Source of the DNA: Escherichia coli
GTDB taxonomy: Bacteria; Pseudomonadota; Gammaproteobacteria; Enterobacterales; Enterobacteriaceae
Strand: one strand, 5' to 3'
Length of the DNA: 64,000 nucleotides
Assembly (NCBI RefSeq): GCF_003018255.1
Contig: NZ_CP027440.1
Shown here: positions 1 to 64,000 of the stretch, one piece after another
Position numbering within the stretch: the stretch's first letter is position 1
How the letters are laid out: each line of letters starts with the position of its first letter
Program-made: the position numbers and the translations under genes
Notes under the pieces: generated by a model
Seen by the model: the letters and a program-made list of their open reading frames with translations, nothing else
The model's database searches: none
What the model was told of the DNA's origin: nothing

Positions 1-225
1 ACTGTTGGTGACTATGTTGCCAGCCATCAGCGAGAAGTTTCGGGGCGGATTATCCATCTTCATGCCTGGCACGTACCCGACTTCCACGGGACGTTACAGG
101 CACATGAACATCAGGCGCTGGTCTGGTGCTCACCTGAAGAGGCGCTGCAATATCCGCTGGCCCCTGCTGACATTCCATTATTAGAGGCGTTTATGGCTTT
201 ACGCGCCGCCAGACCAGCGGATTAG
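1..225 (+). CDS. nudG: CTP pyrophosphohydrolase NudG (Nudix), C-terminal part; 5' end lies outside the window
   Basis: Frame 1 reads ...GDYVASHQREVSGRIIHLHAWHVPDFHGTLQAHEHQALVWCSPEEALQYPLAPADIPLLEAFMALRAARPAD then TAG at 223-225; matches recalled NudG C-terminus. Overlaps convergent ynjH by about 35 nt. Confidence 0.75.
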   Translation, partial: TVGDYVASHQREVSGRIIHLHAWHVPDFHGTLQAHEHQALVWCSPEEALQYPLAPADIPLLEAFMALRAARPAD

Positions 226-463
226 TGCTAAGGTTTTTGTCATCCTGTTGGCATTGCAGCAGTATTCCTTCGGCTTTAATTACCGCCCCTTCAGAATAAT
301 TTTGATCCTGATAAACGCAGCACTGAGTACAGGGCTGCGCTGACTGCCCGCCTGAACTGAACACTTCTGGCGGTACGTTTACCTCCACGTCCGGACGATA
401 ATGCGGGTTAGCCAGTGCAATTATTGGAAATGCTAATACTACGGCGAACAATGCTCGACTCAC
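191..463 (-). CDS. ynjH: DUF1496 secreted protein YnjH (90 aa, N-terminal signal peptide)
   Basis: Track ORF 191..463; hydrophobic N-terminus MSRALFAVVLAFPIIALA; position upstream of gdhA as in E. coli. Confidence 0.8.
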   Translation of the reverse strand: MSRALFAVVLAFPIIALANPHYRPDVEVNVPPEVFSSGGQSAQPCTQCCVYQDQNYSEGAVIKAEGILLQCQQDDKNLSTNPLVWRRVKP

Positions 464-596
464 AGGGAACTCCTTAACGTTATTGTCTCTTCTACAGATA
501 ACGGTAGCCGGGCGGCAAAACTTTAGCGTCTGAGTTATCGCATTTGGTTATGAGATTACTCTCGTTATTAATTTGCTTTCCTGGGTCATTTTTTTC

Positions 597-627
597 TTGC
601 TTACCGTCACATTCTTGATGGTATAGT
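597..627 (+). promoter_or_regulatory. Candidate sigma70 promoter for gdhA (-35 TTGCTT, -10 TATAGT, long spacer)
   Basis: Hexamers read directly about 70 nt upstream of the gdhA ATG; the 19-nt spacer is non-optimal, so placement is tentative. Confidence 0.3.
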
Positions 628-698
628 CGAAAACTGCAAAAGCACATGACATAAACAACATAAGCATAATCGTATTAATATATAAGGGTTTTATATCT

Positions 699-2042
699 AT
701 GGATCAGACATATTCTCTGGAGTCATTCCTCAACCATGTCCAAAAGCGCGACCCGAATCAAACCGAGTTCGCGCAAGCCGTTCGTGAAGTAATGACCACA
801 CTCTGGCCTTTTCTTGAACAAAATCCAAAATATCGTCAGATGTCATTACTGGAGCGTCTGGTTGAACCGGAGCGCGTGATCCAGTTTCGCGTGGTATGGG
901 TTGATGATCGCAACCAGGTGCAGGTCAACCGCGCATGGCGCGTGCAATTCAGCTCCGCTATCGGTCCGTACAAAGGCGGTATGCGCTTCCACCCTTCAGT
1001 AAACCTTTCCATTCTCAAATTCCTCGGCTTCGAGCAAACCTTTAAAAATGCCCTGACAACCCTGCCGATGGGCGGTGGTAAAGGCGGCAGCGATTTCGAC
1101 CCGAAAGGGAAAAGCGAAGGCGAAGTTATGCGTTTTTGCCAGGCGCTGATGACTGAACTGTATCGCCACCTGGGCGCGGATACTGACGTTCCGGCAGGTG
1201 ATATCGGCGTTGGTGGTCGTGAAGTCGGCTTTATGGCGGGGATGATGAAAAAGCTCTCCAACAATACCGCCTGCGTCTTCACCGGTAAGGGCCTTTCATT
1301 TGGCGGCAGTCTTATTCGCCCGGAAGCTACCGGCTACGGTCTGGTTTATTTCACCGAAGCAATGCTAAAACGCCACGGTATGGGTTTTGAAGGGATGCGA
1401 GTTTCCGTTTCTGGCTCCGGCAACGTCGCCCAGTACGCTATCGAAAAAGCGATGGAATTTGGTGCTCGTGTGATCACTGCGTCAGACTCCAGCGGCACTG
1501 TAGTTGATGAAAGCGGATTCACGAAAGAGAAACTGGCACGTCTTATCGAAATCAAAGCCAGCCGCGATGGTCGAGTGGCTGATTACGCCAAAGAATTTGG
1601 TCTGGTCTATCTCGAAGGCCAACAACCGTGGTCTGTACCGGTTGATATCGCCCTGCCTTGCGCCACCCAGAACGAACTGGATGTTGACGCCGCGCATCAG
1701 CTTATCGCCAATGGCGTTAAAGCCGTCGCCGAAGGGGCAAATATGCCGACCACCATCGAAGCGACTGAACTGTTCCAGCAGGCAGGCGTACTGTTTGCAC
1801 CGGGTAAAGCGGCTAATGCTGGCGGTGTAGCAACATCGGGCCTGGAAATGGCGCAAAACGCTGCGCGCCTGGGCTGGAAAGCCGAGAAAGTTGACGCACG
1901 TTTGCATCACATCATGCTGGATATCCACCATGCCTGTGTTGAGCATGGTGGTGAAGGTGAGCAAACCAACTACGTGCAGGGGGCGAACATTGCCGGTTTT
2001 GTGAAGGTTGCGGATGCGATGTTAAGCCAGGGCGTGATTTAA
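699..2042 (+). CDS. gdhA: NADP-specific glutamate dehydrogenase
   Basis: 447-aa ORF with GdhA hallmarks (GGGKGGSDFDPKGKS, catalytic Lys region); recognised as E. coli GdhA. Confidence 0.97.
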   Translation: MDQTYSLESFLNHVQKRDPNQTEFAQAVREVMTTLWPFLEQNPKYRQMSLLERLVEPERVIQFRVVWVDDRNQVQVNRAWRVQFSSAIGPYKGGMRFHPSVNLSILKFLGFEQTFKNALTTLPMGGGKGGSDFDPKGKSEGEVMRFCQALMTELYRHLGADTDVPAGDIGVGGREVGFMAGMMKKLSNNTACVFTGKGLSFGGSLIRPEATGYGLVYFTEAMLKRHGMGFEGMRVSVSGSGNVAQYAIEKAMEFGARVITASDSSGTVVDESGFTKEKLARLIEIKASRDGRVADYAKEFGLVYLEGQQPWSVPVDIALPCATQNELDVDAAHQLIANGVKAVAEGANMPTTIEATELFQQAGVLFAPGKAANAGGVATSGLEMAQNAARLGWKAEKVDARLHHIMLDIHHACVEHGGEGEQTNYVQGANIAGFVKVADAMLSQGVI

Positions 2043-2050
2043 GACAATTG

Positions 2051-2082
2051 TGCCGGATACAGCGCAAACGCCTTATCCGGCC
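2051..2082. repeat. REP (repetitive extragenic palindromic) element
   Basis: tgccggatacagcgcaaacgccttatccggcc: imperfect palindrome GCCGGATA...TATCCGGC typical of E. coli REP units, directly downstream of the gdhA stop. Confidence 0.65.
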
Positions 2083-2118
2083 ATAAAAATCTTCAGTATC
2101 AGATGGTTGAAAGAACCT

Positions 2119-4074
2119 TTATATTATCACTCCATTGCCCGCCTCTTCTGATGGCGGGCTTTTTTTCGGCGCTCTCTTGCGTGGCGAATCCTTTTTCTTC
2201 CCTTCTCCACCGCCGGGAGCCATTATTCCCCGAAACTGCCTTACCGACGTGCGCTTTGCCTGATCAATCAACTGGTACAATGTCCCCACCAGCGGCTGCA
2301 TAAAGTCCTGATAGCGACACTGCTTTTCGCTGATTTGCGTCAGCACCGATTCCCAGTGCGCGGTCATGTCCGGTCGCGTCGCCATTTCTGGCAGCGAATG
2401 GAATAGCGCTTTTCCGGCGTCGGTGGAGTGGATATAGCGCCCTTTTTTGGTCAGGAAGCCTCGCTTGAACAGCAGTTCAATAATCCCGGCGCGAGTCGCT
2501 TCTGTCCCCAGACCATCGGTCGCACGAAGGATCTTTTTCAGATCTTTGTCCTGCACAAAACGTGCTATCCCGGTCATCGCTGAAAGCAGTGTTGCATCGG
2601 TAAAATGGCGCGGCGGCTGGGTTTGCCGCTCTACCACTTCACCTTTTTCACACAGCAACTCATCGCCTTTCGCCACCACAGGCAGCGGCGTGCCGTCGTT
2701 TTCTTCATCGCGCTCTTTGCTGCCTAACAGTGTGCGCCAGCCTGCTTCAGCAAGAAAACGGGCTTTAGCGACAAATTTGCCTTTGGCAATGTCCAGTTCG
2801 ATAACACACTTGCGGAACACCGCATCCGGGCAGAACTGCATCAAATACTGACGGGCAATCAGGTTATAGACCTTCGCTTCGTTCTCCGTCAGGTTGATCG
2901 CAGAACTCCGTGCGGTCGGGATGATGGCGTGGTGCGCATCGACTTTTTTGTCATCCCAACAGCGGTTGCGTATATCTGGATCGACCACTGGCTGCGGCAA
3001 CAGATCTGGTGCATGAACGCTGATAGCATTCATCACCGCGTGGCGTCCGGCAAAATGTTCTTCTGGCAAATAGCGGCAATCGGAACGCGGATAAGTGATT
3101 AGCTTGTGCGTTTCGTACAGCTTCTGGCAGATATCAAGCACGTTCTGCGCGCTCAGACCAAAACGTTTAGCCGCTTCAATCTGCAACGCCGAAAGCGAAA
3201 AAGGCAGCGGCGCGGATTCTGATTCCCGTTTATCGTTATAGCTGGTGACAATAGCTGGTTGACCACTAATGCGGTTAACCACATGCTCCGCCAGTGGACG
3301 ATGTAATAAGCGCCCTTCTTCATCCTGGTACGGTTCACACGCTTCGCTCGGTTGCCAGATAGCGGTAAACCGCTCATCGGCAGGTGTCACGATATGTGCT
3401 TTGACTTCAAAGAAGTCTTTCGCCACGAAGTTTTCAATCTCTTCGTCGCGGCGCACCACCAGTCCGAGTACGGGCGTCTGCACGCGTCCCACGGAAAGCA
3501 CGCCCTGATAACCGGCATTGCGACCGAGAATGGTATACGCACGGGTCATATTAATGCCGTACAGCCAGTCAGCTCGCGCACGCGCCAGTGCAGAAACGCA
3601 CAGCGGTACAAACTCGCTATTGGAGCGAAGACGATCGATCGCCCGCTCAACCGCCTGCGGGTTCAGGTCGTTTATCAAACAACGCTGTACCTGCTGGCGC
3701 TTTTCCGGTGCCAGTTGCAGGTAGTCCAGCACTTCATCCACCAGCAGTTGCCCTTCGCGATCCGGGTCTCCGGCGTGAACGATTTCGCTGGCTTCATGCA
3801 GGAAGCGTTTGATGACATTAAGTTGTTTAGTCACGGAGGGTCGGGGCTGTAATTGCCACTTTTCCGGGACAATCGGCAAATCCGCAAGATTCCAGCGCGC
3901 ATAGCGGCTGTCGTAGGCGTCTGGCTGCGCCTGCTCAAGCAGGTGACCGATACACCAGGTCACCACCTGACCATTACCGCACTCGATAAAGCCATCGCCT
4001 TTCCGGTGCGGTTTAGGCAGGACATCAGCAATGGCGCGCGCCAGACTCGGTTTTTCGGCAATAAACAACCGCAT
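2119..4074 (-). CDS. topB: DNA topoisomerase III
   Basis: Track ORF 2119..4131; start placed at internal [10 protein letters not shown] (recalled TopB N-terminus), giving 651 aa; Toprim/topo IA motifs; lysine/arginine-rich C-terminal tail. Confidence 0.92.
2137..2166 (+). terminator. Rho-independent terminator downstream of gdhA (lies inside the 3' end of the topB ORF)
   Basis: gcccgcc-tcttctgat-ggcgggc followed by TTTTTTT. Confidence 0.65.
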
Positions 4075-4078
4075 TGAA

Positions 4079-5122
4079 TTAACGGATCTCAACCATGGCA
4101 CGACCGCCGCGCGCTGGCACCAGTTCGCCAATCGCCGTCAGTTCAATGCCAAACTCGGCGGCTGTAGCTTTGACCTCATTTTCTGCTTCCGGCATGACCG
4201 CCAGCAGCAAACCGCCAGAAGTTTGCGGATCGCACAGCAGTTCGCGCACTTCACGCGGCATTTCACCCATCAGATGACCGTAGCTGGCAAAGTTACGTTC
4301 GGTGCCGCCAGGCACTGCGCCCAACTTAATGTACTCTTCAACCCCCGGCAATTTCGGGATCGCGTCATAGTCGACGCGCGCCTGCACACCTGCGCCCTGA
4401 CACATTTCGCTTAAATGCCCCAGTAAACCAAAACCCGTAACGTCGGTCATCGCTTTTACGCCTTCGATGTTGGCAAAGGACGCGCCTGCGATGTTCATCC
4501 GGCACATCACTTCCGTCGCCAGTCCCTGATGTTCTGGTTTCAGCAGTGATTTTTTCTCAGCCGTGGTAAGAACGCCAATCCCCAGAGGTTTCGTCAGGAA
4601 CAGTTTGCATCCGGCTTGTGCGGTACTGTTTTTCTTCACCCGCTCGGTAGGTACGATCCCCGTTACCGCCAGACCAAAAATCGGCTCCGGCGCATCGATG
4701 GAGTGACCGCCAGCCAGCGCAATACCCGCCTGACGGCATGCATGGCGTCCACCTTCGGTCACTTCGCGGGCAATTTCCGGGGAAAGTTTGTTAATCGGCC
4801 AGCCGAGGATCGCAATCGCCATAATCGGTTTGCCGCCCATTGCGAAGATATCGCTGATGGCGTTAGTCGCCGCAATGCGGCCAAAATCGAAAGGATTATC
4901 AACGATCGGCATAAAGAAGTCGGTGGTGCTGATAACGCTGGTGCCATTGCCCAGATCGTACACCGCCGCATCGTCGCGGGTTTCATTACCCACAAGCAAA
5001 TTCGGATCAACAAACTTCGCCTGCTCACTGTGCAGGATGGTTTCCAACACTTTTGGGGAAATTTTACAGCCGCAACCAGCGCCGTGGCTGTATTGGGTCA
5101 AACGAATCGAGTTCTCGCTCAT
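4079..5122 (-). CDS. selD: Selenide, water dikinase (selenophosphate synthetase)
   Basis: Start at [20 protein letters not shown] (347 aa); stop 5 nt upstream of the topB start, consistent with a selD-topB operon. Confidence 0.95.
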
Positions 5123-5238
5123 GGACATCTCCTGTCAATGCAATCCGGGTATGGTAACCCTCATTCCGTGAAGTGATAAGTGAGAGTGTCTGAATTCCTG
5201 CGCCTTTGCTCACAATCCAGACAGTTTCGCGACAATTA

Positions 5239-5790
5239 TCAGAAATAAGTCACAAACGGCGTCGGGTCCGGGACGTTTATCGACGTAGATGCTTTCAACT
5301 GCGGCGTACCGAGGTAGAGAAAACCGACAATTTTATCCTGCTCACGGCAACCGAATGCTTCACGCACTACCGGACTTTCAGTTAATGCACCACTGCGCCA
5401 GATGCCGCCAAACCCCTGGGCAACTGCTGCCATTTGCATCGCCATGACCGCGCATCCCGCAGACATTTCCTGTTCCCAGCGCGGGACTTTATGATTTTCT
5501 TCGCATTTCGCCACCACCGTTATGATGAGCGGTGCGCGGAACGGCGCATTACGCGCTTTGTCGATGGCTTTGTTATCACTACCGGCAGCAATCGCCCCCT
5601 GCTCCAGTACGGCGCTGAAACGCTCGCGCCCTTCCCCTTCAATCACAAAGAAATGCCACGGTTGCATGGACTTATGGTCCGGCGCACGCATAGCCGCACG
5701 CAGGATGTTTTGCAGTTGTTCACCCGTTGGCGCAGGTTCAGCCAGGCGGGAGGCGCTACGGCGATTGATCAATAGTTCGAGTGCATCCAT
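5239..5790 (-). CDS. ydjA: NAD(P)H nitroreductase YdjA
   Basis: Start at [12 protein letters not shown] gives 183 aa; nitroreductase-family sequence. Confidence 0.88.
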
Positions 5791-5950
5791 TTGATTAACT
5801 CCTGTCATGATATTTATTCACAAAATTAACACGAGAGTGGATTTTGTTACAGCCCAGTCCGCAATTCCTGCTGACAAGTGCCGGTTGGGTCATTACGATA
5901 ACCACATCTATTGCGCCTGAAACAGGTGTGACCTTAAGTTGGGAGAATAC

Positions 5951-7807
5951 ATGCGAACCCTTTGGCGATTTATTGCCGGATTTTTTAAATGGACGTGGCG
6001 TCTGCTGAATTTCGTCCGTGAAATGGTACTTAACCTGTTCTTTATTTTTCTCGTGCTGGTTGGTGTGGGGATCTGGATGCAGGTCAGTGGTGGTGATTCG
6101 AAAGAAACGGCCAGTCGTGGCGCACTGCTGCTGGACATTTCTGGTGTGATCGTCGATAAACCCGACAGTTCTCAGCGGTTTAGTAAATTAAGCCGCCAGC
6201 TGCTTGGTGCCAGTTCCGATCGTCTGCAGGAAAACTCACTGTTTGATATCGTCAACACCATTCGCCAGGCGAAGGACGACCGCAATATCACCGGTATTGT
6301 GATGGATCTGAAAAACTTCGCAGGCGGCGACCAGCCGTCTATGCAGTACATCGGCAAAGCTCTGAAAGAGTTTCGTGATAGCGGGAAACCGGTTTATGCC
6401 GTTGGCGAGAACTACAGCCAGGGGCAATATTATCTCGCCAGTTTCGCCAATAAAATTTGGCTGTCTCCGCAAGGCGTGGTTGATCTGCACGGCTTTGCCA
6501 CCAACGGTCTGTACTACAAATCATTACTGGATAAGCTGAAAGTTTCCACCCATGTGTTCCGCGTGGGTACGTATAAATCTGCCGTTGAACCGTTTATTCG
6601 TGATGATATGTCGCCGGCAGCCCGCGAAGCTGACAGCCGCTGGATTGGTGAGCTGTGGCAAAACTATCTGAATACTGTTGCCGCTAACCGGCAGATCCCT
6701 GCTCAGCAGGTATTCCCTGGCGCGCAAGGGTTGCTTGAGGGTTTAACCAAAACCGGTGGCGATACCGCGAAATATGCGCTGGAAAACAAGCTGGTCGATG
6801 CACTGGCATCGAGTGCCGAAATCGAAAAAACTCTGACCAAAGAGTTCGGCTGGAGCAAGACTGATAAAAATTATCGCGCCATCAGTTATTACGATTACGC
6901 ATTGAAAACGCCGGCAGATACCGGTGACAGCATCGGAGTCGTCTTCGCTAATGGCGCAATTATGGATGGCGAGGAAACTCAGGGGAATGTTGGCGGTGAT
7001 ACCACTGCGGCACAAATCCGCGACGCTCGCCTTGACCCGAAAGTGAAAGCGATTGTCCTGCGTGTTAATAGCCCAGGCGGCAGCGTTACCGCGTCTGAAG
7101 TGATTCGCGCTGAACTGGCAGCAGCCCGGGCAGCGGGTAAGCCTGTGGTTGTATCGATGGGCGGCATGGCGGCATCTGGTGGTTACTGGATTTCCACACC
7201 AGCTAATTACATTGTGGCTAACCCCAGCACCCTGACCGGTTCTATCGGTATCTTCGGCGTGATCACCACCGTAGAAAATAGTCTGGATTCGATTGGTGTT
7301 CATACTGATGGTGTCTCAACTTCACCGCTGGCGGATGTTTCTATCACCAGAGCACTGCCGCCGGAAGCGCAGCAGATGATGCAGTTAAGCATTGAGAATG
7401 GCTATAAACGCTTTATCACGCTGGTTGCTGATGCGCGTCATTCAACGCCAGAGCAGATTGATAAAATCGCCCAGGGCCATGTCTGGACCGGTCAGGATGC
7501 AAAAGCTAACGGGCTGGTCGATAGTCTCGGGGATTTCGATGATGCGGTCGCCAAAGCAGCAGAGCTGGCAAAAGTGAAACAGTGGCATCTGGAATACTAC
7601 GTTGATGAACCGACCTTCTTCGACAAAGTGATGGACAACATGTCTGGTTCTGTCCGGGCAATGTTGCCAGATGCGTTCCAGGCCATGTTACCTGCACCGC
7701 TGGCCTCGGTAGCCTCTACCGTTAAAAGTGAAAGCGACAAGCTGGCAGCGTTTAACGACCCACAAAACCGTTATGCGTTTTGCCTGACCTGCGCCAACGT
7801 GCGTTAA
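5951..7807 (+). CDS. sppA: Signal peptide peptidase A (protease IV)
   Basis: Start at [12 protein letters not shown] gives 618 aa; tandem S49 peptidase domains. Confidence 0.95.
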
Positions 7808-7971
7808 GTCTTGTACTGAGTGGCCGACAGATCGTCGGCCACATTTTTTTACCTCGACGAATCCTCTTCCCGCTGTCTCGCCCCATATTTCCTTATCCGC
7901 ATAGTATCAGGTGCGCTCCCCCTTCCTCACGTATATACTTTTGCTCTTTCGATATCATTCATATCAATATC

Positions 7972-8988
7972 ATGCAAAAGAAATCAATTTACGTCGCCTA
8001 CACGGGCGGGACCATCGGGATGCAGCGTTCCGAGCAGGGTTATATTCCGGTGTCAGGTCATCTACAGCGCCAACTGGCGCTGATGCCGGAATTCCATCGC
8101 CCGGAGATGCCAGATTTCACTATTCATGAATATACGCCATTGATGGATTCTTCTGATATGACGCCAGAAGACTGGCAGCATATTGCTGAAGATATTAAAG
8201 CGCACTATGACGACTATGATGGTTTTGTCATTCTGCACGGCACAGACACGATGGCGTATACCGCCTCTGCACTGTCGTTCATGCTCGAGAATCTCGGTAA
8301 ACCGGTCATTGTGACAGGGTCACAAATCCCGCTGGCTGAGTTACGCTCTGACGGACAAATTAATCTGCTGAATGCGTTGTACGTTGCGGCGAATTATCCT
8401 ATCAACGAAGTAACTCTCTTTTTTAATAATCGACTGTATCGTGGCAACAGAACCACCAAAGCCCATGCCGATGGTTTTGATGCGTTTGCCTCTCCAAACC
8501 TTCCTCCGTTACTGGAAGCAGGTATCCATATTCGCCGTTTGAATACGCCACCCGCCCCGCACGGTGAAGGGGAATTGATCGTTCATCCAATCACGCCGCA
8601 ACCAATTGGCGTAGTGACGATTTATCCGGGGATTTCTGCTGACGTCGTGCGCAATTTTCTGCGCCAACCTGTGAAAGCATTGATTCTGCGCTCATATGGC
8701 GTGGGTAATGCGCCACAAAACAAAGCCTTCCTGCAGGAATTACAAGAAGCCAGCGATCGCGGTATTGTGGTGGTCAACCTGACACAATGTATGTCCGGTA
8801 AAGTGAACATGGGTGGTTATGCCACCGGTAACGCCCTCGCCCATGCCGGCGTTATTGGCGGTGCAGATATGACTGTAGAAGCCACGCTAACCAAACTGCA
8901 TTACCTGCTTAGCCAGGAACTTGATACTGAAACCATTCGCAAGGCCATGAGCCAAAACCTGCGTGGCGAACTGACGCCGGATGATTAA
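7972..8988 (+). CDS. ansA: Cytoplasmic L-asparaginase I
   Basis: Start at MQKKSIYVAYTGGTIGM gives 338 aa; asparaginase TGGTIG motif. Confidence 0.95.
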   Translation: MQKKSIYVAYTGGTIGMQRSEQGYIPVSGHLQRQLALMPEFHRPEMPDFTIHEYTPLMDSSDMTPEDWQHIAEDIKAHYDDYDGFVILHGTDTMAYTASALSFMLENLGKPVIVTGSQIPLAELRSDGQINLLNALYVAANYPINEVTLFFNNRLYRGNRTTKAHADGFDAFASPNLPPLLEAGIHIRRLNTPPAPHGEGELIVHPITPQPIGVVTIYPGISADVVRNFLRQPVKALILRSYGVGNAPQNKAFLQELQEASDRGIVVVNLTQCMSGKVNMGGYATGNALAHAGVIGGADMTVEATLTKLHYLLSQELDTETIRKAMSQNLRGELTPDD

Positions 8989-8998
8989 GGAGACTGCA

Positions 8999-9640
8999 AT
9001 GCACCCTCGCGCCCTGTTACTGGTCGATTTACAAAATGATTTCTGTGCTGGTGGCGCGCTCGCCGTGCCGGAAGGTGACAGTACGGTGGATGTCGCTAAC
9101 CGCCTGATTGACTGGTGCCAGTCGCGCGGTGAAGCGGTTATCGCCAGTCAGGACTGGCACCCGGCGAATCACGGCAGTTTTGCCAGTCAGCACGGTGTAG
9201 AGCCTTATACGCCAGGCCAACTCGACGGTTTGCCACAAACCTTCTGGCCAGATCACTGTGTGCAGAACAGTGAAGGCGCACAATTACATCCGTTACTGAA
9301 CCAAAAAGCGATCGCAGCGGTGTTCCATAAAGGCGAAAATCCTTTAGTTGACAGTTACAGTGCCTTTTTTGATAACGGCCGTCGGCAGAAAACCACGCTC
9401 GATGACTGGTTACGCGATCATGAAATCGATGAATTGATCATTATGGGTCTGGCTACTGACTATTGCGTGAAGTTTACCGTGCTGGACGCGTTACAGTTAG
9501 GTTATAAGGTTAATGTGATTACCGATGGTTGTCGTGGCGTGAATATCCAGCCACAGGACAGTGCGCACGCGTTTATGGAGATGTCAGCAGCTGGGGCAAC
9601 GCTATATACGCTGGCAGATTGGGAAGAGACGCAGGAGTAA
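8999..9640 (+). CDS. pncA: Nicotinamidase/pyrazinamidase
   Basis: Start at MHPRALLLVDLQNDFC gives 213 aa; isochorismatase-fold catalytic residues. Confidence 0.92.
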   Translation: MHPRALLLVDLQNDFCAGGALAVPEGDSTVDVANRLIDWCQSRGEAVIASQDWHPANHGSFASQHGVEPYTPGQLDGLPQTFWPDHCVQNSEGAQLHPLLNQKAIAAVFHKGENPLVDSYSAFFDNGRRQKTTLDDWLRDHEIDELIIMGLATDYCVKFTVLDALQLGYKVNVITDGCRGVNIQPQDSAHAFMEMSAAGATLYTLADWEETQE

Positions 9641-9660
9641 TATTAGTTGGATTCATCTCT

Positions 9661-9691
9661 GGCCTACATTTCCTCAATGACATTGTAGGCC
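9661..9691. other. Inverted repeat (8-bp stem GGCCTACA / TGTAGGCC, 15-nt loop) in the pncA-yeaC junction
   Basis: Read directly from ggcctacatttcctcaatgacattgtaggcc; no T-run follows, so not a canonical terminator. Confidence 0.3.
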
Positions 9692-9800
9692 AGGTAATAC
9701 TTGTTAGTGTTGCATTTAACCTACTCGCAGCTAAAACACGACATCCGAACAAGTCTATTTGCCCTCCCTTAATAACAGGCTTAAATACTAGACAACTCAT

Positions 9801-10073
9801 TCACTTAAACATGGCAATAGGCTTTGCTGAGATACCAAAATCTTCTTTTAACTGTTGTTTGCTCTTCATGACCATCTGACCATTTGTGTCAATTGTCATA
9901 TGCTGTGCTTCGGTATTATTACGGGCTTGCCACAGCATCACCAGTTGCAGGCAGTTCTCTTTTTGTTCCTCGGTCAACGCAACGCCATCAGGCCATTTCC
10001 CCAGTTCAACGGCGGTCGACAAACGCTGGTATACCTCAGGCGTCATGCTGTTGATAATGTCATCAAGATTCAT
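9801..10073 (-). CDS. yeaC: DUF1315 protein YeaC
   Basis: Start at MNLDDIINSMTPEVYQRL gives 90 aa; directly downstream of msrB. Confidence 0.85.
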   Translation of the reverse strand: MNLDDIINSMTPEVYQRLSTAVELGKWPDGVALTEEQKENCLQLVMLWQARNNTEAQHMTIDTNGQMVMKSKQQLKEDFGISAKPIAMFK

Positions 10074-10114
10074 AATTTTTCCGCTCCTGTGGAATAAGTT
10101 GCTGAATCGTTTTT

Positions 10115-10528
10115 TCAACCGTTGATTTCTTCGCCGTTTTCGCCATCGGTAAAGCGTAAAGAGGCAGAGTTAACACAATAACGTTCGCCCGTTGGCTGCG
10201 GCCCGTCGGGGAAGACATGCCCCAGATGGGCATCACAGTTACCGCAACGAATTTCTATGCGCTGCATTCCATGTGACAAGTCTTTGATATAACAAATAGA
10301 TTCTTCACTCACCGGTTCGTAGAAACTGGGCCAGCCACAGCCGGAATCATACTTGGTTTGGGAATGAAACAGCGGGGCATCGCAGATCAAACAGTGATAT
10401 ACGCCGTCACGCTTGTTATGCAGTAAACGACCCGTAAATGGCGGTTCTGTCCCATGATTCTGCGTCACGTAGAACTGCATCTCGGACAAATTTTTTTTCA
10501 GTTCTTCTGCCGAAGGTTTATTAGCCAT
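10115..10528 (-). CDS. msrB: Peptide methionine-(R)-S-oxide reductase MsrB
   Basis: Start at [12 protein letters not shown] gives 137 aa; two CxxC zinc pairs and catalytic C-terminal Cys region. Confidence 0.93.
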
Positions 10529-10798
10529 TTGCTCACATCTCACTTTAATCGTGCTCACATTACGTGACTGATTCTAACAAAACATTAACACCAACTGGCA
10601 AAATTTTGTCCTAAACTTGATCTCGACGAAATGGCTGCACCTAAATCGTGATGAAAATCACATTTTTATCGTAATTGCCCTTTAAAATTCGGGGCGCCGA
10701 CCCCATGTGGTCTCAAGCCCAAAGGAAGAGTGAGGCGAGTCAGTCGCGTAATGCTTAGGCACAGGATTGATTTGTCGCAATGATTGACACGATTCCGC

Positions 10799-10826
10799 TT
10801 GACGCTGCGTAAGGTTTTTGTAATTT
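10799..10826 (+). promoter_or_regulatory. Candidate gapA sigma70 promoter (-35 TTGACG, 16-nt spacer, -10 TAATTT)
   Basis: Hexamers read directly about 45 nt upstream of the gapA ATG; gapA is known to have multiple promoters, exact assignment not verified. Confidence 0.4.
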
Positions 10827-10857
10827 TACAGGCAACCTTTTATTCACTAACAAATAG

Positions 10858-11865
<1,008 letters not shown>

Positions 11866-11887
11866 GTTGAGATGACACTGTGATCTA

Positions 11888-11917
11888 AAAAGAGCGACTT
11901 CGGTCGCTCTTTTTTTT
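11888..11917 (+). terminator. Rho-independent terminator of gapA
   Basis: agagcgac-ttcg-gtcgctct followed by TTTTTTT. Confidence 0.8.
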
Positions 11918-11948
11918 ACCTGATAAAATGAAGTTAAAGGACTGCGTC

Positions 11949-12833
11949 ATGATTAAGAAAATTTTTGCCCTTCCGGTCATCGAACAAATCTCCCCTGTCC
12001 TCTCCCGTCGTAAACTGGATGAACTGGACCTCATTGTGGTCGATCATCCCCAGGTAAAAGCCTCTTTTGCATTACAGGGCGCACACCTTCTCTCATGGAA
12101 ACCTGCGGGTGAAGAAGAAGTTCTGTGGTTGAGCAATAACACACCGTTCAAAAATGGCGTCGCTATTCGCGGTGGCGTACCGGTTTGCTGGCCGTGGTTT
12201 GGTCCGGCTGCACAACAAGGTCTGCCTGCGCACGGTTTTGCCCGCAACCTGCCGTGGACGCTGAAATCACATCGTGAAGATGCTGATGGCGTAGCGCTGA
12301 CTTTTGAATTGACACAAAGCGAAGAGACGAAAAAATTCTGGCCACACGACTTTAAGCTATTAGCGCATTTCCGCGTGGGTAAAGCCTGTGAAATCGATCT
12401 TGAAGCACACGGCGAATTTGAAACCACCTCTGCCCTGCATACCTACTTTAACGTGGGTGATATCACTAAGGTAAGCGTCAGTGGACTGGGCGATCGCTTC
12501 ATTGATAAAGTGAATGACGCGAAAGAAGATGTACTGACCGACGGTATTCAGACCTTCCCTGACCGTACCGATCGCGTGTATCTGAATCCGCAAGATTGCA
12601 GCGTGATTAATGACGAAGCGCTGAATCGTATTATCGCCGTAGGCCACCAGCATCATCTGAACGTTGTAGGCTGGAACCCAGGACCGGCGCTTTCAGTTAG
12701 CATGGGCGATATGCCGGATGATGGCTACAAGACCTTTGTTTGTGTAGAAACAGCTTACGCCTCAGAAACGCAAAAAGTCACCAAAGAGAAACCTGCACAT
12801 CTGGCGCAATCCATTCGCGTTGCGAAACGTTAA
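11949..12833 (+). CDS. yeaD: Glucose-6-phosphate 1-epimerase (aldose 1-epimerase family) YeaD
   Basis: Start at MIKKIFALPVIEQ gives 294 aa. Confidence 0.88.
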   Translation: MIKKIFALPVIEQISPVLSRRKLDELDLIVVDHPQVKASFALQGAHLLSWKPAGEEEVLWLSNNTPFKNGVAIRGGVPVCWPWFGPAAQQGLPAHGFARNLPWTLKSHREDADGVALTFELTQSEETKKFWPHDFKLLAHFRVGKACEIDLEAHGEFETTSALHTYFNVGDITKVSVSGLGDRFIDKVNDAKEDVLTDGIQTFPDRTDRVYLNPQDCSVINDEALNRIIAVGHQHHLNVVGWNPGPALSVSMGDMPDDGYKTFVCVETAYASETQKVTKEKPAHLAQSIRVAKR

Positions 12834-12883
12834 TTTGCGTTAATGTTGTGTGCCGGGTGCGATGCATCCGGCACGTATCAACA

Positions 12884-13737
12884 TCACACCATATCCAGCG
12901 CAGTTTTTCCTTTTGGTGCCGGATATGCCTTATCCAGCATAGCTAATTCCGCTGATGAAAGTTCGACCTCAAGCACAGCCGCATTTTGTTGGACATGGGT
13001 AATCGTGGCCGCTTTTGGAATCGCCATCACACCCTGATGGCTGATTACCCACGCCAACAATACTTGTGCCGCGCTGATATTGTGAGCATGTGCAATTTCG
13101 TTGACTACCGCGTTTTTTAACAGCCCATTGCGCAACCGCCCGGCCTGGGCTAACGGACTGTAAGCCATCACCGGCATCTGCTGTTTCTGGCACCAGGGAA
13201 GTAGATCGTACTCAATCCCTCGTGAACCGAGATGGTAAAGCACCTGATTAGTGGCACACTGATTCCCCCCGGCAGCTGCCAGAGTTCCTGCATATCGGCA
13301 TAATCAAGGTTAGAAACGCCCCAGCGGCGGATTTTTCCCTGGGCGATCAATTTTTCCATCGCTGCGACAGTCTCTTCAAAAGCGAAACTGCCAGACCAGT
13401 GTAATAAGTAGAGATCGAGATAATCAGTATTGAGACGGCGTAAACTGGCTTCGCATGCATTTATCGCTTTTTGCCCGCCAGCATTCCACGGATAGACTTT
13501 AGAGACGAGAAAGACGTTCTCACGCAGGCCGGTTAATGCTTCCCCAACCACCATTTCGGCACCGCCATCGGCATACATTTCGGCGGTATCAATGAGGGTT
13601 AAACCGAGTTCAATGCCCGCGCGTAGTGCAGCAACTTCTGTTTTACGCTGACTGGCATCTTCGCCCATATACCATGTTCCCTGCCCTATGGCTGGCAGTG
13701 AGACATCGCCACTAAATTGAATCATTTTTTGTTGCAT
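12884..13737 (-). pseudogene. yeaE: Aldo-keto reductase YeaE, disrupted by a frameshift (or sequencing error) in a C6/G6 homopolymer
   Basis: Two adjacent minus-strand ORFs in different frames (13168..13782 and 12884..13243) together cover one roughly 284-aa AKR; frames switch at the homopolymer at 13265-13270. Confidence 0.7.
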
Positions 13738-13826
13738 TGCTTCCTCCCAGGTATTGCACCACCGTAATGCAAAACAGGGCATGACGCCCTGTTTTTATGC
13801 ACAAAATGCCCTGGAAAAATGCATTA

Positions 13827-14573
13827 TCAGAATTTGTAGGTGATCCCGGTAGAAATCAGGCCAGTCCAGGATTTATCCACCATTGGGCTGTCAGTAACTT
13901 CATCAGACAGACGGGTGTAGCGCGCGGTACCGTAAACACTCCAGTCACCGAGGAAGTTGTAGCTGGCGCTCAGCTCCAGGTAAGGGCTCCAGCTGTCGTT
14001 CGGGTTATAGCCACGCAGACCGCTGCGAGCGGACTCTTTGCGCGATACGCCATAATAGTATTCGTTCTGGTTTTCGCTGTTCCACTGCACACCAATACCC
14101 GGAGTCACGGTCAGGCCACCGTTGGTGTAACGATACAACCAGGCCATATCCCAGACGATGCCGTTGCTGTTATCCAGGGTATCGCCAGCCAGGGTGGTAC
14201 GCAGGTAACCGTACTGGGTAAAGTGAGCATAAGACAGACCAGCCATCATGGTGCTCTTACGGTCATCCAGGTGACGCATTTGGTGATCGCCACTGTCTTT
14301 AGCTTTGAAGTAAAGCGGCGACCAGTAAGCGGTAATTGAAAGTTTGTCCGTTGCGTCATTCCACAGGTAGTAACCACCACCTAAGCCACGGAACCAGAAG
14401 TTATCGCCGTCATAGTTGATTACCGGTACTGGGTAAACATCGGTATCGTAATCTTTATATGGGTGTTCAACGACACCTACGCCTGCGCCCAGGGAAAATT
14501 TACCTTCAGCGTGCGCTACGCCTGCAGACGTTGCGATAAGCACTCCAAGTGCCAGAAGTTTGAGTTTGGTCAC
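13827..14573 (-). CDS. mipA: MltA-interacting outer-membrane protein MipA
   Basis: 248-aa ORF with signal peptide and C-terminal aromatic residue (beta-barrel OMP style). Confidence 0.92.
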   Translation of the reverse strand: MTKLKLLALGVLIATSAGVAHAEGKFSLGAGVGVVEHPYKDYDTDVYPVPVINYDGDNFWFRGLGGGYYLWNDATDKLSITAYWSPLYFKAKDSGDHQMRHLDDRKSTMMAGLSYAHFTQYGYLRTTLAGDTLDNSNGIVWDMAWLYRYTNGGLTVTPGIGVQWNSENQNEYYYGVSRKESARSGLRGYNPNDSWSPYLELSASYNFLGDWSVYGTARYTRLSDEVTDSPMVDKSWTGLISTGITYKF

Positions 14574-15008
14574 AATTAATCATTCCTTAAACAAATGTTT
14601 AGCGGGCGACAAAGTTTACCCGTCAATACATCGAAACCCAACCTTTTTACGTTTTCATTTTTTATAGTAACTGTTTAATTTTCCTGACGCAGATGACACC
14701 ACTCTTACAGCCAAATGAATTTAGCGTTACTGGCGACCCTGGTCTTTACATTAATTATGCAAAATTTATGGATGAGTTGTTGATATGCCATTGAAATTAA
14801 GAAAGCCGTGCAGGCAAGTTTTCCATTTGCCATCTACGCTTAATTTTGAAGGTGTATCACCGGGCACGTTGTTCTCATCGTCGATAAAATGGCATGAGAG
14901 TTGCTGTGTTTTAGCAAGAGACGTCGTTCAGTTTACCTCTTCCGGGAGCCTCTACTATTCATATGAACGGCTCTTAACCTGTGCTAAAAAACGAAAGGAC
15001 GGCATACC

Positions 15009-16943
15009 ATGAATATATTCGATCACTATCGCCAGCGATATGAAGCTGCCAAGGACGAAGAGTTCACACTGCAGGAGTTTCTTACCACTTGTCGGCAAGA
15101 TCGCAGTGCTTATGCCAACGCGGCTGAGCGGCTATTGATGGCTATCGGTGAGCCTGTCATGGTCGATACAGCCCTGGAACCCAGACTTTCTCGACTCTTT
15201 TCTAACCGGGTCATTGCACGTTATCCGGCGTTTGAAGAGTTTTACGGCATGGAAGACGCGATTGAACAGATTGTCTCTTATCTGAAACACGCGGCTCAGG
15301 GGCTGGAAGAGAAGAAACAAATTCTGTATCTGCTGGGGCCTGTGGGTGGGGGTAAATCATCGCTTGCTGAGCGACTGAAATCATTAATGCAGCTCGTACC
15401 GATTTATGTATTGAGCGCCAACGGTGAGCGTAGCCCGGTCAACGATCATCCGTTCTGTCTTTTCAATCCGCAGGAAGATGCGCAGATTCTGGAAAAAGAG
15501 TATGGCATTCCTCGCCGTTATCTCGGCACCATCATGTCGCCGTGGGCGGCAAAACGCCTGCATGAATTTGGTGGCGATATCACTAAGTTCCGGGTAGTGA
15601 AGGTCTGGCCGTCAATTCTGCAACAAATTGCTATCGCCAAAACGGAACCCGGTGATGAGAACAACCAGGACATCTCCGCGCTGGTTGGGAAAGTCGATAT
15701 TCGTAAACTCGAACACTACGCGCAGAATGACCCGGACGCCTACGGCTATTCCGGTGCATTGTGCCGCGCCAACCAGGGGATCATGGAATTCGTTGAGATG
15801 TTTAAAGCACCGATTAAAGTGCTGCATCCCTTGCTAACCGCCACTCAGGAAGGTAACTACAACGGGACGGAAGGTATCTCCGCCCTGCCGTTCAACGGGA
15901 TTATTCTCGCCCACTCGAACGAATCCGAATGGGTCACTTTCCGTAATAACAAAAACAACGAAGCCTTCCTCGATCGTGTTTACATCGTGAAGGTGCCGTA
16001 TTGCTTGCGCATTTCCGAAGAGATCAAAATCTACGAGAAATTGCTTAATCACAGTGAATTGACTCACGCCCCCTGCGCCCCTGGCACGCTGGAAACGCTG
16101 TCACGTTTTTCCATTCTTTCGCGCCTTAAAGAGCCAGAAAACTCCAGCATTTATTCAAAGATGCGGGTTTATGATGGCGAAAGTCTGAAAGACACAGATC
16201 CCAAAGCCAAGTCGTATCAGGAATATCGTGACTACGCCGGTGTCGATGAAGGGATGAACGGTCTGTCGACGCGTTTTGCGTTTAAGATCCTCTCCCGCGT
16301 GTTCAACTTCGATCATGTAGAAGTGGCGGCAAACCCGGTTCATCTGTTCTACGTCCTGGAACAGCAGATCGAGCGCGAGCAGTTCCCGCAAGAACAGGCA
16401 GAACGCTATCTGGAGTTCCTGAAAGGTTATCTGATCCCGAAATATGCCGAGTTTATCGGCAAAGAGATCCAGACGGCCTACCTTGAATCCTATTCCGAAT
16501 ATGGGCAAAACATTTTCGACCGTTATGTTACCTACGCGGATTTCTGGATTCAGGATCAGGAGTATCGCGATCCTGATACCGGGCAGTTGTTTGACCGCGA
16601 GTCTCTTAACGCCGAGCTGGAGAAAATCGAGAAACCGGCGGGGATCAGTAATCCAAAAGATTTCCGCAACGAGATTGTTAACTTCGTACTGCGCGCCAGA
16701 GCGAATAACAGCGGACGCAATCCGAACTGGACCAGCTATGAAAAACTGCGCACGGTTATTGAGAAGAAAATGTTCTCCAATACCGAGGAGCTGTTGCCGG
16801 TTATTTCGTTTAACGCCAAAACGTCAACCGACGAGCAGAAGAAACATGACGACTTTGTCGACCGTATGATGGAAAAAGGCTACACCCGTAAACAGGTGCG
16901 TTTACTGTGCGAATGGTATTTGCGCGTACGTAAATCGTCTTAA
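15009..16943 (+). CDS. yeaG: PrkA-family serine protein kinase YeaG
   Basis: 644-aa ORF with Walker A GPVGGGKSS. Confidence 0.95.
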   Translation: MNIFDHYRQRYEAAKDEEFTLQEFLTTCRQDRSAYANAAERLLMAIGEPVMVDTALEPRLSRLFSNRVIARYPAFEEFYGMEDAIEQIVSYLKHAAQGLEEKKQILYLLGPVGGGKSSLAERLKSLMQLVPIYVLSANGERSPVNDHPFCLFNPQEDAQILEKEYGIPRRYLGTIMSPWAAKRLHEFGGDITKFRVVKVWPSILQQIAIAKTEPGDENNQDISALVGKVDIRKLEHYAQNDPDAYGYSGALCRANQGIMEFVEMFKAPIKVLHPLLTATQEGNYNGTEGISALPFNGIILAHSNESEWVTFRNNKNNEAFLDRVYIVKVPYCLRISEEIKIYEKLLNHSELTHAPCAPGTLETLSRFSILSRLKEPENSSIYSKMRVYDGESLKDTDPKAKSYQEYRDYAGVDEGMNGLSTRFAFKILSRVFNFDHVEVAANPVHLFYVLEQQIEREQFPQEQAERYLEFLKGYLIPKYAEFIGKEIQTAYLESYSEYGQNIFDRYVTYADFWIQDQEYRDPDTGQLFDRESLNAELEKIEKPAGISNPKDFRNEIVNFVLRARANNSGRNPNWTSYEKLRTVIEKKMFSNTEELLPVISFNAKTSTDEQKKHDDFVDRMMEKGYTRKQVRLLCEWYLRVRKSS

Positions 16944-17043
16944 CAACCCTGGCCCGGTACACATGCTACCGGGCCTACAACGACAGCGAACCGTGGGCCA
17001 GAGAAGCGGCAACACAGGCGTAGCATAAAGTTGGCAAATGTAG

Positions 17044-18339
<1,296 letters not shown>

Positions 18340-18344
18340 AACTG

Positions 18345-18376
18345 TCAGCCGGGTCATTATCGCCTGGCTGATTTTT
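18345..18376 (+). terminator. Possible terminator after yeaH
   Basis: tcagcc...ggctga stem followed by TTTTT; loop is long, so weak. Confidence 0.35.
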
Positions 18377-18485
18377 AGTTCACTGTAAATTATCTCATTT
18401 ATTACATACATTAGCTTACAATCGCTTTAAATATGACAGCATAACCTTTACACAATTTAGTTCCAGAAAACAATCATTCGGAAAA

Positions 18486-19961
18486 ATGATTCGGTCAACA
18501 CGTATTTCCCTGGGGTTATTCTTTAATTATTTTTTATCGTTAACGAAAATTGATCCTGGTCAAAACTATATATCTCTGCCATCAATAAAATCCAGCACTC
18601 ACATTGCTCTCCTTTTTATGGCTTCTATGGGTACACAAAAATTAAAAGCTCAAGGCTTTTTTATTTTCAGCTTATTGCTGACGTTAATTTTATTTTGCAT
18701 TACTACCTTATATAACGAAAACACGAATGTAAAACTCATCCCACAGATGAATTACCTGATGGTTGTTGTGGCTTTGTTTTTCCTTAACGCCGTCATTTTC
18801 CTTTTCATGTTAATGAAGTATTTCACTAACAAACAAATTTTACCAACACTCATTTTAAGCCTTGCATTTTTAAGTGGCCTTATCTATTTAGTTGAAACCA
18901 TTGTAATTATCCATAAACCAATCAACGGCAGTACACTGATCCAGACAAAGTCGAATGATGTTTCTATTTTCTATATTTTCCGCCAACTCAGTTTCATTTG
19001 TTTAACCTCGCTGGCGCTCTTTTGTTATGGGAAAGACAACATCCTTGACAACAATAAGAAGAAAACTGGCATTCTGTTGCTGGCGCTGATTCCTTTTTTA
19101 GTTTTTCCCCTTCTGGCACACAATCTGAGCAGTTATAACGCTGACTATTCTTTGTATGTCGTCGATTACTGTCCGGACAACCATACTGCGACCTGGGGAA
19201 TCAACTATACAAAAATATTGGTTTGTTTGTGGGCATTTTTACTGTTCTTTATTATCATGCGTACACGATTAGCCAGCGAACTATGGCCGTTAATAGCATT
19301 ATTATGTCTGGCATCGCTATGCTGCAACTTACTTCTACTGACTCTGGATGAGTATAATTACACCATCTGGTATATCAGTCGCGGGATTGAAGTTTCCAGT
19401 AAACTGTTTGTTGTGTCTTTTCTGATTTATAACATTTTTCAGGAACTGCAACTCTCCAGCAAACTGGCAGTTCATGATGTACTGACCAATATTTATAATC
19501 GGCGCTACTTTTTCAACAGCGTAGAGTCATTATTGTCGCGACCTGTTGTTAAGGACTTTTGTGTCATGCTGGTTGATATTAATCAGTTCAAACGCATCAA
19601 TGCCCAATGGGGACATCGTGTGGGTGATAAAGTGCTGGTATCAATTGTCGATATTATCCAGCAAAGCATCCGCCCCGATGATATTTTAGCGCGACTGGAG
19701 GGTGAGGTGTTTGGCTTGCTATTTACCGAACTCAATAGTGCCCAGGCAAAAATCATTGCGGAACGTATGCGTAAAAATGTCGAACTCCTGACCGGCTTTA
19801 GTAACAGATATGATGTTCCTGAGCAAATGACCATCAGTATTGGCACGGTTTTTTCAACGGGTGACACACGTAATATCTCGCTTGTCATGACGGAAGCAGA
19901 TCAAGCCTTACGCGAAGCGAAAAGCGAGGGGGGCAACAAAGTGATTATTCATCATATTTAA
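18486..19961 (+). CDS. yeaI: Membrane-anchored GGDEF-domain protein with degenerate active site (EGEVF)
   Basis: 491-aa ORF; AT-rich multi-TM N-terminal half; GGDEF fold with the signature replaced by EGEVF at 19698-19712. N-terminal start not independently verified. Confidence 0.85.
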   Translation: MIRSTRISLGLFFNYFLSLTKIDPGQNYISLPSIKSSTHIALLFMASMGTQKLKAQGFFIFSLLLTLILFCITTLYNENTNVKLIPQMNYLMVVVALFFLNAVIFLFMLMKYFTNKQILPTLILSLAFLSGLIYLVETIVIIHKPINGSTLIQTKSNDVSIFYIFRQLSFICLTSLALFCYGKDNILDNNKKKTGILLLALIPFLVFPLLAHNLSSYNADYSLYVVDYCPDNHTATWGINYTKILVCLWAFLLFFIIMRTRLASELWPLIALLCLASLCCNLLLLTLDEYNYTIWYISRGIEVSSKLFVVSFLIYNIFQELQLSSKLAVHDVLTNIYNRRYFFNSVESLLSRPVVKDFCVMLVDINQFKRINAQWGHRVGDKVLVSIVDIIQQSIRPDDILARLEGEVFGLLFTELNSAQAKIIAERMRKNVELLTGFSNRYDVPEQMTISIGTVFSTGDTRNISLVMTEADQALREAKSEGGNKVIIHHI

Positions 19962-20141
19962 GTGCAAAAATATTCAGAGCCATGCTTTTTGCGTGGCTTT
20001 TGCATACAATTTATTACTATTACCCCTAAATTTCCCCTCCCCAGCGGCGCAGAGATGAGTATAATTAGCGCCCCTGTGCCAGGCCGCAATCGAACTTTAT
20101 CTGGTTTTCTCGTTTCACTAACCGAAGGAGTGCCATTTATC

Positions 20142-21632
20142 ATGAAATTGCACCATAGAATGCTCCGGCATTTTATCGCCGCAAGTGTCATTGTGCTGAC
20201 ATCTTCCTTCCTTATTTTTGAACTTGTCGCCAGCGACAGAGCAATGAGTGCCTATCTGCGCTATATCGTGCAGAGAGCAGACTCCTCCTTTCTTTATGAT
20301 AAGTATCAGAATCAGAGTATTGCCGCGCATGTGATGCGCGCTCTCGCTGCTGAGCAGTCGGAAGTGTCGCCAGAACAGCGGCGCGCCATCTGCGAGGCTT
20401 TTGAGTCTGCCAATAATACCCATGGCTTAAACCTGACTGCCCATAAATACCCGGACTTACGCGGCACACTACAAACCGCATCCACTGACTGCGACACAAT
20501 TGTGGAAGCTGCAGCACTATTACCCGCTTTTGATCAGGCAGTGGAAAGCAACCGCCACCAGGATGATTACGGTTCAGGTCTTGGGATGGCCGAAGAGAAA
20601 TTTCACTATTATCTCGATCTCAATGACCGCTATGTCTATTTTTATGAGCCGGTTAATGTTGAGTACTTTGCGATGAATAACTGGTCTTTCCTGCAGTCAG
20701 GAAGTATTGGCATCGATCGCAAAGATATTGAAAAGGTATTTACCGGGCGTACCGTTTTATCGAGCATTTACCAGGATCAGCGTACTAAACAGAACGTGAT
20801 GAGTTTGCTGACGCCGGTATATGTCGCAGGGCAGCTAAAAGGGATTGTGCTGCTGGATATTAACAAAAACAATCTGCGGAATATCTTTTACACTCATGAC
20901 CGCCCTCTCCTCTGGCGTTTTCTCAATGTCACGCTAACCGATACCGATTCGGGGCGCGACATTATCATCAACCAGAGCGAAGATAATCTGTTCCAGTATG
21001 TCAGTTACGTCCATGACTTACCGGGCGGCATTCGTGTCTCGTTATCCATTGATATTCTTTACTTTATCACGTCTTCGTGGAAAAGCGTTCTGTTCTGGAT
21101 TTTGACGGCGTTAATTTTGCTGAATATGGTGCGGATGCACTTCCGTTTATACCAAAACGTGTCGCGAGAAAATATTAGTGATGCGATGACTGGACTGTAT
21201 AATCGCAAAATTTTAACCCCTGAACTGGAGCAGCGGTTGCAGAAGCTGGTGCAATCCGGTTCTTCGGTGATGTTTATTGCAATTGACATGGACAAGTTAA
21301 AGCAAATAAATGACACCCTCGGTCATCAGGAGGGGGATTTAGCGATTACGTTATTAGCTCAGGCGATTAAACAATCGATTCGTAAAAGTGATTATGCCAT
21401 CCGACTCGGTGGCGATGAATTCTGCATCATTCTTGTCGATTCGACGCCGCAAATTGCAGCACAACTGCCTGAACGTATCGAAAAACGTCTGCAACATATC
21501 GCGCCGCAGAAAGAGATCGGCTTCTCTTCCGGTATTTACGCGATGAAAGAAAACGATACGTTACATGATGCGTATAAAGCTTCCGATGAGCGTTTATATG
21601 TCAATAAGCAGAACAAAAACAGCCGTTCATGA
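20142..21632 (+). CDS. yeaJ: Diguanylate cyclase DgcJ (periplasmic sensor + GGDEF)
   Basis: Start at MKLHHRMLRHF gives 496 aa; intact RLGGDEF motif. Confidence 0.9.
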   Translation: MKLHHRMLRHFIAASVIVLTSSFLIFELVASDRAMSAYLRYIVQRADSSFLYDKYQNQSIAAHVMRALAAEQSEVSPEQRRAICEAFESANNTHGLNLTAHKYPDLRGTLQTASTDCDTIVEAAALLPAFDQAVESNRHQDDYGSGLGMAEEKFHYYLDLNDRYVYFYEPVNVEYFAMNNWSFLQSGSIGIDRKDIEKVFTGRTVLSSIYQDQRTKQNVMSLLTPVYVAGQLKGIVLLDINKNNLRNIFYTHDRPLLWRFLNVTLTDTDSGRDIIINQSEDNLFQYVSYVHDLPGGIRVSLSIDILYFITSSWKSVLFWILTALILLNMVRMHFRLYQNVSRENISDAMTGLYNRKILTPELEQRLQKLVQSGSSVMFIAIDMDKLKQINDTLGHQEGDLAITLLAQAIKQSIRKSDYAIRLGGDEFCIILVDSTPQIAAQLPERIEKRLQHIAPQKEIGFSSGIYAMKENDTLHDAYKASDERLYVNKQNKNSRS

Positions 21633-21674
21633 TAACCTTCTGTGGTTGTTTGCTTGTAATCTCAGGAGCATGAA

Positions 21675-22178
21675 ATGACTGAAATGGCTAAAGGAAGCGT
21701 GACGCATCAGCGGTTAATCGCTTTATTATCACAAGAAGGTGCTGACTTCCGCGTCGTTACCCATGAAGCGGTAGGTAAATGTGAAGCGGTGTCAGAAATT
21801 CGTGGCACCGCTTTAGGCCAGGGGGCTAAGGCACTGGTATGTAAAGTCAAAGGCAATGGTGTAAATCAACATGTTCTGGCGATCCTCGCGGCCGATCAAC
21901 AGGCCGATCTGAGCCAACTCGCCAGCCATATAGGCGGATTACGCGCTTCGTTGGCCAGCCCGGCGGAAGTCGATGAACTCACAGGCTGTGTCTTCGGCGC
22001 GATCCCCCCTTTCAGCTTCCATCCAAAACTCAAACTGGTTGCCGATCCCCTACTCTTCGAACGATTTGATGAAATCGCCTTCAATGCAGGCATGCTGGAT
22101 AAATCCGTTATTTTGAAAACCGCGGATTATTTGCGCATTGCGCAACCAGAACTGGTCAATTTCCGCCGCACTGCGTAA
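21675..22178 (+). CDS. yeaK: YbaK-like aminoacyl-tRNA deacylase YeaK
   Basis: 167-aa ORF of the YbaK/ProX deacylase family. Confidence 0.88.
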   Translation: MTEMAKGSVTHQRLIALLSQEGADFRVVTHEAVGKCEAVSEIRGTALGQGAKALVCKVKGNGVNQHVLAILAADQQADLSQLASHIGGLRASLASPAEVDELTGCVFGAIPPFSFHPKLKLVADPLLFERFDEIAFNAGMLDKSVILKTADYLRIAQPELVNFRRTA

Positions 22179-22283
22179 CTAGCCTGTCCGTTCGATAAGA
22201 AGAACGGACAAAACCAGCACAACAGCAATGGCAAAAAACGATGACGTGATAATCAGTGTCTCGACGAACATTTGATCGTTCAT
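22179..22283 (-). CDS. yoaI: Small membrane protein YoaI (34 aa)
   Basis: Minus-strand ATG..TAG encoding [34 protein letters not shown]; below the ORF-track size cutoff; stop abuts the yeaK stop. Confidence 0.55.
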
Positions 22284-22452
22284 AGTATGCCCCCGGGAGA
22301 TAGTTGTTTTCACGTTATTGTTAGCGTGCGCAAATGGCAGTTTGATGACAGTTCGCCTGATTTTTTATGCAAAAAACGTAAAGATTTTCTACTTCCTTCC
22401 TGCAGCAAGCGTAAAGTAAGCAGGCTTATTATTCTTTGGCAAGGAAACCACG

Positions 22453-22899
22453 ATGTTTGATGTCACTTTGCTGATCCTGCTCGGGTTAGCTGCGCTGGGC
22501 TTTATCAGTCATAACACCACTGTCGCCGTTTCAATTCTGGTGTTAATCATTGTCCGCGTCACACCGTTAAGCACCTTTTTCCCGTGGATTGAAAAACAGG
22601 GGCTAAGTATCGGGATAATCATTCTGACGATTGGCGTTATGGCTCCCATCGCCAGCGGGACGCTACCGCCCTCAACCCTGATTCACTCGTTTCTGAACTG
22701 GAAATCGCTGGTGGCAATTGCAGTCGGCGTTATTGTCTCCTGGCTGGGGGGGCGCGGCGTGACGTTAATGGGCAGCCAGCCGCAACTGGTCGCCGGGCTG
22801 CTGGTGGGCACTGTTTTGGGCGTGGCGCTGTTTCGCGGCGTACCGGTTGGCCCGCTTATTGCCGCGGGTCTGGTTTCGCTGATTGTGGGGAAACAGTAG
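22453..22899 (+). CDS. yeaL: UPF0756 inner-membrane protein YeaL
   Basis: 148-aa hydrophobic ORF. Confidence 0.88.
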
Positions 22900-23677
22900 T
22901 TAATCCCGCAATATATCGGCCTGGCGTTTGCCCCAGGCCTTTCTTAAACATAGTAATAAAGGCCGTTGTTGAATCATACCCCAGCGTATGAGCAACTTTC
23001 TGTACAGTATCGCCTTTCACTAATCCCTGAAGCGCCATAATCAGCTGTAACTGCTGACGCCACTGGCGAAAACTCACCCCCGTCTCTTTCACTATCAGTC
23101 GGGCAAGATTGCGTTCACTCATCGCAAAAAAGCGAGCCCATTGCCCCAATGACCCCCACTCGACGGGCTCTTTCGCCATCATCTCCACCATCGCGCGGAT
23201 TTTAGGATGAGAAGAAACGGGTAGGTGCAGCTGTTGTTGTGGCTGCTGAGGGAGTTCATCAAACAGGACCTGAATTAATCTGCGGGTCATCGGCTCAGCA
23301 CGCTGAGTCGTCGTCCTGTTTGCCAGGGTTAAAATTAATTCCCGGCATAAGGGCGATATTTTCAATGTGCAACAGGTTGTCGGCATTGTCACTGCGCTGG
23401 GTTCGATAAACAGAAAACAGAGTTCAGCGTTAGCTGTCACTTGATTGCTATGTTCCACCCCTCCCGGTATCCAAACCGCATATTGTGGCGGCACCATCCA
23501 CAAAGCATTTTCCACCGTACAGGTAATTGCACCATGTAGTGCCAGTATCAACTGTCCTTTGCGGTGCTGATGTACAGGACTGGTTAACTCATCCGTTCCG
23601 GCGTGAATACAAAATGCGACCGCGGCTTCATGGTGTCGGTCGGGTTCATAGCCATTGAGATTCAACCTGTGCATCAT
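22856..23677 (-). CDS. nimR: AraC-family regulator NimR (YeaM)
   Basis: 273-aa ORF with cupin-like N-terminus and C-terminal AraC HTH; 3' end overlaps yeaL by 44 nt. Confidence 0.88.
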
Positions 23678-23773
23678 TTTGTCCGAATTTAGCGATAATT
23701 TGTCATTTTAGCTTGATTCAACATAACAATAAAAACGGTAAGGTACAGCCTCGTTTGTAACAATGAGAAGCAT

Positions 23774-24955
23774 ATGACCTGTTCAACTTCATTAAGCGGC
23801 AAAAACAGGATTGTCCTTATCGCTGGCATTCTGATGATTGCCACAACATTACGCGTCACCTTTACCGGCGCAGCACCGTTACTGGATACGATTCGTTCCG
23901 CTTACTCGCTGACGACGGCGCAAACCGGCTTATTGACCACCCTGCCATTATTAGCCTTTGCGCTAATCTCACCTTTGGCTGCCCCGGTGGCGCGACGTTT
24001 TGGTATGGAACGTAGCCTGTTTGCCGCGTTACTTTTGATCTGTGCTGGTATCGCAATTCGCTCTCTCCCTTCGCCTTACTTATTATTTGGCGGTACAGCG
24101 GTCATTGGCGGTGGGATTGCATTAGGCAATGTCTTACTGCCAGGATTAATTAAACGCGATTTCCCTCATTCCGTCGCCAGACTTACCGGCGCATATTCCC
24201 TGACAATGGGAGCTGCAGCGGCACTGGGATCGACTATGGTCGTGCCGCTGGCTTTGAACGGTTTTGGCTGGCAAGGCGCGTTGCTCATGCTGATGTCTTT
24301 TCCTCTGCTGGCTCTTTTTTTATGGCTGCCACAGTGGCGAAGTCAACAACATGCAAATTTGAGTACCTCACGCGCCTTACATACTCGGGGTATCTGGCGT
24401 TCGCCGCTTGCCTGGCAGGTAACATTGTTTCTTGGGATCAACTCACTGGTCTATTACGTGATTATTGGCTGGCTTCCGGCGATTCTCATCAGTCACGGCT
24501 ATAGCGAAGCACAGGCGGGTTCACTGCATGGTTTGCTGCAACTAGCCACAGCAGCTCCCGGTTTGCTGATCCCACTTTTCTTACATCATGTGAAAGATCA
24601 GCGTGGTATTGCAGCGTTCGTTGCCTTGATGTGCGCAGTGGCCGCGGTTGGGCTCTGCTTTATGCCAGCACACGCGATCACCTGGACTCTGCTTTTCGGT
24701 TTTGGTTCCGGCGCAACAATGATACTGGGGTTGACGTTCATTGGTCTGCGGGCAAGTTCTGCGCATCAGGCGGCGGCACTCTCGGGGATGGCACAATCCG
24801 TCGGGTATTTGCTGGCAGCCTGTGGGCCGCCGCTGATGGGTAAAATACACGATGCTAACGGTGACTGGTCCGTACCACTGATGGGTGTTGCAATACTTTC
24901 ACTACTGATGGCGATTTTCGGACTTTGCGCCGGGAGAGACAAAGAAATTCGCTAA
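23774..24955 (+). CDS. nimT: MFS efflux transporter NimT (YeaN)
   Basis: 393-aa 12-TM MFS protein divergent from nimR. Confidence 0.9.
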   Translation: MTCSTSLSGKNRIVLIAGILMIATTLRVTFTGAAPLLDTIRSAYSLTTAQTGLLTTLPLLAFALISPLAAPVARRFGMERSLFAALLLICAGIAIRSLPSPYLLFGGTAVIGGGIALGNVLLPGLIKRDFPHSVARLTGAYSLTMGAAAALGSTMVVPLALNGFGWQGALLMLMSFPLLALFLWLPQWRSQQHANLSTSRALHTRGIWRSPLAWQVTLFLGINSLVYYVIIGWLPAILISHGYSEAQAGSLHGLLQLATAAPGLLIPLFLHHVKDQRGIAAFVALMCAVAAVGLCFMPAHAITWTLLFGFGSGATMILGLTFIGLRASSAHQAAALSGMAQSVGYLLAACGPPLMGKIHDANGDWSVPLMGVAILSLLMAIFGLCAGRDKEIR

Positions 24956-25009
24956 TATCCGGTGCTATAGTGACGTGGCAAATCATGCGTGAAAGGGAGA
25001 ACAAATACG

Positions 25010-25357
25010 ATGAATATTCAGTGCAAACGCGTTTATGATCCGGCTGAACAGAGCGATGGTTATCGCGTACTGGTCGACCGCCTCTGGCCACGCGGTATCA
25101 AAAAAACCGATTTAGCCCTTGATGAATGGGATAAAGAAATCACGCCGTCAACGGAACTGCGCAAAGCCTTTCACGGCGAAGTCGTCGATTTTGCAACCTT
25201 TCGCGAGCAATATCTTGCAGAACTGGCGCAACACGAGCAAGAAGGAAAGCGGCTGGCGAACATCGCCAAAAAACAGCCGCTGACCCTGCTCTACTCAGCA
25301 AAAAACACCACGCAGAACCATGCGCTGGTGCTGGCAGACTGGCTACGTAGCTTGTGA
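25010..25357 (+). CDS. yeaO: DUF488 protein YeaO
   Basis: Start at MNIQCKRVYDPAEQ gives 115 aa. Confidence 0.85.
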   Translation: MNIQCKRVYDPAEQSDGYRVLVDRLWPRGIKKTDLALDEWDKEITPSTELRKAFHGEVVDFATFREQYLAELAQHEQEGKRLANIAKKQPLTLLYSAKNTTQNHALVLADWLRSL

Positions 25358-25378
25358 TTTTAGTACGCCATCCGGCAG

Positions 25379-25633
25379 TTATTTTTCACCAGCCGGATGG
25401 TCCCGTCGCCACAATGCCCATTCATCAATCGTTTCACCGCCCGGTAATTTGCAATTGTTGCTGACCCCTTGCGCTGTCTGCACAGGAATGAGCGTCCCGC
25501 CCTTCTGCTGGCAATAGACCGACGCCGGATTTGCCATACCAATCTGCGGCGGTTTAGGTGCTTCTGGCTGAGAAGGGGTTGAACAACCAGCCAGGACCAG
25601 CAAGCAAGGCAGAACAAAACTGATAATTTTCAT
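25379..25633 (-). CDS. yoaF: DUF333 lipoprotein YoaF
   Basis: 84-aa ORF with lipobox LAGC. Confidence 0.85.
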   Translation of the reverse strand: MKIISFVLPCLLVLAGCSTPSQPEAPKPPQIGMANPASVYCQQKGGTLIPVQTAQGVSNNCKLPGGETIDEWALWRRDHPAGEK

Positions 25634-25815
25634 TTATTGATCTCACATATTTATCCAGACTTAGAGTATCGCGGTATCGTTTTGTTTTGCAGCACTATTT
25701 TTATTACATTCACTCAAATCATATTACGCCTTGTTTCATCTTTGTTGATGATGTTTTATCATGCCTGCAAAGATTAAATAATCAGCATTTACCCGCCGTA
25801 TCCTGGAGTTGTTTC

Positions 25816-26841
25816 GTGTCAGATCAGATTATCGCCCGCGTCTCGCAATCCCTTGCCAAAGAACAGTCACTGGAAAGCCTGGTCCGACAGCTTCTGGAGA
25901 TGCTGGAAATGGTCACTGATATGGAATCAACCTACCTGACCAAAGTGGATGTCGAAGCGCGCCTGCAGCATATAATGTTTGCCCGTAACAGCCAGAAAAT
26001 GCACATCCCGGAGAATTTTACCGTCTCGTGGGATTACTCGTTATGCAAACGCGCCATTGATGAAAACTGCTTTTTCAGCGATGAAGTCCCTGACCGTTGG
26101 GGCGACTGTATTGCGGCACGCAATCTTGGCATCACCACATTTCTGAGCACGCCAATTCACTTACCGGATGGATCATTCTATGGCACGCTTTGCGCCGCCA
26201 GCAGTGAGAAGCGCCAGTGGAGTGAACGCGCGGAACAGGTTTTACAGTTATTCGCCGGACTGATTGCACAATATATTCAAAAAGAGGCACTGGTTGAGCA
26301 GCTGCGCGAAGCCAATGCTGCGCTGATTGCGCAATCGTATACCGACTCGTTAACCGGGCTACCGAATCGGCGGGCGATTTTTGAAAATCTGACGACGCTG
26401 TTTTCTCTCGCCCGACATCTTAACCATAAGATAATGATCGCGTTTATCGATCTGGATAACTTCAAATTAATCAACGATCGTTTTGGTCATAATAGTGGTG
26501 ATTTGTTCCTCATTCAGGTTGGCGAGCGCCTTAATACGCTCCAGCAAAATGGCGAAGTTATTGGTCGTCTCGGCGGTGATGAGTTTTTGGTTGTTTCACT
26601 GAACAACGAGAATGCGGATATTTCGTCTCTGCGAGAACGTATTCAACAGCAAATACGTGGAGAATATCACTTAGGTGACGTTGATTTGTATTATCCCGGT
26701 GCCAGTCTTGGCATAGTAGAAGTCGATCCTGAAACGACCGATGCAGACAGTGCCCTGCATGCTGCCGATATCGCGATGTATCAGGAGAAAAAACACAAAC
26801 AGAAAACACCTTTTGTCGCGCATCCAGCGCTACATTCCTGA
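25816..26841 (+). CDS. yeaP: Diguanylate cyclase DgcP (GAF + GGDEF)
   Basis: GTG start at VSDQIIARVSQ gives 341 aa; intact RLGGDEF. Confidence 0.88.
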   Translation: MSDQIIARVSQSLAKEQSLESLVRQLLEMLEMVTDMESTYLTKVDVEARLQHIMFARNSQKMHIPENFTVSWDYSLCKRAIDENCFFSDEVPDRWGDCIAARNLGITTFLSTPIHLPDGSFYGTLCAASSEKRQWSERAEQVLQLFAGLIAQYIQKEALVEQLREANAALIAQSYTDSLTGLPNRRAIFENLTTLFSLARHLNHKIMIAFIDLDNFKLINDRFGHNSGDLFLIQVGERLNTLQQNGEVIGRLGGDEFLVVSLNNENADISSLRERIQQQIRGEYHLGDVDLYYPGASLGIVEVDPETTDADSALHAADIAMYQEKKHKQKTPFVAHPALHS

Positions 26842-26873
26842 GGCGTATTCACATCCTTTTGATTGGTGATAAC

Positions 26874-26972
26874 ATGCGAATCGGTATTATTTTTCCGGTT
26901 GTAATCTTTATTACAGCGGTCGTATTTTTAGCATGGTTTTTTATTGGCGGCTATGCTGCCCCGGGAGCATAA
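26874..26972 (+). CDS. yoaK: Small membrane protein YoaK (32 aa)
   Basis: ATG..TAA encoding MRIGIIFPVVIFITAVVFLAWFFIGGYAAPGA, 33 nt after the yeaP stop. Confidence 0.5.
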   Translation: MRIGIIFPVVIFITAVVFLAWFFIGGYAAPGA

Positions 26973-26974
26973 AG

Positions 26975-27049
26975 ATGAAAAAAACAACGATTATTATGAT
27001 GGGTGTGGCGATTATTGTCGTACTCGGCACTGAGCTGGGATGGTGGTAA
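26975..27049 (+). CDS. yoaJ: Small membrane protein YoaJ (24 aa)
   Basis: ATG..TAA encoding MKKTTIIMMGVAIIVVLGTELGWW, 2 nt after the yoaK stop. Confidence 0.5.
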   Translation: MKKTTIIMMGVAIIVVLGTELGWW

Positions 27050-27069
27050 CGTCACATCTAGAAAATAGC

Positions 27070-27094
27070 AAAGGCTGCCTGTGTGCAGCCTTTG
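27070..27094. terminator. Bidirectional hairpin terminator between yoaJ and yeaQ
   Basis: aaggctgc-ctgtgt-gcagcctt flanked by A-rich and T-rich sequence. Confidence 0.55.
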
Positions 27095-27107
27095 TGCAAT
27101 TTACGCG

Positions 27108-27356
27108 TTAACTTTTAATCTTTCTGTAGATAAACAGCACGACAATCGCGCCAATAACGGCAACCACGAAGCTGCCAAAATTGAAGCCATCGACTTTACC
27201 AAAGCCAAACAGCGTGCTGATCCATCCGCCGACTACGGCACCGACTATCCCCAGCAGGATAGTCATAAAGAATCCACCACCATCTTTACCTGGCATGATC
27301 CACTTCGCCAGAATACCGGCAATAAGCCCAAAAATAATCCATGACAGAATGCCCAT
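27108..27356 (-). CDS. yeaQ: GlsB/YeaQ/YmgE-family stress-associated membrane protein
   Basis: 82-aa Gly-rich hydrophobic ORF. Confidence 0.88.
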   Translation of the reverse strand: MGILSWIIFGLIAGILAKWIMPGKDGGGFFMTILLGIVGAVVGGWISTLFGFGKVDGFNFGSFVVAVIGAIVVLFIYRKIKS

Positions 27357-27503
27357 TGTTTCCTCACTTATCTGTTTTGCATTAGCGGGTTAGTCGCTGA
27401 TAAAAAGCATAGCACAACATCGTGAGGGCAAGATTTGTGACGAGCATCACGGAGGATTTTTTTGCGATGGCGCAGAAATTGCGCCATCAACGATCAGTGA
27501 TAA

Positions 27504-27686
27504 TTACCAACCACAAACATCATGTTCGTTTTCCGTGTCATAAGAACGCACGGTATTCACCAGATCTTTTATCACTTCAGCCGCCACTTCTGGCACCAGC
27601 AAAGTCATCGGCGTCTCTGTTTCATAATCGACAGAAACGCCATTGCTGTTATTGGTGACGGTCACGGTATACGTTGCTTTGCCCAT
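27504..27686 (-). CDS. yoaG: DUF1869 protein YoaG
   Basis: 60-aa ORF immediately downstream of yeaR on the same strand. Confidence 0.85.
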   Translation of the reverse strand: MGKATYTVTVTNNSNGVSVDYETETPMTLLVPEVAAEVIKDLVNTVRSYDTENEHDVCGW

Positions 27687-27689
27687 GAT

Positions 27690-28049
27690 TCATTTCCCGT
27701 TATGAATGACTTTCCGTTGTTGCGCACCTTCCATCAGGACTTCAGGAGCAACGAAGAAGTCAATGTTGAAATAAGTGTCGTCAGTCATGGCTTCAATGTT
27801 GTGCCACTTTTCTGGAGGGAACACAGCAAACTGCCCCGCTTCGATAAGGATCACTTGATCAGGCTCTGTACTGTGTTCATCAGCGTAGCCGAGATATTTG
27901 ACCGCCCCATGCATAACGGAAAGGCGTGGGTAAACCCCCGGGCGCGTTCCTTTATCAAGATGACGTTCGAATATTCCGGCAGGCGCAGTTTGTTTATTCC
28001 AGAAAGGCGTTGAGCGCGTATGAATATAATTCTGTGGGATTTGCAGCAT
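27690..28049 (-). CDS. yeaR: DUF1971 protein YeaR
   Basis: 119-aa ORF; the yeaR-yoaG pair is known to be nitrate/NO inducible. Confidence 0.88.
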   Translation of the reverse strand: MLQIPQNYIHTRSTPFWNKQTAPAGIFERHLDKGTRPGVYPRLSVMHGAVKYLGYADEHSTEPDQVILIEAGQFAVFPPEKWHNIEAMTDDTYFNIDFFVAPEVLMEGAQQRKVIHNGK

Positions 28050-28115
28050 CCTTTTCCCTCCTTCGGTGAATGCGCTGAAAACGGTTTATTTCAGCCGTTT
28101 CAGGGTACGCCTGAT

Positions 28116-28138
28116 AATTTGCATTTTAAATACCATTT
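28116..28138. promoter_or_regulatory. NsrR-like operator (11-1-11 inverted repeat) in the yeaR promoter
   Basis: AATTTGCATTT-T-AAATACCATTT resembles the NsrR consensus AANATGCATTT-N-AAATGCATNTT; located about 70 nt upstream of yeaR. Confidence 0.45.
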
Positions 28139-28221
28139 ATTGGTTACTATTTAGCACCGTATCAGAGAAGAATCAGGGAGGATTACAGGTGGGAAGCCCG
28201 CGACAACGCGGGCTGAATGCA

Positions 28222-28929
<708 letters not shown>

Positions 28930-28986
28930 TTAGAAAGGAGAAAATCAGGTTTTAACCTGATATCAACCCGATAATTGAATCATTAA

Positions 28987-29910
28987 TCAGGCATGCTCCA
29001 GTGAAAAATTCGGGTAGTGCTCGGCAAAATACTGGCGTAAAAATTCTACCGTTATCCGTACTTTCGCTGACGTCGCCAGCCTTGAAACATAAACGGCCCA
29101 GACATTCGCTGGCTGGTAATATTCCGGTAGCACTTGTACTAAATGACCACTGGCAATGTTTTCGCTAACATCCCACCAGGAGCGCAGAGCAATCCCCTGC
29201 CCATCGAGACACCACTGATGGACAATTTCTCCATGATTAGACGACAGTGGGCCGGTAACTTTAATCGCATGGTGGCCTTCTTTATTGCGTAATTGCCAGA
29301 CACCAAAAGGATGATCGCGCTCTTTAATGACCAGGCACGGCAATGCAGAAAGATCGGTTAAATGTTTCGGCGCGCCATGTTGCGCAATAAATTCCGGTGA
29401 CGCGCAGAGAATGCGATAATTGGTCGCCAGTTTGCGGGCGATTAAATTAGGGGCGATGTCATCGCCAATGCGAATATCGAGATCGACACCTTCATTGACC
29501 AAATCGACCAACCGGTCTTCCACATCAAAACGTAATTCCAGTTGCGGATACGCCTTCGCCAGCGCTGATAACGCCGGGGCCACCACCTGTCGTCCAAAAC
29601 CAAAGCTGCTGATAATACGCAGCATCCCCTGTGGCACCTGACGCACGTCAGAAAGTTCGTCCATCATCTGACCGACATCCTGCAAAATCCGCTGCGCCCA
29701 TTCATAAATCCGCTCTCCTTCTTCGGTAATGGTGACGCGGCGGGTGGTGCGGTGTAACAACACCACGTTTAGCGTTTGCTCCAGCAAGGCGATGCGCTTG
29801 CTGACGAACGCCGGAGAAACGCCCAGTTCTTCCGCCACGGCGGCAAAACCAGCCCGGCGAGCCACCAGCATAAAGACGCGCAAATCGTTCAGCAGCGGTA
29901 AATTATTCAT
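28987..29910 (-). CDS. dmlR: LysR-family regulator DmlR
   Basis: Start at MNNLPLLNDLRVF gives 307 aa; N-terminal HTH; divergent from dmlA. Confidence 0.88.
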   Translation of the reverse strand: MNNLPLLNDLRVFMLVARRAGFAAVAEELGVSPAFVSKRIALLEQTLNVVLLHRTTRRVTITEEGERIYEWAQRILQDVGQMMDELSDVRQVPQGMLRIISSFGFGRQVVAPALSALAKAYPQLELRFDVEDRLVDLVNEGVDLDIRIGDDIAPNLIARKLATNYRILCASPEFIAQHGAPKHLTDLSALPCLVIKERDHPFGVWQLRNKEGHHAIKVTGPLSSNHGEIVHQWCLDGQGIALRSWWDVSENIASGHLVQVLPEYYQPANVWAVYVSRLATSAKVRITVEFLRQYFAEHYPNFSLEHA

Positions 29911-30012
29911 GATTCGTGTTTTATGTTTCACCAGTTACAGGGATTAATTCCTTTTCAGTCAATTATAGGATGGTGATGTTGTCAATTTTGATGGTCAGGA
30001 AGTGAGAACCCA

Positions 30013-31098
30013 ATGATGAAAACGATGCGTATTGCTGCGATCCCGGGAGACGGGATTGGCAAAGAAGTCCTTCCTGAAGGGATTCGCGTGTTACAGGCTG
30101 CCGCTGAGCGCTGGGGCTTCGCCTTGAGTTTTGAGCAAATGGAGTGGGCGAGCTGCGAGTATTACAGCCATCACGGTAAAATGATGCCGGACGACTGGCA
30201 TGAGCAACTTAGCCGTTTCGACGCCATCTATTTTGGTGCCGTCGGCTGGCCGGACACCGTTCCGGACCATATTTCGTTGTGGGGTTCGCTGCTGAAATTT
30301 CGTCGTGAATTCGACCAGTACGTCAACCTGCGCCCGGTTCGTCTCTTTCCTGGCGTTCCCTGCCCGCTGGCGGGAAAACAGCCTGGCGACATCGATTTTT
30401 ACGTGGTCAGGGAAAACACCGAAGGCGAATATTCCTCGCTCGGCGGCAGAGTGAATGAAGGTACAGTGCATGAAGTCGTCATTCAGGAATCGGTATTTAC
30501 TCGTCGTGGTGTCGATCGTATTTTGCGCTATGCCTTTGAACTTGCGCAAAGCCGCCCACGTAAGACGCTAACTTCTGCCACTAAATCGAACGGTTTAGCC
30601 ATCAGCATGCCGTACTGGGATGAGCGAGTGGAAGCAATGGCTGAGAATTACCCGGAGATCCGCTGGGACAAGCAGCATATTGACATTCTCTGCGCACGTT
30701 TTGTGATGCAACCGGAACGCTTCGATGTGGTAGTGGCGTCCAATTTGTTTGGCGATATCCTTTCCGATCTTGGCCCGGCCTGCACCGGCACCATTGGCAT
30801 TGCCCCATCCGCCAACCTGAATCCGGAACGCACTTTCCCGTCGCTCTTCGAGCCTGTCCACGGTTCCGCGCCGGATATCTACGGGAAAAAAATTGCTAAC
30901 CCTATCGCCACAATTTGGGCCGGTGCAATGATGCTCGATTTTCTCGGCAATGGAGATGAGCGTTTCCAGCAAGCGCATAACGGTATTCTGGCCGCGATTG
31001 AAGAAGTGATTGATCACGGGCCGAAAACACCTGATATGAAAGGCAATGCCACCACGCCACAGGTTGCCGACGCGATTTGCAAAATTATTTTGCGTTAA
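30013..31098 (+). CDS. dmlA: D-malate dehydrogenase (decarboxylating), isocitrate/isopropylmalate dehydrogenase family
   Basis: 361-aa ORF with the IDH/IPMDH fold signature. Confidence 0.92.
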   Translation: MMKTMRIAAIPGDGIGKEVLPEGIRVLQAAAERWGFALSFEQMEWASCEYYSHHGKMMPDDWHEQLSRFDAIYFGAVGWPDTVPDHISLWGSLLKFRREFDQYVNLRPVRLFPGVPCPLAGKQPGDIDFYVVRENTEGEYSSLGGRVNEGTVHEVVIQESVFTRRGVDRILRYAFELAQSRPRKTLTSATKSNGLAISMPYWDERVEAMAENYPEIRWDKQHIDILCARFVMQPERFDVVVASNLFGDILSDLGPACTGTIGIAPSANLNPERTFPSLFEPVHGSAPDIYGKKIANPIATIWAGAMMLDFLGNGDERFQQAHNGILAAIEEVIDHGPKTPDMKGNATTPQVADAICKIILR

Positions 31099-31118
31099 GG
31101 TCAAACCAGTTTATTTGA

Positions 31119-31146
31119 ACCGCGTCACTGACGCGGTTTTTTTATT
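31119..31146 (+). terminator. Rho-independent terminator of dmlA
   Basis: accgcgt-cactga-acgcggt followed by TTTTTTT. Confidence 0.8.
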
Positions 31147-31348
31147 CGTTCTTTGCAGTAAATAACCTGCGTCATTTCACCTTTTATTGTTTCCGTTTCG
31201 TGTTTTATGGCTTTCCGTATTCTTAATTGTTTAATTTATGTAACATGCAAATAATCAATTTGTTAATCACGACATACAACTCATTACCCTGCAAATAATT
31301 ACAACTGGCAAAAGCCAGAGACGGGCTTTTATGCCCAGGAGATGACTC

Positions 31349-32959
31349 ATGATGAGCAATGTTAAGAAAAAAGATGTGCCGCTGATAAGCATCAGCCTGG
31401 TGGCCATTCTTTTCATCGCAGCTGCATTAAGCCTTTTCCCACAACAATCGGCCGACGCGGCCAACGCAATATACACTTTTGTTACGCGTACGTTAGGTTC
31501 CGCCGTACAGGTATTGGTTTTGCTGGCAATGGGACTGGTGATTTATTTAGCCACCAGTAAATACGGCAATATTCGTCTTGGCGAAGGAAAACCGGAATAC
31601 AGCACGCTCTCATGGCTGTTTATGTTTATTTGTGCCGGTTTAGGTTCTTCTACGCTTTATTGGGGGGTTGCTGAATGGGCCTATTATTATCAAACGCCTG
31701 GATTAAATATCGCACCGCGTTCACAACAGGCACTCGAATTTAGCGTTCCCTACTCCTTCTTCCACTGGGGCATCAGCGCCTGGGCAACTTATACGCTGGC
31801 CTCATTAATCATGGCTTATCACTTTCATGTGCGGAAAAATAAAGGGCTGAGCCTTTCCGGCATTATTGCTGCTATTACCGGCGTTCGCCCGCAAGGCCCG
31901 TGGGGAAAACTGGTCGATTTGATGTTCCTGATCGCCACTGTCGGCGCACTGACCATTTCCCTTGTTGTCACCGCAGCAACCTTTACCCGTGGGCTTTCCG
32001 CGCTGACCGGTTTACCCGATAACTTTACCGTACAGGCATTTGTGATCCTGCTTTCCGGCGGCATTTTTTGCCTAAGCTCGTGGATTGGTATCAACAACGG
32101 TTTGCAACGTCTAAGCAAAATGGTTGGCTGGGGCGCGTTCCTGCTGCCATTACTGGTGCTGATTGTCGGTCCAACCGAATTTATTACCAACAGCATCATC
32201 AATGCCATCGGCCTGACCACGCAAAACTTCCTGCAAATGAGCTTATTCACCGATCCGCTTGGCGATGGTTCATTTACCCGCAACTGGACCGTTTTCTACT
32301 GGCTGTGGTGGATCTCATACACGCCTGGCGTAGCAATGTTTGTCACCCGCGTTTCCCGCGGTCGTAAGATTAAAGAAGTTATCTGGGGACTGATCCTCGG
32401 CAGCACCGTCGGTTGCTGGTTCTTCTTCGGCGTAATGGAAAGCTATGCCATTCACCAGTTTATCAATGGCGTAATCAACGTCCCACAGGTGCTGGAAACA
32501 CTGGGCGGCGAGACAGCTGTGCAGCAAGTTCTGATGTCGTTGCCAGCCGGTAAATTGTTCCTCGCCGCATACCTGGGCGTGATGATTATTTTCCTTGCCT
32601 CGCATATGGATGCGGTGGCCTACACCATGGCGGCAACCAGTACGCGTAATCTCCAGGAAGGTGACGATCCTGACCGTGGGCTGCGTCTTTTCTGGTGCGT
32701 GGTAATTACCCTGATCCCGCTTTCAATTCTTTTCACTGGCGCGTCGCTGGAAACGATGAAAACCACCGTCGTACTCACAGCCCTTCCGTTCCTCGTCATT
32801 TTACTGGTGAAAGTCGGCGGATTTATTCGCTGGCTGAAACAGGATTACGCCGACATTCCGGCTCATCATGTTGAACATTATCTCCCGCAGACACCGGTTG
32901 AAGTCCTGGAAAAAACGCCAGTGCTCCCTGCGGGAACCGTATTCAAAGGCGACAACTGA
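31349..32959 (+). CDS. yeaV: BCCT-family transporter YeaV
   Basis: 536-aa ORF from first ATG; BCCT fold; true start may be downstream. Confidence 0.85.
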
Positions 32960-32990
32960 GCGCCATCATCCTAACGATAAAGGTATCCCT

Positions 32991-34115
32991 ATGAGCAATC
33001 TGAGCCCTGACTTTGTACTACCCGAAAATTTTTGCGCTAACCCGCAAGAGGCGTGGACCATTCCTGCCCGTTTTTATACCGATCAGAACGCCTTTGAACA
33101 CGAAAAAGAGAACGTCTTCGCCAAAAGCTGGATTTGCGTCGCTCACAGCAGCGAACTGGCGAATGCCAATGATTATGTGACGCGTGAGATCATTGGCGAA
33201 AGCATTGTGCTGGTACGCGGTCGTGATAAGGTTTTGCGCGCGTTCTATAACGTGTGTCCGCACCGTGGTCATCAGTTGTTGAGCGGCGAAGGGAAAGCGA
33301 AAAATGTGATTACCTGCCCGTATCACGCATGGGCATTCAAACTCGATGGCAACCTGGCCCATGCACGTAACTGCGAAAACGTCGCCAATTTCGATAGCGA
33401 CAAAGCGCAACTGGTTCCGGTGCGTCTGGAAGAATATGCCGGATTCGTCTTCATCAACATGGACCCTAACGCCACCAGCGTAGAAGATCAGTTACCCGGT
33501 CTGGGCGCGAAAGTGCTGGAAGCCTGCCCGGAAGTCCACGATCTGAAACTGGCGGCCCGCTTTACCACCCGCACGCCTGCCAACTGGAAGAACATTGTCG
33601 ATAACTATCTCGAGTGCTATCACTGTGGTCCGGCGCATCCAGGTTTCTCCGACTCCGTACAGGTTGATCGTTACTGGCACACCATGCACGGTAACTGGAC
33701 GCTGCAATACGGTTTCGCCAAACCGTCAGAACAGTCTTTCAAATTCGAAGAGGGCACGGATGCGGCATTCCACGGTTTCTGGCTGTGGCCGTGCACGATG
33801 CTTAACGTCACACCGATCAAAGGGATGATGACGGTCATTTATGAATTCCCGGTGGATTCTGAAACTACCCTGCAAAACTACGATATTTACTTCACCAATG
33901 AAGAGTTAACCGACGAGCAAAAATCGCTGATTGAGTGGTATCGCGATGTGTTCCGTCCGGAAGATTTACGTCTGGTTGAAAGCGTACAGAAAGGGCTGAA
34001 ATCGCGTGGCTATCGTGGTCAGGGGCGCATCATGGCCGACAGTAGCGGTAGCGGAATTTCCGAACATGGTATCGCCCATTTCCATAATCTGCTGGCGCAG
34101 GTGTTTAAGGACTAA
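32991..34115 (+). CDS. yeaW: Rieske-type oxygenase YeaW (carnitine monooxygenase CntA-like)
   Basis: Start at MSNLSPDFVLPENF gives 374 aa; Rieske CPHRGH...CPYHAW motif. Confidence 0.92.
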   Translation: MSNLSPDFVLPENFCANPQEAWTIPARFYTDQNAFEHEKENVFAKSWICVAHSSELANANDYVTREIIGESIVLVRGRDKVLRAFYNVCPHRGHQLLSGEGKAKNVITCPYHAWAFKLDGNLAHARNCENVANFDSDKAQLVPVRLEEYAGFVFINMDPNATSVEDQLPGLGAKVLEACPEVHDLKLAARFTTRTPANWKNIVDNYLECYHCGPAHPGFSDSVQVDRYWHTMHGNWTLQYGFAKPSEQSFKFEEGTDAAFHGFWLWPCTMLNVTPIKGMMTVIYEFPVDSETTLQNYDIYFTNEELTDEQKSLIEWYRDVFRPEDLRLVESVQKGLKSRGYRGQGRIMADSSGSGISEHGIAHFHNLLAQVFKD

Positions 34116-34170
34116 TGACATCGGCGGCGGTATTTTCCGCCGCTGGGCTGATTTTTGATGGAGTACAGCA

Positions 34171-35136
34171 ATGTCAGACTATCAAATGTTTGAAGTACAG
34201 GTGAGTCAGGTGGAACCGCTTACCGAACAGGTGAAACGCTTCACGCTGGTGGCAACCGATGGCAAACCGCTGCCTGCGTTCACCGGAGGAAGTCACATCA
34301 TAGTGCAGATGAGCGATGGTGATAACCAGTACAGCAATGCGTATTCACTACTGAGTTCACCGCATAACACCTCTAGTTATCAGATTGCCGTTCGACTGGA
34401 GGAAAACTCGCGCGGCGGTTCCCGCTTTTTGCATCAGCAGGTAAAAGTGGGCGATCGGTTAACGATTTCAACGCCTAATAACCTGTTTGCGCTAATTCCC
34501 TCGGCCAGAAAGCATCTGTTTATCGCGGGCGGTATTGGTATCACCCCTTTCCTGTCGCACCTGGCAGAGTTGCAATACAGCGACGTCGACTGGCAGCTAC
34601 ATTACTGCACGCGAAATCCAGAAAGTTGCGCATTTCGTGATGAGCTAGTCCAGCATCCACAGGCTGAGAAAGTTCACTTACATCACTCATCAACCGGAAC
34701 ACGACTGGAATTAGCGCGATTATTGGCGGATATCGAACCTGGCACACATGTTTATACCTGTGGCCCCGAGGCGCTAAATGAAGCGGTAAGAAGTGAAGCT
34801 GCGCGTCTGAACATCGCCGCCGATACGCTGCACTTTGAGCAATTTGCTATCGAAGACAAAACCGGCGATGCATTTACCCTGGTGCTTGCCCGTTCCGGAA
34901 AAGAGTTTGTGGTGCCGGAAGAGATGACTATTTTGCAGGTTATTGAAAATAATAAAGCAGCGAAAGTGGAATGTTTATGTCGTGAAGGGGTATGCGGAAC
35001 CTGCGAAACGGCAATACTGGAAGGTGAAGCTGACCATCGGGATCAGTATTTTAGCGATGAAGAGCGTGCCAGCCAGCAAAGTATGTTGATCTGTTGTTCG
35101 CGCGCGAAGGGTAAACGCCTGGTGTTGGATTTGTAG
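34171..35136 (+). CDS. yeaX: Oxidoreductase YeaX (flavin/NAD-binding reductase with plant-type 2Fe-2S ferredoxin domain)
   Basis: 321-aa ORF; C-terminal CREGVCGTCET 2Fe-2S motif. Confidence 0.92.
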   Translation: MSDYQMFEVQVSQVEPLTEQVKRFTLVATDGKPLPAFTGGSHIIVQMSDGDNQYSNAYSLLSSPHNTSSYQIAVRLEENSRGGSRFLHQQVKVGDRLTISTPNNLFALIPSARKHLFIAGGIGITPFLSHLAELQYSDVDWQLHYCTRNPESCAFRDELVQHPQAEKVHLHHSSTGTRLELARLLADIEPGTHVYTCGPEALNEAVRSEAARLNIAADTLHFEQFAIEDKTGDAFTLVLARSGKEFVVPEEMTILQVIENNKAAKVECLCREGVCGTCETAILEGEADHRDQYFSDEERASQQSMLICCSRAKGKRLVLDL

Positions 35137-35140
35137 TTTG

Positions 35141-35176
35141 CCGAAGCCGGACTGAGCGCGCCCAGTCCGGCTTCGG
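35141..35176. terminator. Bidirectional hairpin between convergent yeaX and rnd
   Basis: 13-bp perfect stem ccgaagccggact / agtccggcttcgg. Confidence 0.6.
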
Positions 35177-35182
35177 AAGATT

Positions 35183-36310
35183 TTACTGCGGATATTCCTG
35201 CAATAAATTGTGTAATGCTTCCGCCATCAGCTCACCACGCCAGCCGGAAATCAGCTCCGGCAAATTGTTCTGCGGTTTCAGTTTCCAGTGCCAGTTCAGC
35301 AGTTGGTTGATTTGCCGACGCGATGCCAGCAATTCGGCGCTGATCTTGTGCGTTTCGCTCACGTCAGTAATCAGCGACTTAATCGCTTTAAACGCTTTAC
35401 GATAACCCGGCATGTCCATCAGGTTAAGCATCGGCTGCGGTAAGGCCTCTTCCGGCAATGCCTGCGCTTTTTCCACCAGCGCCAGCAGCGTTTTACCGTG
35501 AAAGCGGATTTCGCTACCGGATAAGCCCAGGCTGTCCAGTTCGCCTAAACTTCCCGGCATATAACGCGCTACGGACCACAAATGCTCTTCACGCACGACA
35601 AAGTTCACTGCCAGATCGCGCTCCCGCGCCTTGCGCAGTCGCCAGTCGGCTAACAGTTGCAGACAGGCCAGTTGGCGTGTGCGTAACTGCCAGGCATTGG
35701 TGATATCACGCCAGGCATCTTCCGGAGCAACGACTTCCTGACGACGCATTTGCATCAGGCGGCATTCATCCAGCGCCGCAGGTAGCCAGCCGGAGGCCTC
35801 CGTTTCTACCATAAGCTTTGCGGTGATCGGTAACAGATACCAGACATCCGCCGCTGCGTATTCACACTGACGTTCGGTCAGCGGTCTGGCCAGCCAGTCG
35901 GTGCGCGATTCACTCTTGTCCAGCGTAACGCCGGAATACTCTTCCACCATGGAAGCGAAACCCCATGACATCGGGCGTCCGCAGAAGGCAGCAAGGATTT
36001 GCGTGTCAATCAAGGGTTGTGGTAATTCGCCAAAGACATTGAGGAACACTTCCAGATCTTCACTGCCCGCATGGAGAAATTTTGTGATGGACGGATCGCG
36101 CAGGATCGCTTTCAGCGGTGACCAGTCAGAGATCCCGAGGGGATCAATTAGCGCCAGATGCTCACCATCAAAAAGTTGAATTAGACCCAGTTGCGGGTAA
36201 TAGGTGCGCGTACGAACAAATTCAGTATCCAGGGCTATCGCCGGAAAGGCACGGACGGCTTCACACAAAGAAGCCAGCGCATCGTCCGTGGTAATCATTT
36301 GGTAATTCAA
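35183..36310 (-). CDS. rnd: Ribonuclease D
   Basis: 375-aa ORF with DEDDy exonuclease and HRDC regions. Confidence 0.93.
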   Translation of the reverse strand: MNYQMITTDDALASLCEAVRAFPAIALDTEFVRTRTYYPQLGLIQLFDGEHLALIDPLGISDWSPLKAILRDPSITKFLHAGSEDLEVFLNVFGELPQPLIDTQILAAFCGRPMSWGFASMVEEYSGVTLDKSESRTDWLARPLTERQCEYAAADVWYLLPITAKLMVETEASGWLPAALDECRLMQMRRQEVVAPEDAWRDITNAWQLRTRQLACLQLLADWRLRKARERDLAVNFVVREEHLWSVARYMPGSLGELDSLGLSGSEIRFHGKTLLALVEKAQALPEEALPQPMLNLMDMPGYRKAFKAIKSLITDVSETHKISAELLASRRQINQLLNWHWKLKPQNNLPELISGWRGELMAEALHNLLQEYPQ

Positions 36311-36334
36311 ATTGTATTCTCTTTAGTGGGCGTC

Positions 36335-36360
36335 AAAAAAAACGCCGGATTAACCGGCGT
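36335..36360 (-). terminator. Rho-independent terminator of fadD
   Basis: On the minus strand: gacgccgg-ttaat-ccggcg followed by TTTTTTTT. Confidence 0.75.
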
Positions 36361-36379
36361 CTGACGACTGACTTAACGC

Positions 36380-38065
36380 TCAGGCTTTATTGTCCACTTT
36401 GCCGCGCGCTTCGTCACGTAATTCTCGTCGCAAAATTTTTCCGACGTTAGATTTCGGTAACTCATCACGAAACTCCACCAGCTTCGGTACTTTGTAGCCC
36501 GTGAGCTGACGGCGGCAAAAAGTCACCAGTGACTCTTCGGTAAGTGATGGATCTTTTTTCACAACGAAGATTTTCACCGCTTCGCCACTGGAGCCAGAAG
36601 GTACGCCAACAGCCGCGACTTCCTGTACGCCAGGATGCTGCATGACGACATCTTCAATCTCGTTGGGATAGACGTTAAAACCGGAAACCAGAATCATGTC
36701 TTTTTTACGATCGACAATACGCAGGAATCCTTCTTCATCCATCACCGCGATGTCGCCAGTGTGTAACCAGCCATTTTTGATGATTTCATCGGTAGCATCC
36801 GGACGCTGCCAGTAACCCAGCATCACCTGCGGTCCTTTGACACAAAGCTCACCTGGTTGACCCGGTGGTACTTCGTTGTCGTCGTCATCCACCAGTTTGG
36901 CTTCCGTCGACGGCACCGGCAAACCGATGCTACCACTATGATAATCAATATCATACGGGTTAACGCTGACCAGCGGCGCACACTCGGTCAGGCCATAACC
37001 TTCCAGCAGATACTGCCCTGTCAGTTTCACCCAACGTTCTGCCACCACTTGCTGAACAGGCATCCCACCGCCTGCGGAAAGGTGCAGACTGGAGAAATCC
37101 AGCTGCTGGAACTCTTTATTGTTCAGCAACGCATTGAATAAGGTGTTAACGCCAGTGATAGCGGTAAACGGATATTTCGCTAACTCTTTTACCAACCCTG
37201 GAATATCGCGCGGGTTAGTGATAAGCAGGTTCTGCCCACCCAGTTCGATAAACAGCAGGCAGTTAATGGTCAGTGCAAAAATGTGATAAAGCGGCAGCGC
37301 CGTCACCACCAGCTCTTTGCCCGGATGCAACAGCGGACCATAGGTCGCGTTAACCTGTTCCAGGTTCGCCAGCATATTGCGGTGAGTCAGCATCGCGCCT
37401 TTCGCCACACCAGTGGTACCGCCGGTGTATTGCAGGAAAGCTAAATCTTCCGGCACCAGTTCGGGTTTGACGTACTGCATCCGGTAGCCGTTGTGCAGGG
37501 CGCTACGAAATGAAATGGCATCTGGCAGATGGTATTTCGGCACCAGACGCTTGATGTATTTAACAACAAAATTGACTACCGTGCCTTTTGCCGTAGATAG
37601 CTGATCGCCCATACGGGTCAGAATTACGTGCTGAACGGCGGTTTTATCAACCACTTTTTCCAGAGTGTGGGCAAAGTTAGACACGATAACAATCGCCGAT
37701 GCGCCGCTATCGTTAAGCTGATGCTCAAGTTCACGCGGGGTATACAACGGGTTAACGTTTACGACAATCATCCCGGCACGCAAAATGCCAAACAGCGCCA
37801 CCGGATATTGCAATAAATTAGGCATCATCAACGCAACGCGATCGCCTTTCTTCAGTCCCAACCCTTGTTGCAAATAAGCGGCAAACGCGCGACTGCGTTC
37901 TTCCAGTTTGCGGAAGGTCATCACCTCCCCCATATTCACAAACGCGGGTTGATCGGCGTAGCGCGCGACCGACTGCTCAAACATATCTACCAGAGATTGA
38001 TAACGGTCAGGGTTGATCTCCGTCGGAACGTCCGCGGGATAACGGTTAAGCCAAACCTTCTTCAA
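36380..38065 (-). CDS. fadD: Long-chain fatty acid-CoA ligase FadD
   Basis: TTG start at [14 protein letters not shown] gives 561 aa; AMP-binding motifs. Confidence 0.93.
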
Positions 38066-38138
38066 TTCTTCACCTCTAAAATGCGTGTTCGTCGTCATCG
38101 CAACCCCAAATGATATACATGCCGTTAACATAATATTA

Positions 38139-38155
38139 ACTCATCATACCAGCTT
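38139..38155 (-). promoter_or_regulatory. FadR operator in the fadD promoter
   Basis: Minus-strand AGCTGGTATGATGAGTT matches the FadR box pattern ANCTGGT...GTT, about 75 nt upstream of the fadD start. Confidence 0.5.
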
Positions 38156-38269
38156 GATAATTACCCAACGAAAAGGTTGCGAAGCGCGTCACTATTTATT
38201 TTTATCTTTACCGTAAGAATGCAGAAACAGCGGACCAGCCGCTGTTTCTTTTTCTTTAAAAACAAGCAA

Positions 38270-38851
38270 TTATTCAGTTACAACTGTTTGTACTCTCGCG
38301 GGACCGGGATTATACCAGCCCCATCCACCGTAGCCATAGGGCCAGCCACGACCGCCATAAAACCATGGATCAATCGGCTGAGGCGGCATAATCACCTGCT
38401 GGGTTAAATGCCAACGTTTGTAACCCGTTACTTGCATCACCATAAATTTATAGGGCGTGTTGCCGATTTTGCCGTCAACCGCACCGGTGATTGGCCCAAC
38501 TACCGTAACCAGTTGTCCACGGAAATCTACCGGGTCCAGAAAACCGTTCACATCGGCATAAATGCGCCCGCGTGAAGGTTCTCCCAAAGTTGGTCTGGCT
38601 CCGCTGTCCAGCGGTACGGTAGCAATTTCCAGGCGGGTTTTCCCTTGCTGGTTTTGTACCGCAACCACTTTGCCACCAAAGCGTGCCTCCTGACCAACGT
38701 ACAGCTGCGGCGCACTCATCACCCGAACTAAATCTTGTTGCGGCGTGGGACTGCTGCCTTTAATGGCGTCCGGCACAGTAACACAACCGCTCAGCATTAG
38801 CGCAAACGTACCTGCCAGTATGCCTTTGATAACATTCTTTTGAACCGCCAT
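38270..38851 (-). CDS. yeaY: Slp-family outer-membrane lipoprotein YeaY
   Basis: 193-aa ORF with lipobox LSGC. Confidence 0.88.
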
Positions 38852-38888
38852 GATGCGACTCCTTTTTCTCAGGGCATACTCTTAAGAT

Positions 38889-39584
38889 TCATTCTTTGCC
38901 CGGAAGTTTCTTCCATGCGACGTTGTTACGTAAATAAACCGGTTCGGCATGTTCCACCGCCACCGTTTTACTCTCGGCAAACATCTGACAAGCAATCGGC
39001 AGCATATCTTCTGCAGCGGGCAGTAACACTTCGCCATCGCACAGGGCCAAACCGCTCTCTTTACCGAGATCCGGCCAGGCTTGCCAGCCCGTCCCTACCG
39101 TCACCCATTCGCCGGAAAGCTGTTGCATCCGTTCATGAACGAGTTCAGGTTTCAGTACGGCTTCGGTTTCTTCACCGTGCCAGATACCGTTTTCATCACG
39201 CTGATATTCGGCCCAGTAAACTTCGCCCATTCGCGCGTCAATGGCTGCCAGCACGCGTGTTGCGCCGTTTTTGCGCCACGCCCCTTGCGCCATCGTCATT
39301 AGCGTGGAGACGCCAATCATCGGTAATTCCGCGCCAAGCGCCAGCCCTTGCGCGATGCCAATACCAATGCGCACGCCAGTAAAGCTACCGGGGCCGCGCC
39401 CGTAAGCCAGAGCGTTAATATCAGTCAGGGAAGTTCCGCTGGTGGTCAGGATATCCTGCACCATCGGTAAGATTCGTTGAGTATGTTCACGAGGGCAAAG
39501 CTCAAAATGAGCGTTGACAGTACCGTCGTTCCACAGGGCGACAGAGCAGGCCTCTGTCGCGGTATCGATAGCCAGAATTCGCAT
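38889..39584 (-). CDS. tsaB: tRNA t6A37 threonylcarbamoyladenosine biosynthesis protein TsaB
   Basis: 231-aa ORF, inactive Kae1/TsaD-like fold. Confidence 0.92.
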
Positions 39585-39641
39585 GGGTCTTCGTGCTTAG
39601 ATCAATAAAAAGGCGCGCATCATACCATACTCCGTAACAAA

Positions 39642-41552
39642 TTACCTGGAGGATGGTATCGCAAGGAAACGAACCGCACGGGCAATGTCACGGGTGCGCG
39701 GCGCTGGCGGCAGACTGGCGAGAAACGTCGCGCCGTAAGGGCGCATCACCAGCCGATTGTCGCAAATCACCAGCACGCCGCGATCGTCAGCGTCGCGAAT
39801 CAGTCGCCCTACCCCCTGTTTGAGAGTAATGACCGCATCCGGCAGCTGTACTTCATCGAACGGGTCGCCACCGCGCAAACGGCAATCTTCCATGCGCGCT
39901 TTTAACAGTGGATCATCCGGCGAGGTAAACGGCAATTTGTCGATAATCACCAATGACAGCGTATCGCCACGCACGTCCACCCCTTCCCAGAAGCTGCTGG
40001 TTGCCACAAGAAGCGCGTTACCGGCGCTGACAAATTGCTGCAACAGTTGCCCTTTGCTGGTTTCCCCCTGCAACAAAACGGGAAGCGTCATGGTAGCGCG
40101 GAACTGCTCGGCCAGATCGCGCATCATGGCGTGCGAGGTACAAAGCATAAAACAACGACCGTTGTTAGCTTCGATGATCGGTCGCAACATTGCCGCCAGT
40201 TGCCGTGCGGAGCCCGGTTGATTGGTTTGCGGCAGGTTGCGCGGCACACAGAGTAACGCCTGGCGGCTGTAATCAAACGGGCTGGGTAACAGCAACGACT
40301 CTGCCTGTTCAATGCCAAGCCGCGAGGTAAAATGATGCAGATCGTCATTCACCGACAGCGTTGCCGAGGTAAAAATCCAGCTACCTGGCTTTTGCGCCAT
40401 TAACTCTTTGAATTTATCCGCCACGCTAAGCGGCGTCAGCGCGAGAGTGAAATGGCGCGAGGTACATTCGTACCAGTAGCTGTAACCCGGCTGATTAATC
40501 TCTTTTAGCCGTTTGAGTCGCGTGCGATACAACGTGGCGCGTTCAAATGCCGCATCCAGCAAGGCGGAACGCCCCAGCGAAAGTTTCGCCACGTCATAAC
40601 AAAGTTCCAGGGTGTCATCGAGCAGTAAAAACGCCCGCTGAATTTGCGGATTAGCTAACAGTTCGCGCAGGTTGCCACGATAACCAGGCTCACCGAGTTG
40701 CAGACGAAAATCCTGCGCGCTCTGGGCAAGGCGGTCGGCGCACTTTTGTAACTGCTGGGTGTCTTTTAATTCGGTGCGGTAGGCGATGGTGATGTCTTTT
40801 GCCAGGTCGAGCAGTTGTCGACTGGAGAGTGACTGACCAAAATACTGGCTGGCAATGTCAGGCAGTTGGTGGGCTTCGTCGAAGATCATCACGTCAGCTT
40901 CCGGGATCAGTTCGCCAAATCCACTCTCTTTCACCACCATATCCGCCAGAAAGAGATGATGGTTTACCACCACCACATCGGCGTCCATCGCTTTTTTGCG
41001 TGCTTTGACCACAAAGCAATCTTTATACATCGGGCAGTCGCTGCCAAGACAGTTGTCGTTGGTGCTGGTGACCAGCGGCCACGCCTGTGAATCTTCCGCC
41101 ACGCTGACGCAGGTGCTGATATCACCATCGACTGTTTGATTAGACCAGGAGCGCAGCAGGATCACATCGCTTAAGATTTGTACCGGCAGATCGCCCCCCG
41201 CCAGCGCCTGCTGTTCGAGACGCTCGAGGCAGAGGTAGTTTGAGCGCCCTTTCAGCAACGCCACATTGCCCGTGTATTTCAATGCCTTTGAGACTGTTGG
41301 CAAATCGCGGCTGTAGAGCTGATCCTGCAACGCTTTTGAGCCGGTCGAGATAATGACTTTCTTTTTCGCCCGCAGCGCAGGAGCCAGGTAAGCGTAGGTT
41401 TTGCCCGTACCGGTTCCTGCTTCCACCACCAGCGGCTGGCCTTTTTCTATCGCCTGGGTGACGGCTACCGCCATCTGTCGCTGTGGTTCTCGCGGCTTAA
41501 AGCCTGGTATCGCTTTCGCCAGCTGACCGTCTGGTGCAAAATCGTCCGTCAC
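39642..41552 (-). CDS. yoaA: DinG-family ATP-dependent DNA helicase YoaA
   Basis: 636-aa ORF with Walker A GTGKT, DEAH box and Fe-S cysteines. Confidence 0.92.
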   Translation of the reverse strand: MTDDFAPDGQLAKAIPGFKPREPQRQMAVAVTQAIEKGQPLVVEAGTGTGKTYAYLAPALRAKKKVIISTGSKALQDQLYSRDLPTVSKALKYTGNVALLKGRSNYLCLERLEQQALAGGDLPVQILSDVILLRSWSNQTVDGDISTCVSVAEDSQAWPLVTSTNDNCLGSDCPMYKDCFVVKARKKAMDADVVVVNHHLFLADMVVKESGFGELIPEADVMIFDEAHQLPDIASQYFGQSLSSRQLLDLAKDITIAYRTELKDTQQLQKCADRLAQSAQDFRLQLGEPGYRGNLRELLANPQIQRAFLLLDDTLELCYDVAKLSLGRSALLDAAFERATLYRTRLKRLKEINQPGYSYWYECTSRHFTLALTPLSVADKFKELMAQKPGSWIFTSATLSVNDDLHHFTSRLGIEQAESLLLPSPFDYSRQALLCVPRNLPQTNQPGSARQLAAMLRPIIEANNGRCFMLCTSHAMMRDLAEQFRATMTLPVLLQGETSKGQLLQQFVSAGNALLVATSSFWEGVDVRGDTLSLVIIDKLPFTSPDDPLLKARMEDCRLRGGDPFDEVQLPDAVITLKQGVGRLIRDADDRGVLVICDNRLVMRPYGATFLASLPPAPRTRDIARAVRFLAIPSSR

Positions 41553-41683
41553 ACTACCCCCTGTTGATTTGAACAGGGATTATGTCAGGATGAGGGCGCT
41601 TTCGCCAGTTGAAGTGATGACGGCGACCTCACATTGTGGCAGTCTTTGCAGCACGAAAATGGAAGTATAATGAGGACAAAATG

Positions 41684-42028
41684 ATGACTATCGTTCGTAT
41701 CGATGCTGAAGCCCGCTGGTCTGATGTGGTGATCCACAACAACACGCTCTACTACACTGGTGTACCGGAAAACCTCGACGCCGATGCTTTCGAGCAAACT
41801 GCCAACACGCTGGCGCAGATTGACGCCGTGCTGGAAAAACAGGGCAGCAATAAATCGAGCATTCTGGATGCCACCATTTTCCTGGCTGATAAAAACGACT
41901 TCGCGGCGATGAATAAAGCGTGGGATGCCTGGGTTGTCGCGGGTCATGCGCCGGTGCGCTGCACGGTACAAGCGGGTTTGATGAACCCGAAGTATAAAGT
42001 TGAAATTAAGATTGTGGCTGCGGTGTAA
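41684..42028 (+). CDS. yoaB: RidA/YjgF-family protein YoaB
   Basis: Start at MTIVRIDAEARW gives 114 aa. Confidence 0.85.
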   Translation: MTIVRIDAEARWSDVVIHNNTLYYTGVPENLDADAFEQTANTLAQIDAVLEKQGSNKSSILDATIFLADKNDFAAMNKAWDAWVVAGHAPVRCTVQAGLMNPKYKVEIKIVAAV

Positions 42029-42449
42029 GCTTTATCGAAGCAAAATAAGTCAGACGATAATTTATCGATAATACTGGTCGGTTTTACATAAATCGACCAG
42101 AGATTAAGATATTACTGTTGATGCTCCTGCTAATTCATTATTTATTTTTATATTTTCAATTTTAGCTATAAAGCTAACTATATAAATAAACATAACCATG
42201 CCGTTGTGTTCGCCCTTCGATTAGCATCTCTGGTTTTCTTTCTTAGCTGAACAATTTGGTTATAGCGTGAGAACTGACCGTCAATTTTCTCTCTCTTACT
42301 GGATAACACACCATGAGCTGCTACCTTTAAAACACCTGAATGTCAACAGGTTAACTCGTGCCATATCGTTATAATCCCTTTGATATTAGATGCAAATTAA
42401 GGTCATATATAGCCTTATCGATAACATGGTTAATTTTAAGGATAAGAAT

Positions 42450-42749
42450 ATGCCTGCTGTAATAGATAAAGCCCTGGATTTCATTGGTGCCATGGATGTA
42501 TCAGCACCAACACCAAGTTCGATGAATGAAAGCACGGCGAAGGGAATCTTTAAATATTTAAAAGAACTGGGAGTACCCGCGAGCGCAGCCGATATTACGG
42601 CGCGAGCTGACCAGGAAGGCTGGAACCCGGGGTTCACGGAAAAAATGGTTGGATGGGCAAAAAAAATGGAGTCTGGTGAACGCATTGTGATTAAAAATCC
42701 TGAATACTTTTCAACATATATGCAGGAAGAACTAAAAGCACTGGTCTAA
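42450..42749 (+). CDS. yoaC: DUF1889 protein YoaC
   Basis: Start at MPAVIDKALDF gives 99 aa. Confidence 0.8.
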   Translation: MPAVIDKALDFIGAMDVSAPTPSSMNESTAKGIFKYLKELGVPASAADITARADQEGWNPGFTEKMVGWAKKMESGERIVIKNPEYFSTYMQEELKALV

Positions 42750-42775
42750 GTTAAATTTATATCAGCATAAATGGG

Positions 42776-42816
42776 TCAGGACGCTTTTAATCACATATGA
42801 AAAGCGTCCTTTTTCT
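42776..42816. terminator. Bidirectional terminator between convergent yoaC and yoaH
   Basis: aggacgctttt-aatcacatatg-aaaagcgtcct followed by TTTTT. Confidence 0.65.
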
Positions 42817-42868
42817 CACAATCAAATAACTATCGGCTTCTATAACGAAAGCGATACGGATAAGTGTG

Positions 42869-43048
42869 TTACTCGTCTTCATCCTCAAAACGCGCCACGA
42901 TTCGCTCGCCGGAATGGTTGGCACGCAGCTCTTCTGCCACCAATGCGATTGCCTGGCCGCTGCTCATCCCTTGTGCCATCAGTTCCTGGATCCGCTCGAC
43001 GGCTTTTTGCTGCTGTTCATGGGTGAGTGAAGGTAAACCTGCAAACAT
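42869..43048 (-). CDS. yoaH: UPF0181 protein YoaH (59 aa)
   Basis: Minus-strand ATG..TAA encoding [59 protein letters not shown]. Confidence 0.75.
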
Positions 43049-43121
43049 TGTTAACTCCTGCTAAATTGTTGGCGCTAATTATTTCATGCTACCCGGCACA
43101 TAGCCAGTAGAGTCAGGACTG

Positions 43122-44483
43122 ATGAAGACGTTATCTCCCGCTGTGATTACTTTACCCTGGCGTCAGGACGCCGCTGAATTTTATTTCTCACGCTTAAGCC
43201 ACCTGCCGTGGGCGATGCTTTTACACTCCGGCTATGCCGATCATCCATATAGCCGCTTTGATATTGTGGTCGCCGAGCCGATTTGCACTTTAACCACTTT
43301 CGGTAAAGAAACCGTTGTTAGTGAAAACGAAAAACGCACAACGACCACTGATGACCCGCTACAAGTGCTCCAGCAGGTGCTGGATCGCGCAGACATTCGC
43401 CCAGCGCATAACGAAGATTTGCCATTTCAGGGCGGCGCGCTGGGGTTGTTTGGCTACGATCTGGGCCGCCGTTTTGAGTCACTGCCAGAAATTGCGCAGC
43501 AAGATATCGTTCTGCCGGATATGGCAGTGGGTATCTACGACTGGGCGCTGGTTGTTGACCACCAGCGTCAAACAGTTTCTTTGCTGAGTCATAATGATGT
43601 CAATGCCCGTCGGGCCTGGCTGGAAAGCCAGCAATTCTCCCCGCAGGAAGATTTCGCGCTCACTTCCGACTGGCAATCCAATATAACCCGCGAGCAGTAC
43701 GGCGAAAAATTTCGCCAGGTACAGGAATATCTGCACAGTGGTGATTGCTATCAGGTGAATCTCGCCCAGCGTTTTCATGCGACCTATTCTGGCGATGAAT
43801 GGCAGGCATTCCTTCAGCTTAATCAGGCCAACCGCGCGCCATTTAGCGCTTTTTTACGTCTTGAACAGGGTGCAATTTTAAGCCTTTCGCCAGAGCGGTT
43901 TATTCTTTGTGATAATAGTGAAATCCAGACCCGCCCGATTAAAGGCACGCTACCACGCCTGCCCGATCCTCAGGAAGATAGCAAACAAGCAGAAAAACTG
44001 GCGAACTCAGCGAAAGATCGTGCCGAAAATCTGATGATTGTCGATTTAATGCGTAATGATATCGGTCGTGTTGCCGTAGCAGGTTCGGTAAAAGTACCAG
44101 AGCTGTTCGTGGTGGAACCCTTCCCTGCCGTGCATCATCTGGTCAGCACCATAACGGCGCAACTACCAGAACAGTTACACGCCAGCGATCTGCTGCGCGC
44201 AGCTTTTCCTGGTGGCTCAATAACCGGGGCTCCGAAAGTACGGGCTATGGAAATTATCGACGAACTGGAACCGCAGCGACGTAATGCCTGGTGCGGCAGC
44301 ATTGGCTATTTGAGCTTTTGCGGCAACATGGACACCAGCATTACTATCCGCACACTGACTGCCATTAACGGACAAATTTACTGCTCTGCGGGCGGTGGAA
44401 TTGTCGCCGATAGCCAGGAAGAAGCGGAATATCAGGAAACTTTTGATAAAGTTAATAAGATATTACGCCAACTGGAGAAGTAA
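43122..44483 (+). CDS. pabB: Aminodeoxychorismate synthase component I
   Basis: 453-aa chorismate-utilising enzyme. Confidence 0.95.
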   Translation: MKTLSPAVITLPWRQDAAEFYFSRLSHLPWAMLLHSGYADHPYSRFDIVVAEPICTLTTFGKETVVSENEKRTTTTDDPLQVLQQVLDRADIRPAHNEDLPFQGGALGLFGYDLGRRFESLPEIAQQDIVLPDMAVGIYDWALVVDHQRQTVSLLSHNDVNARRAWLESQQFSPQEDFALTSDWQSNITREQYGEKFRQVQEYLHSGDCYQVNLAQRFHATYSGDEWQAFLQLNQANRAPFSAFLRLEQGAILSLSPERFILCDNSEIQTRPIKGTLPRLPDPQEDSKQAEKLANSAKDRAENLMIVDLMRNDIGRVAVAGSVKVPELFVVEPFPAVHHLVSTITAQLPEQLHASDLLRAAFPGGSITGAPKVRAMEIIDELEPQRRNAWCGSIGYLSFCGNMDTSITIRTLTAINGQIYCSAGGGIVADSQEEAEYQETFDKVNKILRQLEK

Positions 44484-44486
44484 GAC

Positions 44487-45065
44487 GTGGAATACCGTAG
44501 CCTGACGCTTGATGATTTTTTATCGCGCTTTCAACTTTTGCGCCCGCAAATTAACCGGGAAACCCTAAATCATCGTCAGGCTGCCGTGTTAATCCCCATC
44601 GTCCGTCGACCGCAACCGGGGTTGTTGCTGACTCAGCGTTCGATTCATCTGCGTAAACACGCTGGACAAGTGGCATTCCCTGGAGGCGCAGTCGATGACA
44701 CGGACGCATCAGTTATCGCCGCTGCGCTGCGCGAAGCTGAAGAAGAGGTCGCTATACCGCCTTCCGCCGTTGAAGTTATCGGCGTGCTGCCGCCCGTCGA
44801 TAGCGTAACTGGCTATCAGGTAACCCCGGTGGTCGGCATTATCCCGCCCGATCTGCCGTATCGCGCCAGTGAAGATGAAGTCTCGGCGGTGTTTGAAATG
44901 CCGCTCGCCCAGGCATTACATCTGGGTCGTTATCACCCTTTAGATATCTACCGCCGTGGCGATTCACATCGGGTATGGCTGTCCTGGTACGAACAGTATT
45001 TTGTATGGGGAATGACCGCAGGCATTATTCGTGAACTGGCGCTGCAAATTGGTGTGAAACCCTGA
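44487..45065 (+). CDS. nudL: Nudix CoA pyrophosphatase NudL
   Basis: 192-aa ORF with Nudix box. Confidence 0.9.
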
Positions 45066-45248
45066 CTATACTTATCTTTACATCTACAAAACACTACTTG
45101 AGACAATCATCGCAATATTAGTTAAATCGCGGTTTTTGATTAGTTTAATTCATGTGAATAGTTAAGCCAGTCGCCGCGTTCCCTCTTACACTATGCGCTG
45201 TTATTAGTTCGTTACTGGAAGTCCAGTCACCTTGTCAGGAGTATTATC

Positions 45249-46613
45249 GTGATTAGTCTATTCGACATGTTTAAGGTGGGGATTGGTCCCTCATCTTCCC
45301 ATACCGTAGGGCCTATGAAGGCGGGTAAACAGTTCGTCGATGATCTGGTCGAAAAAGGCTTACTGGATAGCGTTACTCGCGTTGCCGTGGACGTTTATGG
45401 TTCACTGTCGCTGACGGGTAAAGGCCACCACACCGATATCGCCATTATTATGGGTCTTGCAGGTAACGAACCTGCCACCGTGGATATCGACAGTATTCCC
45501 GGTTTTATTCGCGACGTAGAAGAGCGCGAACGTCTGCTGCTGGCACAGGGACGGCATGAAGTGGATTTCCCGCGCGACAACGGGATGCGTTTTCATAACG
45601 GCAACCTGCCGCTGCATGAAAACGGTATGCAAATCCACGCCTATAATGGCGATGAAGTCGTCTACAGCAAAACTTATTATTCCATCGGCGGCGGTTTTAT
45701 CGTCGATGAAGAACACTTTGGTCAGGATGCCGCCAACGAAGTGAGCGTGCCGTATCCGTTCAAATCTGCCACCGAACTGCTCGCGTACTGTAATGAAACC
45801 GGCTATTCGCTGTCTGGTCTCGCCATGCAGAACGAACTGGCGCTGCACAGCAAGAAAGAGATCGACGAGTATTTCGCTCATGTCTGGCAAACCATGCAGG
45901 CATGTATCGATCGCGGGATGAATACCGAAGGCGTACTGCCAGGCCCGCTGCGCGTGCCGCGTCGTGCGTCGGCCCTGCGCCGGATGTTAGTTTCCAGCGA
46001 TAAACTGTCTAACGATCCGATGAATGTCATTGACTGGGTAAACATGTTTGCGCTGGCAGTTAACGAAGAAAACGCCGCCGGTGGTCGTGTGGTAACTGCG
46101 CCAACCAACGGTGCCTGCGGTATCGTTCCGGCAGTGCTGGCTTACTATGACCACTTTATTGAATCGGTCAGCCCGGACATCTATACCCGTTACTTTATGG
46201 CAGCGGGCGCGATTGGTGCATTGTATAAAATGAACGCCTCTATTTCCGGTGCGGAAGTTGGTTGCCAGGGCGAAGTGGGTGTTGCCTGTTCAATGGCTGC
46301 TGCGGGTCTTGCAGAACTGCTGGGCGGTAGCCCGGAACAGGTTTGCGTGGCGGCGGAAATTGGCATGGAACACAACCTTGGTTTAACCTGCGACCCGGTT
46401 GCAGGGCAGGTTCAGGTGCCGTGCATTGAGCGTAATGCCATTGCCTCTGTGAAGGCGATTAACGCCGCACGGATGGCTCTGCGCCGCACCAGTGCACCGC
46501 GCGTCTCGCTGGATAAGGTCATCGAAACGATGTACGAAACCGGTAAGGACATGAACGCCAAATACCGCGAAACCTCACGCGGTGGTCTGGCAATCAAAGT
46601 CCAGTGTGACTAA
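45249..46613 (+). CDS. sdaA: L-serine dehydratase 1 (Fe-S)
   Basis: 454-aa ORF, GTG start. Confidence 0.95.
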
Positions 46614-46623
46614 TACTTCCTAC

Positions 46624-46655
46624 TCGCCCATCTGCAACGGATGGGCGAATTTATC
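46624..46655 (+). terminator. Probable terminator of sdaA
   Basis: tcgcccatc-tgcaacg-gatgggcga followed by a weak T-tract. Confidence 0.45.
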
Positions 46656-46743
46656 CCCGCTTTCTCGTCTGCTGTAATATTCCCCACTACACTTCCACTG
46701 TTGCGTCAGGCGTTTGTCGCCATACGCTTACAGGGTGGCCCGC

Positions 46744-48342
46744 ATGCAAAAAGCACAACGGATCATTAAAACCTATCGCCGTAATCGAATGATTGTTTGT
46801 ACGATTTGCGCACTCGTTACGCTCGCTTCGACCCTGAGCGTGCGATTTATTTCACAGCGTAACTTAAATCAACAACGGGTAGTACAATTCGCCAATCACG
46901 CTGTAGAGGAATTAGATAAAGTACTGCTTCCCCTACAGGCAGGTAGCGAAGTCTTGCTTCCGCTGATTGGTCTGCCCTGCTCTGTCGCCCATTTGCCATT
47001 ACGTAAACAGGCGGCAAAACTCCAAACTGTGCGATCCATTGGCCTGGTGCAAGACGGCACACTTTATTGCTCCAGCATTTTTGGTTATCGCAATGTGCCC
47101 GTCGTGGACATTCTGGCTGAACTTCCTGCACCGCAACCACTTTTACGCCTGACGATCGACCGTGCCCTGATTAAAGGCAGTCCGGTTTTGATTCAATGGA
47201 CACCTTCAGCGGGCAGTAGCAATGCTGGGGTCATGGAGATGATTAACATCGACTTACTGACGGCAATGCTCCTTGAGCCACAACTGCCGCAAATCAGTAG
47301 CGCCAGCCTGACGGTGGGCAAACGGCATTTGCTCTATGGTAATGGGCTGGTAGATTCCCTTCCGCAACCTGAAGACAATGAAAACTATCAGGTTTCTTCG
47401 CAACGCTTTCCTTTTACCATTAACGTTAATGGTCCGGGGGCTACGGCGCTGGCATGGCACTATCTTCCAACACAATTACCGCTGGCGGTGCTGCTAAGTT
47501 TACTGGTGGGCTATATCGCCTGGCTGGCGACCGCTTACCGAATGAGCTTTTCCCGCGAAATCAATCTGGGCCTGGCGCAACATGAGTTCGAATTGTTCTG
47601 TCAGCCTTTGCTTAATGCGCACAGCCAGCAATGTATTGGTGTAGAGATTTTGCTGCGCTGGAACAATCCGCGTCAGGGCTGGATTTCACCGGATGTGTTT
47701 ATTCCTATCGCGGAAGAACATCATTTAATTGTGCCACTGACCCGCTATGTGATGGCAGAAACCATTCGTCAGCGCCATGTTTTCCCAATGAGTAGTCAGT
47801 TTCATGTTGGCATTAACGTCGCACCCAGTCATTTTCGCCGTGGTGTGCTGATAAAAGATCTCAATCAGTACTGGTTTAGCGCTCACCCGATTCAGCAACT
47901 GATCCTCGAAATCACCGAACGCGATGCCTTACTGGATGTTGATTATCGGATTGCCCGCGAGCTGCATCGTAAAAACGTCAAACTGGCGATTGATGACTTC
48001 GGCACCGGCAACAGTTCGTTTTCCTGGCTTGAAACATTACGTCCTGACGTGCTGAAAATTGATAAGTCATTTACCGCAGCTATAGGTTCTGACGCGGTTA
48101 ACTCGACGGTGACCGATATCATCATCGCGCTGGGGCAAAGACTGAATATTGAACTGGTGGCGGAGGGCGTGGAAACGCAAGAACAGGCGAAGTATTTGCG
48201 CCGTCATGGCGTGCATATTTTGCAAGGGTATTTGTACGCACAGCCGATGCCGCTACGTGATTTTCCCAAATGGCTGGCGGGCAGCCAACCGCCGCCCGCC
48301 CGGCATAATGGACATATCACACCCATTATGCCGTTACGTTAA
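46744..48342 (+). CDS. pdeD: c-di-GMP phosphodiesterase PdeD (CSS + EAL domains)
   Basis: Start at MQKAQRIIKTYRRN gives 532 aa; EAL-domain motifs. Confidence 0.9.
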   Translation: MQKAQRIIKTYRRNRMIVCTICALVTLASTLSVRFISQRNLNQQRVVQFANHAVEELDKVLLPLQAGSEVLLPLIGLPCSVAHLPLRKQAAKLQTVRSIGLVQDGTLYCSSIFGYRNVPVVDILAELPAPQPLLRLTIDRALIKGSPVLIQWTPSAGSSNAGVMEMINIDLLTAMLLEPQLPQISSASLTVGKRHLLYGNGLVDSLPQPEDNENYQVSSQRFPFTINVNGPGATALAWHYLPTQLPLAVLLSLLVGYIAWLATAYRMSFSREINLGLAQHEFELFCQPLLNAHSQQCIGVEILLRWNNPRQGWISPDVFIPIAEEHHLIVPLTRYVMAETIRQRHVFPMSSQFHVGINVAPSHFRRGVLIKDLNQYWFSAHPIQQLILEITERDALLDVDYRIARELHRKNVKLAIDDFGTGNSSFSWLETLRPDVLKIDKSFTAAIGSDAVNSTVTDIIIALGQRLNIELVAEGVETQEQAKYLRRHGVHILQGYLYAQPMPLRDFPKWLAGSQPPPARHNGHITPIMPLR

Positions 48343-48345
48343 CGC

Positions 48346-49902
48346 TTACTCATCTTCATCGTGCACCGGTTGCTCTTTAACAATGCGAACCAGATCAACA
48401 CGATAATCATTGGCTTCAATGATGGTGATATGCAGTGGCCCTACATCAATCACATCGCCCACACGGGGAATGTGACCATTTGCCGAGATCACGAGGCCCG
48501 CGACCGTCGCGATATCATCGTCATCGGCAAGGTGCTCAACATCAAGCGCCTGCTGCAAGGCATGCAAATCTGTACCGCCTTTTACCAGCCAGCCGTCACC
48601 ATCGGTAATGATTTCCGGCGTTTCGTCTGCGTCCGGGAATTCACCCGCAATGGCTTCCAGCACATCCAGCGGCGTGACCAGACCTTGTACCACACCAAAC
48701 TCGTTGGTCACGATAACAAAGCTCCCGCGAGCACGACGCAGCACGCCCAGCAGGTTGATCGGGTCAAGGGTTTCCGGAACGATAATTGCCGGAGACGCCG
48801 AAGCTATCGCCGCCACATCAACGCCCTCTTCCAGCGCCACCAGCAGTTCTTTAGCACGTACGATACCGATGATTTCATCCAGTTCACCGCGACATACCGG
48901 GAACAGACTGTGCGGTGAGGAGAGCAGCTGCTCGCGGATTTCATCGACCCCGAGATTAGCGTCAACCCAGCTTATTTCACCGCGCGGCGTCATGATCCCG
49001 CGCAGAGAACGCGACGCCAGCGTCAATACGCCGTTAATCATGTAACGTTCTTCTTCGGCAAACGCACCTTCCGGGATCGGCATCGGCATCGGGTTATCGG
49101 CATCGTGCTGAACATTGGCCTGACGTTTCCCGCCCATCAAACGCAGGATGGCATCGGCAGTACGCGCACGCAGCGGCAAAGTCGACTGGTGACGAATAAA
49201 GTTGCGACGCGCAATCTGGTTAAACACTTCGATGATGATCGAGAAGCCAATCGCGGCATACAGGTAACCTTTCGGAATGTGGAAACCGAAACCTTCTGCC
49301 ACCAGACTCAGACCTATCATTAACAGGAAGCTCAGACAGAGCACCACCACCGTTGGATGCTGGTTAACAAATCGCGTCAGCGGTTTCGATGCCAGCAGCA
49401 TAACCGCCATCGCAATCACTACCGCCGCCATCATCACCGGCAGATGGTTAACCATCCCTACTGCCGTAATTACCGCATCCAATGAGAAGACGGCGTCAAG
49501 GATGACAATCTGTGTGACGACCACCCAGAAACTGGCGTAGCCTTTACCGTGGCCGGAATCATGATCGCGGTTTTCCAGCCGTTCATGCAGTTCGGTTGTT
49601 GCTTTGAACAGCAAGAATATCCCCCCGAACAACATAATCAGGTCGCGTCCGGAGAAGGAGAAATCCATGACGGTAAATAGCGGTTTGGTCAGCGTGACCA
49701 TCCATGAAATCAGCGACAGCAGCCCCAGACGCATAATCAGCGCCAGTGATAATCCCAGCAAACGCGCTTTATCGCGTTGTTTTGGCGGCAGTTTGTCAGC
49801 AAGAATGGCGATGAAGACCAGGTTATCGATACCCAGCACAATTTCGAGAACAACAAGCGTGAGTAGCCCCGCCCAAATTGAGGGGTCCATTAAGAATTCC
49901 AT
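48346..49902 (-). CDS. yoaE: TerC + CBS/CorC-domain membrane protein YoaE
   Basis: 518-aa ORF. Confidence 0.9.
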
Positions 49903-50194
49903 GACAAGCTCCTGCTTAAGGAATAGCTATTCGACGCCAGAAATAATGCAGGCGTAACGACAAAATGCAAACGAAAGGTGCGGCATAGAGTGCCAGAAAG
50001 ACAGGCGTTAAAAGGCCTGATGCTGAAATGACGTCGGTGACGATCCATACTGCGGGCTACTGCCCTATACTCCATGGTTGTTAAACGGGAGTTAAACATA
50101 TCAGAGACGCCTCTGATTTGGCAAAGATTTACCTTCCTTTGCAAACGAATGTGACAAGGATATTTTACCTTTCGAAATTTCTGCTAATCGAAAG

Positions 50195-50265
50195 TTAAAT
50201 TACGGATCTTCATCACATAAAATAATTTTTTCGATATCTAAAATAAATCGCGAAACGCAGGGGTT
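50195..50265 (+). promoter_or_regulatory. manX promoter region with candidate CRP half-site (TCACA) and Mlc-like AT-rich TCGCGA box
   Basis: ttacggatcttcatcacataa and aaataaatcgcgaaacgc about 100-170 nt upstream of the manX GTG; assignment from known man regulation, not verified. Confidence 0.35.
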
Positions 50266-50364
50266 TTTGGTTGTAGCCCTTATCTGAATCGATTCGATTG
50301 TGGACGACGATTCAAAAATACATCTGGCACGTTGAGGTGTTAACGATAATAAAGGAGGTAGCAA

Positions 50365-51336
50365 GTGACCATTGCTATTGTTATAGGCACACATGGTTGG
50401 GCTGCAGAGCAGTTGCTTAAAACCGCAGAAATGCTGTTAGGCGAGCAGGAAAACGTCGGCTGGATCGATTTCGTTCCAGGTGAAAATGCCGAAACGCTGA
50501 TTGAAAAGTACAACGCTCAGTTGGCAAAACTCGACACCACTAAAGGCGTGCTGTTTCTCGTTGATACATGGGGAGGCAGCCCGTTCAATGCTGCCAGCCG
50601 CATTGTCGTCGACAAAGAGCATTATGAAGTCATTGCAGGCGTTAACATTCCAATGCTCGTGGAAACGTTAATGGCCCGTGATGATGACCCAAGCTTTGAT
50701 GAACTGGTGGCGCTGGCAGTAGAAACAGGCCGTGAAGGCGTGAAAGCACTGAAAGCCAAACCGGTTGAAAAAGCCGCGCCAGCACCCGCTGCCGCAGCAC
50801 CAAAAGCGACTCCAACTCCGGCAAAACCAATGGGACCAAACGACTACATGGTTATTGGCCTTGCGCGTATCGACGACCGTCTGATTCACGGTCAGGTCGC
50901 CACCCGCTGGACCAAAGAAACCAATGTCTCCCGTATTATTGTTGTTAGTGATGAAGTGGCTGCGGATACCGTTCGTAAGACACTGCTCACCCAGGTTGCA
51001 CCTCCGGGCGTAACAGCACACGTAGTTGATGTTGCCAAAATGATTCGCGTCTACAACAACCCGAAATATGCTGGCGAACGCGTAATGCTGTTATTTACCA
51101 ACCCAACAGATGTAGAGCGTCTCGTTGAAGGCGGCGTGAAAATCACCTCTGTTAACGTCGGTGGTATGGCATTCCGTCAGGGTAAAACCCAGGTGAATAA
51201 CGCGGTTTCGGTTGATGAAAAAGATATCGAGGCGTTCAAGAAACTGAATGCGCGCGGTATTGAGCTGGAAGTCCGTAAGGTTTCCACCGATCCGAAACTG
51301 AAAATGATGGATCTGATCAGCAAAATCGATAAGTAA
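50365..51336 (+). CDS. manX: PTS mannose transporter EIIAB
   Basis: 323-aa ORF, GTG start, Ala/Pro-rich linker. Confidence 0.95.
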   Translation: MTIAIVIGTHGWAAEQLLKTAEMLLGEQENVGWIDFVPGENAETLIEKYNAQLAKLDTTKGVLFLVDTWGGSPFNAASRIVVDKEHYEVIAGVNIPMLVETLMARDDDPSFDELVALAVETGREGVKALKAKPVEKAAPAPAAAAPKATPTPAKPMGPNDYMVIGLARIDDRLIHGQVATRWTKETNVSRIIVVSDEVAADTVRKTLLTQVAPPGVTAHVVDVAKMIRVYNNPKYAGERVMLLFTNPTDVERLVEGGVKITSVNVGGMAFRQGKTQVNNAVSVDEKDIEAFKKLNARGIELEVRKVSTDPKLKMMDLISKIDK

Positions 51337-51398
51337 CGTATTGTGTTGATTATCACTCAGTTTTCACACTTAAGTCTTACGTAAACAGGAGAAGTACA

Positions 51399-52199
51399 AT
51401 GGAGATTACCACTCTTCAAATTGTGCTGGTATTTATCGTAGCCTGTATCGCAGGTATGGGATCAATCCTCGATGAATTTCAGTTTCACCGTCCGCTAATC
51501 GCGTGTACCCTGGTGGGTATCGTTCTTGGCGATATGAAAACCGGTATTATTATCGGTGGTACGCTGGAAATGATCGCGCTGGGCTGGATGAACATCGGTG
51601 CTGCAGTTGCGCCTGACGCCGCTCTGGCTTCCATCATTTCTACTATTCTGGTTATCGCAGGTCATCAGAGCATTGGTGCAGGTATCGCACTGGCAATCCC
51701 TCTGGCCGCTGCGGGCCAGGTACTGACCATCATCGTTCGTACTATTACCGTTGCTTTCCAGCACGCTGCGGATAAGGCTGCTGATAACGGCAACCTGACA
51801 GCGATTTCCTGGATCCACGTTTCTTCTCTGTTCCTGCAAGCAATGCGTGTGGCTATTCCGGCCGTCATCGTTGCGCTGTCTGTTGGTACCAGCGAAGTAC
51901 AGAACATGCTGAACGCGATTCCGGAAGTGGTGACCAATGGTCTGAATATCGCCGGTGGCATGATCGTGGTGGTTGGTTATGCGATGGTTATCAACATGAT
52001 GCGTGCTGGCTACCTGATGCCGTTCTTCTACCTCGGCTTCGTAACCGCAGCATTCACCAACTTTAACCTGGTTGCTCTGGGTGTGATTGGTACTGTTATG
52101 GCAGTGCTCTACATCCAACTTAGCCCGAAATACAACCGCGTGGCCGGTGCGCCTGCTCAGGCAGCTGGTAACAACGATCTCGATAACGAACTGGACTAA
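51399..52199 (+). CDS. manY: PTS mannose transporter EIIC
   Basis: 266-aa membrane ORF. Confidence 0.95.
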   Translation: MEITTLQIVLVFIVACIAGMGSILDEFQFHRPLIACTLVGIVLGDMKTGIIIGGTLEMIALGWMNIGAAVAPDAALASIISTILVIAGHQSIGAGIALAIPLAAAGQVLTIIVRTITVAFQHAADKAADNGNLTAISWIHVSSLFLQAMRVAIPAVIVALSVGTSEVQNMLNAIPEVVTNGLNIAGGMIVVVGYAMVINMMRAGYLMPFFYLGFVTAAFTNFNLVALGVIGTVMAVLYIQLSPKYNRVAGAPAQAAGNNDLDNELD

Positions 52200-52202
52200 C
52201 AG

Positions 52203-53063
52203 GTGAGCGAAATGGTTGATACAACTCAAACTACCACCGAGAAAAAACTCACTCAAAGTGATATTCGTGGCGTCTTCCTGCGTTCTAACCTCTTCCAGGG
52301 TTCATGGAACTTCGAACGTATGCAGGCACTGGGTTTCTGCTTCTCTATGGTACCGGCAATTCGTCGACTCTACCCTGAGAACAACGAAGCTCGTAAACAA
52401 GCTATTCGCCGTCACCTGGAGTTCTTTAACACCCAGCCGTTCGTGGCTGCGCCGATTCTCGGCGTAACCCTGGCGCTGGAAGAACAGCGTGCTAATGGCG
52501 CAGAGATCGATGACGGTGCTATCAACGGTATCAAAGTCGGTTTGATGGGGCCGCTGGCTGGTGTAGGCGACCCGATCTTCTGGGGAACCGTACGTCCGGT
52601 ATTTGCAGCACTGGGGGCCGGTATCGCAATGAGCGGCAGCCTGTTAGGTCCGCTGCTGTTCTTCATCTTGTTTAACCTGGTGCGTCTGGCAACCCGTTAC
52701 TACGGCGTAGCGTATGGTTACTCCAAAGGTATCGATATCGTTAAAGATATGGGTGGTGGCTTCCTGCAAAAACTGACGGAAGGGGCGTCTATCCTCGGCC
52801 TGTTTGTCATGGGGGCATTGGTTAACAAGTGGACACATGTCAACATCCCGCTGGTGGTCTCTCGCATTACTGACCAGACGGGCAAAGAACACGTTACCAC
52901 TGTCCAGACTATTCTGGACCAGTTAATGCCAGGCCTGGTACCACTGCTGCTGACCTTTGCTTGTATGTGGCTACTGCGCAAAAAAGTTAACCCGCTGTGG
53001 ATCATCGTTGGCTTCTTCGTCATCGGTATCGCTGGTTACGCTTGCGGCCTGCTGGGACTGTAA
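52203..53063 (+). CDS. manZ: PTS mannose transporter EIID
   Basis: 286-aa membrane ORF (start may be 3 codons downstream at MVDTTQ). Confidence 0.93.
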   Translation: MSEMVDTTQTTTEKKLTQSDIRGVFLRSNLFQGSWNFERMQALGFCFSMVPAIRRLYPENNEARKQAIRRHLEFFNTQPFVAAPILGVTLALEEQRANGAEIDDGAINGIKVGLMGPLAGVGDPIFWGTVRPVFAALGAGIAMSGSLLGPLLFFILFNLVRLATRYYGVAYGYSKGIDIVKDMGGGFLQKLTEGASILGLFVMGALVNKWTHVNIPLVVSRITDQTGKEHVTTVQTILDQLMPGLVPLLLTFACMWLLRKKVNPLWIIVGFFVIGIAGYACGLLGL

Positions 53064-53078
53064 GACTGTTGTACACTA

Positions 53079-53105
53079 CCGGGGCCTTTTGGCCCCGTTT
53101 TTTTA
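53079..53105 (+). terminator. Rho-independent terminator of the manXYZ operon
   Basis: ccggggcc-tttt-ggccccg followed by TTTTTTT. Confidence 0.85.
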
Positions 53106-53117
53106 TCTGGAGGATTA

Positions 53118-53576
53118 ATGACAATCACGGACCTGGTACTGATTCTTTTCATCGCCGCACTCCTGGCCTTCGCGATCTACGATCAGTTCATCATGCCCCG
53201 CCGTAACGGCCCCACTCTGCTGGCAATTCCTTTGCTCCGGCGTGGTCGCATCGATAGCGTTATCTTCGTCGGATTGATTGTCATTCTTATCTATAACAAC
53301 GTCACGAATCATGGCGCGCTAATAACAACATGGTTATTAAGTGCACTGGCTCTGATGGGTTTTTATATATTCTGGATCCGCGTTCCGAAGATCATCTTTA
53401 AACAAAAAGGTTTTTTCTTCGCCAATGTCTGGATTGAATATAGCCGAATCAAAGCGATGAACTTGTCGGAAGATGGCGTGTTGGTGATGCAATTAGAACA
53501 GCGTCGGCTGTTAATCCGCGTTCGAAATATCGACGATCTGGAAAAAATTTATAAGCTTCTCGTTTCAACTCAATAA
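53118..53576 (+). CDS. yobD: UPF0266 membrane protein YobD
   Basis: 152-aa ORF. Confidence 0.88.
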
Positions 53577-53764
53577 GTTATCAATTTAGCCAAAGCTATG
53601 TTTAGTGTATTTTTAATAATCAGACATAGCTTAGGCTATATTACCCCTTCCCTTATTTGTTATTTATTTTAACGTTTCATTGATATATAAATCTAAATGA
53701 AAATCGTTATCAATAAAGCAATGAAATAATATATTCCAACAGTTGTTTTATATTCTCAAAATAT

Positions 53765-53900
53765 GTTAAGGTTGCGCCCTCATTTGGGGAGTAGCCGATT
53801 TCCAGATTCCGGAAATGTACGTGTCAACATACTCGTTGCAAAACGTGGCACGTACGGACTGAACACTTTCAGTCAGGCGAGACCATATGCACATCAATCG
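53765..53900 (+). ncRNA. yybP-ykoY-type manganese riboswitch in the mntP leader
   Basis: Contains UUUGGGGAGUAG and GGCGAGACCA-like segments typical of the yybP-ykoY motif within the 5' leader of mntP. Confidence 0.55.
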
Positions 53901-54004
53901 CTATGCCTGCATGAACGCGAAAACCATCGCGGTTTGTCGTTCATGTATGCATGTTTGCTGGGGGCGATGATGTGTTTTATGGATACCCCGGTCAGGACGT
54001 TGTC

Positions 54005-54571
54005 ATGAATATCACTGCTACTATTCTTCTTGCGTTTGGTATGTCGATGGATGCATTTGCTGCATCAATCGGTAAAGGTGCCACCCTCCATAAACCGAAA
54101 TTTTCTGAAGCGTTGCGAACCGGCCTTATTTTTGGTGCTGTCGAAACCCTGACGCCGCTGATCGGCTGGGGAATGGGCATGTTAGCCAGCCGGTTTGTCC
54201 TTGAATGGAACCACTGGATTGCGTTTGTGCTGCTGATATTCCTCGGCGGGCGAATGATTATTGAGGGTTTTCGTGGCGCAGATGATGAAGATGAAGAGCC
54301 GCGCCGTCGACACGGTTTCTGGCTACTGGTAACCACCGCGATTGCCACCAGCCTGGATGCCATGGCTGTGGGTGTTGGTCTTGCTTTCCTTCAGGTCAAC
54401 ATTATCGCGACCGCATTGGCCATTGGTTGTGCAACCTTGATTATGTCGACATTAGGGATGATGGTTGGTCGCTTTATCGGCTCAATTATTGGGAAAAAAG
54501 CGGAAATTCTCGGCGGGCTGGTGCTGATCGGCATCGGCGTCCAGATCCTCTGGACGCACTTCCACGGTTAA
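54005..54571 (+). CDS. mntP: Manganese efflux pump MntP
   Basis: Start at [19 protein letters not shown] gives 188 aa. Confidence 0.9.
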
Positions 54572-55377
54572 TAAGAACGCTGCCAGAGGTGAATATTAAA
54601 GTCCGTCTGGCAGTCGAACACTTCTTTTGCTGCCAGTGTTTGCCAGACTTCTGGCTTCGCACGCCAGGCAAACGGCGTCATCTGCAATAATGCGACGGCT
54701 TCATCACCGCGAAGACGCATCGGATAACACAACTCATCACTCTGCTGTAATGTAAAACCTTCGAGTTGTTCTGCATGTGGTGCATGAAGATGTACTTCAT
54801 TGTAAATCAGCCCCTTCAGCTCCATCAAATGTCGCGGTCCCGGCGTGGCAGTAATGACCCAACCGCCAGGCTTCACTACTCGCGCTAATTCTTCTGCTTT
54901 ACACGGCGCGTAAATACGTATTATGGCGTCCATACTGGTATCGGAAAACGGCAAACGGTGGCTGGAAGCAACACAAAAAGTGACCTGCGGATAGCGTTTC
55001 GCCGCCGCTTTTATCGCAACCTTCGAAACATCCAGACCAAACGTGGTGATTTCGGGCAACGCATCGGCAAATGCGTGTGTGTAATACCCTTCACCACAGC
55101 CAATATCCAGCACCGCCGTGGCCTTTTCATCAAGCCGTTCCCGCAGTTGGGCGACAATTGCATCACGCAGCGGCTGATAATGTCCGGCATCTAAGAATGC
55201 GCGGCGTGCTTGCATCATTTCCGCGCTGTCGCCCGGATCACGAGACCGTTTATGCTGAACGGGCAGCAGATTGACATACCCTTCTTTCGCCATATCAAAC
55301 TGATGTCGCTGGGGACAGATATAGCTGTTTTTTTCACGCGAAAGAGGCTGATGGCAAAGTGGACAGGAAAACGACAT
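54568..55377 (-). CDS. rlmA: 23S rRNA m1G745 methyltransferase RlmA
   Basis: 269-aa ORF with N-terminal Cys4 zinc motif and SAM-binding GCGEGYY. Confidence 0.92.
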
Positions 55378-55470
55378 GACAACTCCGGCAGGATACTAAA
55401 GGCCGCAAGTGTAACGCGAATCACGCGGCGGGCAAATATCCGAACGACTGGAGCGAAGATAAAGCAAAGT

Positions 55471-55497
55471 AAAAAGCCTCGCATTCGACGAGGCTTT
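55471..55497 (-). terminator. Rho-independent terminator of cspC
   Basis: On the minus strand: agcctcg-tcgaatg-cgaggct followed by TTTTT. Confidence 0.75.
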
Positions 55498-55542
55498 ATA
55501 GCGAGATTGAAGCGTATTCACACTTCAGATCAGTGGATTCGA

Positions 55543-55752
55543 TCAGATAGCTGTTACGTTAACAGCTGCCGGACCTTTCTGACCGTCCTGAATTTCGAAC
55601 TCAACGTTCTGACCTTCAGCCAGAGTTTTGAAACCATTACCCTGGATAGCAGAGAAGTGTACGAACACGTCTTTGCTGCCATCAGCCGGAGTAATGAAGC
55701 CAAAACCTTTAGACTCGTTGAACCACTTAACCTGACCTTTAATCTTTGCCAT
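55543..55752 (-). CDS. cspC: Cold-shock-domain protein CspC
   Basis: 69-aa ORF with RNP motifs KGFGFI and VFVHF. Confidence 0.95.
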
Positions 55753-55764
55753 TTGAAAAATTCC

Positions 55765-55908
55765 TTAGATTGTTTTCTTCGCCCGCAGGCATAACATAGA
55801 TAAAACTGACACATTACTGCATGAGGCACCAATATAAGGCTCGGCAGAGAAGCGGTATTCAACGTCAACGTGTTTACTCAGGACTTCTTTACTGAAAATG
55901 CCACACAT
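55765..55908 (-). CDS. yobF: Small protein YobF (47 aa)
   Basis: Minus-strand ATG..TAA encoding [47 protein letters not shown], 12 nt upstream of cspC. Confidence 0.7.
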
Positions 55909-56534
55909 AAACAGAACTGTACCTCGTTTAACCCGAAATCTGTTATCACATACAACGTTAATTATGGCAAGCCATTTTTAAACATGTCTCGATCAGACGC
56001 ACAAATCTCGATACGTCTTCCACTTTTTTTGCACACTTATGCAACGGAATACGCGCCGATATATCATTGTGCTTAACCTTGCCAGTTCAGGCAGATACTT
56101 AAACTGACGTATTTTCTAACATAGTTCAATAAGTTCAGTTGTTCCAGGCCAGTGGGAGAAGTTATTACATAGTGCGTGCAATATCACATTTTCTGCTATG
56201 CAATGAATAAAAAGTTATATCACTTTTTCTCATAAAACAGTCAGTTAACGGCTATCGATCACCCCAAAGAGAAGTCAATCGCCAAAGGTATTGTAAATTT
56301 AAAATAAGAAAAATTGATGAATGCGCAAAAAAATCAAGAGAGAAACGTTTCGCTAATAAATAATACCACGCTTAATCACAAATCCGATGTAAACATCCTA
56401 ATAAATTAATGGGCTAAATATCTTTTTCTGATATCCCGTTACGCAAATAAATAATATGATAATTATTTGAAGTCAGACCAGAGTTTTAATTTGAAGCAGT
56501 TGCACCATGACAGTGCGTATAATCAGGATGAATT

Positions 56535-56562
56535 GAGTAACCCTTCAACGACGGGGTTACTC
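56535..56562 (-). terminator. Hairpin downstream of yebO
   Basis: gagtaaccc-ttcaacgac-ggggttactc, 16 nt past the yebO stop; no clear T-tract. Confidence 0.4.
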
Positions 56563-56577
56563 AAGATTGAGGAAGGA

Positions 56578-56865
56578 TTATCGTTCGGCGACCAGACGAA
56601 TAATATCTTCGTCTTCAACCGATTTTTGACTCTCAACGGTCTTTTTATCTGCTTTCTCAGGTTCGTTTGCTTCGCACAAACGACGTAACAGAGCATTTTG
56701 ACGTTTTTGCTGATCCAGCAACGCCTCAAGCAGTTCAATCTGTTCGTTAGTCCGTGAACTGGCACGATTGATAAAAAACCACAAGATAAGCCCGATAAAA
56801 AGAACCACCACCGATACAACCAAAGACGCAATGTTCATCACGCCTGAATTTACAACTTCGTTCAT
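56578..56865 (-). CDS. yebO: Membrane protein YebO
   Basis: 95-aa ORF with N-terminal TM helix and charged coiled C-terminus. Confidence 0.85.
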   Translation of the reverse strand: MNEVVNSGVMNIASLVVSVVVLFIGLILWFFINRASSRTNEQIELLEALLDQQKRQNALLRRLCEANEPEKADKKTVESQKSVEDEDIIRLVAER

Positions 56866-56939
56866 TTCACCACCTCTGAGTAGAGGCGCTATTCTACCAC
56901 TGCTGGAGAGGAAGAAAATCTAGTGCTGAAAAAATGATA

Positions 56940-57083
56940 TCACCACGGGATAAACTGGTTAATGGCACAAATTCCGCTGAAAAATTGTACATCCTGATCG
57001 CACATCATGTTGAATACCTGCGCCCAAAGCAGCAAGCAAGCCAACACCACGACAACCAGAACGACCCATCGAAACTTTTTCAC
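56940..57083 (-). CDS. mgrB: PhoQ-inhibitory small membrane protein MgrB (47 aa)
   Basis: Minus-strand GTG..TGA encoding [47 protein letters not shown]. Confidence 0.8.
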
Positions 57084-57241
57084 TCCAATCTCCGTTTCAC
57101 CTACCTTATGTCATTAAACTAGCATGCGTTAGTTAAACAGCGCCTAACTATGTCGATATTCGTGCTTTTTCAGAATGAGTCGCTTGCTTCAGCGCATATT
57201 GCCGCTACGATTAAGCGAACATAAAAAGAGAAGAGGTTGTA

Positions 57242-57481
57242 ATGCGATTCATCATTCGCACAGTTATGCTGATAGCACTGGTATGGATAGGATTATTACT
57301 CAGCGGATATGGCGTTTTGATTGGAAGCAAAGGGAATGCCGCGGGATTAGGTTTGCAATGTACCTATCTGACCGCCAGAGGCACCAGCACGGTACAATAC
57401 CTGCACACTAAAAGTGGTTTTCTGGGGATAACAGATTGCCCGTTGTTACGTAAAAGCAATATTGTGGTCGATAATGGTTAA
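57242..57481 (+). CDS. yobH: Small secreted/membrane protein YobH
   Basis: 79-aa ORF with signal-like N-terminus. Confidence 0.8.
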   Translation: MRFIIRTVMLIALVWIGLLLSGYGVLIGSKGNAAGLGLQCTYLTARGTSTVQYLHTKSGFLGITDCPLLRKSNIVVDNG

Positions 57482-57582
57482 GGGTAATAAATAACCAGAT
57501 TCTCACTCATGAGTAAAATATTCTTATCGCAAGTACGTTTAATATAACGCCACCTTCAACTTTATTTTTCTCATGCTCAATA

Positions 57583-57616
57583 AAGAACCTGTCTGTTTGA
57601 TATTCAGACAGGTTCT
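57583..57616. terminator. Strong hairpin between convergent yobH and kdgR
   Basis: aagaacctgtctg-tttgatattc-agacaggttctt (12-13 bp stem). Confidence 0.5.
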
Positions 57617-57624
57617 TACTCTCA

Positions 57625-58416
57625 TCAGAACGGATAGTCGTGATAACCCATTTGGGCAGAAATTTTGCGCGCCGCGGTATGCAACATTGCGACATATTCC
57701 TGTAAACGCTCTTCAGAGAAACGCAACGTCGGGAAGGAGATGCTAAGACCGGCAATGACCACGCCAAAGCGATCAAATACCGGAACCGCAATGCATCGCA
57801 GCCCTTCTTCCTGCTCTTCGTTATCTTCGCCATACCCCTGCTCACGCACCTGGTCCAGAACGGGTAATAACGCTTCTGTACTGGTGATGGTCCGCTCGGT
57901 ACTGCGTTTATACTCCACGCCCTCAAGAATTTGCTTCACTTCATCGCGATCGCGCCATGCCAGCAGTACCTTACCAATCGCGGTGCTGTACAGCGGATTA
58001 CGACGCCCAATCCGTGAATACATGCGCAAATTGTACATAGAGTCAATTTTGTGAATGTAAACAATACTGTCTTCGTCCAGTGCGCCGAGGTGGATAGTTT
58101 CTTTGGTCAGGCGGGAGATCTCACGCATCTGGATATCTGCGCTACGAATTAAATCGACGTTTTGTAACGCGCGAGCGCCCAGTTCAAACAATTTCAGGGT
58201 CAGGGAATATTTCTCCGACTCCCCTTCCTGCGCCACATAACCTAAGGTTTTCATGGTCTGTAAAAAGCGATAAACGGTGCTTTTTGACATCATGACGCGC
58301 TGCGACAGCTCGGTTATCCCTATTTCGCGCTCTTCACCCAGCGCCTGCAAAATGCCAAAAACTTTTAGCACGGAAGATACAGAATCAGGCTGTTTATCCA
58401 GATCTGCGTTAGCCAT
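57625..58416 (-). CDS. kdgR: IclR-family transcriptional regulator KdgR
   Basis: 263-aa ORF with N-terminal HTH. Confidence 0.93.
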   Translation of the reverse strand: MANADLDKQPDSVSSVLKVFGILQALGEEREIGITELSQRVMMSKSTVYRFLQTMKTLGYVAQEGESEKYSLTLKLFELGARALQNVDLIRSADIQMREISRLTKETIHLGALDEDSIVYIHKIDSMYNLRMYSRIGRRNPLYSTAIGKVLLAWRDRDEVKQILEGVEYKRSTERTITSTEALLPVLDQVREQGYGEDNEEQEEGLRCIAVPVFDRFGVVIAGLSISFPTLRFSEERLQEYVAMLHTAARKISAQMGYHDYPF

Positions 58417-58592
58417 TTATCACCTCATTGCGAGTGTTTTATAAAAATCAGAACTGTTTTTTATTATAATTTCGCACCTGGGTGGTCGCAATCCATCTTT
58501 TGCCGGTTAGTTACAATTCTGCGACATCCACCGTGAATATCAGTGCTAGAATCATACCCCTGTTGATTATTCACCAAAGATATAAAATTCCT

Positions 58593-59966
58593 ATGCCAAA
58601 AGTTCAGGCCGACGGCCTGCCATTGCCCCAGCGATACGGTGCGATATTAACCATTGTGATTGGTATTTCGATGGCTGTCCTTGACGGCGCAATCGCCAAC
58701 GTCGCCCTGCCAACAATCGCCACGGACCTTCATGCCACGCCAGCCAGTTCCATCTGGGTAGTGAACGCCTATCAAATCGCCATTGTCATCTCCCTGCTCT
58801 CGTTTTCGTTTCTGGGCGATATGTTTGGCTATCGACGTATTTATAAATGCGGTCTGGTCGTTTTTCTGTTGTCTTCACTGTTCTGCGCCCTTTCTGATTC
58901 GCTGCAAATGCTCACCCTTGCGCGTGTCATACAAGGTTTCGGCGGTGCAGCGTTGATGAGCGTTAATACCGCACTTATCCGCCTGATCTATCCACAACGT
59001 TTTCTGGGTAGAGGGATGGGCATAAACTCGTTTATTGTTGCCGTCTCTTCTGCTGCCGGGCCGACAATTGCTGCAGCAATCCTCTCCATCGCATCCTGGA
59101 AATGGTTATTTTTAATCAACGTACCGTTAGGTATTATCGCCCTGCTTCTGGCGATGCGTTTTCTGCCACCCAATGGTTCTCGCGCCAGTAAACCCCGTTT
59201 CGACCTGCCCAGCGCCGTGATGAACGCGTTAACCTTCGGCCTGCTTATCACTGCGTTGAGTGGTTTCGCTCAGGGGCAATCGCTGACGTTAATTGCTGCG
59301 GAACTGGTGGTAATGGTTGTTGTTGGTATTTTCTTTATTCGCCGCCAGCTTTCTCTTCCCGTACCGCTGCTACCGGTGGATTTACTGCGTATCCCGCTGT
59401 TTTCACTTTCTATTTGCACATCTGTTTGCTCTTTCTGCGCACAAATGCTGGCAATGGTTTCCCTGCCCTTTTACCTGCAAACCGTGCTCGGGCGTAGTGA
59501 AGTCGAAACAGGCTTACTTCTGACACCGTGGCCGTTAGCAACGATGGTGATGGCTCCGCTGGCAGGCTATTTGATTGAACGCGTACATGCAGGACTGCTG
59601 GGTGCTTTAGGGTTGTTCATCATGGCTGCGGGGCTTTTTTCCCTGGTTCTGCTGCCCGCGTCACCTGCGGATATCAATATTATCTGGCCGATGATCTTAT
59701 GTGGCGCTGGATTTGGCTTATTCCAGTCACCCAATAACCACACCATTATAACCTCCGCTCCGCGCGAACGTAGCGGTGGGGCCAGTGGCATGTTAGGGAC
59801 GGCTCGTCTACTGGGTCAGAGTAGTGGCGCGGCGCTGGTGGCGCTGATGCTAAATCAGTTTGGTGATAATGGTACGCACGTCTCGCTGATGGCTGCGGCT
59901 ATTCTGGCAGTAATTGCTGCCTGTGTCAGTGGTTTACGTATCACTCAGCCACGAGCCTGGGCATAA
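58593..59966 (+). CDS. yebQ: MFS (DHA2-like) transporter YebQ
   Basis: Start at MPKVQADGLPLPQRYG gives 457 aa. Confidence 0.88.
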   Translation: MPKVQADGLPLPQRYGAILTIVIGISMAVLDGAIANVALPTIATDLHATPASSIWVVNAYQIAIVISLLSFSFLGDMFGYRRIYKCGLVVFLLSSLFCALSDSLQMLTLARVIQGFGGAALMSVNTALIRLIYPQRFLGRGMGINSFIVAVSSAAGPTIAAAILSIASWKWLFLINVPLGIIALLLAMRFLPPNGSRASKPRFDLPSAVMNALTFGLLITALSGFAQGQSLTLIAAELVVMVVVGIFFIRRQLSLPVPLLPVDLLRIPLFSLSICTSVCSFCAQMLAMVSLPFYLQTVLGRSEVETGLLLTPWPLATMVMAPLAGYLIERVHAGLLGALGLFIMAAGLFSLVLLPASPADINIIWPMILCGAGFGLFQSPNNHTIITSAPRERSGGASGMLGTARLLGQSSGAALVALMLNQFGDNGTHVSLMAAAILAVIAACVSGLRITQPRAWA

Positions 59967-59997
59967 AAAAAGCGCGTCGATCAGGACGCGCTTTTTA
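59965..59997. terminator. Bidirectional rho-independent terminator between yebQ and htpX
   Basis: AAAAAA-agcgcgtc-gatcag-gacgcgct-TTTTT. Confidence 0.85.
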
Positions 59998-60011
59998 GTA
60001 TTTACTTCATA

Positions 60012-60893
60012 TTACTTCAGGTATTCACCCGTACGCAGAGCTTCAATACGTTTATCCAGCGGCGGGTGAGTCATGAACAACTCACTGAGCGATTTCGACT
60101 TACCGTTAATGCAGAAAGCCATCATGCTGGTTGCTTCTTGCGGTTCATAGCTGGTTTTCAGGCGCTGCAATGCAGCAATCATTTTCTCGCGACCAACCAG
60201 TTTTGCCGAACCGGCATCAGCGTGGAATTCACGATGACGCGAGAACCACATGGTGATAATGCTCGCCAGAATACCAAACACCAGTTCCAGAACCGTTGCA
60301 ACCGCAAAGTAGATCAGCGGGTTGCCGTTGCTCTCTTCACCTTCATCACGATTTCCGCCCATAAAACCCGCGGCAAGCTGCGCCAGAATTCGGGAAATAA
60401 AGATAACGAAGGTGTTCACCACGCCCTGAATCAGCGTCATGGTGACCATATCACCATTGGCGATGTGGCTGATTTCGTGAGCAATTACCGCCTCGGCTTC
60501 ATCCGGGCTCATGTTCTGCAGCAAACCGGTGCTGACAGCAACCAGAGAGGCATCACGGCGCGCACCGGTTGCAAAAGCGTTGATGTCCGGCGCATGGTAG
60601 ATAGCCACTTGCGGCATAGCGATCCCCGCCTGACGAGCCTGGGTTGCTACAGTATTGACCAGCCAACGTTCCCTTTCGTTACGCGGTTGCTCGATCACTT
60701 CCCCGCCAACAGATCGTAATGCCATCCATTTGGACATCAGAAGCGAAACGAAGGAACCACCAAAACCGAACAGCAAGGCCATGATCATCAGCCCCTGAAC
60801 GCTGCTCGACTGTATCCCTGTCAGGCTCAGTACCAGCCCGAAAACGACCATTACGGCCAGGTTCGTTAGCAGGAAGAGCGCGATTCGCATCAT
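60012..60893 (-). CDS. htpX: Membrane zinc metalloprotease HtpX
   Basis: 293-aa ORF with HEISH motif. Confidence 0.95.
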
Positions 60894-61047
60894 AATTTTC
60901 TTTTTACCTCAGTTTAACAAAACGCAATATGCGATACCCACATCGTATGGGTTACGCGACTATTTTCAAGTCTGGATAGTGCGTAAGTCACCAGAAAGAC
61001 ACAACTTTACATTTTGTAGCATCTGATTTACGGCATCTTGCCGCTGT

Positions 61048-61080
61048 TAAAAAATCAGGCACAATTTCTTGTGCCTGATT
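61048..61080 (-). terminator. Rho-independent terminator of prc
   Basis: On the minus strand: aatcaggcac-aagaaatt-gtgcctgatt followed by TTTTT. Confidence 0.7.
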
Positions 61081-61084
61081 GATA

Positions 61085-63133
61085 TTACTTGACGGGAGCG
61101 GGTTGTTCCGCGGGTCTGGCTTTTTCAAGCTTCGCCAGATCGAGTGCGATATTCACCGTCTCATCCAGATAAGGATCCGGCTCCTGGTAATCTTTCGGTA
61201 GATCATCCAGTTTCTTCAACTCCGGTTTACCTTCGCGCTTAAAGCGTTCGTTCAAACGCGCCAGACGCGTCGCATCATCTTCATTATTCTCTTTCTCACG
61301 CACAGCGTAATTCAGAGAAACGATATTGCGCTTGTCCTTCATAGCGTTGAAGCGCGCGATATCCTTCATGATGTTCTGGAACTCTGGATCTTTCGCGATA
61401 CGCGCATTATGTTCCTTCAGCAGCTCCGGTCCAAAGGCCGTCAAATCTCCCGATTTCACATAGGTCGCGGCATCGATGCTATCCCACGGCAGCGCGTTAT
61501 CTTCGAATTTCTCACCGGTTTCCGTTTCTTCATTACCCGTCGGCATGATGATGTCTGGCGTTACGCCTTTACGTTGCGTACTGCCGCCGTTAACGCGATA
61601 GAATTTCTGGATCGTGTACTGCACAGAACCCAGCGCTGGCCATTCAGGACGTAACATCTGATCGTAGATACGGTTCAATGAACGGTATTGCTGAACGGTG
61701 CCTTTACCAAACGTCGGTTCACCCACAACCAGCGCACGACCGTAATCCTGCATTGCCGCGGCAAAGATTTCTGAAGCCGAAGCACTGAAGCGGTCAACCA
61801 GCACCACCAGCGGGCCTTTATAGAAAACCTGCCCATCGGTATCGCTGTCTTCACGAACTTTACCGTTGTTATCACGGACCTGAACAATCGGACCGGATGG
61901 AATGAACAGACCGGAGAGCGATACCGCTTCGGTCAACGCCCCACCGCCATTGCTACGCAGGTCGATGATGACACTGCTGACATTCTGTTTTTCCAGTTTC
62001 TGCAACTGCACTTTGACATCGTCTGTCAAACCCACATAGAAACCTGGAATATCCAGAACGCCGACTTTCTCTTTACCGACGGTCTTCACCGACATTTTAA
62101 CCGCACGGTCTTCGAGGCGAATACGTTCACGGGTCAACGTTACAGTACGGGTCTTGGTCCCTTTACCAGCAGGTAAAATTTCCAGACGAACTTTACTGCC
62201 CTTCGGCCCTTTAATTAAGGCAACCACATCATCAAGACGCCAGCCAATCACGTCAACCATCGGCTTGCCTGTTTGACCAACACCGACAATTTTGTCACCA
62301 ACGCTGATAGCTTTACTCTTCGCTGCCGGACCACCTGCCACCATCGAATTGATAACGGTGTAGTCATCATCCATTTGCAGAACTGCGCCAATACCTTCCA
62401 GCGACAAACTCATTTCAGTGTTGAACTGTTCGGTATTACGCGGGGAAAGATAGTTGGTATGCGGGTCGATTTCACGCGCAAACGCCGTCATTGCCAGCGA
62501 GAAAACATCTTCGCTGTTGGTTTGCGCCAGACGACGAATGGCAAATTTGTAGCGGCGAGTCAGGGTTTCACGAATTTCTTTATCCGTTTTTCCTGCCAGC
62601 TTCAGGCTTAACTCGTCGAATTTGACTTTACTGTCCCACAGCGCGTTCAACTCAGCCTCGTTTTTCGGCCAGGGCGCTTTGCTGCGGTCAAGGTTATAAG
62701 TGTCGTTGCCGGTGAAATCCATCGGCTTTTCCAGTACCGACAAAGCGTACTGGTAACGTTCAAAACGACGCTTTTGCGCCAGATTGTAGAGATCGTAGAA
62801 AACGTCGAGTTTGCCTGAACGCAGTTCATCGCCTAACTCGGTTTTCTTTTTCGCGAACTGTTCAACATCGCTTGCCAGCAGCACGTTGTGGCTGTAATCG
62901 AGCAGATTCAGATAGCGGTCAAAGATTTTGGCCGAAAATGCCTGATCGAGGTCGAACTGGCGATAATGAGAACGGGTGAAGCGCGACGTTACGCGCTCAC
63001 TCACCGTCGCATGCTGCGTCTCTTCCTTTAATACCGGAATTTGATCAGCACGCGTGATATCTTCTACAGCGAAGGTCTGGCCTGCTATTGCAAGCAGGCC
63101 AGCTAACGCGGTAAGCCTAAAAAACATGTTCAT
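61085..63133 (-). CDS. prc: Tail-specific periplasmic protease Prc
   Basis: Start at MNMFFRLTALAGLLAIAGQTFA gives 682 aa. Confidence 0.95.
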   Translation of the reverse strand: MNMFFRLTALAGLLAIAGQTFAVEDITRADQIPVLKEETQHATVSERVTSRFTRSHYRQFDLDQAFSAKIFDRYLNLLDYSHNVLLASDVEQFAKKKTELGDELRSGKLDVFYDLYNLAQKRRFERYQYALSVLEKPMDFTGNDTYNLDRSKAPWPKNEAELNALWDSKVKFDELSLKLAGKTDKEIRETLTRRYKFAIRRLAQTNSEDVFSLAMTAFAREIDPHTNYLSPRNTEQFNTEMSLSLEGIGAVLQMDDDYTVINSMVAGGPAAKSKAISVGDKIVGVGQTGKPMVDVIGWRLDDVVALIKGPKGSKVRLEILPAGKGTKTRTVTLTRERIRLEDRAVKMSVKTVGKEKVGVLDIPGFYVGLTDDVKVQLQKLEKQNVSSVIIDLRSNGGGALTEAVSLSGLFIPSGPIVQVRDNNGKVREDSDTDGQVFYKGPLVVLVDRFSASASEIFAAAMQDYGRALVVGEPTFGKGTVQQYRSLNRIYDQMLRPEWPALGSVQYTIQKFYRVNGGSTQRKGVTPDIIMPTGNEETETGEKFEDNALPWDSIDAATYVKSGDLTAFGPELLKEHNARIAKDPEFQNIMKDIARFNAMKDKRNIVSLNYAVREKENNEDDATRLARLNERFKREGKPELKKLDDLPKDYQEPDPYLDETVNIALDLAKLEKARPAEQPAPVK

Positions 63134-63152
63134 GCCTGGCCCGGCCTCCGTT

Positions 63153-63851
63153 TCAGAACACCAGGTGTTCTGCGCGCACAATCAAAGACATACCCGAATT
63201 CAGCTGGACGCGGACGCCGTCTTTGGTGATTTCTAATACGGTGGCATCCATCGCGTTTTGACCCGCTTTCACCTTCAGGGCTTGTCCGACAGTCAGAGCT
63301 GAAATGTCAGAAACCGGGGTGTGCTGTTCTTCGCGAGGTGCTTTTACTGTTTTTGGCGCTTTCTCTACCGGCTTTTGCGCACGAGGTTTACGTTCAGCGC
63401 CTTCTTTGCGGCGTGGCGTGGTCGGACGTGGCTTGCGTTCACGGCGCGGTGCGTCTTCTTTCTCACCAGCAGCTGCGGCAGCTTCGCGTTTTTTCGCTTG
63501 CTGCTCAGCACGCTGTGCCTGAACACGCGCTTTCGCTTCTTCAAGCTGCTTGCGAGCATGCTCTACATGTTGCTCGTCCAGCTCACCGCATGGGTTGCCG
63601 TCAAGATCGACACGCGTTGCGCCGGGTTTAACACCGTAAAGGTAACGCCAGCTCGAAGTGTAGAGACGTAAAGCGGATCGCAATTGCGTTTTGCTCAGGT
63701 TCATTTCCCCGGCAACACGATCGACCAAATCCTGAAAAATACCGATTTTCAGCGGACGCGCTTCACCTTCCGCACTGAAACAGTGGGGAAAACGTTCGGC
63801 CAGAAACGCGATTACTTCTTTACTGCTATTCAACTTAGGTTGATTTTCCAT
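63153..63851 (-). CDS. proQ: RNA chaperone ProQ
   Basis: 232-aa ORF with FinO-like N-domain, basic linker and C-terminal Tudor-like domain. Confidence 0.95.
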
Positions 63852-63947
63852 GAAATTTCCTGATTACAACGGACGTAGCCAACAAGCGCAGGCATGAACA
63901 GGCGTCATTATAATGACGCTATCAGTAAATGCTACGTTATCCGTTGA

Positions 63948-64000
63948 TTATCCTGCGACGCTCGCAAAGAATTTTTTGTAATCCGTCGTTGCAAGCACCT
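63948..64000 (-). CDS. msrC: Possible 3' end of msrC/yebR (free methionine-R-sulfoxide reductase); start outside the window
   Basis: Minus-strand frame ...VLATTDYKKFFASVAG then TAA; call based on expected gene order, frame not verified. Confidence 0.3.
   Translation of the reverse strand, partial: VLATTDYKKFFASVAG

Follow-up and report, generated by a model that had tools for sequence, protein, structure and literature searches.

The window analysed here is a 64,000-nucleotide stretch of the Escherichia coli chromosome that extends from nudG to proQ, and it contains three pairs of convergent genes whose coding sequences share their 3' ends. The first pair consists of yeaL (22453–22899, plus strand), which encodes a 148-amino acid DUF441 inner-membrane protein (Pfam DUF441, residues 7–145), and nimR, also named yeaM (22856–23677, minus strand), which encodes a 273-amino acid protein of the AraC family with Pfam AraC_binding and HTH_18 domains, the latter ending at residue 255. 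NimR has been characterized as an AraC-family repressor of nimT and of its own gene (PMC5934670). The two genes have 44 nt in common (22856–22899), corresponding to the last 14 codons and the stop codon of yeaL on one strand and to the stop codon and last ~14 codons of nimR on the other. The second pair is formed by the 3' portion of nudG, which is cut by the start of the window (1–225, plus strand; NUDIX domain ending at approximately residue 125 of 135), and ynjH (191–463, minus strand; 90 amino acids, DUF1496 extending to residue 89), with 35 nt shared at 191–225. In the third pair, mntP (54005–54571, plus strand), the gene for a Mn2+ exporter, meets rlmA (54568–55377, minus strand) over the 4 nt at 54568–54571; the shared bases are the palindrome TTAA, so that TAA is the stop codon of both genes.

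These lengths were proposed in a sequence-only reading of the window, and all three were confirmed. The coordinates of the yeaL/nimR overlap followed exactly from the open reading frame calls, with the nimR stop codon being the first in-frame stop. Window coordinates of annotated genes were obtained by BLAST of each annotated gene of E. coli JNE23-011, since small indels separate the window from that genome. The JNE23-011 RefSeq annotation contains the same three overlaps as the window, and they are identical in the RefSeq annotation of K-12 MG1655. Misassigned stop codons, which would have undone this description, were ruled out by Pfam matches for all six proteins and by the agreement of the K-12 RefSeq and PGAP annotations, and terminators upstream of the overlaps, which would have done the same, were not found there. 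The pairs are thus real genes with correct stops that share 3' coding nucleotides. An annotation artefact, in which a stop codon or a gene had been miscalled and the overlap did not exist, has some precedent in that many long convergent overlaps in published surveys were 3'-extension artefacts (PMC2478687). In the present case, however, the stop codons leave no room for doubt, strong Pfam matches exist for the two members of every pair, the two annotations concur, and the solved structure of NudG (2rrk) spans residues 1–135 and so reaches the last residue of the protein. The overlaps, at 4–44 nt, are also all below the 60-nt length deemed suspicious in the surveys (PMC2478687, PMC4161906), from which they otherwise differ in nothing material. 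We consider an artefact to be scarcely credible.

The number of overlaps is not unusual. A total of 75 convergent coding overlaps has been reported for E. coli (Huvet & Stumpf 2014, PMC4161906), which corresponds to about one per 62 kb and to an expectation of ~1.03 per 64 kb; the three observed (Poisson P(≥3) ~0.09) are no more than chance would give. The window contains 14 convergent pairs, and tight packing is the local norm. The genes yeaK and yoaI abut at 22178/22179 with a gap of 0 nt, pdeD and yoaE are separated by 3 nt (48342/48346), and yeaO and yoaF by 21 nt (25357/25379). The yeaK-yoaI, yeaO-yoaF, and pdeD-yoaE pairs have also been listed among the convergent excludons of MG1655 (PMC12288877).

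Among 5,426 complete genomes of E. coli, 5,413 matched a 2-kb probe around the yeaL/nimR overlap, the match in JNE23-011 being at 100%. Over the full 64 kb, the window and JNE23-011 are 99.2% identical with five small gaps. An IS200C copy present in the htpX-prc interval of JNE23-011 is missing from the window at ~61055, a difference of ~705 bp. The yeaE gene, a single gene of 284 amino acids in JNE23-011, is split in the window into overlapping open reading frames at 12884–13243 and 13168–13782 (minus strand), which looks like a frameshift and would mean that the gene is a pseudogene in this strain or that its sequence contains an error. Eight genes that lie between pncA and yeaC in K-12 (ydjE to ydjL, ~9 kb) are represented in both the window and JNE23-011 by a spacer of only 160 nt (9640–9801). 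The gene called cspE in the PGAP annotation of JNE23-011 is cspC in K-12. A Mn2+ (yybP-ykoY) riboswitch precedes mntP at 53778–53874 (plus strand); it scored 41.9 bits against an Rfam gathering threshold of 45 and is thus missed by default. A 40-amino acid "hypothetical protein" annotated by PGAP in JNE23-011 (53887–54008, plus strand) overlaps the start of mntP; its open reading frame is altered by an indel in the window and lacks annotation in K-12. The only Rfam matches at gathering level in the window were the sroD sRNA and a match to the cspA-thermoregulator family that spans the cspC/yobF leader (36336–36421 and 55468–55928, both on the minus strand), and the gathering-threshold scan of all three gene junctions revealed no known RNA.

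The two longer overlaps share the same layout. On the YeaL side, the overlap falls in the conserved domain, given that DUF441 extends to residue 145 of 148, whereas on the NimR side it covers residues 260–273, beyond the end of HTH_18 at residue 255 of 273. The COOH-terminal tail of NimR (residues 257–273; 22859–22909, minus strand) lies beyond the helix-turn-helix domain and differs in length among the 58 species compared. It runs for 17 codons after the domain before reaching a stop, a value near the expectation for random sequence. For nudG/ynjH, the NUDIX domain ends at ~125 of 135 residues and DUF1496 extends to residue 89 of 90. As judged from these domain boundaries, an apparently dispensable tail of one gene overlies the conserved end of the other in both pairs.

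We scanned species-representative genomes with YeaL and obtained 80 Enterobacteriaceae loci, 58 of which bear nimR; the yeaL-type open reading frame was intact in all 80. Overlap lengths were computed from the first in-frame nimR stop codon for the 58 nimR-bearing loci and the window, and they ranged from –127 to +45 nt. The commonest length was 17 nt, found at 28 loci (Klebsiella, Enterobacter, Raoultella, Kluyvera, Leclercia, and the divergent "E. coli" E69), followed by 44 nt at 14 loci (the window and 13 of Citrobacter). The remaining overlaps were 45 nt (Yokenella), 21 nt (Salmonella diarizonae), 20 nt (three loci), and 6 nt (two Trabulsiella loci). The genes are exactly adjacent in S. 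arizonae (0 nt), and overlap was absent at single loci with values of –1 and –4, at five Buttiauxella loci (–5), and at two further loci (–122 and –127). In most genera, the MFKK motif of NimR lies at a constant 46 nt from the yeaL stop codon. The nimR gene was absent beside an intact yeaL at 20 of the 80 loci. Four lineages, namely E. albertii, E. whittamii, "E. coli" SCPM-O-B-8794, and Escherichia sp. E1V33, lack nimR-nimT and have yeaO within ~85–100 nt of yeaL, and in Escherichia sp. MOD1-EC7003 only a remnant of nimR was found.

The difference between the two commonest lengths can be traced to a single position. In the 17-nt state, the nimR stop codon is a TAA or TGA antisense to yeaL codons 144–145 (NTT-A or NTC-A), and yeaL codon 145 is ATT or ATC (Ile). 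The window and K-12 instead have GTG (Val) at this codon. The site that toggles, at 22883–22885 and read by nimR on the minus strand, is TTG in the window (antisense CAA, Gln) and TTA or TCA in species with yeaL Ile145 (antisense TAA or TGA). The overlap is thus lengthened from 17 to 44 nt because Ile145Val in YeaL removes the antisense stop codon of nimR, which becomes nine codons longer and ends instead at a TAA antisense to Leu135-Ile136. Rogozin (2002) and Fukuda (2003) reportedly attributed tail-to-tail overlaps to loss of a stop codon or to 3' extension of one partner. The change in YeaL is a textbook case of this process, the accepted origin of such overlaps, in which a frame that has lost its stop runs on to the next one within the neighbor, as described in later surveys (Pallejà et al. 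2008, PMC2478687; PMC4161906).

Selection for dual coding would imply that the 44 nt in common encode two functional COOH-termini and that the overlap is maintained for the sake of both. The occurrence of the 44-nt state in the window, in K-12, and at 13 Citrobacter loci is what speaks for such a scenario. The coordinates place codon position 1 of each gene opposite position 1 of the other, position 2 opposite position 3, and position 3 opposite position 2. For one set of yeaL codons compared throughout 19 loci, including five with a shorter overlap or none, third-position entropy was 0.81 bits within the shared stretch, where 11 of 12 codons vary, and 0.89 bits elsewhere (84% variable). Synonymous sites of yeaL are therefore as variable within the overlap as outside it. 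In this register of frames, every such change also replaces an amino acid of NimR, whose tails, which lie outside the Pfam domain, vary between species in both length and sequence. Neither reduced synonymous variation nor conservation of both products was thus apparent for yeaL/nimR. Given that yeaL synonymous sites are free in the overlap and that NimR tails differ, the shared stretch shows no dual-coding constraint, and we regard selection of this type as very improbable.

We instead favor a mechanism in which the shared coding is a by-product of close packing. The DNA-binding domain of NimR ends ~19 nt from the yeaL stop codon, a spacing that is fixed across most Enterobacteriaceae, and the nimR frame would run on through a dispensable tail until antisense yeaL happened to supply a stop codon. 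Point changes in the last codons of yeaL would then shift the nimR stop, with the overlap toggling among ~0, 17, 20, and 44 nt. Alternatively, selection for a tight junction itself may account for the constant distance of 46 nt and for the conservation of synteny.

A feature of a different kind lies just beyond the yeaL stop codon, within nimR. On the plus strand, 19 nt past the yeaL stop, the sequence GGCCTGG-CGTTTGCC-CCAGGCC (22918–22939) is predicted to form a hairpin of 7 bp, six of which are GC pairs, with an 8-nt loop and a folding energy of –14.1 kcal/mol. It is followed by a U-tract, TTTCTT (22940–22945, plus strand), which is antisense to the NimR Lys-Lys codons just upstream of those for GLGQTPGR; this last peptide is encoded by the other strand of the hairpin itself. 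The region 22918–22945 therefore has the makeup of an intrinsic terminator, a GC-rich stem-loop and U-tract placed after a stop codon, although neither its loop of 8 nt nor its interrupted U-tract is optimal for this function. A terminator pattern scan yielded 2 matches, compared with 2.1 expected in shuffled sequence, and the match is thus not significant alone.

Comparison among species was more informative. Pairing that is conserved beyond the constraint of coding was found only in Escherichia, Citrobacter, and Salmonella, with 20 of 22 species of these genera having a hairpin at –14 kcal/mol or better, compared with 3 of 37 other genera (Mann-Whitney P = 6.5e-8), in which the encoded peptide is identical or closely related. 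Synonymous codons drawn at random from an approximate E. coli codon table gave this stability in only 2% of re-encodings. The 22 sequences of the clade aligned over 256 nimR codons with no indels. Mean third-position entropy for the gene was 1.08 bits in this set, whereas the four wobble sites in the stem (Gly247 GGC, Leu248 CTG, Pro252 CCA, and Gly253 GGC) showed values of 0–0.27 bits and the three in the loop showed values of 0.99–1.93 bits. The conservation of the stem wobble sites was significant on resampling of Gly, Leu, and Pro codons (P = 1.8e-4), and the stem-proximal codon for Lys246 was AAA in 21 of the 22 species. This pattern indicates that, in the Escherichia/Citrobacter/Salmonella clade, the hairpin is an RNA element maintained by selection on synonymous sites of nimR.

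The hairpin is most simply regarded as probably the intrinsic terminator of yeaL or a 3' stabilizer of yeaL mRNA. The stem is palindromic and folds in nimR mRNA as well, and selection could instead act on the structure of nimR mRNA or on pausing of RNA polymerase. The only stem changes in the clade occur at two Citrobacter loci and are C-to-T substitutions on the nimR strand, which retain G-U pairing in nimR mRNA and produce mismatches in yeaL mRNA. Two cases are a slender basis for choosing between the strands as the target of selection. Neither the Term-seq supplements of PMC7815308 nor the TERMITe supplements of PMC12207403 contain a mapped 3' end for yeaL, nimR, nudG, or ynjH, an absence that low expression may explain.

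We also considered the hairpin as a bidirectional terminator and rejected this reading, given that the structure lies upstream of the nimR stop codon (22856–22858) and that its minus-strand flank, GAUAUAUUG, is not U-rich. Since the hairpin precedes that stop codon, termination of nimR at this site would yield a non-stop mRNA. The hairpin resembles the overlapping bidirectional terminators of Ju et al. (2019), as these are presented in a later preprint (bioRxiv 10.1101/2022.10.23.513370), in that it lies in a doubly transcribed convergent region. It differs from them, as far as that account describes them, in being located within the nimR coding sequence, so that it does not end both transcripts after their stop codons.

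A search of the minus strand between 22200 and 24000 revealed no intrinsic terminator for nimR, and antisense-yeaL RNA folded no more stably than shuffled sequence. The RNA downstream of the nimR stop codon contains 41–44% C, with a C/G ratio of 1.4–1.9 over ~150 nt. This C-rich composition suggests that nimR is probably terminated in a Rho-dependent manner, with transcription reading into C-rich antisense yeaL RNA until it would be stopped by Rho, as has been mapped for rlmA into mntP. The yoaI gene (22179–22283, minus strand) is on the same strand as nimR, beyond antisense yeaL; an unterminated nimR transcript would cross yeaL and continue through yoaI, which might constitute the geometry of a non-contiguous operon. 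Rho-termination regions have been mapped antisense to yoaI and to pdeD (PMC7815308).

For rlmA, Term-seq placed the primary 3' end at K-12 position 1906214 (minus strand), 37 nt past the rlmA stop codon and inside mntP (PMC7815308, supplementary file 1). On coordinate mapping, this position corresponds to 54531 of the window, and the rlmA mRNA therefore overlaps mntP by 41 nt. A hairpin of 9 bp, GCGTCCAGA-GGA-TCTGGACGC (54537–54557, minus strand), identified by folding here, lies within the mntP coding region, and the 3' end is located 6 nt after it, with no U-tract. A Rho-termination region with a score of 10.2 has been reported alongside this end (PMC7815308). The arrangement of rlmA in mntP thus resembles the Rho-dependent termination into a convergent neighbor, with a hairpin-protected 3' end, described by Adams et al. 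(eLife 2021, PMC7815308). Unlike that of rlmA, the proposed Rho-dependent termination of nimR is drawn from C-rich composition.

The sequence-only reading had further held that such arrangements force antisense read-through. This is correct, being unavoidable for any full-length mRNAs, and it is already documented by published RNA-seq and Term-seq data. Both nudG-ynjH and yeaL-nimR are named among the 165 convergent excludons of MG1655 (Sanmartin et al., NAR 2025, PMC12288877), having been detected in at least 50% of 58 RNA-seq samples; mntP-rlmA is not part of that published excludome. A terminator was predicted inside the neighboring transcription unit for 146 of the 165 convergent excludons (PMC12288877), as is the case here for the yeaL hairpin. 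In contrast to the overlaps described here, these excludons were defined by RNA-seq coverage and not by coding overlap, and the study contains no pair-specific functional data for the present genes. If yeaL ends at the hairpin and U-tract (22918–22945), its transcript would be complementary to nimR mRNA over ~90 nt.

Such complementarity raises the question of a functional convergent excludon, in which overlapping 3' ends would have been selected and transcription of one gene would suppress the other through polymerase collision or through cleavage of the duplex by RNase III. Regulation of this type would tie YeaL, a membrane protein, to NimR, a regulator concerned with nitroimidazoles, and, likewise, NudG to YnjH. 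Consistent with this possibility, two of the three pairs belong to the MG1655 excludome, most members of which have terminators embedded in the neighbor (PMC12288877); synteny is higher among excludon pairs generally; the geometry of the junction is fixed in most genera, as reflected by the position of the MFKK motif of NimR; and the hairpin appears to be under selection. On the other hand, the length of the overlap is labile and is zero or negative at some loci, and nimR-nimT is missing next to an intact yeaL at the 20 loci mentioned above, including those of E. albertii and E. whittamii. No functional link between YeaL and NimR is known, with NimR being a single-target regulator of nimR/nimT (PMC5934670); we found no pair-specific reports of reciprocal expression in the literature; capture of double-stranded RNA failed to validate convergent excludons generally (PMC12288877); and mntP-rlmA lies outside the excludome. 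The comparative data, namely the labile length, the loss of the nimR-nimT cassette, and the lack of dual-coding constraint, argue against coupling of the partners' expression through the coding overlap itself, which the sequence-only reading had raised as a possibility, and we judge a functional excludon to be unlikely.

A narrower variant would place the function in the hairpin. This element would then be a selected dual-use structure, encoding GLGQTPGR on one strand and serving termination or stabilization of yeaL mRNA on the other, and the yeaL/nimR duplex of ~90 nt would be a meaningful antisense link tuned by the 17- and 44-nt variants. If true, this would connect a nitroimidazole-responsive repressor with an uncharacterized DUF441 membrane protein by way of antisense RNA. 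We hold this combined scheme to be more doubtful still than a functional excludon.

We therefore return to the interpretation favored above, to which we assign a probability of roughly 80%: the overlaps would be ordinary, already annotated products of neutral stop-codon movement in tightly packed convergent gene pairs, with the shared coding being incidental and yeaL likely ending at the hairpin and U-tract. The overlaps themselves are already known, in that standard K-12 annotation includes them, a published map of convergent transcripts already lists two of the three pairs, and drift of stop codons is textbook knowledge; they carry little weight as a discovery. The new element is a modest addition: within the helix-turn-helix codons of nimR, a hairpin resembling a terminator is conserved at synonymous sites. 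For the biology of these bacteria, the substitution of Val for Ile145 in YeaL provides a clean worked example of how a single substitution adds nine residues to a neighboring protein, and the hairpin may represent a candidate terminator kept by synonymous-site selection within the DNA-binding codons of another gene, and thus a small test case for the sharing of sequence between coding and termination.

Follow-up and report, generated by a model that had tools for sequence, protein, structure and literature searches.

Organization of the leuE-yeaR-yoaG Locus

The DNA analyzed here, referred to as the window, is a continuous stretch of 64 kb from Escherichia coli (contig NZ_CP027440.1). Positions 27400-29000 of the window are 100% identical to E. 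coli chromosomes in which the RefSeq annotation of this part lists dmlR, leuE, yeaR and yoaG, and the gene order leuE-yeaR-yoaG is the same in K-12 MG1655. According to the list of open reading frames, yoaG, yeaR and leuE are all encoded on the minus strand. The leuE-yeaR intergenic region corresponds exactly to positions 28050-28221, with the ATG of yeaR at 28049-28047 (minus strand). The genes and the elements directly flanking them are as follows.

27504-27686, minus strand: yoaG, 60 aa, DUF1869, starting 3 bp past yeaR (Pfam PF08956, E = 4.7e-33)
27690-28049, minus strand: yeaR, 119 aa, DUF1971 (open reading frame and RefSeq annotation; Pfam PF09313, E = 4.6e-23)
28057-28062, minus strand: putative Shine-Dalgarno sequence AGGAGG, recognized by its sequence 7 nt ahead of the yeaR ATG
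28195-28214, minus strand: hairpin AGCCCGCG-TTGT-CGCGGGCT, recognized by its sequence just past the leuE stop codon
28222-28860, minus strand: leuE (open reading frame and annotation), stop codon at 28224-28222

The presence of adjacent genes for a DUF1971 and a DUF1869 protein, as assigned by Pfam and RefSeq, identifies the yeaR-yoaG operon. An earlier note on this DNA had described the two genes in these terms, with undefined biochemical roles, and the literature still calls their function unknown. Within the Shine-Dalgarno region a GAGGG block is conserved in the alignment of orthologues (alignment A3).

The hairpin at 28195-28214 is conserved among Escherichia. It was not called by the terminator scan, because a T run is absent. 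Judged by its position, it probably forms the 3' end of leuE and delimits the control region of yeaR on the upstream side. At the other end of the operon, no terminator-like hairpin was found in the gap between yoaG and yeaQ (27357-27503), and a good one, with a 10-bp stem and a T-rich tail, is located downstream of yeaQ (27069-27094, minus strand). Therefore, yeaQ could be co-transcribed with yeaR-yoaG, as hypothesized by some authors. A search against Rfam returned no known RNA family in the yeaR promoter region. Elsewhere in the window it identified the cspA thermoregulator (55468-55928, minus strand, 139.7 bits) and the sRNA sroD (36336-36421, minus strand, 115.2 bits), both ordinary E. 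coli features that are unrelated to the operator discussed below.

Geometry of the yeaR Promoter

The yeaR promoter contains a 7-2-7 NarL site, TAACCAATAAATGGTA, that is centered at -43.5 according to the NarL-TAC cryo-EM work (PMC10853779). We identified the exact published 16-mer in the window, at 28146-28131, and its center was used to number the promoter, resulting in the following core elements.

28131-28146, minus strand: NarL 7-2-7 activator site TAACCAA-TA-AATGGTA, center -43.5 (exact 16-mer of PMC10853779)
28125-28130, minus strand: predicted -35 hexamer TTTAAA, -35 to -30 (from the -43.5 numbering and the sequence)
28102-28107, minus strand: predicted -10 hexamer TACCCT, -12 to -7 (from the -43.5 numbering)
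28095, minus strand: predicted transcription start +1 (G), counted from the NarL center at -43.5

The G predicted as +1 agrees with the de novo RNA of the cryo-EM work, which starts with G on a scaffold whose native sequence covers -59 to +1 (PMC10853779). The two hexamers are separated by 17 bp. In the orthologue alignment A3 the NarL site is conserved, the -35 hexamer is invariant except for its position 6, and the -10 hexamer reads TAmCCT or TACTCT. The weak -10 hexamer TACCCT fits an activator-dependent promoter. A simple sigma-70 scan of positions 27950-28300 found no consensus promoter, a result that is uninformative for a promoter of this type.

The NarL site itself matches the consensus TACYYMTnnAKRRGTA in only 10/14 positions, and 212 other places in the window match at least as well (187 with 10 matches, 22 with 11, 2 with 12, and 1 with 13). 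A consensus scan was consequently rejected as a means of locating the site.

A 23-bp Sequence in the yeaR Promoter Matches the NsrR Operator

NsrR is an NO-sensitive [Fe-S] repressor that recognizes an 11-1-11 repeat. The earlier note had drawn attention to a 23-mer of this type, AATTTGCATTTTAAATACCATTT, composed of AATTTGCATTT-T-AAATACCATTT, and both its bases and its coordinates (28116-28138, plus strand) were confirmed in the sequence. Read on the strand of the genes, it is AAATGGTATTT-A-AAATGCAAATT.

28116-28138, no strand assigned: predicted NsrR 11-1-11 operator, -43 to -21, center 28127 = -32 (matrix score, published site and conservation)

The 23-mer is self-complementary in only 8/11 positions, and 11-1-11 repeats with a symmetry at least as good occur at 115 places in the 64-kb window. 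Palindromy was for that reason rejected as evidence for an operator. The resemblance to NsrR sites was instead assessed with a palindromic matrix, constructed from the 25 sites other than that of yeaR listed in Table 4 of Mehta et al. (2015, PMC5320621). With this matrix the 23-mer scores 22.25 bits and is the top match in the 64 kb, the runner-up scoring 11.5 bits. Such a score has P ~1.3e-8 per position, equivalent to 0.0008 expected matches per window; under a null of 75% A+T, 0.06 such matches are expected per window and the joint score has P ~9e-7. When the 25 known sites are scored leave-one-out, the 23-mer would take 4th place among them. Its half-sites, located on opposite strands and 1 bp apart, score 11.32 bits (proximal) and 11.04 bits. 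The A at site position 21 in the proximal half scores -3.1 bits. Half-sites that reach 11 bits or more occur only seven times in the whole 64 kb, and two of these are the halves of the predicted operator.

The yeaR site predicted in Table 4 of the same study, AAATGGTATTTAAAATGCAAATT, is the reverse complement of the 23-mer in the window, letter for letter, so that the published operator falls on this sequence and not elsewhere in the intergenic interval (Mehta et al., 2015, PMC5320621). A matrix scan had been set beforehand as the test of the proposed site, and its outcome is far above threshold, with a published PatSer ln P of -17.05, where the cut-off is -14.28 (Mehta et al., 2015, PMC5320621), and 22.3 bits with our own matrix.

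By the numbering from the NarL center, the 23-mer extends from -43 to -21 and thus lies inside the yeaR promoter, as had been proposed. The 2007 abstract of Lin and co-workers reportedly places the NsrR operator at a center of -32, in agreement with the center that we counted. The -35 hexamer lies wholly within the predicted operator. In addition, 8 bp (28131-28138) are common to the 23-mer and the promoter-proximal end of the NarL site, and the centers of the two sites are 11.5 bp apart. The earlier note was therefore correct on the operator, but left out the overlap of 8 bp with the NarL site, the coverage of the -35 hexamer and the prior publication of the site.

Conservation of the Operator Across Genera

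For a comparison across genera, 26 usable orthologous loci encoding YeaR relatives were available from Escherichia, Citrobacter, Salmonella enterica subsp. arizonae and diarizonae, and Silvania. In 26/26 loci yoaG is found downstream of yeaR, and the best matrix match within 300 bp upstream keeps a distance of 73-84 bp to the ATG (in the window, 78 bp). The sites score 15-23.6 bits, with the exception of S. diarizonae (10.9 bits). Where 6-8 bases of the site differ from E. coli, the score is still 20.5-23.6 bits, whereas the same number of random substitutions leaves 1-6 bits; the S. arizonae (15.0 bits) and S. diarizonae sites are no better than expected from random drift.

In alignment A3 the conserved block starts with the NarL site, includes the NsrR site and reaches as far as the -10 hexamer, while the sequence upstream cannot be aligned and the 5' UTR is variable. 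Within the site, the correlation between variable columns and the information content of the matrix was not significant (rho = -0.27, p = 0.22). Not all of the conservation can be ascribed to NsrR, since the left half and the center of the site are also constrained by the NarL site and the -35 hexamer.

The operator is kept in four loci that have no leuE upstream. As the sites with 6-8 substitutions belong to such loci, the operator travels with yeaR. In three loci of the C. sedlakii group (L011, L019 and L028; locus positions ~1400-1425) leuE is absent upstream and TGCCCCTTTTGGTGTA replaces TAACCAATAAATGGTA. This sequence is different yet still a NarL-like 7-2-7 site, and its proximal half, TTGGTGTATTT, is still a good NsrR half-site.

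Two further observations were made among the loci collected. In Silvania hatchlandensis (L031, 1836-2214) the gap between yeaR and yoaG is ~370 bp, compared to 3 bp in E. coli, which is long enough for an additional gene within the operon. A YeaR fragment of 93% identity was also encountered in a Bacillales assembly, on a 234-bp low-coverage contig of Alkalicoccobacillus porphyridii (L032), and most likely reflects enterobacterial contamination of that assembly.

The 23-bp sequence thus combines a high matrix score, inverted halves with a 1-bp spacer, overlap with the core promoter and conservation in orthologues, as would be expected of an enterobacterial NsrR 11-1-11 operator. Together with the literature, these features make it highly likely that 28116-28138 serves NsrR as its operator in the E. 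coli yeaR-yoaG promoter. Operator, regulator and overlapping NarL site have all been published already, and the result is not new and carries little weight as a discovery. It does show that a real regulatory site can be recognized from raw sequence, and it places the features of the yeaR control region in this strain at exact coordinates. It brings the role of YeaR and YoaG no closer.

Regulation by NsrR and NarL

That expression of yeaR depends on NsrR and NarL is taken from the literature. Control of yeaR-yoaG by both regulators is attributed to Filenko 2007 and Lin 2007 by the papers that cite them, and yeaR is stated to be known as NsrR-regulated (Mehta et al., 2015, PMC5320621). It is listed among the genes that are de-repressed via NsrR and respond to NO, and yoaG is induced by NO in Salmonella. 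Activation of yeaR absolutely requires NarL, as reported in PMC10853779 among other work, and phospho-NarL bound at -43.5 uses the alpha CTD to recruit RNA polymerase (PMC10853779). In CFT073, nitrate induces yeaR and yoaG 160- to 168-fold, and ChIP-seq of NsrR in this strain gave no peak at yeaR, which the authors consider a probable false negative (Mehta et al., 2015, PMC5320621). The control by nitrosative stress suggested in the earlier note is thus supported, by the sequence match on the one hand and by literature that treats yeaR as an NsrR target on the other.

The match, geometry and conservation established in our analysis suggest how the two regulators could be combined. As long as NO is absent, the 23-bp 11-1-11 repeat from -43 to -21 would be bound by a dimer of NsrR, an iron-sulfur protein of the Rrf2 family. 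As the -35 hexamer and 8 bp of the NarL site fall within the operator, with the centers of the NsrR and NarL sites 11.5 bp apart, bound holo-NsrR would exclude both sigma-70 region 4 from the -35 hexamer and phospho-NarL from the proximal heptamer. Based on this arrangement, we infer that binding of NsrR and NarL is mutually exclusive. NO, including the NO that respiration of nitrate and nitrite forms as a by-product, would damage the cluster, upon which NsrR would leave the operator. Nitrate, signaling via NarX, would then allow phospho-NarL to bind at -43.5 and to bring RNA polymerase, via its alpha CTD, to the otherwise weak promoter. The logic of the promoter would accordingly read "NarL-P present AND NsrR absent", and expression would need NO plus nitrate or nitrite. 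A requirement for both NO and nitrate fits the 160-fold induction by nitrate, as nitrate also generates NO.

The motif could also be genuine but hardly occupied in vivo, with control exerted by NarL, together with Fis in rich medium, and a minor part for NsrR. Fis sites that overlap the NarL site of the yeaR promoter are said to have been described by Squire and co-workers in 2009. Such a minor part would agree with the absence of a ChIP-seq peak in CFT073 despite a motif above threshold, and with the absolute requirement for NarL. However, the authors of the ChIP-seq study themselves judge the negative result to be false, yeaR is listed as de-repressed via NsrR and responsive to NO, and the motif score is under strong purifying conservation across genera. 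We therefore regard low occupancy as very improbable.

A slightly smaller probability still is assigned to the idea that the motif is a by-product of other elements, its left half being the proximal heptamer of the NarL site and the rest A+T-rich -35 and spacer sequence, with any effect of NsrR being indirect. The 8 bp in common with the NarL site and the six in common with the -35 hexamer are compatible with such an origin, as are the frequency of 8/11 palindromy in the window and the lack of a yeaR peak in the CFT073 ChIP-seq. Yet the proximal half lies outside the NarL site and scores 11.3 bits on its own, and the joint score is improbable (P ~9e-7) even if 75% A+T is assumed. Moreover, the C. 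sedlakii group and Silvania, in which the sequence of the NarL site is different, keep 20.5-23.6 bits, and the literature treats yeaR as a direct target of NsrR. That the palindrome serves another regulator of A+T-rich dyads, such as the Rrf2 paralogue IscR or a nucleoid protein, can practically be dismissed, as the sole basis for this is the similar length of the dyads to which Rrf2-family proteins bind, whereas the matrix derived from NsrR ChIP-seq sites fits both halves and our literature search found no link between yeaR and another such regulator.

Variation Within E. coli and the 5' End of the Transcript

The promoter was also compared between E. coli genomes. A core of 49 bp, from the NarL site to -3 (28098-28146), is identical in 4854/5417 genomes, and the other 563 of the 5417 carry 1-2 base differences. 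The variants described here are those of the sampled loci (L002, L003 and L033-L037). An A to G change at -36, at a base that is common to the NarL heptamer and the NsrR half-site, lowers the matrix score from 22.5 to 17.6, and a T to A change at -28, present in some but not all O157:H7, lowers it from 22.5 to 18.8. A C to T change in the -10 hexamer is also found among these variants.

This strain and K-12 MG1655 do not differ anywhere from the NarL site to +1. Upstream of the NarL site, eight differences are present within 82 bp; one more is located in the 5' UTR (A for G, at column 140 of alignment A1, about +6) and one in the yeaR coding sequence. In a giant-panda isolate of E. coli (AMSCJX03; L005, ~1786-2483) an IS1A element is located directly upstream of the yeaR NarL site. 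It replaces all of the native upstream DNA, with an insertion point that corresponds to ~28148 in the window.

Downstream of the promoter, a hairpin was noted in the leader of the yeaR transcript.

28074-28095, minus strand: tentative 5'-terminal mRNA hairpin GCUGAAA-N8-UUUCAGC, 7-bp stem at the predicted start of the yeaR mRNA

Folding of the 46-nt UTR gave -12.5 kcal/mol (z = -2.08). In Citrobacter and Salmonella orthologues a hairpin is found at 0-4 nt from the predicted +1, with a different sequence and register. RNAalifold returned no consensus structure for the orthologue 5' UTRs, and for this reason the hairpin remains tentative. It may act as a 5' stabilizer of the yeaR transcript.

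The substitutions in the core promoter of ~10% of the E. coli genomes, such as those at -36 and -28 that reduce the score by 4-5 bits, might reflect a lineage-specific re-tuning of the nitrate/NO logic and, separately, the 5'-terminal hairpin, conserved in structure and not in sequence, might stabilize the transcript; we put these suggestions forward as speculative and on balance doubtful.

Comparison With Other NsrR- and NarL-Controlled Promoters

In K-12 and CFT073 the operator of yeaR-yoaG, as listed in Table 4 of Mehta et al. (2015), has the same 23 bases, AAATGGTATTTAAAATGCAAATT, without differences. The NsrR operators of ytfE, hcp and hmp (11-1-11, consensus AAGATGCATTTnAAATGCATCTT) have the same architecture as the yeaR site, and the canonical operators and the yeaR site have the AA..ATTT / AAAT..TT positions in common. 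Within the range covered by known NsrR sites, the score of the yeaR site is in the upper part. The match, at 22 bits, is less perfect than that of ytfE (30.5 bits). In contrast to ytfE, hcp and hmp, the yeaR site has 8 bp in common with a NarL activator site, covers the -35 hexamer and is without a ChIP-seq peak in CFT073.

With respect to activation, the ogt promoter of E. coli is similar to that of yeaR, as it is activated by NarL only, is independent of FNR and has a 7-2-7 site that abuts the -35 hexamer. The promoters differ in that ogt requires two NarL sites and yeaR one, and an overlapping NsrR operator is not described for ogt in the literature covered. The yeaR promoter is already in use as a part of biosensors for nitrate and NO.

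Follow-up and report, generated by a model that had tools for sequence, protein, structure and literature searches.

The AT-rich interval separating yoaB from yoaC in Escherichia coli raises the question of whether such DNA is silenced promoter DNA of the H-NS type, the place of an unannotated small RNA, plain spacer, or something else. In the window analysed here (the whole stretch of DNA, 64 kb), the interval 42029-42449 represents the 421-bp yoaB-yoaC spacer, located between yoaB (RidA family, 41684-42028) and yoaC (DUF1889, 99 aa; plus strand, 42450-42749, according to the ORF list and the annotation). The source sequence is 100% identical to E. coli strain 118UI over the query, and nothing is annotated between the two genes in 118UI or in K-12 MG1655. 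The K-12 counterpart of the gap is NC_000913.3 1893712-1894132, and since there are no indels between the two strains, K-12 coordinates are converted into those of the window by plain subtraction of 1851683.

The original prediction located the interval correctly and rightly called it AT-rich: its G+C content is 33.3% vs 49.7% for the whole window, and equally AT-rich 421-bp windows make up 0.66% of those in the 64 kb. Three more stretches of the window are as AT-rich (18224-19115, 53271-53962, and 55936-56717; minimum 421-bp G+C of 0.32). The statement that the gap harbours no ORF longer than a few codons needs correction because mechanical ORFs of 31-43 codons are present on both strands, while none of them is conserved in other Escherichia species.

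We suggest, with a probability of about 0.8, that the gap represents an ordinary composite regulatory spacer, which combines the end of the yoaB transcript, an upstream region bound by regulators, and an active yoaC promoter with its leader. The functional elements of the gap (the yoaB 3' end, the yoaC start site, and the binding of YhaJ and YeiE) are already contained in published genome-wide datasets.

The origin of the spacer is revealed by comparison across genera. The stop codons of yoaB and yoaH are 5, 0, and 11 bp apart in Salmonella, Klebsiella, and Enterobacter, respectively. A scan of one genome per bacterial species detected relatives of yoaC in 19 species, and among the yoaC-bearing species found, only in Escherichia is this gene flanked by yoaA, yoaB, yoaH, and pabB. 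The homologues of Buttiauxella, Citrobacter, and Lelliottia occupy unrelated contexts: in Buttiauxella yoaC adjoins fis and dusB, and in Citrobacter it is located between a diol-dehydratase reactivase-like gene and fimbrial genes. Since yoaB and yoaH abut in three other genera and yoaC resides elsewhere, the segment 42029-42868 (840 bp, 37.6% G+C), which lies between the stop codons of the convergent yoaB and yoaH and which we call the “yoaC islet”, is an insertion specific for the Escherichia lineage. Most likely, a small horizontally acquired islet entered Escherichia exactly between these stop codons. The leader alone would travel with yoaC, across genera just by its last ~85 nt, and the remaining gap would be lineage-specific; between genera, similarity can be traced no further than 25-85 nt upstream of yoaC.

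Like other small islets and single-gene insertions between convergent core genes, the yoaC islet combines a precise insertion between abutting stop codons with a low G+C content and with a promoter and a terminator of its own; it undergoes progressive gene decay, and the homologues in other genera occupy different loci. It differs from this class in the lack of an integrase, tRNA, direct repeats, or other mobility signature. No terminal repeats longer than 8 nt were found at the insertion ends in four species, and no DNA match to phages or genuine plasmids was obtained, the plasmid matches being mislabelled chromosomes; a mobile-element origin was rejected on these grounds.

Beyond yoaC, the islet includes a bidirectional terminator common to yoaC (plus strand) and yoaH (minus strand) at 42778-42815, composed of an 11-bp stem followed by T5. 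In the available part of the Term-seq data, it is flanked by the 3' ends K-12 1894498 (plus) and 1894457 (minus), corresponding to window positions 42815 and 42774, of which the minus-strand (yoaH) end is very abundant (score 94187). It is followed by the remnant of a pentapeptide-repeat gene (42816-42868, minus strand). An intact 150-aa pentapeptide-repeat ORF is present between the yoaC terminator and yoaH in lineages L004 and L005 (E. whittamii and Escherichia sp. E1V33; L004 4390-4842, minus strand), where it is located just downstream of yoaH on the same strand. This gene is internally deleted in L003 and L007, and only its two ends (~50 bp) are left in E. coli and E. albertii. The islet was formerly larger, and a stepwise decay series of this gene can be followed within it. 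In the pair of strains HNSQ2209 (L027) and XJ5.2 (L026), one carries IS1 just upstream of the yoaC start, and the other has IS1 plus a loss of most of yoaC.

The level of constraint varies along the gap. In the comparison of the source strain with lineages L004, L005, L006, and L007, between-species identity was 89-92% for the yoaB CDS, 85-89% for the yoaC CDS, and 88-91% for the 130 bp preceding the yoaC ATG (78% in L003). The hairpin sequence located after yoaB is 56-78% identical between Escherichia species with the pairing kept, and the middle segment (42101-42319) shows 41-59% identity with many indels. In L003 (Escherichia sp. MOD1-EC7003), whose genes are more similar to those of E. coli (98% and 95%), the identity of the middle segment is 14% due to a deletion, ~42101-42306 being absent.

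The same pattern was revealed within the species by a survey of ~5,400 complete E. coli genomes, in which we counted those having at least 99% identity to the source strain. This level is reached by 86% of genomes for the proximal 130 bp, by 78% for the last 219 bp of yoaB, and by 68% for the yoaB 3' UTR. For the middle segment, it is reached by 3.6% (192/5396), and 80% of genomes (4343/5396) fall within 90-95% identity. The source strain thus carries a minority haplotype of 42101-42319. Outside the gap, L007 (labelled E. coli SCPM-O-B-8794) has yoaA and yoaB separated by ~340 bp of additional AT-rich DNA (L007 2735-3204).

The yoaB-proximal end of the gap is occupied by the 76-nt yoaB 3' UTR (42029-42104, plus strand), as defined by published Term-seq and SMRT-Cappable-seq ends. 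The hairpin that had been noticed shortly after the yoaB stop codon is real and longer than originally described: it starts 45 nt after the stop and spans 42074-42100 (plus strand), its arms CTGGTCGGTTT and AAATCGACCAG forming 11 pairs, including one G-U, around a 5-nt loop with -15.5 kcal/mol. When compared with shuffles, the local fold gives z = -2.6. In a supplementary table of Adams et al. 2021 (PMC7815308, supplementary file 1), which covers three growth conditions, the available part contains a plus-strand Term-seq 3' end at K-12 1893787, equal to window position 42104; this end occurs twice and is labelled “orphan” only since it lies more than 50 nt from a stop codon. The available SMRT-Cappable-seq data of Yan et al. 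2018 (PMC6131387) contain a full-length transcript 1893335-1893785, which comprises yoaB alone and terminates at a “novel” site (window 42102). In the accessible parts of these two sources, two independent published methods thus map RNA 3' ends 2-4 nt past the stem.

Across six Escherichia lineages, 93% of the stem cells in the alignment are paired, and two pairs are changed on both sides; the compensatory signal is statistically modest, its score being reached by 25 of 500 shuffles, but it stands out from surroundings that are otherwise 40-55% identical. E. coli, L003, and L005 have G-U pairs, which would turn into A-C mismatches on the minus strand; since they are tolerated only on the plus strand, a role in plus-strand RNA is favoured. 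The more U-rich flank of the hairpin belongs to the minus strand; the available part of the Term-seq table contains no minus-strand 3' end at this locus between fadD and yoaC, and the hairpin was rejected as a minus-strand terminator on this basis.

In E. coli, AGAGAUUAAGAUAUU comes directly after the stem, a U-tract being absent on the plus strand; among the Escherichia lineages compared, only L004 has GUGUUUUAG after the stem. A terminator scan detected no site at the yoaB hairpin, which fails the classical definition of an intrinsic terminator because it lacks the plus-strand U-tract in E. coli. We suppose that the conserved hairpin fixes the 3' end of the monocistronic yoaB mRNA, whose position is known from the published mapping. 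This end may be formed either by termination at the hairpin, its U-tract having been lost, or by Rho-dependent termination further on, combined with exonuclease trimming back to the hairpin. The structure resembles the intrinsic terminators and the trimmed Rho-terminated ends of E. coli Term-seq in its stable G+C-containing stem-loop and in the RNA 3' ends located, according to the accessible data, 2-4 nt after the stem. In the manner of bidirectional terminators, A- and T-tracts prolong the palindrome at either side in some Escherichia species. The E. coli hairpin differs from the canonical intrinsic terminator in lacking a U-tract on the yoaB strand.

At the opposite end, the gap contains an active yoaC promoter. 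Cho et al. 2014 (PMC3923258) reported a transcription start at 1892041 in NC_000913.2, supported by 4268 reads and ascribed to sigma70 and sigma38, with yoaC alone as the transcription unit. The offset of +1976 from NC_000913.2 to NC_000913.3 brings the yoaB start of the same table from 1891360 to 1893336, vs 1893335 in SMRT-Cappable-seq; it was also checked by a start-site sequence in the Cho table spanning the yoaC terminator. After conversion, the yoaC start corresponds to 42334 (plus strand). The extended -10 element TGCTACCTT (42319-42327, plus strand) ends 7 nt before this start; it contains TGn and a hexamer with T-12, A-11, and T-7, and such a combination located 6-8 nt before a mapped start is characteristic of an extended -10. 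The hexamer was assigned from the start-site position, and no recognisable -35 is present. Six of the seven Escherichia sequences agree exactly in CTGCTACCTTTAAAA.

The activity of this promoter in K-12 is evident from the same dataset (PMC3923258), in which, after coordinate conversion, the ChIP-chip regions RNAP_898, SigD_776, and SigS_429 cover it. The start-site reads are 4268 for yoaC vs 5522 for yoaB, and the array log2 value of yoaC (b1810) is ~12 vs 6.5-7.7 for yoaA and yoaB. In O157, yoaC is subjected to only ~2-fold growth-phase regulation. The available part of the SMRT-Cappable-seq data lists no yoaC transcript, the yoaC start site being derived from one dataset and a converted coordinate, and the Cappable-seq supplement has no entries at this locus.

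Taken as assigned here, the yoaC promoter would be of the activator type, with an extended -10, no -35, and use by both sigma70 and sigma38. It is similar to the extended -10 (TGn) activator-assisted sigma70/sigma38 promoters in the spacing of TGCTACCTT, the lack of a -35, the use of both sigma factors, and the presence of LysR-type regulators upstream. It differs from them in that the mapped regulator binding is 170-245 bp upstream, vs the -65 and -35 positions usual for LysR-type proteins. Six of the seven Escherichia sequences share a perfect TATAAT inside the leader (42370-42375, plus strand), 36 nt past the published yoaC start; with neither a -35 nor a start site reported for it, this hexamer may represent a secondary promoter. 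The combination of this TATAAT as the yoaC -10 with an ACCTG-N8-CAGGT dyad as a class II activator site was rejected because the start at 42334 puts both of them into the leader.

Transcription from 42334 would give a 116-nt leader carrying the ribosome-binding site (42334-42449, plus strand; delimited by the published start site and the ATG, and examined by comparison). The Shine-Dalgarno sequence AAGGA of yoaC is located at 42438-42442. Across Escherichia species the leader is 88-91% identical, like coding DNA. Its last ~85 nt can be aligned between four genera, with hardly any variation in the 25 nt preceding the ATG; the sequence GGTTAATTTTAAGGATAAGA within the leader is invariant. The YoaC protein is only 68-76% identical across the four genera.

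This conservation is not accompanied by signs of RNA structure. The leader gave z = 0.05 and -0.17 against shuffles and a cross-genus consensus fold of -1.2 kcal/mol, and no covariation was revealed, the pairs being invariant rather than covarying. A structured leader, such as a riboswitch or a thermosensor, was rejected as having neither thermodynamic nor covariation support.

Two further reading frames are seen in the leader. A 34-codon ORF (42358-42462, plus strand), preceded by AGG at a distance of 7 nt, begins with GTG here and with ATG in other Escherichia; it runs over the yoaC start codon in a different frame. Between E. coli and L004, every difference in it is non-synonymous, and E. 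albertii and L003 show a change of frame; because of these non-synonymous changes and frame shifts it is not a conserved peptide, and it might be a translated upstream ORF. In addition, an in-frame ATG is located 8 codons upstream of the annotated yoaC start (MVNFKDKN-, 42426-42449, plus strand) in many genera; it is absent or blocked by a stop in others, for example, in Buttiauxella gaviniae, yet the region is still almost invariant across genera.

Between the yoaB 3' UTR and the yoaC promoter lies a fast-evolving AT-rich region (42105-42318), distinguished by its low identity, indels, and deletion in one species. Connolly et al. 2019 (PMC6765310) reported ChIP-seq peaks of the LysR-type regulator YhaJ at yoaC in EHEC (p of 8e-26 and 2e-99) and in UPEC, together with the motif TTATAGATAAAATTGA. 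Via the CFT073 coordinates, the UPEC peak centres correspond to window positions 42090 and 42108, on the yoaB hairpin, and the EHEC and UPEC peaks together map to about 42086-42108, the peak centre being ~230-245 bp upstream of the yoaC start. A candidate YhaJ box fitting the authors' motif is located at 42156-42171 (minus strand); K-12 has TTATAGATAAAATTGA, and the source strain differs from it by one base. This box is an imperfect dyad, lies 66 bp beyond the peak centre, and is ~170 bp upstream of the yoaC start. The gap contains no exact copy of the published YhaJ box TCA-N7-TGA (T-N11-A), and the authors' best motif, TAG-N7-TGA, is the one at about -170; a near match, TTA-N7-TGA, overlaps the yoaC start (42327-42339). 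For the second LysR-type protein, YeiE, Gao et al. 2018 (PMC6237786) described ChIP-exo binding upstream of RNAP at yoaC and called it activating, with no coordinates in the text.

According to the published ChIP data, the ~210 bp of AT-rich and almost unconstrained DNA are bound in vivo by YhaJ, and YeiE is reported to bind upstream of the yoaC promoter; the exact sites and the mode of action are proposed here. Members of the LysR family usually bind at -65 and -35, so that the binding mapped so far, at 170-245 bp before the yoaC start, is unusual. Resemblances to Fur and FadR sites in the gap were rejected on their spacing, as judged by eye. A repeated palindrome TTATCGATAA (at 42062 and 42415) is E. 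coli-specific and was likewise rejected as a signal, since 27% of shuffles repeat a 10-mer and 18% have two palindromic 10-mers.

The regulator-bound AT-rich DNA may also be considered from the standpoint of xenogeneic silencing, as was proposed originally. H-NS would nucleate on the AT-rich insert, for example at TCGATAAATT, and spread over the yoaC promoter so that yoaC would be off unless counter-silenced. The sequence TCGATAAATT is the published H-NS high-affinity nucleation motif, as cited in PMC7145609, and its exact match in the gap (42059-42068, minus strand; a candidate site) is the only exact copy in the 64-kb window. It occurs in 103 of 20000 composition-matched shuffles of the gap (a post-hoc test), which makes it unlikely by chance, and three of the six Escherichia lineages compared have it in exact form. 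Judging from this motif, the AT-rich composition, and the foreign origin, H-NS binding to the gap is plausible. Binding of LysR-type proteins far upstream also suits anti-silencing better than classical activation.

However, silencing as such is at odds with the strong yoaC start signal, the RNAP and sigma occupancy, and the high array values in wild-type K-12, as well as with the mere ~2-fold growth-phase regulation in O157, and the searchable literature provides no H-NS-yoaC link. The gap is similar to H-NS-bound acquired AT-rich DNA (for example, the proU regulatory sites) in its composition, acquired origin, and exact TCGATAAATT, and differs in its short tract (~420 bp) and in the good expression of yoaC in the wild type. 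The original prediction, therefore, holds for the H-NS-preferred composition of acquired DNA and does not hold for “silenced”, because yoaC is well expressed, and we consider H-NS silencing of yoaC rather unlikely.

A combined scheme, which we regard as quite unlikely, is as follows. The AT-rich DNA of the islet would serve as a platform for H-NS nucleation and spreading from the exact TCGATAAATT adjacent to the yoaB terminator, YhaJ and YeiE, bound 170-245 bp before the yoaC start, would act as long-range counter-silencers or boundary elements and not as classical -65/-35 activators, and the 25-nt ribosome-binding region of the leader would be a portable post-transcriptional control site moving with the gene. 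The last suggestion is based on the near invariance of this region across the four genera, in which the protein itself is far less conserved.

As an alternative to the composite regulatory spacer that we prefer, the AT-rich stretch could have a genic past. It could be a decayed remnant of a further islet gene, just as the yoaC-yoaH spacer retains the remnant of the pentapeptide-repeat gene. Decay is demonstrable elsewhere in the islet, and short ORFs of related species overlap the same region. However, in 14 other loci no similarity was found to the stop-free segments within 2.5 kb of yoaC, beyond the common leader, for which reason a pseudogene remnant in the gap was rejected. Moreover, the searches against phages and plasmids gave no genuine match, no lineage keeps a longer ORF, and the 33% G+C makes this DNA visibly more AT-rich than the intact pentapeptide-repeat gene. 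We conclude that such a remnant is very unlikely.

The suggestion that the gap is plain spacer devoid of any function is highly improbable. It would agree with the poor conservation of the middle ~210 bp, which tolerate a ~200-bp deletion, and with the IS1 insertions that occur in the spacer and in yoaC. Nevertheless, RNA ends have been mapped at both extremities of the gap, which are conserved as well, and the YhaJ ChIP peaks are located inside it; for 42029-42104 and 42319-42449, the plain-spacer reading is already refuted. When transcription and conservation are used to distinguish spacer DNA, as proposed originally, the middle ~210 bp look like spacer, whereas both ends are conserved and transcribed.

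The least probable of all is an unannotated small RNA or small protein encoded by the gap. The former might be a ~90-nt RNA produced from a promoter-like site at 42186-42159 (minus strand) and ended by the minus-strand U-rich tract after the hairpin; the latter might be represented by a 31-codon hydrophobic minus-strand ORF (42104-42199) or by the 33-51-codon plus-strand ORFs of three other species. Against the small RNA, which had been put forward as a possibility, stands a series of data. The proposed Rfam search, now performed, revealed nothing above chance level at E up to 10: a permissive Rfam 15 scan of 41000-43500 gave three chance-level hits (E 0.6-9, far below the gathering scores), only one of which overlaps the gap. 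The yoaB 3' end is the sole RNA end mapped in the gap in the available part of the published Term-seq table, which shows no minus-strand end at the hairpin, and the accessible SMRT-Cappable-seq entries list no transcript starting there. The Hfq RIL-seq feature table has no intergenic feature here and contains yoaB and yoaC as CDS only. Promoter-like sites are no commoner than in shuffles, and the segment, which one species has lost by deletion, changes at a roughly neutral rate. The minus-strand 31-codon and plus-strand 33-51-codon ORFs were rejected as genes since they are not conserved: they vary in stops and frames, and most of the changes are non-synonymous as read from the alignment.

For the composite regulatory spacer that we favour, the importance of these results barely exceeds that of annotation; the published elements of the gap are omitted from the RefSeq display. 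The unusually distant regulator binding might repay a targeted experiment. With respect to the evolution of Escherichia, yoaC with its leader, its terminator, and the decaying pentapeptide-repeat gene is a neat illustration of acquired DNA having a terminator and a promoter of its own, whether brought along or evolved.

Follow-up and report, generated by a model that had tools for sequence, protein, structure and literature searches.

The closest described counterpart of the element analysed here is the mntP (yebN) riboswitch of Escherichia coli K-12, a member of the yybP-ykoY family (Rfam RF00080) at the same locus of the same species; its leader has been characterised experimentally as a riboswitch (PMC12153347, PMC11647493 and PMC9603457, all citing Dambach et al. 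2015), and Mn2+ binding with a change of expression in response has been reported for it in the same three studies. Mn2+ turns on mntP translation by disfavouring a structure that sequesters the ribosome binding site (RBS; PMC10197570, PMC9603457), and a response to Mn is seen in translational fusions that are transcribed from a constitutive promoter (PMC9603457, PMC11647493). Rho terminates transcription within the mntP UTR and over the initial 147 bp of the open reading frame, which Mn relieves partly; no Mn response is left when +1 to +19 (P1.1 5' strand and L1) are deleted, and MntP is overproduced to a toxic degree when the riboswitch is lost (all PMC11647493). Without Mn, strand invasion disrupts P1.1 and L1 once the transcript is ~205 nt long, with a single helix in the platform, and co-transcriptional probing gave no clear Mn-dependent change around the mntP RBS (PMC12153347).

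The second yybP-ykoY member of E. coli, the alx (PRE) riboswitch, does not lie in the 64,000-nucleotide stretch of DNA that was analysed (the window, to which all coordinates refer unless stated otherwise). It lacks P2 and forms a three-way junction, whereas the mntP element of the window has P2 and a four-way junction; alx also shows pH dependence, contains an intrinsic terminator site within P4 and has several helices in its platform, in contrast to the single platform hairpin found here (PMC12153347 for alx). The published model of the Mn-free state of alx has P1.1/L1 disrupted and paired with the RBS (PMC12153347). The members from Firmicutes and Xanthomonas (L. lactis yoaB, B. subtilis yybP/ykoY, X. 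oryzae) have the four-way-junction aptamer in common with the window element and are like it in L1-L3 docking and in the use of P1.1 as switch helix (PMC12153347; 10.1101/553354), but they use an intrinsic terminator/antiterminator platform, whereas the mntP element acts through translation initiation and Rho.

Locus, transcript start and identity with K-12

The gene order in the window is manY-manZ-yobD-mntP-rlmA-cspC, as in a segment of the E. coli chromosome. A 601-nt query spanning the yobD-mntP gap had a match in 5422 of 5426 complete E. coli genomes, the matched region carrying annotations of yobD and mntP, and the layout around the gap in the RefSeq record of K-12 MG1655 was as in the window. 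The gap was confirmed as 428 bp (yobD end at 53576, mntP ATG at 54005). The initial annotation had placed a structured leader with a yybP-ykoY signature at 53765-54004, a range that is approximately the entire mntP 5' UTR; the aptamer proper is narrower (53781-53889). A protein search with MntP returned relatives that were all at least 86% identical, and Pfam PF02659 was found on homologues of the window protein. The following features were assigned to the transcription unit:

53762..53767 (+): putative -10 hexamer TATGTT of the mntP promoter, read from the sequence and placed by the reported 229-nt UTR
53776..54004 (+): mntP 5' UTR, equal to the full riboswitch (aptamer and expression platform), from the reported 229-nt UTR (PMC11647493)
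53994..53997 (+): mntP Shine-Dalgarno AGGA, 7 nt 5' of the AUG, likewise read from the sequence
54005..54571 (+): mntP CDS, manganese efflux pump, 188 aa (ORF list; RefSeq of identical or near-identical E. coli records)

The start site at 53776 was placed from the UTR length of 229 nt given in PMC11647493; the nucleotide numbering of PMC12153347 (A11, A48) fits a first nucleotide at 53780, which was kept as the alternative. Assignment of TATGTT (53762-67) as the -10 hexamer is made with low confidence, and a consensus promoter scan did not flag it. The Shine-Dalgarno is kept in orthologues as (A/U)GGA or GAGG. Directly 5' of P1.1, at or before the reported transcription start, the hexamer GCGCCC (53774-53779) is almost invariant in orthologues, its G1 and C2 without exception; a promoter discriminator would be one explanation, an RNA 5' end that pairs with GGAC(G)C at the Shine-Dalgarno another.

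The leader is 98% identical to that of K-12 MG1655, from which it differs at 9 of 471 aligned positions. The sole difference in the aptamer is C53864 in the P4 loop (U in K-12); three substitutions lie in the variable platform apex (53929, 53933, 53938) and one at 53999, between Shine-Dalgarno and AUG, and the window MntP carries an I7V change. The base of the platform hairpin, the C-run 5' of the Shine-Dalgarno, the Shine-Dalgarno itself and the start codon are identical, and none of the differences falls at a conserved or covarying position. From this near-identity, with the two aptamers one loop base apart, the window leader would be expected to respond to Mn2+ as the K-12 leader does, with an induction of about 7- to 9-fold.

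Aptamer architecture and covariation

The leader was assigned, with a probability of about 0.95, to the yybP-ykoY manganese riboswitch family as its mntP member, acting in cis within the ~229-nt 5' UTR of a manganese exporter gene, because it has an Rfam match, a four-helix architecture supported by covariation, and near-identity to the characterised K-12 leader. The riboswitch at this locus is already known from genetic and structural work and from co-transcriptional probing, and the assignment is nothing new biologically. The aptamer lies on the plus strand in the 5' leader directly before mntP, a manganese homeostasis gene, and was mapped by hand as follows:

53781..53889 (+): yybP-ykoY aptamer, four-way junction (RF00080 match and covariation)
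53781-87 with 53883-89 (+): P1.1, switch helix
53786..53794 (+): L1 motif GGGGAGUAG, opposite GAGA 53879-82
53794-96 with 53876-78 (+): P1.2
53799-803 with 53811-15 (+): P2
53817-25 with 53847-55 (+): P3.1
53826..53832 (+): L3 loop AACAUAC, part of the metal-binding core
53834-37 with 53842-45 (+): P3.2
53857-63 with 53868-74 (+): P4
53879..53884 (+): GAGACC, in which GAGA is the L1 3' side and CC opens the P1.1 3' strand

Both motifs on which the signature had been based were present, TTTGGGGAGTAG at 53783-53794 and the downstream GAGACCA segment at 53879-53885, and the signature itself held up given the 98% identity to K-12 and the covarying four-helix structure. The pattern GGGGAGTAG-N70-100-GAGACC occurred once in the 64-kb window and in 0 of 100 shuffles, and the region 53765-54020 folded more stably than its shuffled versions (z = -4.1; 0 of 200 shuffles as stable). 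Adenosine A11 of the published numbering, the A-minor adenosine of L1, corresponds to A53790, and A48 in L3, in the metal-binding core, to A53827 (PMC12153347 for both functions).

For comparison across species, GTDB representative genomes were scanned with MntP, which gave 80 Enterobacteriaceae loci; the aptamer alignment held 73 distinct sequences, and 79 distinct leaders were used for the platform and the complete leader. Standard pairs made up 96.3% of the alignment cells of the aptamer helices, with a compensatory change on both sides in 19 of 34 pairs (73 orthologues); none of 500 shuffles matched the observed pairing values, and pairing fell to 27%-44% in a control in which the 3' partners were slid by 1-3 columns. 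Every aptamer helix had at least one covarying pair, and in P4 all seven pairs covaried. The canonical four-way junction of P1.1, P1.2, P2, P3.1, P3.2 and P4 is thus kept in canonical order. Single-stranded motifs were conserved as sequence: L1 (GGGGAGUAG) was invariant in 72 of 73 orthologues, the L3 motif CAACAUAC at 53825-32 was exact in 74 of 77 leaders, and in the orthologue aptamers AACAUAC was nearly invariant and GAGACC invariant or nearly so.

Expression platform and proposed switching

Downstream of the aptamer, one hairpin (S1) and two short complementary runs make up the expression platform:

53883..53982 (+): platform hairpin S1 (covariation in 79 leaders)
53883-53901 (+): S1 5' arm, which includes the P1.1 3' strand CCAUA
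~53902-53952 (+): hypervariable apex of S1
53957..53963 (+): platform-loop G-run GCUGGGG, complementary to the C-run; GGGG invariant
53964-53982 (+): S1 3' arm, ending in the anti-P1.1 sequence UAUGG (53978-82)
53986..53992 (+): C-run CCCCGGU, directly 5' of the Shine-Dalgarno; CCC invariant

Across the 79 leaders, 97-98% of alignment cells were compatible with S1, and 9 of 11 upper-stem pairs had compensatory changes. The G-run belongs to a conserved loop sequence, UUUrCUGGGG (53953-63), and in orthologues a linker of 3-4 nt separates the S1 3' arm from the C-run, which is followed by the Shine-Dalgarno. P1.1 did not form in the ligand-free thermodynamic ensembles of 79 of 79 leaders, its 3' strand being paired with the platform instead (mean p = 0.97). 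Capture of the P1.1 3' strand by S1 when ligand is absent is a conserved anti-P1.1 switch, consistent with the published single platform helix and strand invasion at ~205 nt (PMC12153347). Enforcing the aptamer in the window leader cost ~10 kcal/mol in the folding model, a difference that would have to be made up by ligand and tertiary contacts.

The S1 apex shows a 12-nt indel within Escherichia (GAAAACCATCGC-like 12 nt present in K-12 and the window strain and absent from other Escherichia species), and unrelated insertions in Citrobacter and Klebsiella; Enterobacter has none (77-nt platforms). No convincing intrinsic terminator was found 3' of the window aptamer. The sole terminator-like hairpin (53916-31) is weak and lies in this non-conserved apex; it was rejected as an intrinsic terminator, the apex being deleted or replaced in close relatives.

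From these elements the following course of switching is proposed. Mn2+ would bind between L1 (GGGGAGUAG) and L3 (AACAUAC), so that the two coaxial legs dock and lock the P1.1 switch helix (53781-87 with 53883-89). With P1.1 held, the region 5' of the start codon would be open and mntP translated, and coupled translation would partly shield the transcript from Rho. Without Mn2+, the S1 3' arm (53964-82, UAUGG end) would invade P1.1 and capture its 3' strand; the C-run (53986-92), a neighbour of the Shine-Dalgarno, could then be bound by the freed P1.1 5' strand and the L1 G-run. The region 5' of the start codon would thus be structured, translation initiation poor, and the untranslated transcript would be terminated by Rho within the leader and early ORF.

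In its last step, in which the freed P1.1 5' strand and L1 would close over the ribosome landing site, the exact way of RBS masking is drawn from folding and from analogy: we infer for mntP an L1:C-run pairing that parallels the published Mn-free model of alx (PMC12153347). The C-run and the L1 flank were compatible in 97% of alignment cells in the 79 leaders; they showed no covariation, and none is possible for this helix because L1 is invariant. The helix was present in the minimum free energy (MFE) structure folded from 53781 and in 22 of 79 ensembles, and the predicted partner of the C-run shifted with the RNA 5' end that was assumed. Another candidate, the P2 5' strand (UUUCC) with the Shine-Dalgarno, which appeared in the MFE structure folded from 53776, was rejected (75% of alignment cells pair, no convincing covariation in 79 leaders).

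The platform-loop G-run (53957-63) would appear, from the alignment, to be an equal or better partner of the C-run (53986-92) than the L1 flank: 99.3% of alignment cells pair, with two compensatory pairs, both in a single clade of four sequences (Cedecea, Buttiauxella-like) in which ACUGGGG/CCCCGGU is changed to GUUGGGG/CCCCAAC and the platform G-run is identical to the L1 flank. It is a tentative and rather doubtful suggestion that the G-run (UUUrCUGGGG) mimics the L1 flank (UUGGGG) and competes for the C-run as a decoy. If so, the full 19-bp S1 would, without Mn, keep the loop G-run away, and the C-run would be left to the freed L1 flank, whose pairing would close the leader. While the full S1 stands, the G-run would be out of reach of the C-run, on the steric reasoning that a 3-nt linker is too short. 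With Mn the base of S1 would be unzipped, and the G-run would hold the C-run in a pseudoknot that protects L1/P1.1 from invasion and leaves the Shine-Dalgarno open. The idea draws on counting and steric reasoning; if true, the decoy logic would provide a link from the status of P1.1 to RBS access, which the probing of 2025 could not see (PMC12153347). In any case, the comparative data on S1 and its covariation, on the conserved G-run and C-run and on the variable apex form a modest resource on RBS gating.

A riboswitch that acts mainly on transcription elongation, with Rho loading sites exposed in the ligand-free leader and hidden by Mn2+, and with RBS occlusion of little importance, is an unlikely alternative overall. 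Bicyclomycin raises mntP mRNA ~20-fold, and in a purified in vitro system Rho terminates in the UTR and Mn restores run-off transcription without ribosomes (PMC11647493); the probing result around the RBS cited above (PMC12153347) also fits it. Against this, the Mn response of translational fusions under a constitutive promoter (PMC9603457, PMC11647493) was recorded, the authors ascribe the relief of termination to restored transcription-translation coupling, and the placement of a conserved C-run and Shine-Dalgarno right after the switch hairpin fits control of initiation. Rho control and RBS gating are not mutually exclusive.

Reading frames, model score and neighbouring sites

Two of the reading frames that overlap the leader exist as had been listed, the 81-aa frame 53763..54008 and the 206-aa frame 53951..54571, which extends mntP in frame. 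The initial annotation had taken such frames for probable spurious translations of the structured RNA, and this is supported by the start site, by ATG codons that are not conserved and by the lack of a kept frame. The ATG of the 81-aa ORF (53763-65) lies inside the putative -10 hexamer TATGTT, 13 nt 5' of the reported start (229-nt UTR, PMC11647493); orthologues do not keep the ATG of the in-frame mntP extension. The 27-aa ORF at 53887-53970 starts in the P1.1 3' strand with an ATG that was found in 11 of 79 leaders, the triplet in the remaining leaders being AGA, AGG, TGG or TGA. Leader length ranged from 172 to 231 nt with phases of 33/23/23 (79 leaders), and no frame is conserved relative to mntP because the lengths are spread over all three phases. 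Validated small proteins are among the entries of the K-12 RefSeq record, which shows no CDS between yobD and mntP and gives MntP 188 aa. The upstream ORFs were accordingly rejected as real genes, with neither a conserved start codon nor a conserved frame.

Control of the leader by a translated upstream ORF (attenuation or translational coupling), with RNA structure secondary, is for these reasons very improbable. Candidates exist, namely the 27-aa ORF and a 21-codon frame ending in an ATGA overlap with the mntP start (stop TGA at 54006-08 overlapping the mntP ATG), and many leaders are stop-poor, with an open stretch of at least 60 codons in 40 of 79. However, the ATG at 53887 and the leader phases vary among orthologues as described, the ATGA overlap is a by-product of an N-terminus conserved as Met-Asn and disappears in orthologues whose second codon is CAT or CAC, conservation tracks base-pairing with compensatory changes and not codon positions, and K-12 has no CDS annotated in the gap.

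Public gene calls often give MntP 199-241 aa instead of 188 (P0001, P0002, P0006 and others). These over-long calls take GTG or ATG codons of the riboswitch platform (window 53972-54004) as starts, a mis-annotation that recurs because the leader is stop-poor.

The covariance-model search proposed with the initial annotation was carried out with RF00080 of Rfam 15 ("Manganese", yybP-ykoY). In a 3-kb search it returned a match at 53778-53874 (+) with 41.9 bits and E = 3e-9, so that the outcome for the expected plus-strand hit was borderline, significant by E-value but with a bit score short of the 45 set as gathering score; when the whole window was scanned at the gathering threshold, no RF00080 match was reported. 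The alignment ends at 53874 and leaves out the P1 3' strand and GAGACC. The validated K-12 leader itself scored only 41.6 bits, which is why the shortfall is read as a matter of model sensitivity, and 19 orthologous leaders from other Enterobacteriaceae scored 35.5 to 55.6, straddling the threshold. The sub-threshold score is a sensitivity limit of RF00080 for this clade and not evidence against membership. A validated riboswitch thus lies below the curated threshold in E. coli and many other Enterobacteriaceae, and standard pipelines leave it unannotated; RefSeq E. coli records carry no riboswitch feature at the yobD-mntP gap.

That the motifs match by chance, or are what is left of a decayed and no longer functional riboswitch, as the score of 41.9 bits below 45 and the missing RefSeq annotation could be taken to mean, is hardly conceivable in view of E = 3e-9, the score of the validated K-12 leader (41.6), the orthologue scores on both sides of the threshold, the compensatory substitutions that keep all helices in 73 species and the near-invariance of L1, L3 and GAGACC, and it is refuted by this covariation together with the identity to the characterised K-12 element.

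Rfam matches to mir-282 and PK-repZ were far below threshold and were discarded; that to mir-282, on both strands, reflects the palindrome 53583-53642. Just after the yobD stop, this inverted repeat holds two ACATAGC-N4-GCTATRT palindromes (53584-53601 and 53624-53641), ~135-190 bp 5' of the mntP start site. Upstream of K-12 mntH (L083:72-89) this motif is a perfect palindrome, and it occurs before mntP in at least 29 other Enterobacteriaceae loci. The two palindromes in the window are probably MntR activator sites, by what we take to be the MntR consensus. The perfect MntR-type palindrome at K-12 mntH (region L083:38-127) is contained in a small annotated ORF, ypeD (b4819), whose sequence overlaps the start of mntH. 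AT-rich inverted repeats (53664-53729) are found between the MntR-like sites and the promoter, and within them AATGAAAATCGTTATCAATAA (~53697-717) resembles what we assume to be the Fur box consensus. Fur regulation of mntP is mentioned in PMC11647493.

Two further RNA families were matched above their gathering scores elsewhere in the window. The cspA thermoregulator match at 55468-55928 (-) scored 139.7 bits against a gathering score of 78 and, judged by the K-12 annotation of the yobF-cspC region, is the paralogue cspC with its coding sequence included. The small RNA sroD was found at 36336-36421 (-) with 115 bits.

Follow-up and report, generated by a model that had tools for sequence, protein, structure and literature searches.

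A probable composite control region in the spacer between yebO and yobF of Escherichia coli

The window, the whole stretch of DNA analysed here, comprises 64,000 nucleotides of Escherichia coli. The genes surrounding the spacer under study were taken from the list of open reading frames:

54568–55377, minus strand: rlmA
55543–55752, minus strand: cspC
55765–55908, minus strand: yobF
56578–56865, minus strand: yebO
56940–57083, minus strand: mgrB

The spacer between yebO and yobF covers positions 55909–56577 (669 bp), and its MG1655 counterpart (window position + 1,851,683), NC_000913.3 1907592–1908260, is of equal length and unannotated. It belongs to the core genome, considering that 5,423 of 5,426 complete E. 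coli genomes match a 1-kb query around it. A preliminary description presented it as an AT-rich, non-coding gap of about 670 bp and as the longest ORF-free interval in the window, and both statements hold. Its GC content is 0.357 (35.7%) compared with 0.497 (49.7%) in the whole window, a degree of AT-richness that only 0.8% of 669-bp windows equal, and its poorest part is found at 56301–56404 (GC 0.288). The A/T tracts mentioned in the same description are modest, as there are only two homopolymer runs of at least six nucleotides (T7 at 56024 and A7 at 56327). The largest stretch of the window free of ORFs of at least 50 aa (56077–56466) is located within the spacer, and that free of ORFs of at least 75 aa (55869–56522) is located at it. 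In a collinear E. coli record the spacer is the longest gap between annotated genes (669 bp versus 435 and 428 bp); this 100%-matching record represents another strain than the window, differing by an IS200 and the first 9.8 kb, and its collinearity was established by blastn. It has previously been noted in an RpoD genomic-SELEX (gSELEX) study that this "670 bp spacer" contains several RpoD-holoenzyme peaks, and it was flagged there for H-NS. The supplementary peaks at 1,905,768 and 1,906,230 correspond to about 56061 and 56523 of the window, after conversion of gSELEX coordinates by +1976, which was validated on the fadD/yeaY peak.

To compare the spacer between genera, 80 orthologous Enterobacteriaceae loci were fetched with YebO. 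In 76–80 of these loci conservation forms a mosaic, in which an invariant proximal region of about 100 bp, three short blocks (B, C and D) and one distal module are retained, while positions 56381–56534 are alignable in Escherichia only. The two features closest to yebO are as follows:

56535–56577, minus strand: yebO 3′ UTR with a 28-nt stem-loop at 56562–56535 (folding and Term-seq)
56381–56534, no strand assigned: AT-rich filler, GC about 0.31, alignable to three Escherichia loci only

The hairpin that had been noticed just beyond the yebO stop codon is real and belongs to the end of the yebO transcript. It has an 11-bp stem (MFE z = −2.5 relative to shuffled sequences, in a 101-nt context), and Term-seq (Adams et al. 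2021) lists a 'primary' yebO 3′ end at MG1655 1908212/3 on all three condition sheets. The 3′ end of the mgrB-yebO mRNA is thus at 56529/56530 of the window, 6 nt past the stem. The tail of the hairpin, AAUUCAUCC, lacks the U-tract of an intrinsic terminator, and the hairpin at 56535–56562 was not called in a terminator scan. The end of the mgrB-yebO mRNA would accordingly be a case of an end set by a stem-loop that has no U-tract, and this stem-loop is kept within Escherichia only.

In 31 of the 80 loci, the site of the filler is occupied by a gene for a 331-aa Lactamase_B_2 (MBL-fold) protein directly after yebO. In MBL-less Enterobacter the last 60–90 bp of this gene remain, and therefore it must have been deleted there. 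A remnant of the gene in the E. coli spacer was sought and rejected (best tblastn E about 1; no blastn match outside Escherichia). Judged from these alignments, the filler is fast-evolving, Escherichia-specific DNA at a place where other genera carry the MBL-fold gene, and about 150 bp of AT-rich DNA binding H-NS and RNA polymerase (RNAP) would have been left at that site. The gSELEX peak at 1906230 (about 56523) falls in the filler and represents RNAP binding in vitro; the promoter scan detected promoter-like hexamers there (TTAAAA-16-AATAAT, 56489–56462, minus strand). Across E. coli genomes, positions 56280–56580 (301 bp, including the operator-like box described below, the filler and the hairpin) are 97–100% identical; they are interrupted in about 60 genomes, and in one genome an IS1 deletion reaching from pdeD through yobF has its junction inside the filler.

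The opposite end of the spacer contains the promoter that the preliminary description expected for the yobF-cspC pair:

55909–56007, minus strand: invariant proximal promoter region and short leader (blastn, 76 of 76 loci)
55990–55961, minus strand: sigma-70 promoter GAGACA-18-CATAAT (promoter scan), transcription start site (TSS) about 55956 (−48)
55970–55942, minus strand: sigma-70 promoter TTGCCA-17-GATAAC (promoter scan), TSSs at 55933/4 (−25/−26)
56003–55988, minus strand: CRP-like TGTGCgtctgaTCGAG (sequence)

Positions 55909–56007 are alignable by blastn in all 76 loci, and among the 21 sequences of alignment A2 they hardly vary. Previous mapping by 5′-RACE and 454 reads put the start sites of yobF at −25/−26, with GGCTTGCCA as the −35 element, and the RpoD gSELEX paper assigns TTGCCA-17-GATAAC to yobF. 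The second promoter, GAGACA-18-CATAAT, fits the −48 start of a published Salmonella yobF 5′-UTR reporter clone. The proximal yobF promoters thus present what is expected of sigma-70 promoters, that is, hexamers spaced by 16–18 bp and a mapped TSS. In addition, the RpoN-holoenzyme peak at 1905652 (about 55945) coincides with the proximal promoter, and the Shine-Dalgarno region of yobF is a target of the small RNAs OxyS and CyaR. The proximal region would therefore be described as a double sigma-70 promoter followed by a leader of 25–48 nt with a ribosome-binding site targeted by small RNAs. Since the TSSs are at −25/−26 and the clone starts at −48, the main leader is short, and consequently promoter and leader together account for only about 100 of the 669 bp.

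The remaining conserved elements are located between the proximal promoter and the filler:

56287–56380, minus strand: ancient module of about 75–95 nt (alignments A1–A3)
56380–56376, minus strand: upstream TGTGA of the module (alignment)
56339–56354, read on the minus strand: RbsR-type operator-like palindrome AGCGAAACGTTTCTCT, centre 56346/7 (match to the rbsD operator)
56352–56343, minus strand: invariant core CGAAACGTTT (73 of 80 loci)
56323–56306, minus strand: Pho-box-like direct repeats, decayed to 9/14 in E. coli
56295–56290, minus strand: −10-like TACAAT, exactly 10 nt after the second repeat
Predicted TSS about 56283, minus strand: candidate distal promoter PA (module elements)
56178–56225, minus strand: block B, consensus TTTATGCATTAC..AAGCATAAAAAGTGATAT (alignment A2)
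56219–56214, minus strand: TATAAC of block B in Escherichia (sequence)
56188–56180, minus strand: extended −10-like TGTGATATT of block B in Escherichia (sequence)
56112–56147, minus strand: block C, CTGGAA..GAAnTTATTGAnCTATGGTAGAAAA (...TTGAnCTATGGTAGAAAA) (alignment A2)
56124–56118, minus strand: −10-like C-TATGTT of block C, with C at −13 and CTGGAA 17 bp upstream (sequence)
Predicted TSS about 56111 (−204), minus strand: candidate promoter PC, block C read as a −10 element (C-TATGGT)
56029–56044, minus strand: block D GCATAAnnGTGC, in E. coli TTGCATAAGTGTGCAA (alignment), holding the RNA 3′ end at 56033

Similarity between E. coli and Salmonella or Citrobacter starts abruptly at 56210–56223, in block B, which is a candidate promoter or transcription-factor site. 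Block C is position-locked at 205–216 nt before the yobF ATG, Klebsiella and Raoultella included. In Salmonella 4/74 an "upstream TSS" of the operon has been reported at 1893683, and the Tn5 positions tabulated there confine it to 181–390 nt upstream of the yobF start codon. With a TSS at −204, the three Tn5 positions agree with one another, in that two insertions assigned to the "5′-UTR" come to lie at −32 and −23 and the insertion in cspC falls in codon 63, although this fit is not unique. Block C (TSS −204) may thus be regarded as the best candidate for the Salmonella start. The promoters of block B and of the module also lie inside the range of 181–390 nt. For E. coli, the positions of the upstream start sites are those predicted from these elements; blocks B and C would probably supply them. 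The RpoD-holoenzyme peak at 1,905,768 is located at about 56061. The supplements of the Cappable-seq and SMRT-Cappable studies list no entries for the genes or coordinates of the spacer, and inspection of blocks C and E by eye, against consensus sequences, gave no convincing match to sigma-54, sigma-E or sigma-32 motifs.

Term-seq (Adams et al. 2021) lists an 'orphan' minus-strand 3′ end in block D at MG1655 1907716, which is 56033 in the window; the yobF ORF is recorded as lying 125 nt downstream of it. It has 264,852 reads, compared with 46,490 for the yebO end on the same sheet, and appears in one of the three conditions, probably LB at OD 2, judged from the other entries of that sheet. Since this end sits upstream of the proximal promoter, part of the spacer must be transcribed. 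The preliminary description had named a single continuous yobF-cspC leader, with no other transcript, as the result that would speak against it; the end at 56033 reveals further transcription, and so some longer or independent transcript exists. No plus-strand 3′ ends are listed by Term-seq for MG1655 1907600–1908199. The sequence at 56033 has neither a terminator hairpin nor a U-tract, and alifold gives a hairpin of 4 bp only. Considering that 56033 is located about 20 bp before the upstream edge of a promoter-bound RNAP, a roadblock or collision is suggested. We infer that the end arises from such an encounter, either with promoter-bound RNAP or with a bound factor, or from processing, and not from a dedicated terminator. 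Transcripts started upstream would then partly end at 56033, directly before the proximal promoter.

These observations bear on how much of the spacer could be leader. It might be proposed that one far-upstream promoter drives a long, structured 5′ UTR of the cspA thermoregulator type, filling most of the spacer. The yobF-cspC transcript does match Rfam family RF01766 (cspA thermoregulator; 139.7 bits against a gathering score of 78; 55468–55928, minus strand), and both the Salmonella upstream TSS at 181–390 nt and the minus-strand 3′ end within the spacer agree with transcription from afar. However, the match begins at 55928 and overlaps only 20 nt of the spacer, the mapped E. coli TSSs are at −25/−26, and conservation is confined to short blocks instead of being continuous. 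Furthermore, positions 56225–56020 fold no better than shuffled sequences (single-sequence z = +0.4 to +1.6) and show no conserved structure; as a candidate structured RNA this segment was rejected, alifold yielding the 4-bp hairpin only. Such a leader is therefore improbable. Of the long 5′ UTR that had been anticipated, the main leader does not bear it out, whereas the additional upstream TSS in Salmonella and the 56033 end in E. coli leave it a part as an additional, longer transcript.

The spacer had also been thought to offer room for a small RNA or a very small protein gene, which now appears unlikely, as there is no Rfam family, conserved fold, terminator or conserved ORF. The Rfam search suggested at that time was run and detected no family inside the spacer, into which RF01766 reaches as far as 55928. 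An independent, trans-acting small RNA gene on the minus strand, starting from PC, PB or PA and ending at 56033 after about 80–250 nt, would account for an abundant orphan 3′ end that exceeds the neighbouring yebO end in reads in one growth condition, lies inside conserved block D and has conserved promoter-like blocks upstream. Against it, the 3′ end is present but has neither an Rfam match nor an intrinsic terminator; it falls inside the 4-bp hairpin and not after it, no covariation or stable fold was detected, and conservation is poor in the stretch from block C to block D. Nor is the end singled out in the main text of the 3′-end study. The chance that such a gene exists is slim. A very small protein gene is far less probable still and would come as a surprise. 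The spacer has many ORFs of 20–31 codons, including one of 28 codons that starts at the ATG of block C in 10 Salmonella/Citrobacter loci and a 22-codon plus-strand ORF (56039–56107) whose length is kept in four Escherichia lineages. However, none of these small ORFs keeps both start and frame, even among Escherichia lineages, all of them being frameshifted, truncated or start-less in close relatives, and no annotation is present here in K-12 RefSeq or among the listed PGAP-annotated E. coli records. The block C ORF varies from 5 to 55 codons, with 7 in E. coli, and several genera have AAG in place of its ATG; block C is therefore not coding.

The distal half contains the position-locked module at 56287–56380. 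Its core CGAAACGTTT is present in the spacer of 73 of the 80 loci, at a median distance of 455 bp before the yobF ATG (40 of 69 within 452–466 bp). This distance is fixed relative to yobF and not to yebO, independently of the presence or absence of the MBL-fold gene, and only three further copies of the core were counted in 482 kb. It might be argued that most of the spacer is non-functional, consisting of the remains of a deleted gene, H-NS-coated AT-rich DNA and spurious promoters, with the blocks reflecting low mutation. The filler, unalignable outside Escherichia, the MBL 3′ ends left in Enterobacter, the binding of RNAP to AT-rich DNA in vitro and the IS1 junction of one strain all agree with this. 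However, invariant 10–16-mers that keep their distance from yobF in about 20 genera, amid otherwise unalignable DNA, are unexpected without selection, and the rarity of the core elsewhere points in the same direction. As an account of the whole spacer this reading is quite improbable; it is restricted to the filler.

The core is part of a palindrome, AGCGAAACGTTTCTCT, that resembles the sequence in front of rbsD. The latter, TCAGCGAAACGTTTCGCTGA, was read from the genome, and this palindrome is known as the operator of the ribose repressor RbsR (LacI family). Compared with its core AGCGAAACGTTTCGCT, AGCGAAACGTTTCTCT is identical at 15 of 16 positions, the left half being fully identical, and the 20-mers agree at 16 of 20. 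The box in the spacer thus has one feature expected of an RbsR operator, a CG-centred palindrome of 16–20 bp with (A)GCGAAAC half-sites. The right half-site is AGAGAAAC in Escherichia, Salmonella and Citrobacter (one mismatch) and AGCAAAAC or ATAAAAAC in other genera, so that it is degenerate in most genera. Among 34 distinct orthologous boxes the half-site match is 0.85 for RbsR, 0.62 for PurR, 0.59 for Cra and 0.55 for MalI, and the diagnostic position −6 is C, the RbsR type, in all 34, never T (Cra) or G (PurR). Judged from the box itself, RbsR would be its binder.

Two variants of this assignment have to be considered. The palindrome could be the site of another LacI-family regulator (Cra/FruR, PurR, MalI or a paralogue), or the module could serve the plus strand, for instance as an antisense promoter directed at yebO or at the MBL gene. 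The central GAAACGTTTC fits the degenerate Cra consensus except at one base, PurR is the closest paralogue of RbsR and has a similar motif, and on the plus strand ATGACA-17-AATAAA would put the box at +1, the classical position of a repressor. The invariant C at −6 and the half-site match of 0.85 versus 0.59–0.62 argue against another regulator; in E. coli the plus-strand hexamers are weak, and their conservation is not consistent, no plus-strand 3′ end is listed at MG1655 1907600–1908199, and the module keeps its distance to yobF and not to yebO. Together, these variants are rather unlikely, and we retain a putative RbsR site facing yobF.

The abstract of the RbsR gSELEX study is said to name purHD, add and udk as targets. 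A summary table gives five peaks and 3–4 targets for RbsR, which the table does not list. Since rbsD together with purHD, add and udk seems to fill the 3–4 targets, the box in the spacer was perhaps not scored. In Salmonella the rbsR phenotype acts via RpoS and a cspC mutant leaves RpoS unchanged; the obvious route from RbsR through CspC to RpoS was therefore rejected there, and a link between RbsR and CspC is unsupported in that organism. The module also contains an inverted repeat, TGCC...GGCA, which was considered as an RNA helix and discarded. Although 80% of the cells pair, covariation is weak (7 of 500 and 21 of 500 shuffles reach the observed values, within the false-positive range of the tool), and the repeat is essentially a conserved TGC...GCA. 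Inspection of the module by eye against consensus sequences gave no convincing Fur, ArgR, IHF, CytR, NtrC, TorR or PhoP sites.

A second element of the module, 31 nt downstream of the core, resembles the Pho (phosphate-starvation) box, whose consensus is CTGTCAT-N4-CTGTCAT. At this fixed offset, 29 of 74 orthologous modules match at no fewer than 12 of 14 positions, for which the background is 3e-6 per position. As a positive control, the best Pho-box match in the whole window is 51–68 nt upstream of yoaI, a gene reported to be PhoB-regulated. In E. coli the repeats read CATTCAT-CAAT-TTTTCTT and match at 9 of 14 positions only, which is within chance for a 50-nt search, and so the Pho box is ancestral and not current in this species. 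The layout of a Pho promoter, in which the box replaces the −35 element about 10 bp before the −10, is nevertheless present, with TACAAT at 10 nt; at the TACAAT site, orthologous modules mostly have hexamers matching at 3–4 of 6 positions. A canonical sigma-70 −35/−10 pair is not conserved in orthologous modules in either orientation, as would suit a promoter that depends on an activator, or else a binding platform. The module would thus act towards yobF, either as a distal promoter of this activated kind or as a regulatory platform, with PhoB as a putative binder; in E. coli, the Pho box having decayed, the operator (15/16 to that of rbsD) and a good −10, TACAAT, would remain. To our knowledge, yobF-cspC is not known to be bound by PhoB or to respond to phosphate. 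A published reporter of the yobF upstream region showed no activity and no induction at low Mg2+.

What is firmly established for the spacer are its coordinates, its conservation, the proximal TSSs, both RNA 3′ ends and the binding of RNAP, RpoN and H-NS in vitro. Taken as a whole, it is probably a composite control region, made up of the mgrB-yebO 3′ end, the filler, the module, blocks B and C and the proximal promoter, with no hidden gene. A more specific proposal goes further: the module may couple a ribose-repressor-type operator and a PhoB-type site to a distal yobF-cspC promoter, and transcripts that start upstream and end at 56033 would in addition hold down the proximal promoter through transcriptional interference. 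We offer it tentatively, as a possibility on the doubtful side. If it is true, the levels of CspC and of the stress peptide YobF would depend in part on sugar/nucleotide status and on phosphate (or low-Mg2+) status across the Enterobacteriaceae.

Most of the spacer is already explained as the known yobF–cspC regulatory region and the end of the yebO mRNA. In the literature searched, three aspects are apparently new. First, a family-wide, position-locked module that would combine an RbsR-type operator with an ancestral Pho box; second, blocks B–D, the last of which contains the orphan RNA 3′ end before the proximal promoter; third, a yebO-proximal filler where an MBL-fold gene was apparently lost. 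The global RNA chaperone CspC has effects on RpoS, PhoP activation and virulence in Salmonella as well as on succinate use, and its operon is a hotspot of mutation in ageing colonies of E. coli. Of this operon, the proximal promoter alone has been described so far. If the RbsR-type and PhoB-type sites of the module are real, they provide concrete, testable inputs for cspC/yobF regulation, and the module might account for the rise that YobF, like PhoB-dependent YoaI, shows under Mg2+ limitation. If the module is inert, the spacer still exemplifies conserved signal in an AT-rich 'empty' gap, and it also illustrates how the loss of an MBL-fold gene can reshape a regulatory region.

Several known systems can be set beside this spacer. 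The 847-bp spacer of cydA likewise has, for a single transcription unit, several RpoD-holoenzyme peaks, together with an H-NS flag; however, five promoters have been defined there by experiment, whereas in the yobF spacer only the proximal start sites have been. The yobF-cspC transcript matches the cspA-family leader RF01766 above the gathering score, but this match consists of cspC, yobF and the last 20 nt of the spacer, and the spacer itself is not explained by it. The end at 56033 is one of the 3′ ends that Adams et al. (2021) class as 'orphan' or upstream of an ORF. In contrast to the attenuators and sRNA sponges (such as ChiZ) of that study, it lacks a terminator and any known pairing site for an sRNA, and unlike the characterized cases it lies upstream of a mapped gene-proximal TSS. 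The module resembles promoters of the PhoB regulon (pstS, phoA, phoB, yoaI) in its 7-bp CTGTCAT-type repeats, their 4-bp spacer and a −10 element about 10 nt further on with no −35. Orthologous modules reach 12–13 of 14 positions, similar to the yoaI box, whereas that of E. coli has decayed to 9 of 14, and unlike PhoB-regulon promoters the module is located far upstream of any coding gene. The rbsD operator, finally, is like the box in the spacer a CG-centred palindrome with GCGAAAC half-sites. It is a perfect 20-bp palindrome between promoter and start codon, whereas the box in the spacer, with one half imperfect, is a putative RbsR site about 440 bp upstream of the nearest gene.

Two sequence elements in the proximal yobF promoter region are invariant, and both lie on the minus strand:

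55988-56003, minus strand: candidate CRP-like half-palindrome, invariant, TGTGCgtctgaTCGAG
55954-55959, minus strand: invariant AACGTT (TTAACGTTGT), within the proximal promoter and overlapping the -48 start site

The centre of the CRP-like element (55995.5) lies at -61.5 and about -41.5 from the two proximal yobF start sites, and its right half is weak. AACGTT is the central hexamer of LacI-family operators. The copy at 55954-55959 could be a partner of the distal RbsR-type box (56339-56354), or a coincidence.

The search for Pho boxes (consensus CTGTCAT-N4-CTGTCAT) had its positive control in the site upstream of yoaI, which encodes a small membrane protein reported to be PhoB-regulated:

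22334-22351, minus strand: top match of the window, 13/14, CTGTCATCAAACTGCCAT, 51-68 nt upstream of yoaI (ATG at 22283)
57108-57125, plus strand: Pho-box-like match, 11/14, ATGTCATTAAACTAGCAT, in the mgrB-yobH gap, about 117 nt upstream of yobH

Ten matches with three or fewer mismatches were observed in the window and 4.65 were expected; on these numbers the match upstream of yobH may be due to chance.

A 28-codon ORF, which begins about 215 nt before yobF at the ATG of block C (56112-56147) and ends in block D (56029-56044), is present in Salmonella and several Citrobacter (loci L009, L015, L026, L028, L030, L035, L036, L043, L073 and L082). The remaining Citrobacter and E. coli have it cut to 6-7 codons, and the encoded peptide shows poor sequence conservation. 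Published Term-seq data place a 3' end inside yobF at 55796 (MG1655 1907479), 44 nt before cspC, and several inside yebO at 56685-56794 (MG1655 1908368-1908477), among which 1908371 was scored as Rho-dependent.

The record that matches the yebO-yobF spacer at 100% belongs to a different strain from the window: it carries an additional IS200 between htpX and yebQ (window ~59960), and the first ~9.8 kb of the window (1-9800, the ydj region) do not align to it. The 301-bp region 56280-56580 is split or truncated in about 60 of 5,423 E. coli genomes. In strain 361 (NZ_CM132949.1) a deletion associated with IS1A runs from inside pdeD through manXYZ, mntP, rlmA, cspC and yobF into the AT-rich filler beside yebO, with its junction equivalent to window ~56511.

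On the yebO side of the spacer, 31 of the 80 Enterobacteriaceae loci carry a Lactamase_B_2 gene (MBL-fold, HxHxDH; 331-335 aa) 17-20 bp past yebO, the carriers being Lelliottia, Kosakonia, Buttiauxella, Leclercia, Phytobacter, Cedecea and some Enterobacter. Two examples are:

L012 (orthologous locus), 3308-4303: Lactamase_B_2 gene
L029 (orthologous locus), 3310-4317: Lactamase_B_2 gene

The gene is absent from window 56381-56577. Enterobacter loci without it retain its last 60-90 bp, which shows that its deletion was lineage-specific.

At rbsD of MG1655, a second, partial box accompanies the perfect operator:

L085 (MG1655 rbsD upstream region), 645-660: partial RbsR-like box, AAAACGTTTCGA, with the perfect rbsD operator about 75 bp downstream of it
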